Notes under the pieces: generated by a model
What the model was told of the DNA's origin: nothing
Databases searched by the model: none
The model's input: only the letters and a program-made list of their open reading frames with translations
DNA from: Girardia tigrina
Lineage: Eukaryota
DNA length: 55,990 nt
Assembly (NCBI GenBank): GCA_001938485.1
Contig: MQRK01242253.1
Span: 69,028-125,017, forward strand
Reading direction: 5' to 3'
Part shown: piece after piece, positions 1 through 55,990 of the stretch
Numbering within the stretch: the first letter of the stretch is position 1
How the letters are laid out: each line of letters opens with the position of its first letter
Made by a program: the position numbers and the translations under genes

Positions 1-388
1 GAATAATTGAAAACTGAGGGTACACTAAAATTGTCTTTTCTGACCCAGAAAAGTTATTTTGTCCTTTTGAGTGCATTATGAAAAGTGCTTAGTATTTTTT
101 TTTAAATTCTGTTATTTGACTTTCCAATTCGCTTCAATTGCCGAGCGATGGTTGGGGGATCAATGTTAAGCTCTTCTGTGAGTGCTCGAAAAGTTGTGTT
201 TGAATCGGCTTCCACCAGCTACTTCAATGTGTCCCTGTCAATCGTAGAAGTAAATGTTGCGAAAATCACGTTTTGACGTCTGCAATTAAAATCGAAATTA
301 TTAACAAAAGAAACATTGTAATAATTTATTATACAAAAAGTAAATACAAAAAATCAAAAACCTGCATTTCTTTTGCAACAACCTAATA
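1..388 (-). mobile_element. Internally deleted mariner remnant (5' TIR plus second HTH region), runs off window start
   Basis: Mariner-type terminus TTTCTTTTGCAACAACCTAA-TA at ~367-388. Minus-strand translation IDRDTLK*LVEADSNTTFRALTEELNIDPPTIARQLKRIGK resembles the mariner HTH2. Confidence 0.7.
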
Positions 389-2444
389 TAATATTAGTTA
401 TATTAATTGATGAATTTTAAAAATATTTTATGACATACAAGTTTGTCGTATAAGAATTATTTCATGATTACTGTAAACACTTGTTATGAGCTTCTCCGAA
501 AACCAGTTGCTAAACATACACTTTTAGTTATGTCGATAAACATGGCAAAATGTCATAAAGTAATATAAACGACGGAATGTTTGACTGAAATTATTACAAA
601 TGTATATTCTTAATGACTTGGTTTACCAATAATCCAGCAGCTCAAGAAGAACCCACGAACCCGGTGCTTGAAGGTGTTGCTTGAAATTGAATTGCTACAG
701 TAAATTCAAGGTCCTCTCGTGATTTCGAAGATGAAGAATTCCGTTTTCTCTCACATATCTCCGTTTTGTTAATAAATATATTTATTGAAGCAATTTGTTT
801 ATTTTCTCTCGTTGAATTTGATGATGATTCTTGTTTACTCTTCGACAAGTAGTTGTTTTATAAGGATGTCAGAACTACAATAAGGTTTTGTTTAGTATTG
901 AAGAAACAAAAATACATATTTTCAAAGAATATGATTATTTCTGACTGCCGCGTTCTGTTGATTTAAATTTAACAAAACTCATTTTATCTGTAATTTGCGA
1001 TTTTTGTTTATAAAAATCGTTCGTGAGTGAATTTAAACAAATTTTCATCATTAGAAAATGATATAATAATAATTATGTATAATTAATTTTGAATGTGTGG
1101 GGGTAAATTGGGAGTTGTTACGATAAACGTATATATGAAGTTACTGATCTCTGAATTTTTTGTATTTAGTTTTTCAGGGCATACCAATTCATACATAACG
1201 TATAATAGTCCTTTAATAAGGAAGGGATAGTAGAATTATATTCTCATAATTCTCTCGTGTTTCGTTTATGTTTCGTTTTCTTTATATGATGAACAATATA
1301 ATATGACATAACACATTTCTCATTTAATCATTAATACATTCTCAAAATTTCAAAAACATTGGTGAATCTGGTTCACAAGTTATTAATAAGGGATGCCCCT
1401 ATATATGTCTACACTATTCCAATGCTACCGTAGAAAAACAGCGATTTGTCTAGGTGTTTATGAACAATGTTTCGTTCTGAATAATTTAATAAGTTCAATT
1501 CGTTGTAATCTGGCTTCTTACACATACTTTCTATTTTCAGTTTTTGAAATATGACTGTAATGAAAAAAATATTCTTAAAAAGATTCTAGAAATACTAAAA
1601 TGTATCTGAAATCCAAGGACAGACTAGGAAACAATTTGAAATAGATCAAATAGAAAATAATTACCATAACTCAAATTATTTATGAACTTGAAGTTGATAG
1701 AAGTTCACTTGATATTCACGAAAGGGTTTCAGGTAGACCATGCTAAATTAGTTTCGTTTAATCCTATTTATCCCTACCGATTGTGGGATCAGTATTGCGC
1801 AGATCACTTTTATTTTCAACGTACACATTTCCAAATAGATATGCGGTTCTATCTTAACATTAATCTTCCAAATCAGTGATTAGACCAAGAAGTTTTATTG
1901 AATTCCCTTCGCGTTTCAAGACCTGATCCCGGTGGATTTATTTTTAGGGATACTTATTGTAATCCATTCTTTTTGTGGTTGTTCTTAACGTCTAAGATAA
2001 TTTAAAGAAATCTGTATTCATTCAGAATGATAAAATTTCTCATCAATTATATGAAATGGTTTTATTATCATTTAAATGGTGTATAAATATTTTGATCACC
2101 TTATATATCAACAATAAAATAATACTTTCTTTTAAAATAATTTGAAAATGACAAGTTGTATATGATATATTATTTCCATCGAAGGAGTAAAAACACCGGA
2201 AGGTAAGACGACACATTTAAGCCAGTAATTGCATTTGTGATTACAATAAACTAAGTTTTTATTGTTAATTATTCTCTAAAAACGTTGCTTTAATGATGAG
2301 GAATTTTGGTTTAAAAAATTATTGGAATTATATTTTCATCTTTTGATTCTTAAATTGGAATCAAACCGGTGATAATTATGTATATAGAAATAGACAATAT
2401 TTAGAAATAAATTAGTAAATTGACAGATCTTTTGGTTTGCTTAG

Positions 2445-2650
2445 ATCGTCAAAGTAAAGAATTTCAAAATTCTTCATCACCTCAATCGAATAATAGTGCT
2501 TGTCTTTTGCTACATAAATCCATTGCAACCCATTTGTACCAATGTCCCCAAATTGGTTGCGATAAGCATTTCCGTCAAGCTGCCCAGCTTCACAACCATA
2601 TTGCAACTACTCATTCAGATTTACTAGACTCCATGGACAACATTGACCAA
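2445..2650 (+). CDS. Internal exon encoding a single C2H2 zinc finger (parent gene unidentified)
   Basis: YQCPQIGCDKHFRQAAQLHNHIATTH fits C-x4-C-x12-H-x4-H. Flanked by TTAG acceptor (2444) and CAA|GTAGGC donor (2651), open throughout. Confidence 0.65.
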
Positions 2651-5620
2651 GTAGGCCTCTATTATTTTTGTATTTTTTTAGTTAAAGTGTTCGTTTAAAT
2701 ATCAATTATTAGTAATAGATATGTAAATTTATTGATTTCAATTTTATTTAAATTGATTAAATACAGTCTTGTCTTAAGTAAAGAACACCATAAAATATTA
2801 ATATTTAATATTTCAAATGTTTTATTTGTCAATTTTTTTATTATTTAATGTTATATTTATATTTTTTTTATTTATCTTTATTTTTATTTGAAGCATCAAT
2901 AGAAACAATTTATAAATATACTTTGTTGGGTTCTTGATCAATATTAGAATTCATAACACCAAAAATTTATTAATAACACATTTAACAATTATTCAAACAA
3001 TTTTTGTTGTAATAAAAATTTTTGTAGAGGAACTTTCTATCGTTTTCTTAATGACCAGATTCTTATATAAAAATATGAAATTATAAATATAAGTAACTGA
3101 TAAGTTATATTAAAATTGAAAATTTTTAATTCTATTTATTTGAAAATTTACATCCTTATTTTTAAATTAAAAACCAACAAAATTTTGTAGTCATATTTTT
3201 TACTAAATTAATCATAATGATATTTTATTATTTTACAATTAGTTTAATGTTATTTCTCTTTTTTTTATTTATTTTTTTTATTTCTGATTTTTTTGAAACA
3301 TTTCTAATTAATAAAGATTTTAATGTTTTATTTTTTTCAATATTTAGAATTATTTAGAATAACTTTTAAAATTATTACAACCTATTTTATCATTGTATTT
3401 ATATATATTTTTTTTAATCAATTATTTAAAAATCCATTATTTCCCAATTAATTTCATTTTAAGTTTTTTTTACTACAAATAAAATTCGATTATTCTCGAA
3501 AATAACTTTTTAAAATTAATTACGATATTTTTTACATTATTAGAAAAAATTTTGATTTTAAATATTTACTTATTTCAAATATTATTTATAAAAAATTATT
3601 TATTCAAAAATTTAAAGGATTAACTTTTCACATGAGTCCTTCACATACTTTATATGAATTTTTCAAATGAAAGATTTCAAATTTGCTGACAATTCAACTG
3701 TGACAATACTTGTGGAAGTAGCAAAAATGTTTTCTTATTGAAATTTTCTTAATAAGTTTTGAGGGATATATATTATAAAATTAGAAATTCCTAATGATTA
3801 TATAAATACATCTTTTCAATACACCAAGGCTTGTTGAAGATTATCACTTAATTTAAGCATTCTGATTTCAGATTTATTTCTTTTTAGACAAAAATTCATA
3901 GTAAAAATTTAATAAGGTCATGTTAAGAAATAAAAATGATTGAAACTTGTATGTTAAAATGCATTCTTTTAGTAAAAAAATTTGAAGATAAAAGTGAAAC
4001 TAAAACGCGTTATGCAGTGTGACCCATTTCTAGCTTGATTTTTTTTAAAAAAATGTTCGTCTAATTAAAGTATTTTTTCAGTATTTCTTTTTTAACGATT
4101 TTCGAAAATACCGAAAATTTCAACAGAACAACTAATTTTCAGCGTAGAAGAGTATATTCAATGTATTGATTCAGTATCAGCAACAGCCGGAAGATGCAGA
4201 ATTCATTTTTTAGGATCATCAATGTTCAGATAACAATTAATGTTTAAAAATTCTGGAATTTACAAGAAAAAGTTGTAAAGACGCCGAAAACATTGGAAAA
4301 CGTGTGATAAATTACTGAACTACAATCAACAGTCTCATAAAAATATCGGTGGAAATGGAAATTTAGAAGGCATCACATAATAATGCACGATGAACTTTGT
4401 TAGCATCAGTATGAAATACAACTTATGTAATAGTAGCGACAAAGAGACATTATGTGGCTATTTGATTTTCCAAATTTAATATTTAAAAAGAGTAGAGGAA
4501 TGATATTGCAAACTAAATATGCTTTAGAGATGGAGCACACTACGACTGGTGTGAACAGGCAAAATAATAGATTTTGGGGTTCTCAAGAAAATTGATTCAC
4601 TTTCATATCTGAAGACACAATAAAGTATTCAACAAATGGGGATTCTGGTTTTACTTAGTATCTTGGATTCATATCTGCAGTGTACAAACCAGTATTTGAA
4701 TTCTCATCATAATACGATAATGTATCTTAGGAATCGTCATCAATAACGAACAATAATCATCAATGTCCATGAAATTTCAAGATTTTACTGCTGCGAGGTT
4801 CAATGATGTTTGTTCTTCTACTTCTCTGTTCGAAGTGTTACTAAAACGTTTTTCATTACTAGATATCAGTTTTCTTTCTCAACGTTTAAGCAATGTTAGC
4901 ATGGCTGCAATTGAATTTATTGTCAGATTTTCTTGACGAAACACTGCTACAGTTGTTGATAGCAATATCGAACTACCTGAAATTCTCTTAGGCATAATTT
5001 GCACTATTTGAGTAGACTCATATTTCATTTCCAGTGGCATACTATTCTTAATGATAATATAGTCGTTTAGACTAATTTTCTTCAATAGCATTCTTCACAA
5101 TCGCTTTCTTTCCATCGGCCCAATGGCTTCAGTAGTACGCCGGTTCAAACTAGTAAGCATCATTTTTTTATTGCAAGAAGTTTAATGAAAAAAATGTTGT
5201 AATTTGGTGACTTTATAGAATGAAGTACTCCTTCACATGCTAACTATGGCATTGAAAAAACCCACGCATCTGCAAAGGACAAACTGTAAAAATTTGTTAA
5301 AAATTTTAGTTAATACCTGTAAATGTGTAATAATGGTTACCATAAAAATCCATAAATCATATTAATGACAATCAATACATAAAGAAATAGTTTTGTATTT
5401 ATTTGTCGTTAAAACAAAATCTTGGACAGGTTTAAGCAAATCTTCAGATCTAGAGAACTTAATGTTATAAATATATTCATAAAGAATCATTTTACAATAG
5501 GAAATTTCCATTAAAACAAATAAATAATAGGCAAGTATGCTTACATAAAACAATAAATTTCTTTCATCCCAATGTTTAATTTGAAAAAATAATATAACGG
5601 TCAATTTCTTAAAAGACAGA

Positions 5621-6614
5621 TATTCAAACTATGAAGTATAAGTTCCCATGTTGAACGTCAGCATCAGAAAGCATGCGAAACATCAATAGTGTATTCGCAT
5701 ACAATGCTTCAATGTAGCAGACAGTTTCAAATTAGTTCAGAAAATACATTAAAGGTAACTTTAACCTCAATTATAAGTCTCGGGGTCGCCCAGGAACTTA
5801 GGTAGACAACGACGAACTGAAGGGAGTCGTGGAGTCTGATCCATCACCAATTTTTAAAGCGAAACAGTTGGATAAGTGGATTCCACATGAGTTTAATAAA
5901 AATCAGAAATAAAAGCATTTTTATGCTTGATTGACGATGGTTTCTCATTATAAATGTGATCACTTTTTGAATCGAATCGTCAGTTGTGATGAAAAGTAGA
6001 TCCAATACGATAATCACAAACGTTCAGAAAGCTGGGTAGACAAGAATGAAGCAACAAAACATAATCCCAGACACAAAATTTATCAAAAGAAGATGATGGT
6101 GAGTGATTATTAATCTACCGCAGGTGTAATCCATTATGACTTCTTGAAACCTTGTTCGTCGATCTTAGCAGATATCTAATGCAACCAATTCGAAGATATG
6201 ATGCGGAAACTCAAAGAAAAACAGCCTCGTTTGGTCAACAGGTCGACTCTCATCTTGTTCCACAACAATGGAAAATCACATACTGCACTTAAAACAGTGA
6301 CAAAACTACAAGAACTCGAGTTGGAACTCCTGCATGTTCACCAGACCCATTCTCAACTGACTACCATTTCTAACTCAATTTGAACAACATTTTGATAAGA
6401 AAAAATTAAATTCCGATGATACCGTAAAAATGGCCTTCCGCGAATTTATAGATTCTCACCCATCAAATTTTTATTCAAATGGCCTCAACAAGCTGTCGCT
6501 TAAATGGCAAAAATGTGCCGATAATATGTATGCATACTTTGATGATGAAATAAATATTTGTATTGGTAAATTATCAATAAACTCTGACTACAATTTTCAT
6601 ACATGATGACCTAA
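5621..6614 (+). mobile_element. Degenerate mariner (DD34D-type) transposon, 5' TIR not seen
   Basis: Hand translation gives MRNINSVF, WIPHEF, RIVSCDEK*IQYDN, KKMMV, LKEKQPRLVNRSTLILFHNN with many stops. 3' terminus ...GATGACCTAA-TA at 6614. Confidence 0.85.
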
Positions 6615-7199
6615 TATATGTGTATTGTATAAAAATTTACTAAACGATTTCTTACCATCTTAATATCCTAAAAAATTAAGATTGTCATTAGACTTGTAAA
6701 TGAAACATAGTGTATTTCTGATTTTTTTCAAAATATTTAATTTTAAAATCTGAATTTAATCATTTAAAAGAAAAAAAACATTTGTAGAAAACGTTTCTGA
6801 AGAAAATAAGGAAAAACAATTAATGATTCATTAGTTTTTAATGAAATAAAACAATTTCTTTTTTTATGCAATATGGTATATCTATATTTTGCAGTTTGTA
6901 ATAATTTCTCTTAGAAAAAGATGTATCTCCTTTTATATGTCATTTTTAAGTACTTAAAAGACCATTCTGTTTCTCAAAACGTCAGAAATCAGTTATATCA
7001 TATATCTACACAAGTAATTTTAAAATGTAGGTATTAAAGTGATCAAATAATATAAACTTTGCTGCCGGGAATTAAGTTGGTTATTGATTCATAGTCACTT
7101 TTTATATGATAATAGATTTATTTTTACAAAAAAATAAAATTATCAGTAATATAGACTGTTGTTTTTGACTAATTGTTCAGAATTTTCAACTAGTCTCAA

Positions 7200-7555
7200 G
7201 GCCTGGACGGTTTTGTCTAAGTAATTAATTCTGCGAAAATATTGAACTATAAATGCCGTGCATAGCATTTTAAAGTGTTCGAGAGAAAAGAAATCTTAGG
7301 GTACCAAATCGGGAGAGTGCAGCAAAGCTTCTGAAGGGTATCATTTATCCTATTATAAAGGAAGGGATGTATCGAGCAGATTCTGTGATTGTAGCATCTT
7401 GATAAAACGTAAAATGAAGATTGAGTTGAAAATGCTCATTTTTGTTTATTTGTAGACAAAAAAATTCTTTGAAAATAAATAAATTATTTTCCCAAAACAT
7501 TATATTGTTAACACGATTTTAAAGATAAAACGGCCATAATTTATTAGCCCACATA
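7200..7555 (-). mobile_element. Short deleted mariner-like remnant
   Basis: Minus strand HSPDLVP*DFF resembles YSPDLAPSDF. Terminus-like TATGTGGGCTAATAAATTATGGCCG (minus strand) at 7531-7555. Confidence 0.5.
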
Positions 7556-8627
7556 ATAGTTAAAATATATAATAAAACGTTTAAAGGAAATTTAAATCAC
7601 ATTTGATGTCAAACTCTAATTAATAAAGAAATGCTTTCAGAACAATCCTCTTTTATACGAAGAATTTAAAAACCAGAAAAATGGATTCTTCATGAAACCT
7701 TCTGCTGATTTTAAAATCGGTCGCCATTTATTTAAAGATAAATTGCAAACAAACTTCAGAATGTCTCGGTGCTTCGAAAAAGACAATCGGTTGCGTTTGG
7801 CTGTCAAATGTGTAACGAAAACTGAACTGAAAAACTTACTAAACGAATTTTTTAAAAGTCCCAATATGGATTTACTGAAAAGAAAATATGTTTCTCGGAA
7901 TTTCGCTAATATTCACACTGTGGTTGAGAGAATCATCAAATTATCGACCACAAAAAAAGAAAATACTTTAAATAACGAAATAACGACTCTAAAAAATCAA
8001 AGGTGAACTTCGTATGGTTAATTAGCATAAATGATGTATTCGGTTTAGAGGAAACAGCATCAGTTTTGACAAACCGCCACTTGAGCCGCTCGCGCGACCG
8101 GTCAATGGTAATGATAATCGTTTTTAATAGTGTTGTATTTGCATTTTTACAAAATAAATTTTGTTGTTTCTCTATATGTTTTTACAGCTTTTTTTCTATG
8201 TAATCAATAGATTTTCTCGAGTTATCTTTGTTGTATTTTTGCTAATGATAATATACATTGTGTGCTCCATGAGAAACAAATGTGCATGTTGTTTTGTTGT
8301 TTGAATTATTTCCGATGAGAAATATTATCTTTGATGCAATGGCGGCGGTTCCCAATCCATCGGCGACTAGGCAGGTGCTCAGTTACAATGTCTTTAGAAA
8401 AAGAAATGAAACATGTGCCTTACAATATGAAAATAGCTAAAAGTATTGATTAATATTTACTAAAACTCGATTTCAAAATATATTTTATTTTTAAATTATT
8501 ATTTTAAATTATTTAATTGAATTTTTTTCAATAAGATTACAAATTATTTTATGAATATTTTTATAAAGTTATTCACTCATAAATCTATTGATATATATTT
8601 CATATTATTAATGTGGATATTTATTTG

Positions 8628-8984
8628 TGTCAAAAGTTCCTAAAATTGTCGATAGTTTCAACAGCAAAAATAAATGCCTTACTACCTCTAGGGGTTTGTT
8701 ACTTCAAAACATCAAAGACTCCTATAGAAATTTTGATATTTTTTTCATAAACACCGATTTTGATATTAAATGTTACATAATCCGATAAATGTTTTATTTG
8801 TTTCAATCCTTAATTATTTGAAAACAATGAAAATTAGATATTTTGTGAAAAATATCCTTAAAGGAATCTAGATTTAATATTGAGTACTGTACAAATTTAT
8901 TAATTTGAGAAAATGACAAGATCGACAGTCTAAAGATTTCAGTAGAGGGATCTGCAGCTGAGAAATTTTTAGGAACTTTTGATA
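8628..8984. mobile_element. Putative MITE with 18-bp terminal inverted repeats
   Basis: TGTCAAAAGTTCCTAAAA at 8628 and TTTTAGGAACTTTTGATA ending 8984 (1 mismatch). No clear TSD. Confidence 0.4.
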
Positions 8985-9479
8985 TAATATACTATTATTA
9001 GTTTATCACTAAAAAATGACACAACATTTTAAAATCATTTTTTATACTTGAAAATTATTTATAGATTGAAATATTACCGTTTTTTACGAACTCTAAAACG
9101 CAATTTTTTTACTGATTTTTGGTTTCAAAATTGAGTTATTCGTATACACTTAAACTACCAATGTACCAAAGGAAAATGTGATTGCGATTTTCGTTTTTGG
9201 AAAATTGTAAATGACAATAAAATTGCCAGTTCTGTCAAAGAGTTTATGGTGTCTACAAAATAAGGCAGTTTATTTGATCAAATTTTCAAATATATTTTGA
9301 TTCTTTTTGGAAATTCATAAATATCTAATGAAAAGAATCATAATTCGAAAATAATCAATTTTCCATTAATCATTTTCCTCAGTTCTTTCCAGATTCTTTT
9401 TTATCTTTACGAAAATACTATTATATAGACTAGAACAACAAATAACGATTTTTTGGGGTATATAGTCGGAGATATATTT

Positions 9480-9690
9480 TTTTCTGGTTGCTCAAAATTC
9501 GAGTCAAAAAAGATTCAATCTCTACAAAATCCGATAATTATAAAGTACTAAAGAATAATTTTATATTTATGACGGAACATTTAGATACTCCATATAAAAG
9601 GAATATTTTTCCAAAATTAAACAATTAACTTTCAGATGAGTCATTAAATGCAATAACCTATTTAAAAACGTATTTTCTAAATAAAAATTA
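9480..9690 (+). mobile_element. hAT transposase C-terminal remnant
   Basis: LSDESLNAITYLKTYFLNK matches the C-terminus of the hAT transposase at 37281 (LSDENLHIIVFLKYFFLK). Confidence 0.5.
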
Positions 9691-9932
9691 ACAAATATAT
9701 ATTTTTGCTTTTTATGTCCTTTAATTATTTTAACATTGATTTTAAGTTATTTTTTAAATTTTAAAAAAGTTGATAAAAATATTTTTAATGGATTTCAACC
9801 ATAATGGATTAACCATAATCTTTAGACAAAACAAATAATATATAGTAAATAATTATTGTGTAATTTTTAAACAAAAATATTTTTAAAGAAATTGAAGAAG
9901 ATGGTTTTGTGCATTGATTTTTGGATCATTAG

Positions 9933-10334
9933 ATTCGATCACCAATACTCCAAACACAAACCATTTCCTGGAATTACTAAACTGCGAACACACTTTTTAA
10001 ATACTTAAATCAACTTTACTATTTAAGCAGTTCTTTCTGTGTTGAGCAATATTCCAAACATCCTGCATCCATATTATTATCACTTTCATTTCTATTATGT
10101 CCTGGATTTCTTGGCAAAGATTACGAAGTCCAATTAATATCACAGCACACGAATAACATTTTTACTGATAATCGTAATCTGAATATAATTCAGGGAGGTT
10201 TTTCAGCAATAGATCTATCCCTGACTGGATTATGTTGTGATTTAGTTTATCAGTATAAATATTGGGAATGTGATACGTCGAAAAGACCTTGTCATCGTCT
10301 CTGTACAGGAAGTCGCGAAGATTATCGACAATAA
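9933..10334 (+). pseudogene. Degenerate coding fragment, possibly a rhodanese domain (MKP/STYXL1-like)
   Basis: About 117 stop-free codons (9981-10331) without a start codon. LELLNCEH/(frameshift)/LFKYLNQ...EQYSKH...NIIQGGFSAIDLSLTGLC resembles the start and end of MKP-type rhodanese domains. A LINE endonuclease (SAIDLSL) is the alternative reading. Confidence 0.3.
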
Positions 10335-11044
10335 GGTGACAGTAATATTGCTGAACACTGAGAACTGATTAAATAGTAGAGTTAATGATTTATTTTAAAA
10401 TTCGGTGTTCATTGTTTGATAATTACTTGGAGAGGGTAATGTGTTAAACATTGATAATTAATCTTCTTATCCTAAAATCAATGTAAAAACTCCTTCAACT
10501 TTATTGGAAGTATTTTTATGATATATAATTGTTTGTTTTGTCTGCAGATGACGGAATCCATCAAAATTCATTAAAATATTTTTGAAGCGTGTCATTTTAC
10601 ATTTTATGTATATTTAATAACTACTTAGTTTACTATTTGTCATGTTTCTATTTATAACTATTTTTAATTTTATTCGGACTATTCCAGTTTATTTTTGTAT
10701 ATTTTGTCGATTATGAAATGATGTCTTTTATTTTTGCTCATTTCTTACATTAATATTCTATAACTTATCGGGATTGAGTGACCTTACTACTAAACATATC
10801 CTACTAAACTATCTATTATATCTAATATTGTATTTGCCAATCTTGAGATTAAAAAGTATTCTGCGTCACTACAGTCGTATAAGGAATTTAAAAGACCATG
10901 GATGATTTTTAATATCATAATTAATAGTGCCATTCATGAAACTAGAATTTGGTATAATTTTTACATAATTTTTCGTTAGTGTTTCTACCATATTCAGACA
11001 ATTTATTCAGTACTCTGAACAAAGTGGAAGAGATTTGTTTTGAT

Positions 11045-11646
11045 GATTCTAGGACTTTCCCCCACCGGACGATTCATAACATTTTTATTTTTCTCGCGGA
11101 CGATTCATCACACCTGCTTAAATATTGAAATTAATAAAAACAATTATTTTAAGGATAATTCGTACTAAATTCAATAACTTTCACAACAAACTTTTTTAAA
11201 GACACCTATTATCATTGATTGGCCAAGATTGAATTAAAATTATTGCTAATGAATTAAGATAAAATAAATTATATTACAACAATATAAAAATTACAATGTT
11301 TATTAACAGTATGACAAATGAGAGATTGCATTTAAAAACGTCAAACGACTTGATCTCGCGCAACTTTCAACTGCACGCCTGATCTGCTCTTTAAGTAGTA
11401 CAGATTTTTTCTTCGGCCTTCTTTGAATTTCTGTTTCGGCTTATAAAAAACTTCCAGTCTGCGTAGCCGTTTCTTTAATTATTGCCTGAAGAAAAGTCCA
11501 AATTGATGGATGATTGTATAAGAGCAATGATTGAAAGCTTTAATTTATAAAGTTTTATTTAAAGTGTAATAAACCGTCCGGGGGTGAATCATTCACTATA
11601 AAATAAAAATGTGATGAATCATCCGGTGATGAAACATCCTGATACC
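11045..11646 (-). mobile_element. Non-autonomous MULE (Mutator-like) deletion derivative
   Basis: Imperfect ~45-bp TIRs (GATTCTAGGAC.../...CATCCTGATACC), 8-bp TSD GTTTTGAT (11037-11044, 11647-11654), internal transposase C-terminus NHPSIWTFLQAIIKE. Confidence 0.8.
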
Positions 11647-13010
11647 GTTTTGATATTGATTGATTGGAATGGAAAACTATCCCTTAATAAACTCCATAAG
11701 GTATCTCAAGAAACGATTTCGAATAGTTCAGTTAATTTATCTCTGCTAGCATCGGTTTTTGCATAGGGTGTTTCACCGAAAGTTATATTCCAAAAGATAC
11801 AATAAATTTTAGTTTCTCGAATGGGGTTATTATATAGGAAATATAAATGTTTTCTTGGTTTTGAAAAGTGAAAAAAAAGTTTTGAAGTATCATGAAGTAT
11901 GACTTAATTTTTAAGGTGTCTATCAGTCAAAAACTTTAAAGCTTTATCGTCCTCATTGGATCGAGGAAATTCCTAGAATTTCTAAACATTTTCTGGTGAA
12001 AGTTTTTTTAATTAAATTATTAAAAATTAATTGTAAGTATCGATCAAATAAGACATCATCAACTAAATTTCACACTTGTTCTAAAAAACTATATAGATTT
12101 TTAAATCCCAAAACTTCTTTGTAATTTTACAAACAAGACTTAATTGATATAATATTTTTCAAGTATAAATAATGTCTTTGAAATGATTTTTAAATTGATT
12201 AAATTGATATTCATGAGTGTTTAAATTCTGAATCTTTTAATAAATATTCCTAAAACCTCCGTTATTTAATTTATAAATTGCCGATTATATTTTGTACGAC
12301 TAACAGTTATCAATAAAACATGTTAAACCAACTTTTATTTTAAAATAATTCATGTAACATATTCTATACTTATTCATTATTTAATTATTTTTTTATTTAT
12401 TAATGCTTTATCCTAAAAAAAACAATTTTTTTTTATTTTTAACATTTAAATAAAACATGATCAATTATTTATTTTGTTCTCTATGACTTTTTATAATCAT
12501 TTTTGTTATACAATTGATGCACTTTCTTCATAGCTGTACTGTAACCAATGATGTCAATGATGAATTTTTATGGAACATATCTTTAATTATTTCTCTTTTA
12601 TTTCCATGTAAATTTAGAACTCTGATGAAATTGTTTTTTAAATGACTGAACAATTTGTATTAAGAGAGTAGTCACTTGATAACAATCTTCCAGATATTTA
12701 AAATAGGGCTTTCGTATTGTCATAGTAAAATTTTAATTTGACAAATCTCTTCTCAATTCAATAATTATTCCCTATTCTTTCTTCAATCTATCAAATTTTA
12801 TTTCAATCAAATGTCTCTTGAAATATTGAATAATTTTATTCACTTATAAAGGTGACATTTACTTGATCTCATTTACTATAGATTCATTGGAAAGACATGC
12901 GTGTGTTATATCTGTTTATATAAGAATGGGAACATATCCGATTGATCTATGGCTATTGTATTACTTGGCAAATGAATTAGTTGATCTGAGGTGGAAATAA
13001 CCAAATTTAA

Positions 13011-13224
13011 CCCTTTGAACCCTAAAGGCCTAGAACCCTAAACCTAGCCAGATTTGGCGAGACATATACCATAATGGCCGATTTATCGGCCTCCATATCT
13101 ATCGTTATAACCAAGAACTTGCTCGAACATGAACTCAGTTCGATGGTGTCGCTTTTTTATTTTTTGATCAAAAATTACTCAGGGATATGGTACTAATACA
13201 ATGAAAGTCTTAGGGTTCAAAGGG
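13011..13224. mobile_element. piggyBac-type MITE (214 bp)
   Basis: TTAA TSD on both sides and perfect 15-bp TIR CCCTTTGAACCCTAA / TTAGGGTTCAAAGGG. Confidence 0.85.
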
Positions 13225-13848
13225 TTAAAATACTTAAATAATTTTAAGAATGATTAGGAGAGATATTTGAAACATTAATATATCGTGTAGTCAAACTGTC
13301 TTCCTATTTTTTGAGAATAATTGTTGCATATTTAACACTGAAATATTGACATCAGTTTTTTTTTCACTGTTTTGAAAACTTGTATTTTTAATCATCAAAT
13401 TATTTTAAAGAATTGTGTTCGAGTAAATAGTTAGTGTCTTAGTATAAATCTCGAACAATGTCATTATGTTGTCGAATATTAAATTGGAAAGTCTGCAGGA
13501 CTTATAAATATTATAAAGGCAAGGTTTTTTAATAATAAAAATTATTAATTATTAGGAATAAGACAATAGCAGCCGGTTTATAATAAAAAATAGAAAAAAA
13601 TACATTAGCTATATTAAAATTTATTATTATTTTTTAATTTTTCAATAAATGTTTCGGTGGAATATTCATCGCCATCTTCAATCAATATTTAGAGATAATT
13701 AAGATGTGTTATATATAAAAATTTAGATTGTGTAATAAATTATAAATAATCTTAACAAAGTGACAGAAAATCTTGTTCGGGCATTAAGATATGGATTAAA
13801 TGATTTAATCAAAGATATCTAACAATGATTTTTAAAATTAATACTCAG

Positions 13849-14011
13849 TATTTTCACTTCCGATCCACAAACTTCTTTTGTACGTCTAGATCAATATTGC
13901 TATCATTACTCAGTCGTCATTGTTCCTGAAACTGCTTACAGAGATGATGAAAGTTTCTCCAATGGATATGTGACACTACACTCATCACAAACAATTGATA
14001 AACAAGATTAA
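13849..14011 (+). CDS. Candidate terminal exon of an unidentified gene
   Basis: CTCAG acceptor followed by 53 open codons (IFTSDPQTSFVRLDQYCYHYSVVIVPETAYRDDESFSNGYVTLHSSQTIDKQD*) in AT-rich surroundings. No homology recognised. Confidence 0.3.
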
Positions 14012-14690
14012 AACATAAACTCAAAGGACAGTTGCAAATTTAATAGTAAACGTATTGTGAATTTTATAAGATTATGTTAGTATTTATAAATTCAATTTTT
14101 TATGATCAATTAATTTAAGAAATGATATCGTAACCGCCTGCTTAATGTGTGTCTATTCATTGTTCATTTTGGCTTGATGTAGCAACGGATAATTCACTGA
14201 AATTAATCACAAAAAAGTTTTTTTTAATTATTTTATTAAAATTTGTTATCGGTTTTTGGAATTCCCACTTCTCGAATTGTTTTATGAATTAATTGGCATA
14301 TATTTTATAGGAAAATTAATAAAAATTGTAAGAAAGTTAGTTTTCCTTTTAGAACGAAAAATCGATTTTTAGTCTTAATTATATTTCAAAAAAATGTTTC
14401 AAAATATCTTTGCTCTAAATTTCAATGTATTCGACAAACAAATGAGAAATTGATCGTCTTGAAATAATTTGGGAGCCGCCGCCGCTGTTGTTTATAATTG
14501 ACTCACTTTGCATCAAAAAACATCTAATAAATTAAAAGTAAAAAAGGTGAAATTGTAAAAATTGAAAGAACAGAAAAATAAGTGTTTGGATTAATACTAA
14601 AAATATTTCTCACAAATGTATTTGCAAAAAATTAAAGCAAAACATTAAAATATTCTGAGAAAATTCACATTGTTTTATTCTATTATTCAG

Positions 14691-15170
14691 AAAATGACAA
14701 ACGATTGTACGTAAACACGGGATTGTCTGTACCAAAAAGAAACACAATCTCTAACGAAGCCTTATGTTTGGTTCCCACTTTCCAAGTTTCTAAAGAAATT
14801 AGGTTTGCGATATATAATGAGAACATTGAAAATCTTTAATTAAATATTAATTTAGGAATCTCAGGTTAAAATATGGAACAAGCTATCTGAAGAAATTGAG
14901 CCGAAAGCCTTTTCATCAGATTTAGTAAACAAAAATGTGTTATTTAAAACAATTTTATCTTATATATATATATACAAATAATATATTTTTAATCCAAACA
15001 TTTATTTATTTAAGGTATTGATTTTGTTGAATGAATGACGACATATAAAGTAAAATCATTACAATATTATGTTTTTATTATTAGTATTTTACATAGAGAT
15101 CCTGGATTTTGACACATGTTCTTCAGTATATCACATCGAATATCATAGAAAATATCAACAGAGAGTATTG
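14691..15170 (+). pseudogene. Cluster of exon-like segments separated by GT-AG introns, frames not fully consistent
   Basis: Acceptors at 14690, 14855 and ~15096, with a 53-nt GT-AG intron at 14803-14855. Peptides such as ESQVKIWNKLSEEIEPKAFSSDL and RSWILTHVLQYITSNII. Confidence 0.25.
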
Positions 15171-16266
15171 GTACACAGATGTTCTAAAATCTGAAATCAT
15201 ATCACATCGGAAACATTGAATTCAAAATATTATTATAAAAGAATAGTTATAATACCGGAGAAAAATGAATTGTTTTCACAGTACTAGTAGTATTCTTTAA
15301 AAAGGATAATTAACTTTTGTAGCATGCATCACTTTTATCAAATGTGTACCTTACTACATCCTCCAGTTTCATTTAAACTAGGGTTAATATCTTATATAAT
15401 TGACAAACGTAGAAGATTCTCTAATTTGAACCTTTTTTGAGTATAAAATGAACGCTTTATAATTATGAGCTATATGAAGAAAATAATGATAAAAATAAAC
15501 AAGATAGTAAAATCAAGTGAGAAAGAAACCAATTTTTAAATCTCCTAAGGTATTTATAAACTACATTTTAGATTGACCTTTCTGGAAACTTACATGATGC
15601 ATTGTGCGTCCAGTAGGAAACATAATGTTACTGATTATCCTACATCCTCAAATATGTACTAAAGTATCACAATGATAAAAGGACAAAAAAATTAATTTTT
15701 ACAATCATCATAATTTATGTATCTGAACAGTCCAAATTTAATTAACTCAATTTAAATTTAGGAATAATTCACTCAAATTAGATATGTTGACTTAGATTCA
15801 ATGTTAAAGTAAAACAATGATCAAATAAATTTCTAGTTATCAATAATTAACACATTCAATACAAAATATTTAAATGCAGTTGTTCAAGACAATTATTTAT
15901 GCAAGATATAAGAAACTAAATATAATTACTTTTCTATACAATTTTTATGAAGAAAATTTTTAATTTCATTGGCAAATGGATTTGGAGATCAATTTGAATA
16001 GAAATATTAAAGTGTAATTGATTTAAAATTAAAAATAGAATCAGTTGAAACAACGTACATGAAAAATTTAATAAATCAAACTATACTAAATTAATAATTA
16101 AATACAATTAAATAACTTCAATGTATAAAAATGTTAATATCAAATACAATTTATATATTAATAAGATAAGCTTTCGAACAACAACAAAGTTTGTAATCAT
16201 AAAGAGGATCTTTTTAAACATGCTCCTAATTTCTTAATTCAACACAAACTCGTAAAATCAAATTAC

Positions 16267-18084
16267 CTTTTTCCTGAAAATTAGATAAAAATAGGCAAAT
16301 CATTGCTTCTACGCAAGAACGGTTTGAAAAAAATACACCTAAAATATCCAAATGGTTATTTATGACAATAAAAGATTTTCCTTTACAACGTACCGTATGT
16401 TTTGATTTCTTACCTATTTTATCATTTATGATAAAAATAAACAGTGAAAGTTCAAATATTTGCTCTTTACTTCTGTCTTCATGAACTCTATAAATTTTGA
16501 AAAATTCGTTCCAAAAGACAAGAAAAGGATAGTATTACAGTTTGTCCTTTAAAAAATGTCGTTTTCACAAATCCAGATAATAGAGAAATAACTTTGTACT
16601 AATGACATTCAAAAATATAATTACAAAAAAATACCATGATGCTGAATTATCAGATGGCAGTGGTGTTTCAGTTTATCAAACTCATGTCTCATGATCTCAC
16701 TACTCATATTCTCCTTGGAATCTTCCAGGAAGGTTTCCAAGGAATGAGAATCAACGAAGACGATATTTGTACGACGCATTTACAGGAGAGGGAATATGAA
16801 GCGGTCGCAAATGTTAATGTCAGGAGAGTATGGGGGTTGGTCAAGACGATGACAATGTTTCGTCTCCAGGAAGGTGGTAGTTGCCCTGGATACATGGACA
16901 GCGTCGCATTTTCCAATTGGACGGCTTTTCTTGTCTGTCGCAGTTGGTGGGTGTTATAGGAATTGAAGGTGTCCTGTAGGAATGCTATGTACACCAGTGA
17001 CGTCACCCTGGTATTGTAAGACATTACGCGGAAAAAATGAAGACCGTCGAAGTTGGCAGCCCAAAGAACCATCAACTTCATCTTTGAGGAACATCACCAT
17101 CCAAGGGAATTCAAGCTTTCCTGGAAGCTGCGTTCCCAAATCCACGCGAATAAAATTGCTTTTCATCAGTAAAGACGAGGTTTCTCTGCATGTTTCTTTT
17201 TTCCATCGCCTCTACAATTTTCTGGCAGGAATTCACTCTACGTTCTTTGTGCGCATCAGTCAGATTGTGTGGAATGCACTTGCGATGAATACTGCGAAAT
17301 CCAAGATCGTTGTGGATGATGTCCATAATCATCTGTCTTGACGCATCAAATTTGGTAGATAAATCTCTAATAGACATTCGAGAGTCAGCTAATCATTCAG
17401 TCTTCACTTCCTCAACTAATTGCAGTCTTTTCTCGGTTTTTGGACGACCACTTCCTTCAATGCGATCAAATGATATTCTCGTGCCATCTTCAAACTCTTT
17501 CATTATTCTTTGAACTTGTCGAAGTCCGATTATATTTTCCCCCATGCCGTTGTAAAACGTTCATATGTTTTGCTTCCCTGCATTCCATTTCTGCAACAGG
17601 TTTCAATCACAACGTTTCGCTGCTTAGCAGACGGTTGCAGCATACTGTACTGTAAATACGCGAAAGATGATAAAATCTCCATCATAACATAAGTCAGAGG
17701 ACGAATATAATGACTATAAATTGAATCAATCCCTTTAAGGTGATAAAAATGCGGCTCTCTAAGAAGACAACAATTGAAAACTATGTGGTGTTTTACAATC
17801 CCTTTGAGCGGGTGTTGATAACTGGATTGGCTCACAAATTCATTTAAAGATCCTTTAGGTTTCAAATCTTCTCCATAATTTATAGATGACCATGTTACTG
17901 CTTTATCTGTTTGGTTAAGTCGTACATTCAGAACTGATTTCTTTTGTTTCTCAAAATTTACTATACCGTAAGAATACACAGAAATAGTAATTAAAGTTGG
18001 AGAATTGATATCAAAGTAAAAGTTGATCTTTTTACAGGTGCTTAGACAAATGAGCATAATTATTAAAACAATATAGTACATCAT
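16267..18084 (-). pseudogene. Signal-peptide-bearing spliced host gene interrupted by a Tc1/mariner insertion
   Basis: ORF from 18084 starts MMYYIVLIIMLICLSTC (signal-like). Beyond the element an open segment ends at G|GTAAGA, then a 33-nt intron (16381-16413) and a phase-matched 114-nt exon (16267-16380) ending G|GTAATT. Confidence 0.5.
16538..17780 (-). mobile_element. Degenerate Tc1/mariner-superfamily transposon (DDxD)
   Basis: Frameshifted transposase: EGSGRPK, MSIRDLS, CIPHNLT, VFTDEKQFY, QPPYSPDINICD. TA-CAGTTTGTCC terminus at 16536-16547. The other end is approximate. Confidence 0.85.
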
Positions 18085-19489
18085 GTTTTAGGTTGAGAAC
18101 AAATTACTGCAAATAAAATTTACTTGTGTATTAAAACAAATTTTGATTTATACATTCTTGGAGCGGAAATTGATTCTATTGACCAAACATTTTGCCTGTT
18201 TTTTAATTTTAAAAAATAAATTAAATAAATAAATATTTGCCATTTAAAATAAATTAAGTAAATAAATAACATCATAAAATAAAATTTAAATAATAAAATA
18301 AAATAAAGTTAAATCAGTAAGTAAATTAAAATAAATAATTAAATAAATTAAATTAAACAACATTAATAATTTTTAAAATTAAATAACTTTAAAAAACCAT
18401 CACTTTCATATGGTTTCGTGATGGTGTATAGGTGAGTTGATTGGTTATAAAATTCAAATTGTCGCTCAACGATATTCACGAAAACTACTTCCGACGACAT
18501 AATCGTTTCGAAATTAATTCAGTCGATTATAACAAATTTCTCGAACAAATTTCAAAGGATCCTTATCAAAATCGGTCGCTTGAATAAATGGGTAAAATCA
18601 ATATGAGTGAGGAAAATCGAGTATGTGTGTTGTCTGTAAAGAAAAGGTTGATCAATAGCGTGTGTGTTAAAATGTGATATGTATGTTTGTATATATGATT
18701 GAATATAATTGAGTGTATGTGTGTATGGCTTTGTTTGATTGTGAGAATTTGATTGGTGTTTGTGTTTAAAGGTTTTTATTTGTAAAAAAAATTTTTGTCA
18801 CTATGAGGGGTTAATTTAAATTTTCATCTCGCCAGAATAATTTATTATTTTTTTAAAAGGTAAAATATTTTAATGTTAATATGCTTATTCAATATTTTAA
18901 AATTAAAAAAATAAAATACGTATTTAAGAATAAAATATGTTTTAATGTGTTTTATAAATATTTTTGAAAAAAATTAAAAATGATATAATAAAAGAAAATC
19001 ATAAAAAAATTAAATATCTATTTAAAAATAAAAAATATCTTTTTAATGTATCTATTACATATCTTAAAATTAAAAATGATAAGAAAACCATTAAATATTT
19101 ATTTATAATTAAAAATATTTTTATTGTCATAACAATTTACATATTTTAATAGAAGTATTAAGCAATTTAAATAAATTTTTGGTTTTATTGTGAAATGTAT
19201 TTAATAAATTTGCAAGATTTTAAAAATTGAATCGAAAAGAATTTAATAGATTAATTTGTGGCGAAATAATTAAATTAACAGAAAAATTTGTTTTAAATAT
19301 GTGAATTGTTGTTATAATAATAAATTTTGGTGTTAAAAAATGAATTCAGATATTGATGTTGCAACCACCTCGCACAGTAGCAATTAATAAATACAATTTG
19401 TGAAGTGTCGGTTTCGTGAAATTGAAAAATAAATCTGTTCTTACCTTAAAAAGCCTTTTACATTTGTGTTTTAAAATTATTAAATTGAC

Positions 19490-19885
19490 AATTTAACAAA
19501 GATAAAAAAATATATAACTGGTCTTTTAAATTGGTAATTTACAAAGCGATAAATGATCCAGAAAATCTGTGAATCGATCTCTTTAACGATATTAATAAAC
19601 CGAGTGGAGTGTTGGTGATGATCCACGACCCGAATATGTATCCGCATTTTTGGGAAAGTTTTATCGTCGATTCGTTTTCACAAGTAGATTTTAAAACAAT
19701 GACAAAATCGCATTTGAGTTAGTTAAAAAAGTGCGAATCGAATCGAAGTAATTTTACGTATTACGATTTTAAAAAGAATTAGACGAATTTGTTTGTTCAG
19801 TATTATTCAAGCGAATTATTGTGGTTGTCAGTTGCATAAAATGCCGAATTTGGAGAAATATCGTTATTTGCCGTTTTGTTATGAT
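19490..19885 (+). pseudogene. Decayed DEG/ENaC (ASIC/pickpocket-family) channel extracellular-domain fragment
   Basis: SGVLVMIHDPNMYP followed by KKCESNRSNFTYY and, frameshifted, CLFSIIQANYCGCQLHKMPNLENIVIC, the order typical of DEG/ENaC ectodomains. Several in-frame stops. Confidence 0.6.
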
Positions 19886-19893
19886 AAAAATAT

Positions 19894-20120
19894 TTACTTG
19901 ACATCGGAGCGGCTATGAACGTGATAACTGGGAAATTGGCAAGAAATTTTAAGAATTCTACGAGATATAGTAATAATCAGAGATTGACAGTAGATAACGA
20001 GGCACAAATGAATGTTGTAGGAGAAGTTGACTTAATTTGTAGAGTAGGTCAGGCTGAAAGGAAGATAAGGTTTGTAATGGTAGAACAATTAAGACGGCAG
20101 ATGATAGAAGGTGTACCGTT
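19894..20120 (+). mobile_element. Isolated LTR-retrotransposon aspartic protease fragment
   Basis: LLDIGAAMNVIT...LTVDNEAQMNVVGEV...IRFVMV parallels LLDTGAALNVM...LTAANGLKMDVRGEI of the gypsy element at ~23440. Confidence 0.6.
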
Positions 20121-20385
20121 ATTGTTGTGTACCACAAAATTTTACACCACAGACATTACAAAAAATACTTGCTGTGAAAATGTTTATCTGTTCGTGTAAA
20201 AAATTCTTTTCTTTCGGGAAGAAAGTTTGATTTTTACTCTAAAAAATTATTTCATAATGTAAAAAAAAACAATGCACAAATGATTTTGTTTTAGTGATGT
20301 AATTTAATAAAATTTTAAAATGCCGAAACGTCTCGATTTTTTAAAAATCGTTTTTGTCTCAAATTAAATTAAATAAAATTCTAAA

Positions 20386-20801
20386 ATGGTGATTACAATT
20401 GACAATTCCAATTGTGTGAATAAATCGCGATTGTCACCGCCGAAATTCTGCGCAAAGTCGTCGGAGGTTATCGATAAAAAATCGATATTGAGTGATGACG
20501 GTACGTGGTCCGCACCGATCGAGATTGCCGCGGACGCTCAACGAGCAGAACGGTCGACCCGGTGACCCGTCAAATCGACATTTATATCGGTTATTATTCC
20601 AACCGGAACAGTTCAGATCGAATCTCCCATTTTATTCTTCTCATATTTAATAAATTGGTGTCAGAAAAACCAACCGCAACCGACACTCGAGAGTCGGTTC
20701 ACAGACTCCGGCGTTCCGACAACCGGCCGACAACGCCCAAAATATGTCCGAAAAGACACTCCGGTCGACAACAGCCGGACGATCCTAAATCGGATGTGAA
20801 G
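20386..20801 (+). CDS. Candidate first two exons (20386-20500, 20665-20801) of an unidentified gene
   Basis: ATG-initiated 115-nt exon, GTACGT...TCAG intron with matching phase 1, second exon open to AAG|GT. CpG-rich like the EF1-delta 5' exons. TGGTGTCAGAA at 20656 could alternatively be a retroelement PBS. Confidence 0.35.
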
Positions 20802-21365
20802 GTCTGGCTCAATTTCAAAATTTTTGAAGCAATTAATTTTTATAAAGAATTTATAGAGTAAAGAATTATAGAGTAAAAACTTAAAATGAAATTAATTCAG
20901 AAATAATGGATTTTTAAATAATTGATTTAAAAGAAATATATAAAGACAAGGATAATTATGTGTACTAATTTTAAAAGTTATTCTAAAAAATAAAAAACAG
21001 ATAATTTTAAATTTTAAAGTCTGTTTGAAATTCTGCAAATTAAAGATTTAATAAATAAACAGTTTTCGTAAATAGAAATAAATATTAAGACTTTTATCAT
21101 TAATGTATCGTAATAATAATAAAAATTTGAATATTGTAAATTATTTTGTTGTATTTAAATCGTATATAAAATTTGTATGGTATTTAAAATAATTGTATGT
21201 AAAAAATACTTTTAAACTGAAATATTGATAATAAAAAACATTAAAATCTTTAGTAATGTTTCACGAAAAAAGAAATAACATTAAACTTATTCTAAAATAA
21301 TAAAAAAATCATTGTGGTTAATTTTGTAAAAATATGACTATAAAATTATGTTGGTTTTAATTTTA

Positions 21366-21810
21366 TCTTATAAAAGCCCAAGTCACTCACTGCTTCACTA
21401 ACGCTGACGTAGTTACTAAGAATAGATTTTATTGATTATTCACTGTAGTGAGTGTTTTATTAGAATCTAGACATTTNNNNNNNNNNNNNNNNNNNNNNNN
21501 NNNNNNNNNNNNNNNNNNNNNNNNNNNNNNNNNNNNNNNNNNNNNNNNNNNNNNNNNNNNNNNNNNNNNNNNNNNNNNNNNNNNNNNNNNNNNNNNNNNN
21601 NNNNNNNNNNNNNNNNNNNNNNNNNNNNNNNNNNNNNNNNNNNNNNNNNNNNNNACAATCATTTCTTTATTGATTATAAAATCATTTCAAAAATTTACCT
21701 TACAGCGTTAGTGAGGTAGTGAGGCAGGCAGTGAGTGACTTGGGCTTTTATAATATAAAAAAAATTGAACCCCGGCAAGAGAGGGCCGCGAAGCGGGCCG
21801 AGCGCGCTAG
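21366..21810 (+). mobile_element. Non-autonomous Helitron (contains N-gap)
   Basis: Begins A|TC (21365/21366) and ends with GC-rich hairpin GGCCGCGAAGCGGGCC then CTAG|T at 21810, the canonical Helitron termini in an AT target. Confidence 0.7.
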
Positions 21811-21925
21811 TTTATAAATAGTGGAATGTAAATTTTCAGAATAAATAGAATAAAAAAATTTTCAATTTTAAAATAACTTATCAGTTTATTTATATTTATA
21901 ATTTTATTTTTTTATATAAAAAATC

Positions 21926-24557
21926 TGGTCAAAAAGAAAACGAAAAAGTTCCTCGACAAACAATTTTTTATTAAAAAAATTTTTACCTAAAAATTGTTTG
22001 AATAATTGTTAATTGTGTTATTAATAAATTTTTGGTGTTAATGAATTATAATATTGATCAAGAACCCAACATGGCGACCATCGCCAGCAGCTCAGAACAA
22101 CTAATTTCGAGACTTATACCAGACAAATTTAGGCGACAAGATAATGTGGAAACATTCATTTCGGCTTGCGCAAGATACTTCAAAGTGGCCAAAGTATCGG
22201 AAAGTATGCAAGAGATTTTGGTAATTGGTTTATTGTCACACGAACTCGTACCGATATACGAAAGTGTGGGTCCCGAAGTATAGGGATATGAAGCCCGTCT
22301 ACGACAAGCTTTTCAGACGAAAAGCACTTTAATGGATGATTTGATAGAGGCGGTAAACTTCGAGAGATCTGGAGAATCAGTGGAGGAATTCTTCGTTAAA
22401 GCAAAAAAGTTGGCAGCAAAATTGATGAAGCATGAGTGGAAAGAGACGGAGGTAGAGAAATGCCTTCTGATTCACGCGTCAAAAGATAGTGACGTGAAGA
22501 AAGAAACCAGATTTAGAGAAGTGAAAGAATTAGCGGAGGTGAAGAACGTCATTAGGAAAGTAGACGAAGTTCGGAGAATGGAAAAGCCGGTGCACGCAAT
22601 ACGACCAACATATAGAGATGTGGTCAAAACAGGCACGACGACGGAAATGGCAACAAGAAACATGATGAGGAAAGGAGATACTTTCGCAAGACAATCTTCT
22701 ATGCAGAACAATATCACATTTTGGAACTGTAAGGCATTAGGACATAAAAGCTTTGAATGTAAACGTCATAGGAAGATCACATGTCATGCATGTGGAGAAG
22801 AAGGTCATGTGCGATGAGAATGCAAAAAGGTAAGATGTGGAAGATGTAACAATCCAGGACATAGAGCTGAGGAATGTTACACGAATCTGAATAAATGATA
22901 TCAAGGAAGAACGGATTATCAAAGGAGAACCCAAAGAGATAGCTGATTATTCTCAGATTCATAAACGAAAAACCCAGGAAATCGGAACTCAGAAAACTAC
23001 AGAAGAGGATTTGAAAGAGGAAGACAGATCGTGATGATGGAGAAGGAAGAATACCGAGAAGAGCGAGAACATATAGAAAAAACACTAATCGTGCCAAGAC
23101 GACGAGGAACTGATCTTGGCATTGGAGTAAGTTTTCTTAAAGACAGACCAGATCATATAAATTATATATATAGTAGTAATAATTTTAATAATATAAATAA
23201 AATAAATAATAAATAACATAAAATATGAAATTAATGAAAATCAGTCAGAATTCATGAGTGAGCCGAACTTCTATCAGGAACCAGAAACAAGTCACAAAGT
23301 TGCGAAATTCATAAAAAAAGACACGTATGATGAAAGGGAATTGTTGATAATAACGAATTATTAAAATGTACCAATTGTATACAACAGATTAGAGGGTCGA
23401 CCAAGTATCAGAGTCATGATTGAGGACACAGAAATTGAATGTCTATTAGATACTGGTGCAGCCTTAAACGTAATGACAGAAGAAATACTTAAGAAATTGA
23501 AGAACACATGAATGGAACAAACAAATCAGAAATTGACAGCAGCAAATGGATTAAAAATGGATGTTAGAGGAGAAATAGAAACACTGATAAAAATTGGGAA
23601 GAAATCAGAGAAAATAAGATTTATAATAGTAAAGAATTTAAGACCGGACATGATTGGGGGCATGCCATTAATGAAGGAATTAGGAATAGAGCCACAATGG
23701 AAAGAAAATAAGCAACAGAATAAGAGTAACATTAACATATGCGAAATCGAGGCCAAGTTTGCGAAAGGAATCACATTCGAAGACGAGGAAAAGAAGCATT
23801 GAAAATGATTGATACGAGAAATGACAAAGCACTAGAAGAGATAATCCACCAATATCAAGGCATATTCATGGTAAAAGACTGGGATATCGGCTGTAAAAAC
23901 TTGATACGACACAGAATAGAAACAACAGGGGGACCTATAAACATAAAACCAAGAAGACAGCCGATACATTTAGAGGATAAACTTGAGGAAGCAATCAAAA
24001 ATCTAGAGGAAAATGGAATAATAAAGCCATGTAATTCACAATGAAACACACCAATAGTATGCGTTTGGAAAAAAGACAAGGACGAAATCAGACTATGTCT
24101 AGATTTCAGACGGTTAAACCTAATTACAAAGAGACAGGCCAAATATAGCGGAAATGATGGATAGGCTACATGAAACCAAATATTTCAGCACAATAGACTT
24201 AGGAAACGCGTACTACCAGGTAGAATTGGACAAGGAATCACAGCAAAAAAACGGCGTTTTCCACTAAATCAGGACAATTCTGTTTTAAACGGATGCCTTT
24301 CGGGATAGCAGCAGCCCCAGGAACATTTCAGGAACTAATGAAAAAAGTATTAAAACCGATAAAGAAGGGACCATCAGTTTATCTGGACGACATATTAATA
24401 GCAACAAGCACATAAGAAGAACATTATAACGTAAGAAAAGAAGTATTTTGAAGAATAAAGGAGACAGGATTAAAAATCAAACCATCGAAATGTAAAATAT
24501 TACGACAAGAAATAAAATTTTTAGGACACGTTATAAATGATAAAGGGATACAGACAA
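21926..24557 (+). mobile_element. 3'-truncated degenerate Ty3/gypsy retrotransposon (gag with three zinc knuckles, protease, RT)
   Basis: Knuckles WNCKALGHKSFEC, CHACGEEGHVR*EC, CGRCNNPGHRAEEC. Protease LLDTGA. RT motifs RLCLDFRRLN, RMPFG, YLDDILI, KFLGH. Ends before RNase H, with many stops and frameshifts. Confidence 0.92.
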
Positions 24558-25949
24558 TTTCCCATTTTATAAGTATAGTAAAATTTGAGCTTGACCGAAA
24601 AACCGTGATTTAGATGATAAAGAAATTTTGCAAATTTATACCAAATTGATTTTCAGCAATATAATTAGTAAATAAGTGATAAAAATTTAATTGATAGAAA
24701 ATTAATTTTTTATTCATTTTGAAGCACATTTTCTAAAAAAGTGAACGATTATCCCTTTCAAATAATATGTCCGCATATTGCATTTATATAACTGTTGGTT
24801 AATATCATTTATGAATTATTTTTGTAAATAAAATGTTTATTTAAACTGTAACTACTGTATTTATTTGCAATGAAAATATTGATTTTTGTGACGAATAAGC
24901 AAATAATTATGCATAAAATATTTTAAATATCTCTGCTCTAATTTGTCTTAGTACCAAATATGTAAAAAACTATTTTTACTTTAATTATAATGACTAGCTT
25001 GCGCTTATATTGTTTCTAAATATTTATTTTAATTAATTCGTTCGTAATGTAATTAATTCAGTTTCAATATATAAAACCACAAATAAATTAAATAAAAAAT
25101 AACTATGGTTGAAGAAAGCGTAACACAAAAGACTCGTGATTTTACCTGTGGTGCGTCATTTAAATCAATCAAACTCAAGCTAAAGCTTCCATCGGCGTAT
25201 ACGTTTGTATCGATTCCTTCTGCCCATCAACAATCATAATTATTGGATCTTACGAAGGTTTGTTTTTGTTCTCTCATGTTCAAAATTGTTACAAAAGGTT
25301 TACTCGTGATATAAAATTATTTTATCGATCGACATTAACATCGAAATAACAAATTCATTTTTCATTAGATTACTGACTACCGAAATCTATTTAAAAAAAA
25401 ACAAACATTCAAGTTTCTACACTAATAACACCAACATTCAATAACATTTCGCAGAAAATTTTTTGTTTTCCTTCTGTACAAAAAAGCACTGAAAATAAAA
25501 GTTTTAATTTGATGACTCCTCTGAGAATCTACCTACAAGAACCAGATATTCCAATCATTGGTTGTACGAATCAAACATCAACGAGGTGATATGCTAACAT
25601 CTTACTGGAACAATGTATTTTAATTTTTTATTGATATACTTTCAAAACCATGACTGTGGTGCTTCTGTGAAATTAAGATTTAAAAAATATTAATATGAAA
25701 TTAATTATCGGTGTTTTACTAAACTGTTGGTAATAACACAATTTTAAATTTTGAATCTAGTGTAATCTAATAAATGTTTTTAATCGACTCGAATTTTAAT
25801 TCGTATGTCGTCATTTTCGATTCCTATGCGAATGAAACCGGTCGGGCCGGTTTCATGGAAGATGAGCACATGGAACAGACCATTCAAAAGTTTAACAACT
25901 ACATTCTACATTCATGCGCTCCTCCTTCAACGTGTTGTTGTCGCGCCAA

Positions 25950-26195
25950 TGAAATATTCAAACAACTAATTAAAGAATACAAAGTATTTATGATGATACT
26001 TGGATATTGAACTTCAAATCATTCGAAGCATTTCTTGTTGATAGGCATAGAAACACTATAAAGCATAAAAGGCACAATATTCAAGATCCATAAATCCATG
26101 TATTTTTGGTGGCTGATATTCCATTGTGGAAATTAAATAATCGACACTTGAGAAAGCTATTTTCATCTATTGGCTATAATGTACCATGCGAACAC
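25950..26195 (+). mobile_element. CGGBP1-like hAT transposase N-terminal fragment
   Basis: KHFLVDRHRNTIKHKR and FLVADIPLWKLNNRHLRKLF resemble the BED-finger tail and the ADIPLWKL motif of CGGBP1-like transposases. Confidence 0.5.
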
Positions 26196-26239
26196 TTTTC
26201 GATTACAAATACAAGAACTGTTTGAAGGAGAAATAGCAA

Positions 26240-26537
26240 GTTCTTAAGCACCCACCATATTACCCAGGCGTTGCCACATCCGATCATCTTTTTCGGTAGC
26301 TGGAACATTTCCTTCGCGGACGCCGTTTCATTGAAGATGAGCACATGGAACAGACCATTCAAAAGTTTAACATGAAAATGCCAGTTTTACCGCCGTGGAT
26401 TTTCTTGGTACAGCCTCGTTGGAGAAGAAAAATCGAAAGTCATGGAGATTACATTAGTGAAAACTACACTGTTAATGTAAAAATTTTTTATGTGAAATGT
26501 GAATTTACTGACCTGGCATTTCTATTCGGAGCGGATG
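26240..26537 (+). mobile_element. Mariner 3' remnant
   Basis: HPPYYPGVATSDHLFR*LEHFLRGRRF resembles HPPYSPDLAPSDYHLF. Terminus ...ATTCGGAGCGGATG-TA. Confidence 0.75.
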
Positions 26538-27950
26538 TATTCGTCATATTTAAATTATACAAAGCTGCATTAAAAGAAACTGGGTGTGTACGCCTGTTGC
26601 CTATTAGAAATGCACAAAGGTACTTACAAATAACATCATCCATGTCGTTTTACGCTTATCAATGAAAGTTTTTTTGTTAATTTATTATGAATGCAGGATG
26701 TAATAAAGCGCCTTTTGCCAGAAAAAGTTAATACAACCGAATTTTATAAAAGCCGATTTCTGGAAATGGAACGCACAATACAGTACTTATTTTTTTGTGG
26801 TTTTAGTGTTAAATTTAGATTTGTGAAGGCAATTCTCTATTACATTCTGTTTTTTTAATCAATTTATTTTGCACTCTCTTCATCTAGTAAAATCTACATT
26901 TAAATAAAATTACTTTTCAGTCGAGCATGCAATTTCCCATTTCTATGCGGCTGTCCTTTATAAATGGCACTCATAAATGGCGGCAATCATAATTTTATAC
27001 CACATGTCTTACATTAACACAATTTTCTGATGCTGCAAATCTCTCTTTCTACTGATATCAGTAAATTTGTTGAGGGAATATTTTAAAATATATAATATAT
27101 AATTAATTATATTTTTATAATATTTTGATGATTGTTGATTATTGAACATTGAAAACATAAACTGAAAATGTTTATGATATTAATCCCTTAAAATATATAT
27201 TTTATATAAATAAACAAGATATTAAGAAAAGTTGGAGTAAACAAAAAGAATAAGAAAAATAATAAATTAAAAATAAAAAACAGAAATTAAATTAAAAGAA
27301 AGAGAAAATATAAAAGGTCAGTGTTAATTAAGAAAAAAAGTCATTGTTAATTAAGATAGATAACAAAAGCCCAAAGATTTCAAAGATCGAAAGTTTACTC
27401 AATATTAATTATTTATTCAAGACGTCGTCGAGAAAAACGATCTGAAGATCAACAAGTCTACCCCAAGTATTAATTATTTATTCAAGACGTCGTCATTGAG
27501 AAAAACAATCACCAGATATTACTATAAATAAGGGCGATTGAATTCGAATATAGACAACGAAAGTCAAGGCTATTGAACCACACTGCAACGGTGAGATCTA
27601 TAAGAAAGTAATTAATAGAAATTATCAAAAATTATTAAAGATTATTTGTGAACAATTATCGAAAAGTTATTACTAAAAAGCATATATTTGTTATATAACC
27701 ATACTGTAAAATGTGAGTCTTAACATTAAATATCCATTTTTCTGAGTTGTCGCTAAAAGACTCTCAGACAATAAATATAAAATCGGCCAGGGGCCAAATA
27801 AAATACTACTCCTACACACAACATATTAATTTTCTTTTGTAATTAAATTGTAATATAAAAATATATTTTATCAAACAAAATCTACTTGCGTTTTCTGATT
27901 CATTTTAATAAAACATATTAACAACTCAACAAATTAAGTCCATTTAAATA

Positions 27951-29465
27951 CAGTCAAATTCGTGTATTAGCAATTCGTCTAATAGCAAAATTCACCTAAT
28001 AGCAAGTTGTTACAAAGCACCGGCAAAATGACCATCTATATCACACAAATGAGTTTGCGTAATATCATGTCGCATAATATCAAGATTTGCTTTATAGCAA
28101 AAACTTCTCAGTCACCAATATGAAATTAATTCGCTTATTAGCAGACTAAGTACAACCCACGTGCATGCATTGGCGATGCTGTATCTGAGCATGAGTCATT
28201 TGGCTGTGCAATACGGAACTCTTTTATCAGAGCGACGCCTAGCCCTTTGTAGGAATACGGGCATGCACAGCGGAAGATGTAAGCCACCCCCATGCATGCA
28301 GCCCTGCTGTCTCTATCGTCCATTTCCACTCACCGCCTTATACACTAGGGTGTATCTTTGTCAAAAAGGTGTGTTTTGATAGTGATAAAAAGTTTATACA
28401 AGTTCATATTGTTCATATATGACAAAAAAGTTTGTTTTAACTGCGTTTATAATCCCCGACAATTAAATTTTTACTAGCATAATATTCACATAGTGTATAT
28501 ATTCGAGAAAACACTAGGTATTGATTTTTTTCAAAAATGTTGATATGGAATCTGACTATTCATATATGAGTTACTATACATGTGTTAAAACAGATTTTTC
28601 ATATTTTGCTTGCTTCGCCCTCTATAACCTATGGGCATTCAACACCACTTTACACTATAATACGCAACATATCAATAAAGCATTAGGGATTGATTTTTTC
28701 AAAGATCTAAGATTACTATTGATCTATGGGTTCATATATGTGTTCAGACAGAATTTCGATATCTTAATACCTCGGACCTCTATATACTATGAGAGTTCGG
28801 CCCCACTTTATATTATATAAAAAGCATGAATATATTGCAATTTTCTCACTTGCACTAACCCTAAGTAGGTTGCACATGTGATGTATTGATTAGCACGTGT
28901 GCACTATATATTTTGAAAAAATCTATATCTAGTGCTTTATTGAAATGTTGTGTATTATAGTGTAAAGTGGTGTTTTCATATTGTTTTGTTGTTTTTATAA
29001 CACGAGTATGTTTTGATGTCTACATACATATAAATATTTATGTTTTAAATTAAAAAGTAAATATATGTTTATATTTATAACCTTTTAATAATTTTTTAAG
29101 TCTTGTGTTAACGATTGATTTAATTATAACTGGCTCGAAAAATAATCGATTTATTATAATCCTTAACTGGTTCAAAAATTCAGAAATTTGAACGGAGATT
29201 TTATTCTATAAAATGTTCTTTGTTAGTACAAAAACGGGTCAAATAAATCTTGTTGGCCCCTCGTATCTAACATGCCGCTATTTGCATGGGTAAAAGAGTA
29301 TAGAAACAACAAACAAGTGTTGCGAACACTATAGGGGCCATTAAAACACAATTAAAGTGGTTAACTGAAACGGTATTTTGAGAATGCCAACTTCAAAGTG
29401 CAAATTTGTCTAATAACAAGTTTTTTTCTGACTTTTTCCGACTTGCTAATATGCAAATTCTACTG
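27951..29465. mobile_element. pogo/Tigger-type non-autonomous element (~1.5 kb)
   Basis: TA-CAGTCAAATTCGTGTATTAGCAA at the left, TTGCTAATATGCAAATTCTACTG-TA at the right (imperfect TIR). Repeated TAATAGCAA subterminal motifs and an internal ~60-bp inverted repeat (28644-28704 / 28911-28972). Confidence 0.6.
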
Positions 29466-29699
29466 TATATAAATTTAAATTATCATAGTAGTTTTCAGAA
29501 TAAATCGATTCGATTAAAGTTTTCGTAAACAATTTCGTTGAGTAGTTTTGAAAGACCTGATTTCTGAAATTTATTAGACCGTTCAGTACCGATGGAGACA
29601 TAAGCGATATTAATTAACACTATTACTAAACAATAAGCGCATAATACACCTGTTCTCGTTTAAATATGCCGTGTAGGCATTTGGATATATTCCTATATA

Positions 29700-30901
29700 T
29701 TAGGTTGTTCGATATGAAACGGGTCAAACTTCACACCTTACATTTCAATCGCGTATAACTTAACTTTGAACTATCGTATGAAAATAAATAAGGTATTTCT
29801 TGACAGATATATTATTCCTCTTTAAAAATCAATTATTTAATTTCAAATATATTGAATAGTTTTTCGTCAACAAACAATCAAACAGCGCAATGGAAATCAG
29901 TGAAATCAGAATTTTAATGAAATATGAGTTCCAACGTGGAGCCACAACACGTCAGGCAGTTGGAAATATCAACAGTGTGTATCCNNNNNNNNNNNNNNNN
30001 NNNNNNNNNNNNNNNNNNNNNNNNNNNNNNNNNNNNNNNNNNNNNNNNNNNNNNNNNNNNNNNNNNNNNNNNNNNNNNNNNNNNNNNNNNNNNNNNNNNN
30101 NNNNNNNNNNNNNNNNNNNNNNNNNNNNNNNNNNNNNNNNNNNNNNNNNNNNNNNNNNNNNNNNNNNNNNNNNNNNNNNNNNNNNNNNNNNNNNNNNNNN
30201 NNNNNNNNNNNNNNNNNNNNNNNNNNNNNNNNNNNNNNNNNNNNNNNNNNNNNNNNNNNNNNNNNNNNNNNNNNNNNNNNNNNNNNNNNNNNNNNNNNNN
30301 NNNNNNNNNNNNNNNNNNNNNNNNNNNNNNNNNNNNNNNNNNNNNNNNNNNNNNNNNNNNNNNNNNNNNNNNNNNNNNNNNNNNNNNNNNNNNNNNNNNN
30401 NNNNNNNNNNNNNNNNNNNNNNNNNNNNNNNNNNNNNNNNNNNNNNNNNNNNNNNNNNNNNNNNNNNNNNNNNNNNNNNNNNNNNNNNNNNNNNNNNNNN
30501 NNNNNNNNNNNNNNNNNNNNNNNNNNNNNNNNNNNNNNNNNNNNNNNNNNNNNNNNNNNNNNNNNNNNNNNNNNNNNNNNNNNNNNNNNNNNNNNNNNNN
30601 NNNNNNNNNNNNNNNNNNNNNNNNNNNNNNNNNNNNNNNNNNNNNNNNNNNNNNNNNNNNNNNNNNNNNNNNNNNNNNNNNNNNNNNNNNNNNNNNNNNN
30701 NNNNNNNNNNNNNNNNNNNNNNNNNNNNNNNNNNNNNNNNNNNNNNNNNNNNNNNNNNNNNNNNNNNNNNNNNNNNNNNNNNNNNNNNNNNNTGTTGACA
30801 ACATGGGGGGATATTTTGATTAAAAATAAAATGTTATTATTTAAAAAAAATCGATTTACATTTTACTTTAATTTTGACCCGTTTCATATCGAACAACCTA
30901 A
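29700..30901 (+). mobile_element. Full-length-like mariner with perfect TIRs; transposase (29890-30823) mostly in N-gap
   Basis: Perfect 29-bp TIR TTAGGTTGTTCGATATGAAACGGGTCAAA with TA on both sides. ORF starts MEISEIRILMKYEFQRG and ends CVDNMGGYFD*. Confidence 0.93.
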
Positions 30902-30978
30902 TATAAAAATATATTAAAAATTAAAAAAAATAAAGTTACCAATTAGAATCGACCTTGTATGCATTTATTATTAATTAT

Positions 30979-31676
30979 CAGTGGTGTCCAACCTTTGTGT
31001 ACGTAACATCGACTTTTTTCTTAAAAATGTGTCGCGATCGACTTGTTGTCATAGTTGTAGTTTAAGGGGAGATTGGGAAGTTAGAAATACATACTATGTT
31101 TTTACATTATGTTATAATACAAGATATACTACTACAAAAATTCCGTGTTTCCACACTTTGAAGATAAATTTCAAATAAATATGAGTAATTAACAATATTT
31201 GATTATTCAAATTAGCTACAAAAAAATTAATTTTTTTCGATTTTTAGACCATTGAAATGGAGTGTCAAGTCGACAAAAATGAGCATTTCCGACACCATTT
31301 ATTGTTTGTGTATAATCGAGGCACCAAAGCCGCAGACGCTGCCCGAGAGCTTTGTACTGTATACGGAGAAGGTGCTATAGCTGATAGAACCGCTCGTGAT
31401 TGGTTCGCAAAATTTAAAATTGGCAATTTTGACCTCAAGGATGCACCTCATTCAGGACGACCAAAAAAATTCGATGAAGAACGTTTGAACCAACTTTTGC
31501 AAAGCAAACTAAAAAACGGAGAAGTATAGTGATTGCTTAATTTTTTTTAATATTTGTGTTTACAAAAAAAAATTTTTTACAAATTTTTTTTTCATTTTCA
31601 GTCTGTAGTCGAAGATCGACCCAAAGTCGTGCCGCGATCGACTCGTAGATCGCGATCGCCTGTTTGGGCAGCACTG
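30979..31676. mobile_element. hAT (Buster/Charlie-like) non-autonomous element containing a mariner fragment
   Basis: CAGTGGTGTCCAAC... at the left, ...GTTTGGGCAGCACTG at the right, with GATCGAC subterminal repeats at both ends. No exact TSD. Confidence 0.6.
31257..31529 (+). pseudogene. Mariner transposase N-terminal HTH fragment joined to a C-terminal remnant
   Basis: MECQVDKNEHFRHHLLF...AARELCTVYGEGAIADRTARDWFAKFK...SGRP, then a jump to an NGE-like C-terminus. No mariner TIRs seen. Confidence 0.85.
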
Positions 31677-31899
31677 ATATAGATCATACATCATTTGTAA
31701 ATGTCAAAAAAATATAAATATAAATTGTCCACAAACAAAAAAAGGCATGCATTATCAAAACATCATACAAACATAATTTTGGAGCATTAAAATATATTCA
31801 TAAGCATTTGCTTATGACAGCTCACACATTTTAATAAATAACTAGAAAAAGTAAATTTTAAAAAATTAACGCAAAACAGCCAGATACGAGTAGCTTAAA

Positions 31900-33140
31900 G
31901 ATTCCTGCATCACAAATGGATGTGGGAAATATTATCCCTAAGCTAGTGCCCATCTGTCACTAGGACTTGATGTGCACGAATGATAAGACGAAATGGAAAT
32001 TTATCTGAAAACGCTTCATTACATCGGTTTCATAAGCATAAAAATATTCTTTAGAATTTTATACTCATCCCATACTTTATGATTTATCTTCAAGTGTTTC
32101 AAGATTGGATCAGTAGACAGTAAATCAAGTCCGATGGTCAAGGAATACTCTATTGTTTTTCCAAGATCATTGAATAAGAAGTGTTAGTCTGAACAAATCC
32201 ACAATACGGGATCTCTTCCTTTACCAAATTGAACGGCATAAATCTAAGCGCGACTCGCCGATATCGGGCACTCAAACACAAAACTCCTAGGTCCCTCTTA
32301 CGAGTTAAAGTATATTCCGTATATAAATTTCAACATGATTCTGTAGTGACTAATGAGGATGCACTTTCTATGCAGCTAAATCCAAGTTGATATTAAGATC
32401 TTTATAGACAAAATAAACAATAAAAATAATCTTTAATTTTTATTTAATAATTTAATAACATAGATGTGTTTCTTTGAACAAAAAACTTCAAAACGTGATC
32501 TTTTCCTTTACCAAATTCATTGGTATTTTAAAATCTAAACGCGACTCGCCAATATCTGGCACCCCCAACACAAAACTCCAAAGTCTTTCTAGCAATTTAA
32601 AGTGGATTCCGCGAGGAAATTCCGACATGATTCTGTAGTGATTAATGAGGTGCGGTTTCGATGCAGCTAAATCCGAGTTGATACTGTCTGACTTCTTTAT
32701 GTAGCCAATGTTTTTGGTGAATGTTTTTGTCGTAAACATCGGACATCTCGAAATCTAAATTGCATTTGCAAGAGCGTCCCAGCTCGCATTTACGCATTAT
32801 GCAGAGCGAGCAATCGAGAACGCTGTGGAACGAATGTTATACTGCCCCCCATATATTATGTAATTTGTATCGATTATATGAATTCGATTAAAAGTACAAG
32901 AATTTCTGCACTCAGATGCTGCTGCTGCTAAATTTACCATATGCGACTTTATTTTCATCAAGAAGATACTGTACGTTCATATAATTTATTTTTTAATGTG
33001 CCATGTGGCGCGTGATGAGATGCGCTTGGAACTTCTATACTGACTCTACACAATCAGGTGCCACTGCTTAAATTGTCTGAATGACAGTGTGATCATTTAC
33101 AGATATTTCATGCAGTAATCTCTTTGTCGCATTTCTAATC
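31900..33140 (-). pseudogene. Degenerate telomerase reverse transcriptase (TERT)-like fragment (IFD to C-terminal extension) with internal duplication
   Basis: Ordered motifs by hand translation: AEILVLLIEFI..TNYIIYGGQY/VPQRSRL (IFD end and motif B'), VLGVPDIG (D), IPYCG (E), TIEYSLTI, PILKHLKIN..KILKNIF..KRF (CTE). Many stops and frameshifts, catalytic DD not intact. Confidence 0.6.
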
Positions 33141-33360
33141 GCGACCGGGCGTAGCTAAACTGTTGCGCGGGTCTCCGCTCTCACACCGCATGGAACCCAC
33201 ACCCAAATCGCCCTCGGCGCGTAACCGCATCAATCGATATTTGAAAGAAACACAAACAAAAACGCAAAACAAGAACGAAACTCCAATTTACAAACATATT
33301 TATATATGCATTAACATCGAATTAAATATATTCAAACTCGAGTGCCGTCCGAGCGACCGA

Positions 33361-34239
33361 CTAGATCTTGTTGAAGGCGGCGATGTCGACCGACTGCACG
33401 AGCTCCTCGAACTCGGTGATCCTCTCCTCGAGGAAGTCCGTGCCGACCTTGTCGTCCTCGACCACGCACGAGATCTGCAGCTTCTTGATGCCGTAGCCGA
33501 CCGGCACGAGCTTGCTCGAGCCCCACAGCAGCCCGTCGGCCGCGACCGAGCGCACGCACCGCTCCATCTCCTTCATGTCCGTCTCGTCGTCCCACGGCTT
33601 CACGTCGAGGATGATGTTGGACTTGGCCACCAGCACCGGCTTGTGGGCCTTCTTCTCGTTGTAGGCGCGCACGCGCTCCTCCTTCAGCCGCTCGTTCTCC
33701 TCGTCGTCTTCGTCCGACCCGAATAGGTCGATATCGTCCTCGTTGCTATTGGCTACCACAGCCGCTTCCTTCTTATCGGTATTCGTCGTCGGTGTCGCTT
33801 CCATCTTCAAAACCGTCTCGATTTTATCCAATCGACAATTGATCTTCTTAATCGCTAAGGAAAAGAAATTATTTTTATCGATTTATTTTATTTAGATTTA
33901 CTCTCCAAAATTTCCTTGTGATTTCGCTGCATTTCTTCGAATATCGAGCAATCGATCGATGAAACCTGATAGAAAATGATCGAAAATCAATACGGATTAG
34001 ATATCGGAAAATCATCAAACCGATGGGACCGTTGTGAGAAGAGTCGATTTGATTTGATCACGTGCTCTTTCGATTTCTTCGATGATTCGTGTTTTTCCCG
34101 CGCATTTTTCTGTGTTTTTGGAGACTGGAGATTCGTTTACTATCACCGTGTGTTGTTCGGTTGGTTTGTATAACGATTTCACGTAGTCTTGTTCGGCGGA
34201 ATGGAATCCGGGAAATTGTACAACGTTGTCAAGATTCAT
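33361..34239 (-). CDS. EEF1D: Translation elongation factor 1-delta (eEF1B family), 3 exons: 34239-34021, 33965-33902, 33854-33361; 258 aa
   Basis: DIDLFGSD acidic region and GEF domain ([16 protein letters not shown]...[15 protein letters not shown]...VDIAAFNKI). Delta-type [12 protein letters not shown] plus leucine-zipper-like segment. GT-AG introns of 55 and 47 nt keep the frame (777 nt total). Confidence 0.93.
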
Positions 34240-34868
34240 AATTTTGAAATTCGATCGAATTGGTTCGATTAAAACAAGTGATTTTTTTTAACAATTATAA
34301 AAATTAGAGAAAAACCAACAAAATTTATTCGTTTTAAATTGTATTTTGAAATTTTTCAAAATTAAGTTTTTTTTAAAAAATAAAATTGGTATTCGATTTT
34401 CACTAATTTTTTTTATAATAAAACAATGTATTTCAATTTTTCGTAAATTGTATTTCAAAAAATAAAAATTGCATATTTTTCGATATCAAAAATTATATTT
34501 CAAAATAATAAAAGTTATATTTCATTTCCATTAAATATTTTCGAAAGATAATAAATATATTTTTGATACCGTGATCGTATTTGATCTTCTTTATTTAAGA
34601 AGAAAAATGTTAATCAAGGTAACAATTGAAAGATAAATTTAAAAAACATGTTAAAATTATAAATTACAAGAAAATCAAAATTATAATTTTCTTCCTATAA
34701 TTTTGTATTTTTAATAACTTCTTTTCATCAATTTTATTAAATAAATATAAGGGCTCTTTTTTAAATTGATGGTTATTCAAAAGAAGATATAAGATGGTTA
34801 ACCAAAGCTGAGAAAATGGACCACAAGTATGAAACGAGTTAAGAGTGTGACGTTGTAAGTCTCATAAT

Positions 34869-35000
34869 TAGAGGTGGGCACGTTTAGCGTTTAAACGACC
34901 GTTTAAACGTTTTCGTTTTTAAGGACGTTTAAACGTTTAGCAATTTATAAACGAGCGTGTAATTCTTAACTTGAAATTTATTAAACGTAATTAAATATTT
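34869..35000. mobile_element. Orphan hAT-like terminus
   Basis: TAGAGGTGGGC followed by repeated CGTTTAAACG motifs. No partner end found. Confidence 0.35.
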
Positions 35001-35344
35001 TTATTAGATGTAAAATAATTTAAATTATGTTGATTTTCAATATTTTTTCAAGTAACAAAGTTTTAAAAACGCGATATTGTATTGAAGTATTGTTTTCTGA
35101 TATATCATAAAATTTAATTTTTTTTCATGGAAATAATTAAGTCATACCGTTATTATTGGATTTACGTATATAAAATATTAAATCTATTTAACGAATTGGC
35201 ATTAAAAAAATTTTCATTTTAAAATAGAAAATTCGAGTTTAATTCAACACAATAAAATAAATTTATTTTAATCAAATAAGTAAAAAGTAATATGAGTTAT
35301 AAGTATACAATTTTCGACATTGTCGACCCGATCCCACGGCAACT

Positions 35345-35720
35345 CTGGGTGCAGGCACACAACGCCGCCACCAACCGATCACCGTATCGCTTGTAGACCA
35401 AAGCTTCCCAGAAGTTTTCTTTATCGAGGCAACTACTTTCGCTACCACGCACAAAAAAATTAACTTTCTTATAGACTATGGTTCTGCAGCATCACTTTCC
35501 CCACTTTCTTTCCAACCCGAACGGAATAGTCACAGCCTAGACGTTCTAAGAGAAGCTAATGGCTCCCCAATTTGAACAACATGGTCCATAATATTGTATT
35601 TCAACCTGCAACCTTTTGAATAACTTTTCACAAGGAATTTTAATGTGGCCGACGTCGAATTCCCGATCTTAGGAGCCGATTTTTTAAGTCACTTTGGCAT
35701 CCTCATACATATGTGCAAAA
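35345..35720 (+). mobile_element. Ty3/gypsy protease remnant
   Basis: NFLIDYGSAASL...ANGSPI...FNVADVEFPILGADFLSHFGIL, a retropepsin pattern. Confidence 0.75.
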
Positions 35721-35830
35721 TAAACAATTACAGATCACTACACCAAAGGACAACACCCACAAGCATACAGCTCCTATACTAAAAACGTCAATCAGGTAGA
35801 AATTGATAAAAAACCGTTACTCCAAATTAA

Positions 35831-37020
35831 CTAATATGATGTACGCTTTAGTCCCTCAAACAATAGCCATACACTAAGATGACTACAATGAAAAATTGAG
35901 TTGAGAGCATCATGAAAACCTTCGTAGCAATTTGTAGTTTTTGATGTGACGGAAAAATAAGTAATAAGTTCATTATAACTGTCATAAAGAAAAAAATGAA
36001 AAAGGTGGTGGTAAATTTTCCCAACATAATTCACTGGAAGAAAAGATAATGCAGCCATTGACTTTATCAGTTTGTTAACATCAGTATCAGTGTCAAACTC
36101 TCTTTTAAGCCCTATAGACTTAACTTTTCTAAGCCAAACTCTGAGATAGATTAAAATAACATGGTTATGTGCCACCACATTCTCGTCTTTTAAAATTATT
36201 TGTTGAACAAGAAAAACTAAATTTTTCATGAAAAATTTTGTTGTCGATGTTTCTTATTTAATGTTCGTTTTGTATCACAATTACAAAATGATTGCAATTT
36301 TTTATTATTATCAAATCTTCTTTTATTTATTAAATGAATTTGTGTTTTTACAACAAAGAAAATTTGGAAATATTTTTTTTACATTTTGTTATTTGATTTC
36401 ATTTTTATATATAGTGTATTTATTATTATCGAATTTATATTTCTTTTAATTTATCAAAAATGTAAAATAATATGGAAAATAAATGTCATGCTTTATAATT
36501 GTTTAAATAAACTATTGTTATTATTAAATAAACGTTTTATCTCAAATCTTCGCTTCTAAGATAAAAAATTCTGTATTATTTTTTCTTTACCTGTCTCAGA
36601 AATCAATTTCTATTACAAAATAAAATCGATTAATCCCGTATTTCCCAATGACCGAATTTTCATCACAACAATTAACAACGAAACCATTTTCTTGACTCTA
36701 TCATCGCTTGGAAGTCGCGTACAAAAATCGCCGATTTTACGAATCACGAGTCCGTCGTCCTGACGAATTTACAATAAGCATTCTTTTATTTCTGTATTAG
36801 GAACTGCAGCACTAGCAGCATTCGTACAAGCTTTTTCGAAATCAACTAATATTTTACGAGACTTTAGATTTGGAATAAAATATTTTAAGATTTGAAACAT
36901 CCATGTATAGACTGTTCCATCTTTCTTCTAAAGAAGAAAATACACACAGGGCTTGATGCAGCGCGGTATAGTCCGTAAGTGAAACCCGGAAAAGGCCAAA
37001 TGCGAAAAAGTCCTAGAACC
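35831..37020 (-). mobile_element. Deleted MULE transposon split by a ~600-bp insertion
   Basis: CVYFLL...ILVDFEKA (36950-36780) and WLRKVKSIGL...AALSFLP...TNCYEGFH..H.SVW (36180-35831). Terminus AAAAGTCCTAGAACC at 37020 resembles the MULE end at 11045. Confidence 0.75.
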
Positions 37021-37280
37021 AATTTATTTTAATAATAAAACTTAGTACTTTATGTAAGTTATGATTATAGTTCCTCAATTACCGTATGTTTTATTTTAGC
37101 GGTAAACGGTAAATTAACAATCGTATTACCGGTAAAACCGGTAAATTTCGGTAATAAACTTTTTAACAGAAATTAAAACAAAATCATGGTTTAATTGAAA
37201 AAAAACATTACAATATGTTTATTTCATACATATTATATAAAAAAACCATTCAAGAAAAGAACTAAATACAAAAATTCAAA

Positions 37281-40010
37281 TTATAAATTATTTTTGTTAA
37301 CATTTTGTTTCAAAAAGAAATATTTAAGGAAAACGATAATGTGCAAATTTTCATCCGATAACCTAGTTCTTATTTTAGTGCAAACTCGGCTCGCTATGGA
37401 GAATGTTCTTTCATTGCCTGTAGATGTTGGTTTTGCGGTTTGCAGAGCTTCGAACAACAGTGTGAGATTATGACTTTTTTCCCCGGATACTTCAAAAAAT
37501 AAAAACTCTTTCTGGACTGATGATGATAATCCTACTGGTTTACTGGAAATGGAAACCATAGCTGTAGAAATAGCTTTTTGAAATTGAGATTTCAAGTCAG
37601 TATTTAAATGTTCGGGCTCGTCATTATCTTCTGAATCTGATTCTGCTGACTCATCTGATTTGAATAATCTTTCAATTATTTTTTTCCCAAATGCCACTGT
37701 CGATAACTTTGAACAGTAACCAAAGTGAACATTTCGTTTCATTAAATTTTTTGGATGAAGCATGTACTGTACAAGAGACAATAATTCAATATTACGTCTT
37801 TTATCAATTTCTCTTTTCAAAAAAACTAAGAAGTTAGAATTTATTGGTGAATCGGTATTTTTTTCCAATGTTGAACATAACAATTCAATTACACTTTCCG
37901 CGGTAAATAGTGTAGCATCATTTCTTGCTAAGGCTTCTGCGGCAATCCAAACTAGCTCTAAAATTTTTTGAATGTTTATCAAATATTTTTCGTCTATTGG
38001 GGCTAACAAATGAAGAGAATTAAAATATTCTAAGGCTTCTTTTACTTCTTTTACTTGTAAATATCTTTCTATCATGGGATCGATGGAATTCCAACGTGTC
38101 TTTATATCTATTTTTAATTCCAGTTCTTTGCCAAGTCGGGTTTTTATCTTCTCTTGCAAAAAATCATTTTTCAATGACGATAATAGAAAATATTTANNNN
38201 NNNNNNNNNNNNNNNNNNNNNNNNNNNNNNNNNNNNNNNNNNNNNNNNNNNNNNNNNNNNNNNNNNNNNNNNNNNNNNNNNNNNNNNNNNNNNNNNNNNG
38301 TTCAACCGAGTCACCATCATCAATGTCAGCGTCACTGTCATATTCGTCTTCCAAAATAATGTCTTTCTCATTTGCAATTGAACTCTGGTCAGTTTCATCA
38401 ACAGCAACATATTTTTGGTAAAAAAACTTTGTAACTGATAAATGTAGTGCATGGTTTAAGCACAATACCGGTTCAATTGGACTTTCTCTATTATATTTTT
38501 GCATTACTGCTGCACCATCGTTGATTGAACATAAAATATGATGATCAAAATCTACGTTGAACTCATTTAATCGGTTTCTTATTATTGCCTGAATATTTTT
38601 TGCATCACATTTTCNAGTTATTCTTGCTAAACCAAGATTGTAATTTTCTTTGTCATCATACAAAATAATATTGCAATATCTTCTATTTTTGATGCTTGTC
38701 CATTCGTCTACAGACAGCGAAAATCGTTTTCCAATAGAAATTTTGGACTGTAATTGTTCTACAAGTTGTATTTTTATTTTTTCGTAATAAACTTTTACCA
38801 ATTCCATCGTCTCCGTTGAATTTTTTGGCAGCTTGTATCCTAGTTTATTTGTTAGGGTTCTGAAAAAATACATGTGAACACTTTTGATAAAATTTTATAT
38901 AGGAAATTTTTTAATAATTCTTTTAGTAAAATTAGTAACTTCAAATAAAATAATATTTAGTCTAACAAAACTTGGAATTAAAATTATAAATATTTGTTTT
39001 ACTTNNTCAAAAATTATAAATATTTTACTCTTTGTTTTATCTCATCAATTTTCAAGGCTGAGGAAAATTACTATATAAACAACATCAAATTCAGTTTTAG
39101 TTTGCCCAAAAATATTTGCAAGAAATTTGAACTGAAGAGAATTGTTCGTAAGTAAAGTTATTATTAATATTTACTTTATATTTTTCAAACTTGAACAAAA
39201 CCTGTAGTATCCTCTAATGGAGTACAAGGTTTACAGAAGAGTTCTAAGTTTAAATCAAAGCATCGTTCGTTTTGGGAGATTCACAGTTTTTACTGTAATC
39301 TGTTAACTCGCACGAAATATTGATTGTATTTGTATTCTGTCANNNNNNNNNNNNNNNNNNNNNNNNNNNNNNNNNNNNNNNNNNNNNNNNNNNNNNNNNN
39401 NNNNNNNNNNNNNNNNNNNNNNNNNNNNNNNCATATATTTATGTTGGAAGACCTTTCTGAATAATTGGAGTCAGATCAAAAGATAAAAGATTATTGATTA
39501 AAGATTATTGATTGAGAATTATTGATTAAAGATTATTGATTGAGAATTATCGATTAAAGATTATTGATTAAAGAAATAAGAAAAGAGATTTACGATAAAA
39601 GATAAAGATTTAAGATTTGTGTTTTAAAAAGTAATTTAAGATAATTTTTAATAATTTAAAAACCCAACATATTTATACTTTGCCGAATGAAAGACGAATT
39701 TGTCACGCCATAATAAGAGAAACCATCTAAAGCAATTAGTCTAGACACAATCTCTTCTAAAGTTTCACGTTGTAAATAACTGGATATTAATATTTTATCC
39801 TTTTTNNNNNNNNNNNNNNNNNNNNNNNNNNNNNNNNNNNNNNNNNNNNNNNNNNNNNNNNNNNNNNNNNNNNNNNNNNNNNNNNNNNNNNNNNNNNNNN
39901 NNNNNNNNNNNNNNNNNNNNNNNNNNNNNNNTTTTACATAATTTGCATATAGCTTCTTTATTACTGTCTTTTCGCTTTTCAAAATGCTCCCAAACATTTG
40001 AAGAACCCAT
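37281..40010 (-). CDS. hAT transposase (zf-BED, DDE catalytic and dimerisation domains) in two segments: 40010-39684 and 38859-37281
   Basis: MGSSNVWEHF...CKLC (BED), SVDEWTS, NDGAA, CLNHALHL, DIKTRWNS, PTSTGNERTFS. No visible stops in the sequenced parts, but N-gaps hide some residues. Confidence 0.85.
39488..39572. repeat. Short tandem repeat (AGATTATTGATTA-like, 13-14 bp units)
   Basis: About six imperfect copies visible directly. Confidence 0.8.
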
Positions 40011-40648
40011 ATTCTATTTAAACAATATTCTATTTATTAAAAAATATTAATTTTTTAATATAATTTTATTTTAATAATAAATCAATAACGTAATAGATAA
40101 ATCTTATATTACTTACGAGATTTTTTGTTTCTAGAAATTTGTTTCTATGTATTACGATATATTATTAATGTATGTATTATGAATTATGTATTTAAAAACC
40201 AATATTAATTTNNNNNNNNNNNNNNNNNNNNNNNNNNNNNNNNNNNNNNNNNNNNNNNNNNATGTATGTATTATGAATTATGTATTTAAAAACCAATATT
40301 AATTTTTTTAATCACCATCACACCACAAACCAGACAAGACAGAACAATTGAAAATTGTAATTGACAAAAAATAGAAAAAGTAAGAAATTTTACTGTCATA
40401 AAAAAAACAAAATAGCGAGACTTTCGGTAGTTATTTATTTTAAATAAAAAACAGTAGGCTAGCAGCACACACTTGCACATCGTCGGGGTATTTTGGTTTA
40501 CACATTTTATGTTATTGTTAGTTTTTTTATTTTGCACAATAACCGTATTACCGGTAAAGTGGTAAATATTTTCGCCGGTAAACGGTAATGTAAAAAATGC
40601 GCAATTTACCGGTAAACGGTAAAGGTTTTTACCGGTAGAGGAACTATA

Positions 40649-40740
40649 GTTATGATATTAAATTTAATTTGTTTTAATAATATATATATATAGATTTATA
40701 ACTGAACGTGTTTTTAATGGATAATAAACCTATCGTAACT
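40649..40740 (+). repeat. 5' LTR body (its first base lies at 37057, before the hAT)
   Basis: Near-identical to 43973-44059 apart from TA-run length and a few substitutions. Followed by the PBS. Confidence 0.9.
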
Positions 40741-43700
40741 GGTGACCACACCGAAAATATTAACGGTATAACGCGTAGCCAGCAGCGCAATATATTGTTA
40801 GCGGCGCTTCCAAAGAAAGCTCAGGAATTGCTGAGTTTTAATGTGAGAAAGTTCGATGGAAGAGACTCACAAGAAGCTGAAAGATGGCTGAAGGATATTG
40901 AAGAATGGCTGTCCTTGAATGATTTGCCATTGGTAAATGCTTTTGATTTATTACTTTCAGAAGAAGCCGGTAAATTATGGAAAGACCACAAAACAGATGC
41001 CTTAACTCAGGACGAAGTACGAGATTGGTTCCGTGAAACATTCACGGTGAAGAAGTCCAATCTGGATAGTTTTGTGGAGCTGGTAAATGTTAAACAAGAT
41101 GAGAAAGAAAAATTCGCGACTTTTGAAATTCGAGTAGGGAAATTGCTTAACAATGTTTTTGACTCGGAGCTGAGTCGTGATGAAATATTGAACGAATTTT
41201 TAACGAAACGGGTAAGAAGTACGGACTGAGGGACTCGTTGGCTTTAAAGCCAACATCAAAAGGGAAGACATGAGAATGCTTACAAAGGTTTATGAAAATC
41301 GGGAAACGTCCGTTGACAAGGCGAAAATCGAAGTCAATGGAATTGAAAATAGAAGATACATCAATCAGAACAAAAAACCACAAAATTATACACAAGCTGT
41401 GAAATCTTTTCCGAAGATACAACCCCAACACAACCATTGGAGTCCTCCAAGATGATGTGATGAAAGAAATGGATTTGAAAATGCCGATTATTTCAAAAAG
41501 TCTAATCAAACCAAACCAATTGATTCGGAATATCGTCAGACATCTCTGAAACAACAACCTTCGGTATCGCTGCTGCAAGTCGCTCGAAGGCTTTATAATA
41601 AATGCCGTAGCATGCGCCCGCCGCACGATGAACGGTTGCAACCGGGCAGTGTTTTTATTGTGGTGAAAACGATCACAGAAGATTTCAATGTCCCTTAAGG
41701 ACAAATGTTTAATATGTGGAAAACCGGGTCACTGTTTCAAGGCATGTAATCTGTTACGAAACGCGAATTTTGAGAAACCCAAATCGATATTGTGCGTTTA
41801 CGACGAACAGAACGAAGCCAACCAGTCCGATGATGAAATAATTTCACACGAAGTTGGGATGGGAAAAAACCTGAACAATCCCATTGCTTACATTTCGTCA
41901 ATGGGATTGGAATAGAAACCGGGAATGGGAATCGAAATGTGAAAGAACTTGAAATGATGCGAAGGACAAATGATGGTAGACTGTGGAGTATGATGGAGAT
42001 ATGTGAAATTCAACTGGAGATGTTATGGGATTCTGGAGCTTCGGTTACCGTTATGAGCGAAGATTATTGGCGGAAGATTGAAGAACCAATTTTGTCAGAT
42101 TCTGAAGTTAGATTAAGTGGGGTATTCTCTACGGGATGTGACAAACAACTACAATGGAGAAAAGTATGCCGATAAAGTTTCAGGAAATTAAAACTGGCTC
42201 TTTGCAATGCTCTGGTTCTGGGCTATCGTAGATTAGATCGTGTTTTCATTTTGGACACCGACGCTAGTTTTAGTGCAATTGGTGCAGTGTTGAGCCAATT
42301 GATGGAGAACGGAGAAGAGACAGTTATAGCTTATGGCTCCAGACATCTAACCGCACACGAGAAAGGCTACTGTGTAACGAGAAAGGAACTCTTGGCACTG
42401 CATGAATATGTCCTGCATTTTAAACAATACTTGTACGGGAAAAGATTTTTGGCTCGCACGGACCATAAGGCCTTAATTTTTATGAACACTACGAAAAAAC
42501 CAATAAGCCCACAATTCCAAGCCTAGCTGGCAAACTTATCAGAATACTATTTCAAAGTGCAATACAGGAAAGGTGAAAATCACAACAATGCTGATGGACT
42601 ATCCAGTATAAAACAAGCTCTTTACTCGCAATGTGAAACTACACATAGTGAGGCTAAAGAGAAAAAGTCTAGAGTGAGATATTTGAATTCCTTACAAGAA
42701 GACGGTGATTAAATCAAGACGATCGAAGATAGGCTGCGTTCTGATTTAGTTTTAAAGAAGCGATTGATGCCTTTTTCAAGCGTTTTTAAGGGAAGCTATC
42801 TGTAGAAATTGAGAAAAGAGCTGGTAATATCAAATTGACTGTTGATGGTCGAGATAAACAACAACCTGTTGACGATCGTACCTGAAGGATGCCTATGTGA
42901 ATTTATTAAAAATATACATTTCGATCTATGTCATCTTGGAATTAAAAAGATATTTAAATACATGCAGGATAATTTCTAGTGGCACTCTGTGTACGAAACT
43001 TTACAGAAATGTATTAACGAATGTGTCGTATGTACAAAGAGGAAAATTGATCAAACAAGAACGAAAGAAACTCTATTGCCCCAAATCAGTAACAATTTCC
43101 TAGATCCAATTATAGTAGATCGCAATTCCACTCCATGCGGCAATTTCGGGATGTGACAAACAACTACAATGGAGAAAAGTATGCTGATAAAGTTTTTTTT
43201 ATCGCACACAGGGATAAAGTTGCGTCCAACAAAAGATATCTGGTGGTCATTATATATAGATTCAGTAAATTGGTGAGTTTACATGCCGTTTCCAAACAGG
43301 ATGAGCATACCGTATTTAAATGCATTCTGCACAATTGGATTTACAGATTTGAGAAGCCGTCAAGTAACCTGACGGACAGGGGAAGACAATTTCAGAACGC
43401 ATTTATGAGTAGCAGTTTGGATCAGTTACAAATCAAACAAGAATTCAGCTCGCCCTACCAACACCAATCAAACGGTTTGGTAGAACGGGTGATTCGAACA
43501 GTGAGAGACATGATTGCCGCTTCATTAAAAGGGAAGAGTATAGAAAAAAATTGGTATGAATTATTACCATGAATCGAGTTTAGCTTAAATACCACCACAC
43601 AAGATTCAACAAAGTTCTCGCCTTTTGAAATTGTTTTCGAACGGAAAGTGAACATCCATTCCGCAGTTGGTTGTCATACTAAAACAAGAGATGAGATTAT

Positions 43701-43972
43701 TGCAGAAGCCCGGATCAATTCCAGAATGACAGCAGAGAAAATGAAAACATATCAAAATTCGATCCGAGGTGAAAGACATTTCAAGGAAGGGGAGATGGTA
43801 CTGGTCAGGGTAGATCCTAACAAAAGGAACAAGAATGATTTCCAATATGAAGGCCCATACAATATCATCAGGTTTATTTCGTCACATCAGGTAGAAATCC
43901 AATTTCCACATGATGTGAAAGTGAGACGCATTGAATGGTTGAAACGTTGGACGGGTTTCAAAAGACGGGGAG

Positions 43973-44059
43973 ATTTATGATATTAAATATAATTTGTTTT
44001 AATAATATATAGATTTATAACTGAACGTGTTTTTAATGGATAATAAACCTATCGTAAAT
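43973..44059 (+). repeat. 3' LTR (87 bp)
   Basis: Preceded by polypurine tract AAAAGACGGGGAG and followed by TSD ATGTA. Confidence 0.9.
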
Positions 44060-46321
44060 ATGTATGTTATCATAAATATGTATATAAGGAGTTAGTTAAA
44101 ATTTTCCATTCGCTGAATAATTTAATGTTTTTAATTTAAAAATTTTGCAAAAATTAAATAATAAAAAACAGAGTTGAAAATCAAAAAATGTAAAAGTTGA
44201 TATTTTTCATTTGAAAGTTTTAAAATAAAAATTTTGGTGTTGAATTATGAGTTTCATAATAATGAAAGTGGCTTATTATTATAAATAAATAATAAACATG
44301 TTTATTATTGTCAAAATCCTAAAAAATACAGATTTTTGTGTGTTAATGATTTCAGTTTACGCAGATTTTTAAACGTATGTTCTGTTTTAAATAACTTTCA
44401 AGTATCGATTTACATGATTTTTAGTTTTTGAGTACAAATCACTTTTTGTATGGACTTTGCATTTCAATTTACGAGATTTCCTTTCTGGGAATATCCAGCC
44501 ATGTAAATCAAATGACAGGTGTTGTAAACATAGCTGGTAAGCATATCCCAAACACCAATTTACAAGCATGACACCAAATCTTGCGCAGCTTTTAAGTATC
44601 TGATTCCAATCTACAAACCGTTGCATTTGCTGAATTTCATACAAGTGTCAGGTATCAATGAACCATCCATTTGAAGTTATTTATAATTGCATACTATTTC
44701 CAGCCATTCAAAACAGGATTGATATCAATCAACAGTCCATAAATAGAGTATACATCTCTTCGTCTCACTGGAGTTTGATTTTGTAAAATAGTATTATTTT
44801 GTTGTTTTAATTAATGTTTTTTTAATATTTTTATTTTTGCTGTATTTTAGCAACACGTATAATTGTAAATTAATCTCATTATATCGTTTAGTTTTAGCTT
44901 GTTTTCCTTTCGTCAAAACACAATAAATGGAACATTACTTTTGTATTTACTCATGGCCAATCGAACCATTTTATGCCATTAATTATTCAATCCGAGAATA
45001 CATACATCATTTTTTACATTTTAATAGTTCCATTTTCTTAAACCATTGTGATATTATTGCTTCGTGTGTGAAACTTCGGTCGTCGTGTCGCCAGTCCGAA
45101 GCTACCGTATCGGAATTTAAGTTGGTTCTGGCTCATTGCATCCGAAATCATTTGACGGAAACGGCGGTGTCTATAGTCCATCCGGAATGTATTTTCTGCG
45201 CAAATCGACGAGCGTGTCTTTATTCGAATAACTGATTCCACGCTTGTTTTTCATATTCGTAAACTGGAAAAAATTAAAACTTTCACAGAAAAATCAGAAA
45301 CTGAATTATCGCAAAATATTGCTTTGATAACTAAACAAGTTAAAGCGCATGAAAAAATGAAAAAAAAGAATGCATAAGTCGTTTTGAATTATTTTTATAT
45401 GTCACTGACATGTTTTTTACTTTATAAATATTAAAACAAACAGTTTTATATTACATTTTAAATATTTTATTAACGAATATTTTTTAAAACTTAAATTAAA
45501 GCAATCACATTTTTCATAAACAATAAACTAAAAACATAATTATATTGCTGTGGTTCACAACAACCATAACTTGTGTTTAAATAAATGAGATTTAACCTCT
45601 TCAGACATAATAAATTTCACAAACAAAAAATTACCATTATATTTATTTATGCTTCGTTTTATGTTATTAGAATACTTTTTGATAATTTTAGTTATAACTG
45701 TCGAGGCAACCTTTAAACCAAAACACATGCGAGTAATAAGAAATAACGATAGGACAAGCCCGTCATTTTTCAAAAATCTTAATTTTTGGATACCTTTATT
45801 TCTCATTTGATTCATTTTAAATTGTTTTTGCACTAGCTTCTTTGGAAATTGGAAAACCAGTCTCTGAAATCTTTCAATATTTTTAGTTGTTTCTTCTTTT
45901 TCAAATTTTAATTCTAAATATTTAAGCTAATGAGTTTTAAAACTTGAACAATTAAATACATTATCTTTTTTATTTGTATTTATTATATCTTTTGTCTGAA
46001 TGAATTAAATTGGTCATAAAATGATGTTAAGGTCATGTTTCTCGACGTTGGAGATAAATATTAAGTTGACTTAGATGCCCGGTAAAGCATACTAAGAAAG
46101 CTAAATCATGTATCCAATAAATATTTTTCTTTCTAAAATAGGTACGATTTCTACCTGCAGTTCTAAATATCTTCTCTGTATATGTAAAATCTTCGTAATA
46201 AAATTACGCACTATTCAGCCCTTTCTTAAATACCCAAGGGTTTGATCCGCCTGCGTGAATAAAATTAACAATCTTAACAACTTTCTAAAATTCACACAAA
46301 TCATAATTACTTTCGAACATA

Positions 46322-47942
46322 TAGGGTTGGCCGAAAGTAACGCCGGGTAATTTTTATATAGATTGTAATTGTTTTATGTCCCCTCATTACCTCTATGCTA
46401 ATTATTTTTTGTTTCCACGTGCGGTTCTTAAAACTTATAAATAAGTATTTCTAAAAACTTTCAGATTACAATTTATATAAGAATTTTATTTTTATTTAAT
46501 AAAAACTTAATTTTTTATGAACTTTAACTTTAATCAACTTATTTAGTTTAAAATTCATATTAATTCATTTCTTTTTAAATTCAATTTGTTTGAAATAGTG
46601 AAATTTTTATAATCAGTGGTAGCTAATATAGTCCAGTCAAAAATTAAAGAAATTTGGAAACTACGACAAGAATGAAACGTTACAAGATTAAACAACGTTT
46701 AGAAATATTGGAAATTCGGTATTTAAATGAAAGAAATTACGGAAAGCAGAACGAATTTATAATAAAAAACATCGATGCGAGGTTCAATAAAATGAGACTA
46801 AGGTTCATCGAATGGTAAGCAAGTTTCTTGAAACAGAATCGCTATAAGATAACAAGGATGCACAAACTGATTGATCAAGGGCACAAGATGATGAAATGGT
46901 GGAAAAAGTGCGCGAGTTTTACGAAGAGCAGCCATCAACATCGCAAGTTAAAGCCTCACTTGAACTCAGTATACCATGGGCAACACTACGGCGAGTTTTG
47001 AAGACGAAATTGCACTTTTTCCCGAACAAAATTCAAGTTGTATGGACACTGCTACCAAGGGACGGAGAAAGAAGATTTAAATTTGCAAACATGGTCTTGA
47101 ATTTGGTGGTAGAAAGTAAATTGGACCTAAATCGAATCTGGTTTCCGGACGAGGCGCAATTTTACCTTAATGGATACGTAAAAAAGCAGAATTATCGCTT
47201 TTGGGGAACCGAAAATCCACATTTAATGATTGCCAAGCCTGCATTTCCAAAACACGCGACTGTTTGGTGCGCATTGTCATCAACTGGAGACATTGGTCCA
47301 TATTTTTTTCACGGAAACAACCAAGACTGTTGTGTACAAAGAAGTTTTGGTCACCTTTTTCATCCCAATCGCTCATTGTTTGAACCAACTTGATAGATAT
47401 TGGTTCATGCAAGATGGGGCACGACCCAACAGGACAGCTGATGTATTCGATTTAATCCGCGAACACTTTGGTGGAAGATTTATCGGTCTAGATAGCGAAA
47501 GATTCACTGGAAAAAGAATGGATTGGTCACCATATTCGCCAGATTTCTTTTTGTGGGGCTATCTCAAGGATAGAATTTTCCATACTCCTCCGACTACAGT
47601 TGATGGATTAAAGGCAGCAATCCAAAAGTAAATCATGGAATGGAGCCGAAACATTGGAAAAAAGTAATTAAAGAATTTGAAAATCGCATCTCACATGTAA
47701 TCACAAACAAAGGAGGTCACTTTGAAAACTTATTTTATCAAATAATAACCATTTAAAACTTTTTTACAAAAAATTTCACTTTAACTTAAAAAACAGTCGG
47801 CCTTTTTAATAAAAATTTAAAAAGAACAAATCTAAAGAACCGCACGTGGAAACAAAAAATAATTACGATAGAGGTAATGAAGGGACATATAACAATTGCA
47901 ATTTATATAAAAATTACCCGGCGTTACTTTTGGTCAACCCTG
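46322..47942 (+). mobile_element. rosa/DD41D-related Tc1/mariner element with ~105-bp TIRs, degenerate transposase
   Basis: Long imperfect TIRs flanked by TA. IWFPDEAQFYLNGYV, WGTENPH, WFMQDGARP, WSPYSPD-FFLWGYLK, with frameshifts and stops. Confidence 0.92.
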
Positions 47943-50900
47943 TAGAATCTACTAGTGAATAATGCAATGAGTGTCGAATATATTTATTATGCTTCGTTTC
48001 AACATACGCTTTTAGTCTACCAACGACATCACACGTAACTCCCGTCATAGAAATACCCAGTCGTTTACCAAAGATACAAATTTATTCATGGATAGATCCT
48101 TTTCTGTAGCCATTAAAAGTATATCGAAAATATCATCTACAGTAGTTTTACCATGCATTGGAAAAACTTGGAAAAAATTATGAGACGCTACCACATGTGG
48201 CCAGTGGGCCGCGACTTTGACATATCTGATTAAAGTTCTTTATACGTGGGCCAATTTCGAGGAATTTGGATAATAAAGTTCATTAATGTTTGCATTTTTT
48301 TCTGAAGAATCTACTATTTTTCTAAAGCTTTTTTTCTACTATTTTTCTAAAACGAATGAGTTCACTATAAGATGTCCATAATCTCATTAAAATCTTAAAT
48401 TAAGACTTTAATGGCACTGTTAAACATATGTTTATAATAAAAAACTACCAAATATAACACATAATAAACATCATTAGGAAATATTGCTCACATAAAATAT
48501 GAAATAATAAAATTACCATTGAGGGTATTTTAGTATATATATGTATATAAAATTTGGATATATTTTCCTAGTTTGTTTAACCGTTTAGAAAAGCTACCAA
48601 AAATTAAATTATCAATAAAAACTAAAAAAACTCCAAAGATTTATTAAAAATAACAACAGCCAAAATAAAATCACAGCCCAAACTTCTCGAATCATACATA
48701 TACTATATGATAACAATTATATTGGAAGGCCGTGTTTCTAAAATATAAATAAACTATTTTCAAATGATCACAATACAAATATGTAAAAATGCATAAATAA
48801 TTCCTCATCGTGACAACCACGAAACAAATATGTTCCAAGGAGATTCATGATGCTTAAAATCACAAGGCACTGGGTTTAGAATATAGTTTTATCTTCTTTC
48901 CATTTATAATTAACCACTTCTAATTTACATTAACCATCCAGCTCATGGAAACAAGGTAATCCTAGTTGAAAAATTTAAAATAGTATTCAAAAACATTTTT
49001 CAGATAGTTGACCACTACAGGCGATCAAGAGATCCTCTTGAACTTAAAGATAGTTGTGGTAAGTAAGGGAGACAAGTAACTGGAGTACATAATTTCTTTT
49101 GATTGTACATTAAATTGCTCGGTTTGATAGAATAGAAAATAGAATTTGACAGATGCCATCTTTTAATATTAAGTATAAAAGACACAGATTAGTCTTATCA
49201 CATCGAATTTCTCCTTCACATCACACATATTCATTCCTAATAAAAAAGAAGAAAAAAGTAGACCCAAAAATAAACAAAACTTAAAACTCATTTTCTTTTG
49301 AAAATTAAACTCTGGATTCTTTTGACTAACTCAACTTATATTTCGATCCCTATCAAATTAGTGAGACATGAAGAGTGTTATTATTCGAATTTTCCTAAAT
49401 ATGACACATAATAAATTTACAGAATAACATAACAGCCAAAAATTCCAATTTTCTACAGTAAGAAATCGCAAATCCAGATCTCATAGATCCAGAACCTATC
49501 TTATCAGTTTAAACGAATTCTGAAGTTTTGAAAGAATAGTGTTCTTTGAGTGAGAAAATATTGGTACACGACAAAGGAATCGATAAACTACATTGCCTGC
49601 TAGGTTCCTACAAGTAATGCGAATCATTTCTGAAACATGGATGTTAACCTTAGCAGATTTCTTTGAAGAATACATAGAAAAAGATACAATAAGTTAACAC
49701 AAGCAAAATGAATCTCAAATGCATGGTAATGTTGACGCTAGAGTAAGAATTATAGAAGATTGTCATGTAAAAATAAGTATTATTTTGAAGAATGTGTGAA
49801 AAACTGATTATTATTTGTTCAGAATGTAGAAGTCTATGAGCATATAGACGACGCAGCTATAGTATAAGATGTTAATGATATGCACGAAAATAAAGATGAA
49901 GTATATGTGGAATAAAAAATTAGTAGCCTTTAGGAGTTCTTCATATGAAAGTGATCAATTACTGCGAAACATGCAAGCAGCAATCTGAGTGTATTGCCAT
50001 ACAAATACGAATTCTGCACTCGATGAAAGACTGAACTACCAGTACAAGGTTAAGTCGATTGAAGCAGTCACAGATTAACTATTTCTTTACACAAGAGGAA
50101 CTTTTGTTTATGCACTAAAACTAAGTTTTGCTATATGTGAAAATTGTTAATTGCGTATTTTATTAAATATTGTATACATATATGCATGAATGTATTGTGT
50201 AAGAAAACGTATCTATTTTGATTTCTTTTGGATTTATAGTACCAGGACACTTTTCTAATCCAGAAAAACTTTAATACGGGGCTTTCCGGATAAGCAAGGA
50301 TTTTTCGTAGTTGAAGTTATCATTTAAACATTGATTTTAAGACTATTAGACAATTAATACTTATATCGAACTGTCAGAGGTTTTGGTGAACGTAAAATTT
50401 TTGAATATTTAAAACGTAAACTCATATTTATAGTTAAAATAAGTTCAAATAATTTTTACATAAGTTTTTAGAAAATCAATTTGACAAGGGAAATTCTAAT
50501 TAAAATTATTAAGAACACCAATTTGACTTTTTTATATTTTTATTTAAATTGTTTAAATAAAAAATACTTTTATTTAAATTGTTCTTTTAAATTGTTCAAC
50601 TTTGATTGTCCTTAAGACAATCTTTGTCAAAACTTTCGTACACTTGCATTATAAACGAAATTGATTAATGAATTAATTCTTATTATTTTTTTAGCAAATG
50701 GGGAAATAAATATTTTATTAAAATATTTACTCAAAACTTATTGGATAATAATTAAAATGATTATTAATTATTTAAANNNNNNNNNNNNNNNNNNNNNNNN
50801 NNNNNNNNNNNNNNNNNNNNNNNNNNTATTTTTAGATAATAAGAATTAAAATATTAATCATCCATCTGGGTAGGAGAGACACAATTCCAAATCAACATAC

Positions 50901-50951
50901 ACATTCAAACACAAAACATCAAACATTCAAATATTCCTCACAAAAATGAAT

Positions 50952-51310
50952 TTTTATAATTGAAGTTCAGAATCGAAAAAACGGAAATAAATATTTTTAA
51001 GAAATTAATTTACATTGGAACTTATCTTAAAAATAATTTTATAATTAATGTTTTACAAATCAGAATTAAAATAAATATTTTAGGAAGATAGTTTTACACG
51101 CGAATTTATATTACAAAAAGTATTTTAATTAATGTTTTAAAAATAAAAAAAAGGAATAAATATTTTATGAAATTAATTTTACATTGGAACTTATATTAAA
51201 AATATTTTTATAATTAAAGTTAACAATTAAATTGGAAATAAATATTTTTAGAAATTAATCTTACATTGAAATCCCATTAAAATATTTTATAATTAAAGGT
51301 TTAAAAATCA
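50952..51310. repeat. AT-rich tandem repeat, ~4 copies of an ~80-86-bp unit
   Basis: Recurrent TTTTATAATT...AATAAATATTTT...GAAATTAATTTTACATTGGAACTTAT. Confidence 0.7.
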
Positions 51311-51829
51311 TATTTAAGTTTAATAAAAATTGTTAAAAAATAAAATGTAATTTTTACAAAACTTACCAAAATAAAAATTAATTCAATCGATATTTATATT
51401 TAGAATTTTAAAATCTGGTTTATGCAAACTGAAAAATATTGTTCCTCATAAATTTGTTTGTGTATTGGAAGTTCTAGTAGCAATAAAAGTTAGTCGTAAT
51501 GTAGTCGTAAGTTAGTCGTTGTAGTAGTAATAAACGTTAGTTAGATCTTAATCTCGAACCCAATACGAACCTTTTAGGTAGTTTTGAAATTTATTTCTTA
51601 AAATGTTTTATAATGAATTATTTCCTGGATTGATTATGGTTTCTTGAATATCATAAAGAATCAGACAATTGAGTCATGACAGTGATCCTAACTGATAATC
51701 CTAACGTCGAGTTATTAAACGATTTCTATAGAGTATACAAAACTGAATATTTATTTGACAAATAATAAAAATAGTAAAATTTTGTTTGACAATAAAAATA
51801 TATTTATTTTCATTCGACAATCTAAAAAA

Positions 51830-52266
51830 TCTAGTTCTTCTGGTGAATTAACCTTTGGAAAAACTACAACAAATTCATCACACGCGTTTTCTGTTTTTCA
51901 ATAACTCTTCAAAAAATATTTACTCCTTTTTACAGATAGCTTGCATAACATGACTGAAAATGTAAAAAAAATTGTTTACCCCAGCTGAGTTTCAAATATA
52001 AACCGATAACATGATGTATATTTAGAACGTACGTTTAACCCCTTCACTAAACGTAGGGTTAAACGTACGTTCTAAATATACATCATGTTATCGGTTTATA
52101 TTTGAAACTCATCTGGGGTAAACAATTTTTTTACATTTTCAGTCATGTTATGCAAGCTATCTGTAAAAAGGAGTAAATATTTTTTGAAGAGTTATTGAAA
52201 AACAGAAAACGCATGTGATGAATTTGTTGTAGTTTTTCCAAAGGTTAATTCACCAGAAGAACTAGA
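51830..52266. repeat. Near-perfect palindrome: ~212-bp arms, 14-nt spacer
   Basis: 51830-52041 is the reverse complement of 52056-52266, with about 2 substitutions and one 1-nt indel by eye. Confidence 0.95.
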
Positions 52267-53652
52267 ACGTCACGAGTTAATATCGTGATTCGTTTTGGAA
52301 TTATAGTTTGATTAAATAGTTGTTTTCAGCGTGAATGTCTACTAGGCTACCCCTTCCTAAAGGATCTGTTAGATTAGCTTCAGACGTATTTAATCTCAGA
52401 TTTCGTAACAGCCACAATGACTATAGAACCTTTTCATCTAAAAATGTAAACCTTAGAAATAATTTTTACAGCCTCAATTCTATAGTCTCTATAAGACTAT
52501 AAGACTATTTGGCTGGCAACAAGAGATTAACGATTTATCATAAGTACTACGTGGAAGTACGCCCGGCTGTCCAACACAAGTTTTGAACAGCTTTGTCGTG
52601 ACATTATGTACAACTGTATATAATCATTTTCCTTTCTTTAAAGTTTTAGTGTTGTAGTATTTATCTAAGTAATATATACGGAGAAAAGTAAATCAAAACC
52701 TGAATGTACAAAAATATACAAAATCCTACAATAATTAATCATTTAGAGAAAGAATCAAACAGTGATTCTGTGAAATCCACGAGTCTGTGGCTAGATTGAT
52801 ACTTCAGAATCAATTTAAAATCGATAGCTATGTGAAAATATGCTGCTGGAATAATTTCTTTTCATATTATCGCGAGACAACGAATAATCAGTAATATAAA
52901 TTATGTTAATACTTATGAAAATATTTCTTAAATATTCTGGATTTTTATTTGCATCTCCTCTGACGTGTGATATTTGTAAAAGAGCTTCTTTCAGTGAGAA
53001 AAACGAAAGAAAGAATTAATTAATCATAGTCACCCCCCACGGAGATTTTTCCAATTTAGAAAATAAATTTTTTCCAATTTTGAAATAATTACACACTGTC
53101 TTGTTACAAAGAATTTCAGTAAAAATAATTACATTTGCTCTTAAAATTATTAAAAGCTGGTAAACATCTTAAATGTTATATTGCTGGATGCTTTCTTGTT
53201 CTTCTCATGATGAATGACGTCCATAAAAATACCTTCTTCACTCCTAAATGTTTATTTGTTACAAAGTAGTTGTTCTCGTAGTATATATTTAATCAACTTT
53301 AATAAACTATATGTACTAATAGTGCAAAAGATCCTCATGAGGTAATGGAAACATTTCATGAAAGTGCGGTATACATATATCCTTCATAACAACAAACCAA
53401 CTTTGAGACATATTTAGAAATATACTTTGCCATCAATGTATAATCTTAACCGAATAGTTAAAAATTTTAACTTAAAAGTAAATATATGAGACAGTCCACA
53501 GTTTTGAAACTGGAAAAATGAAGATAACATTAGTGAATGTGGCCTGTGATGAAAGTTTGATCTTTTGTGTTCGAATATTGTATGTTGATTTCGGATTGTG
53601 TCTCTCTTACCCAGATAAATGATTAATATTTGAACTTATTTCATTTAATATC

Positions 53653-54017
53653 CAGAACCGTAGTGAGGGCGGTGCGAGCGGTGCGGCCGCACCGGGCGCA
53701 TGGGCGCCAAAATCGCAAAATGACCAATTTTGACCGATCAGATCTCTGTAGGCTAATCACTTTATAATAATAATTATAGTAGTCTTTTTTGTTTAATGAC
53801 AAAGCATCCATGAATTTATCCGAATAAATTGATGTTTTCTTATAGCTAGGCGATGCAAGGCTTAAGCATCAATGCTGTGTCATAGAGCATGTGAATACGA
53901 ACGTTAAAGTCAATTTAATTCTTTTAAGGCATAATTTGTAGTAGTGAATCTTTTTCGCACTGGGGGCGCCAGATTTGAACTTCGCACAGGGCGCAATTTT
54001 TCCTTACTACGGCTCTG
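53653..54017. mobile_element. hAT (Tip100-like) MITE, 365 bp
   Basis: TIR CAGAACCGTAGTGAGG / CCTTACTACGGCTCTG, perfect 8-bp TSD TTAATATC, GGGCGC subterminal motifs. Confidence 0.9.
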
Positions 54018-54441
54018 TTAATATCATTCTAATATTTTACATAAATTGATAAATGTTATATTACATTTTTAAATAAATAAAGCGAATTAATATTTAAAAT
54101 ATGATTAATGATCATTAATCAATCGTATGATTCAAAATTATGAAAGTCTTGAGAATATTTGTCCTGAGGATAAATCAACTTGTAATAATAAGTGTCAAAA
54201 ATCATATCAGGATTTTTAAAATGACCAATTGATTGAAAGAGCATGTGCATAATTGTGGAAGATAATTAATAAGTTAGAAAAAGAATTAAAACATTGATTC
54301 TGTTAAATCCACGAGTCTGTGGCTAGATTGATGCTTCAGGATCATCAATACAATGTTGATTACTTATGAGCAAGACGAGGAAATAGAACTTAGAATAAAG
54401 TCTTAACCGTGAATATCTATTCGAAGAATGTTTTTAATCTA

Positions 54442-55694
54442 TTAGGTTGTTCGGAAAGTTCGTAGCGTTTTGCAATAAAAATTTCAAAGATGATTTTTTT
54501 TAATTTTCACGCATAATTAAACTGGTGTACCTTTTATAAATAAATAAATATACATTAGATTTTAAAAATAAATCGTTTTTACATAGATTATAAATTTATA
54601 ATGGAAGAAAATAAACATTATTTAAGACATGTTATGCTATTTTATTTTAATAAGAAAAATGCTGCAGAAATCAGGAAGAAAATCTGTAAAGTTTATGGTG
54701 ATGATGCTATAGGAGAGAGTACAGCTCGTAAATGGTTTGCAAACTTTAAAAAAGAAGAATTCAACGTCGAGGATGAAGAAAGATCTGACCGCCCATCAAG
54801 TGACAACGATGACGAAATCAGTCAGATAAAAGCCGATAACCCAAGAATTTCAACAATAGAATTGGCTAACATGCTTGGTATATTTAATAACACCACTCAC
54901 GAACACCTTATCAATCTGGGTTTCGTTTCACGACTCGATATATGGATGCCGAAACAATTATCAGAAAAGGGCTCTCAGAGCGTGCCTTCGCATGTAATAT
55001 TTTGATAAAAAGAAACAATATTGGGTCTTCTCTTAAGCAACTGATAACAAGAGATGAACAGTGAATAATGAAAGATAACATACAGCGGAAAAGATCTCTG
55101 GGAGAGAACAACAAGAACAACATATCTTACATCAGCAAATTCAGATCTTCATCCATAAAGGTTTTCCTTGGCGTATGATGGGATTGGAAGGGAATCATTT
55201 ATTTCGAATTGATTCCTAACAAAGAAACAATTAATTCTGAAAAATATTGTCAACAATTATCGAAATTGGCTGCAGCAATAAAGCTGAAACACCAAGAATT
55301 GACCAACAGAAAATGCGTTGTCTTTCATCAAGACAAGTCAAGGCCTCACAAATTTTTGCAGACTTGAAAAAAAATATTGTAGTTTGAATGGGATATTCTA
55401 TTACATCCTCCTTATTCTCCGGATCGCGCTACTTCAGATTATCACTTTTTCAGTTTCTTTCAAATCTGGAAAGAAATTTGAAAATTCAGAAGGATGCATG
55501 AAATATCTGGATGAGTATTTTTGTGAGGACAAATCAAAGCTTTCACGAAAGAGGCATAATGAGTCTTGAACAGAGATGTAGAAAGGCAGTAGAGAGCAAC
55601 GGAGAATATTATATTGAATCAATACGTCTATGTTAGCTTTTAAAAACCTACAAACTCCCATTAAAAACGCTACGAATTTTCCGAACAACCCTAA
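54442..55694 (+). mobile_element. Full-length degenerate mariner (DD34D-type)
   Basis: TIRs TTAGGTTGTTCGGAAAGTTCGTAGCGTTTT / AAAACGCTACGAATTTTCCGAACAACCCTAA. MEENKHYLRHVMLFYF..., WMPKQL, ITRDEQ, HQD, HPPYSPD, with stops and frameshifts. Confidence 0.93.
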
Positions 55695-55706
55695 TTTATT
55701 TAAATA

Positions 55707-55990
55707 CAGAGTTATCATAAAGTAACTAGAGTTTTAAAACCACTTTAATATTTCGTAGAAATAGTGGAAAACACAAAACAAATTGAAAAATGTATTCAGT
55801 TATATTTCGGATTTATGTGTCCACCATTATTTTCAAGACAAAGCTGAGCCCTGGCCACCAGGGAAGCACTGGCTGCCTGTAGCATATCTTGAGGGATATT
55901 ACTGATGAATGACGAAATGTTCTCCTTTAACTGAGCAAGGTTGGCAGGAGGAGGCATATAGACATTTGCCTTGAGATGACCCCACAACCA
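55707..55990 (-). mobile_element. 3' end of a second rosa/DD41D-like element, runs off window end
   Basis: WLWGHLKANVY...LKENI...CLENNGGHI C-terminus. TA-CAGAGTTATC terminus at 55705. Confidence 0.8.

What the first reader, a model, noticed from the sequence alone, without database searches (positions are those of the whole stretch)
33140..33720. Abrupt switch to 100% GC3 inside one exon of EF1-delta
Seen: all 115 codons from 33708 to the stop end in G or C. Exon 1 has under half G/C-ending codons and the flanking genome is strongly AT-rich. The switch is inside exon 3 at the DLFGSD motif, with no intron or frame break. GC/CpG-rich patches continue into non-coding DNA (33335-33360, 33140-33230). 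Inference: options are an intense local GC-biased gene-conversion tract, replacement of the conserved GEF domain by a homologous sequence from a GC-rich donor, or a chimeric assembly with a contaminant.
Basis: partly seen in the sequence, partly recalled or inferred. Interest (0 to 1): 0.7.

Follow-up and report, generated by a model that had tools for sequence, protein, structure and literature searches.

The report
GC-saturated gene bodies in AT-rich flatworm
This translation-factor gene is real and intact, and its long run of G/C-ending codons is neither a graft nor an assembly error but one case of a pattern shared by many housekeeping genes of this AT-rich animal, likely driven by GC-favouring gene conversion inside gene bodies.

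Summary
In detail: 115 sense codons plus TAG from 33708 all end in G/C. The rise is a ramp (42%, 57%, 65%, 100%), not a jump from under half. It is not a chimera or a transplant. Independent DNA and probable-RNA contigs cross the switch with no mismatch, an intron-less dead copy joins both halves, and both halves look like native flatworm EF1-delta. It is also not local. The EF1-beta paralog ramps the same way, and 23 of 77 sampled housekeeping gene pieces reach 90% GC3 or more, four with longer runs than this gene. Close paralogs of some of them stay at 20-35%. The likely cause is strong GC-biased gene conversion within certain gene bodies. Both C- and G-ending synonyms are used, recent changes here run A/T to G/C (6:0, three amino-acid changing), short-intron GC tracks GC3, and unique DNA past the poly(A) site is GC-rich. 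Translational selection remains a rival, since long introns stay very AT-rich. My look-ups found no earlier scan note or paper describing this in flatworms.

The parts
34021..34239 (-). EF1-delta coding exon 1 (73 codons, GC3 0.42), delta-type N-terminus
   Evidence: N-terminus matches a profile of 24 delta-type N-termini at E 5.5e-6 with Z=1, the beta paralog does not (0.05)
33966..34020 (-). intron 1, 55 bp, GT-AG, 30% GC
   Evidence: skipped in probable-RNA contigs of runs X3 and X6; absent from copy L008
33902..33965 (-). coding exon 2
33855..33901 (-). intron 2, 47 bp, GT-AG, 11% GC
   Evidence: skipped in X3 and X6; absent from L008
33709..33854 (-). 5' part of exon 3: end of the predicted coiled coil, linker and start of the acidic motif; GC3 about 0.6
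   Evidence: Pfam PF10587 begins here
33361..33708 (-). GC3-saturated tract: acidic region and GEF domain, 115 codons plus TAG, all G/C-ending
   Evidence: Pfam PF00736 E 7e-36 and PF10587 E 3e-9
33282..33360 (-). 3' UTR: first 25 nt 68% GC, then AT-rich; poly(A) tail joins at about 33282
   Evidence: T-tailed loose ends in run X3
33130..33240 (.). GC-rich (58%) non-coding patch beyond the poly(A) site, single copy in the search
   Evidence: one match in G000, itself (that search skips very common words); no Rfam match here
34240..34288 (-). probable 5' UTR, shared with copies L002, L003 and L007
   Evidence: probable-RNA cover in X3 starts near 34267

Best explanation
This is the native, spliced EF1-delta gene, and its saturated tract is one example of a genome-wide class of GC-rich gene bodies that is likely produced by strong GC-biased gene conversion (gBGC) acting inside certain genes. 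Shown: gene structure and splicing, continuity across the switch, the same profile in many other genes, flat AT-rich close paralogs, and A/T-to-G/C direction of recent changes. Inferred: background mutation pulls towards A/T, while frequent heteroduplex repair (meiotic, or in long-lived stem cells) fixes G/C alleles from a few hundred bases past the gene start. Third positions saturate because they are free to change and protected from indels. The first 100-500 bases stay lower, either because they lie outside the converted zone or because selection keeps the start region A/T-rich. Untested: that recombination or breaks are actually concentrated in these genes.
For: (1) Class: 23 of 77 gene pieces reach >=90% GC3 in a 40-codon bin, 33 are intermediate, 21 never exceed 50%; runs of 221, 176, 144 and 127 codons occur in eIF4A-III-like L132, CCT L047, proteasome L071 and L084, against 111 here. 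(2) Ramp: 11 of 12 non-low DEAD-box genes rise from the first 40 codons to codons 80-200 (p=0.0015); 8 low ones show no trend (p=0.58) (grouped after seeing the data). (3) Locus-specific, not function-specific: L132 0.85 vs L134 0.35 at 93% amino-acid identity; L084 0.95 vs L092 0.30; two EF2 copies 99.6% identical differ 14:1 in S/W synonymous sites. (4) Base-level force: in 56 saturated bins both endings are used, e.g. GCG 112/GCC 82, ACG 71/ACC 44, CCG 55/CCC 13, TCG 59/AGC 46/TCC 17. (5) Direction: of 21 sites where dead copies share a difference from the gene, 6 polarise as gene-derived W>S and 0 as S>W, three changing the amino acid; private changes in the copies run 29 S>W to 5 W>S (Fisher p=1.2e-4). 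(6) Polarised amino-acid changes: high copies 12 W>S to 4 S>W, low copies 4 to 24 (p=1.7e-4). (7) Non-coding signal: GC of 16 short introns tracks local GC3 (rho 0.54, p=0.03); the same HSP70 intron is 13%, 20% and 49% GC in low, low and saturated contexts; the patch at 33130-33240 lies past the poly(A) site. (8) No accuracy signal in CCT1: GC3 0.85 at conserved vs 0.81 at variable residues. (9) GC-biased conversion is reported in asexual Schmidtea (10.1101/2023.03.20.533553, passages).
Against: Non-coding DNA right beside some saturated exons stays at 7-14% GC (L076, L099), and one 70-bp intron next to 91% GC3 is only 24% (L118); a purely regional force should lift these more. The intron correlation rests on 16 points and leans on one. 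CCT1 L044 shows no GC-ward amino-acid excess against 119 homologs (14 up, 22 down in the 3' part) or against its closest homolog (14 vs 15). Much of the paralog contrast comes from low copies drifting to A/T; 12 of 16 in the high copies is modest alone. One of the six polarised sites (33610) relies on L008 against EF1-beta, and two of the amino-acid changes match states seen in other animals, so they are not clearly harmful. Another Schmidtea study found no GC bias in runs of homozygosity (PMC12284295, passages). Allele frequencies, expression and recombination were not measured.
Confidence: 0.55

Rival explanations
1. Selection on synonymous codons or on mRNA: highly or broadly expressed copies are selected for G/C-ending codons, with an A/T-rich start kept for translation initiation; low copies are weakly expressed and drift to A/T.
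For: The signal is far stronger in exons than in long introns or flanks. The affected genes are housekeeping genes. Highly expressed flatworm genes are reported to prefer GC-rich codons (PMC6739440, passages). In EF1-delta the step sits at the start of the conserved domain.
Against: C- and G-ending synonyms, including NCG codons, are all favoured rather than one codon per amino acid. No conserved-site excess in CCT1. Most actin copies are flat at 0.21-0.37 and the commonest EF1-alpha type is 0.36-0.49, although expression was not measured. Non-synonymous, intronic and post-poly(A) GC gains are not predicted.
Confidence: 0.25
2. A local GC-biased mutation or repair process tied to germ-line or stem-cell transcription, with no fixation bias.
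For: Locus-specific, anchored to gene starts, touches introns and amino acids.
Against: Runs of 100-220 codons with no A/T ending would need an extreme mutation bias. Every dead copy of this tract decays towards A/T (29:5).
Confidence: 0.12
3. Ectopic conversion between paralogs (EF1-beta, EF1-delta and their copies), or with reverse-transcribed mRNA, confined to the shared or 3' part.
For: The step coincides with the start of beta/delta homology (81% DNA identity from 33743). Processed and deleted copies are plentiful. The HSP70 L041 step is sharp.
Against: Genes with uniform conservation and no close GC-rich partner found (CCT1, BiP-like L031, eIF4A-III-like L132, whose close paralogs are AT-rich) ramp too. 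Several long genes fall again at the 3' end (L127, L138, L104). Intron and post-poly(A) gains are not explained by cDNA.
Confidence: 0.06
4. Domain replacement from a GC-rich foreign donor, or a chimeric assembly with a contaminant.
For: Only the abrupt composition change itself.
Against: A DNA contig spans 33690-34249 and a probable-RNA contig spans 33448-33854 plus both upstream exons, each with 0 differences (X1 may be related to the source, but X6 is another study). L008 lacks both introns and holds both halves. No protein hit among the best 120 exceeds 81%. The GEF tree is unresolved but nearest by path to Macrostomum.
Confidence: 0.02

Closest known systems
eEF1B-delta / eEF1B-beta family (Pfam PF00736 EF1_GNE, PF10587)
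   Same: Acidic motif plus GEF domain; delta-type N-terminus.
   Different: Nothing unusual at the protein level beyond divergence (81% at best).
Runaway GC evolution in gerbils (PMC7403616, abstract seen)
   Same: Extreme GC3 with AT-to-GC excess at synonymous and non-synonymous sites, attributed to gBGC.
   Different: In gerbils the affected genes cluster in megabase regions. Here the effect is confined to 0.3-2 kb of gene body within about 30% GC surroundings, and starts only past the gene's 5' end. Clustering of affected genes could not be judged in this fragmented assembly.
Bimodal GC3 and 5'-3' gradients of grasses (PMC4684703, abstract seen)
   Same: High and low GC3 gene classes with within-gene gradients; gBGC invoked.
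   Different: Grass gradients fall from 5' to 3' and step at introns. Here GC3 rises from the 5' end and steps inside exons. A search listing (PMC3762193, start of abstract only) mentions 5'-to-3' increases in high-GC3 genes, so a rising gradient is not unprecedented.
[quoted passage not shown]
   Same: A flatworm with AT-to-GC variants favoured by conversion.
   Different: That work reports a polymorphism-level bias in a species described as GC-poor in coding DNA (PMC6739440, passages). The passages seen describe no saturation and no within-gene profile.
Conversion-driven GC rise in mammalian Hsp70 and histone multigene families (recalled, not from a call)
   Same: GC rise limited to homologous coding parts.
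   Different: Here genes with no GC-rich close paralog found are affected as well.

Membership tests
eEF1B-delta | C-terminal GEF domain preceded by the acidic motif | tested here: met
   PF00736 122.6 bits, PF10587 37.6 bits, both over cut-off
eEF1B-delta | delta-type N-terminus rather than the beta-type N-domain | tested here: met
   Profile of 24 delta-type N-termini hits at E 5.5e-6 (Z=1); paralog L004 scores 0.05. The match is weak but discriminating.
eEF1B-delta | spliced, expressed, intact reading frame | tested here: met
   258 aa frame; both introns skipped in runs X3 and X6, whose RNA status is the tool's guess
GC-biased gene conversion target | excess of W>S over S>W substitutions | tested here: met
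   6:0 in the gene vs 5:29 in dead copies; small numbers
GC-biased gene conversion target | bias reaches non-synonymous sites | tested here: inconclusive
   12:4 vs 4:24 in polarised paralog pairs, but no excess in CCT1 against homologs
GC-biased gene conversion target | bias reaches neighbouring non-coding DNA | tested here: inconclusive
   Short introns correlate (rho 0.54, n=16) and the post-poly(A) patch is 58% GC, but DNA beside other saturated exons is 7-14% GC
GC-biased gene conversion target | W>S alleles at higher population frequency than S>W | not testable with these tools
   Only assembled contigs were laid; they give no allele frequencies
GC-biased gene conversion target | elevated local recombination or conversion rate | not testable with these tools
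   No map or break data
Translational selection | one preferred codon per amino acid matching abundant tRNAs | tested here: inconclusive
   Both C and G endings are used in every four-fold box; tRNA genes were not counted
Translational selection | stronger bias at conserved residues | tested here: not met
   CCT1 only: 0.85 vs 0.81 in the 3' part, 0.68 vs 0.68 in the 5' part
Horizontally acquired domain | closer match to a distant taxon than to relatives | tested here: not met
   Best hit Macrostomum 81%, fish about 80%; tree unresolved
Assembly chimera | no independent sequence crosses the junction | tested here: not met
   Contigs of X1, X2, X3 and X6 cross 33708-33760; L008 holds both halves

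The most novel reading that the evidence does not exclude
This flatworm lineage runs a gene-body-confined GC-fixing process, anchored a few hundred bases past the starts of stem-cell or germ-line active genes and possibly working by mitotic conversion in stem cells. It is strong enough to saturate third positions and push amino-acid changes in a 30% GC genome, while sister copies of the same genes drift to A/T.
Probability: 0.3. Interest if true: 0.72.

Novelty: new variant of a known kind. Interest (0 to 1): 0.42.

Why it matters
As a single-gene oddity it matters little: the gene is an ordinary EF1-delta and the tract is one of many. The genome-wide pattern is more valuable. Paralog pairs with the same job at GC3 0.3 and 0.9 are natural controls for separating gBGC from translational selection. 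If conversion is the cause, GC3 profiles would map where recombination or repair happens in a regenerating, stem-cell-rich animal, bearing on how such lineages purge or fix mutations. Practically, it warns that GC-based contamination filters, codon optimisation and phylogenies from these genes can mislead; several of the GC-richest genes contain assembly gaps.

Tried and rejected
Chimeric assembly and foreign donor: rejected. A repeat or RNA gene as the source of the 33130-33240 patch: one genomic match only, and the two Rfam matches in 32800-34700 are below threshold and lie elsewhere. Two genomes mixed in the assembly (high class vs low class): not excluded outright, but disfavoured because classes form a continuum (23/33/21), near-identical copies already differ in S/W direction, pair identities range 60-99%, and high genes have AT-rich starts, introns and flanks. 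cDNA-mediated 3'-anchored conversion: disfavoured. The GEF-domain tree was uninformative (1 of 14 inner branches well supported). A neighbour test on the rest of the contig and six other contigs gave too few host genes to judge clustering. The mean profile of 12 long non-low genes is only 0.51 rising to about 0.61, so ramp shape varies between genes. The gene's state in more distant species holding a small share of it was not examined.

Full report
Observation. The minus strand carries a three-exon gene (34239-34021, 33965-33902, 33854-33361) encoding 258 aa. From 33708 all 115 sense codons and the TAG end in G/C; 111 of these are informative. GC3 is 0.42 in exon 1, 0.57 from exon 2 to about 33745, 0.65 in codons 121-140 and then 1.00. 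The best change point is 33708. The non-coding patches are real: 68% GC just after the stop and 58% at 33130-33240, with 19% between. The window is about 30% GC.

Identity. The 3' part holds PF10587 and PF00736. The N-terminus matches a profile of 24 delta-type N-termini, and its only BLAST hit among the fetched homologs is a weak one (E 0.07) to a Macrostomum protein. Best named hits for this gene, CCT1 and PSMB3 are flatworms, so the host is likely a flatworm; the species was not established.

Not an artefact. Four runs were laid. DNA contig 33690-34249 (X1) and probable-RNA contig 33448-33854 plus both upstream exons (X6) show no differences. X2 and X3 also cross the switch with a few variants. 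X3 and X6 skip both introns, and X3 has T-tails at 33282. X1 also spans 33043-33457. The genome holds 13 matches to exon 3, of which I fetched 8. L008 lacks both introns and joins the AT-rich and GC-rich halves. L002, L003 and L007 join 34182 directly to 33743.

Not local. L004, the EF1-beta paralog, rises from 40-60% to 85-100%. I fetched 145 loci from six families (actin, HSP70, CCT, proteasome, translational GTPases, DEAD helicases), profiled 107 (38 left out as duplicates or fragments), and dropped 30 more as near-duplicates, partial or frameshifted, leaving 77. Of these 23 reach at least 90% GC3 in a 40-codon bin, 33 are intermediate and 21 stay at or below 50%. In 18 of the 23 the first bin is at least 10 points below the peak; this count is inflated because the class is defined by the peak. 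Runs of 221, 176, 144 and 127 G/C-ending codons exceed the 111 here. L132 reads 40, 60, 82, then 100 for five bins, 87, 70. HSP70 L041 steps from about 40 to about 90 inside one exon. The sample is housekeeping families and top matches only, so it does not give genome-wide frequencies.

Locus, not function. Close paralogs differ sharply: L132 0.85 vs L134 0.35 (93% amino-acid identity), L084 0.95 vs L092 0.30, L076 0.75 vs L069 0.28. Most actins are flat and low.

Mechanism, evidence for a base-level force. Saturated bins (56 bins, 2,240 codons, from 71 pieces) use both C and G endings, often NCG. At 21 sites where at least two dead copies share a difference from the gene, I read 6 as gene-derived W>S and none as S>W using EF1-beta or L008 as outgroup; the rest are S>S, copy-derived or ambiguous. 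Private changes in the copies are 29 S>W to 5 W>S. Polarised amino-acid changes in five paralog comparisons are 12:4 W>S in high copies and 4:24 in low copies. Sixteen short introns track local GC3 (rho 0.54, p=0.03). CCT1 shows no conserved-site excess.

Mechanism, evidence against. DNA beside several saturated exons is 7-14% GC. CCT1 shows no amino-acid drift to GC against homologs. Numbers are small, outgroups distant, and some low copies may be decaying. I therefore put gBGC at 0.55, selection on codons or mRNA at 0.25, local mutation bias at 0.12, paralog or cDNA conversion at 0.06 and donor or chimera at 0.02.

Literature. Seen: PMC6739440 (passages; Schmidtea is GC-poor, highly expressed flatworm genes prefer GC codons), 10.1101/2023.03.20.533553 (passages; GC-biased conversion in asexual Schmidtea), PMC12284295 (passages; no GC bias in runs of homozygosity), PMC7403616 and PMC4684703 (abstracts), 10.1101/2024.07.22.604600 (passages on intron controls), and 10.1101/050724, 10.1101/2020.07.01.183442 and 10.1101/2022.07.19.500599 (passages; nothing on this pattern). 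Searches combining planarian, flatworm or genus names with GC3, codon usage, GC content, gBGC or bimodal and one on gradients listed no paper describing saturated gene bodies in flatworms. The library lacks most subscription papers, and supplements were not read; bioRxiv supplements are closed and could hold GC3 tables. Earlier scan notes gave nothing on GC3 among the 8 of 17 shown for this genome and nothing by words or sequence.

Verdict. What remains is a lineage-wide, gene-body-confined GC saturation with a rising 5' ramp, most likely a new variant of gBGC-driven composition. Interest 0.42.

Noticed in passing
L002:300-770, L003:1460-1978, L007:1307-1560: A family of EF1-delta copies joins the first 19 codons directly to the acidic region at a 3-base microhomology, deleting 34181-33744. 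L002 keeps an open 145-codon frame but has Gly-to-Asp at an invariant site; L003 has lost the start codon. It may relate to the cargo-carrying cassettes in earlier scan notes; not tested.
   Followed up: partly
L008:1505-2061: Processed, intron-less and decayed copy of EF1-delta, truncated in the GEF domain.
   Followed up: yes
window 33528-33550 in run X2: The only X2 contig laid over this stretch carries the copy-type A/T alleles, so the gene itself may be polymorphic or reconverted there; contigs cannot settle it.
   Followed up: no
G000, CCT family search: About 35 separate contigs match only CCT profile positions 1-82 or less, suggesting a multiplied 5' gene fragment carried by a repeat.
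   Followed up: no
L132:2600-2800 and L041:3760-3918: Both genes have a partial duplicate of their 3' end just downstream, and L132 shows a GC-richer patch after its AATAAA, as EF1-delta does.
   Followed up: no
L031, L037, L041, L048: Assembly gaps (N runs) fall inside GC-saturated coding parts, so this gene class is probably under-assembled.
   Followed up: no
window 37281-38894 (-), 22284-22817, 40702-43980, 46875-47631, 54559-55005, 31248-31529: Transposon-like frames around the gene, by eye from ORF translations: a hAT-like transposase, Gypsy-like gag/pol pieces and mariner-like fragments. Labels are recalled, not tested.
   Followed up: no
window 32200-32700: A roughly 300-bp direct duplication downstream of the gene (79% identity).
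   Followed up: no
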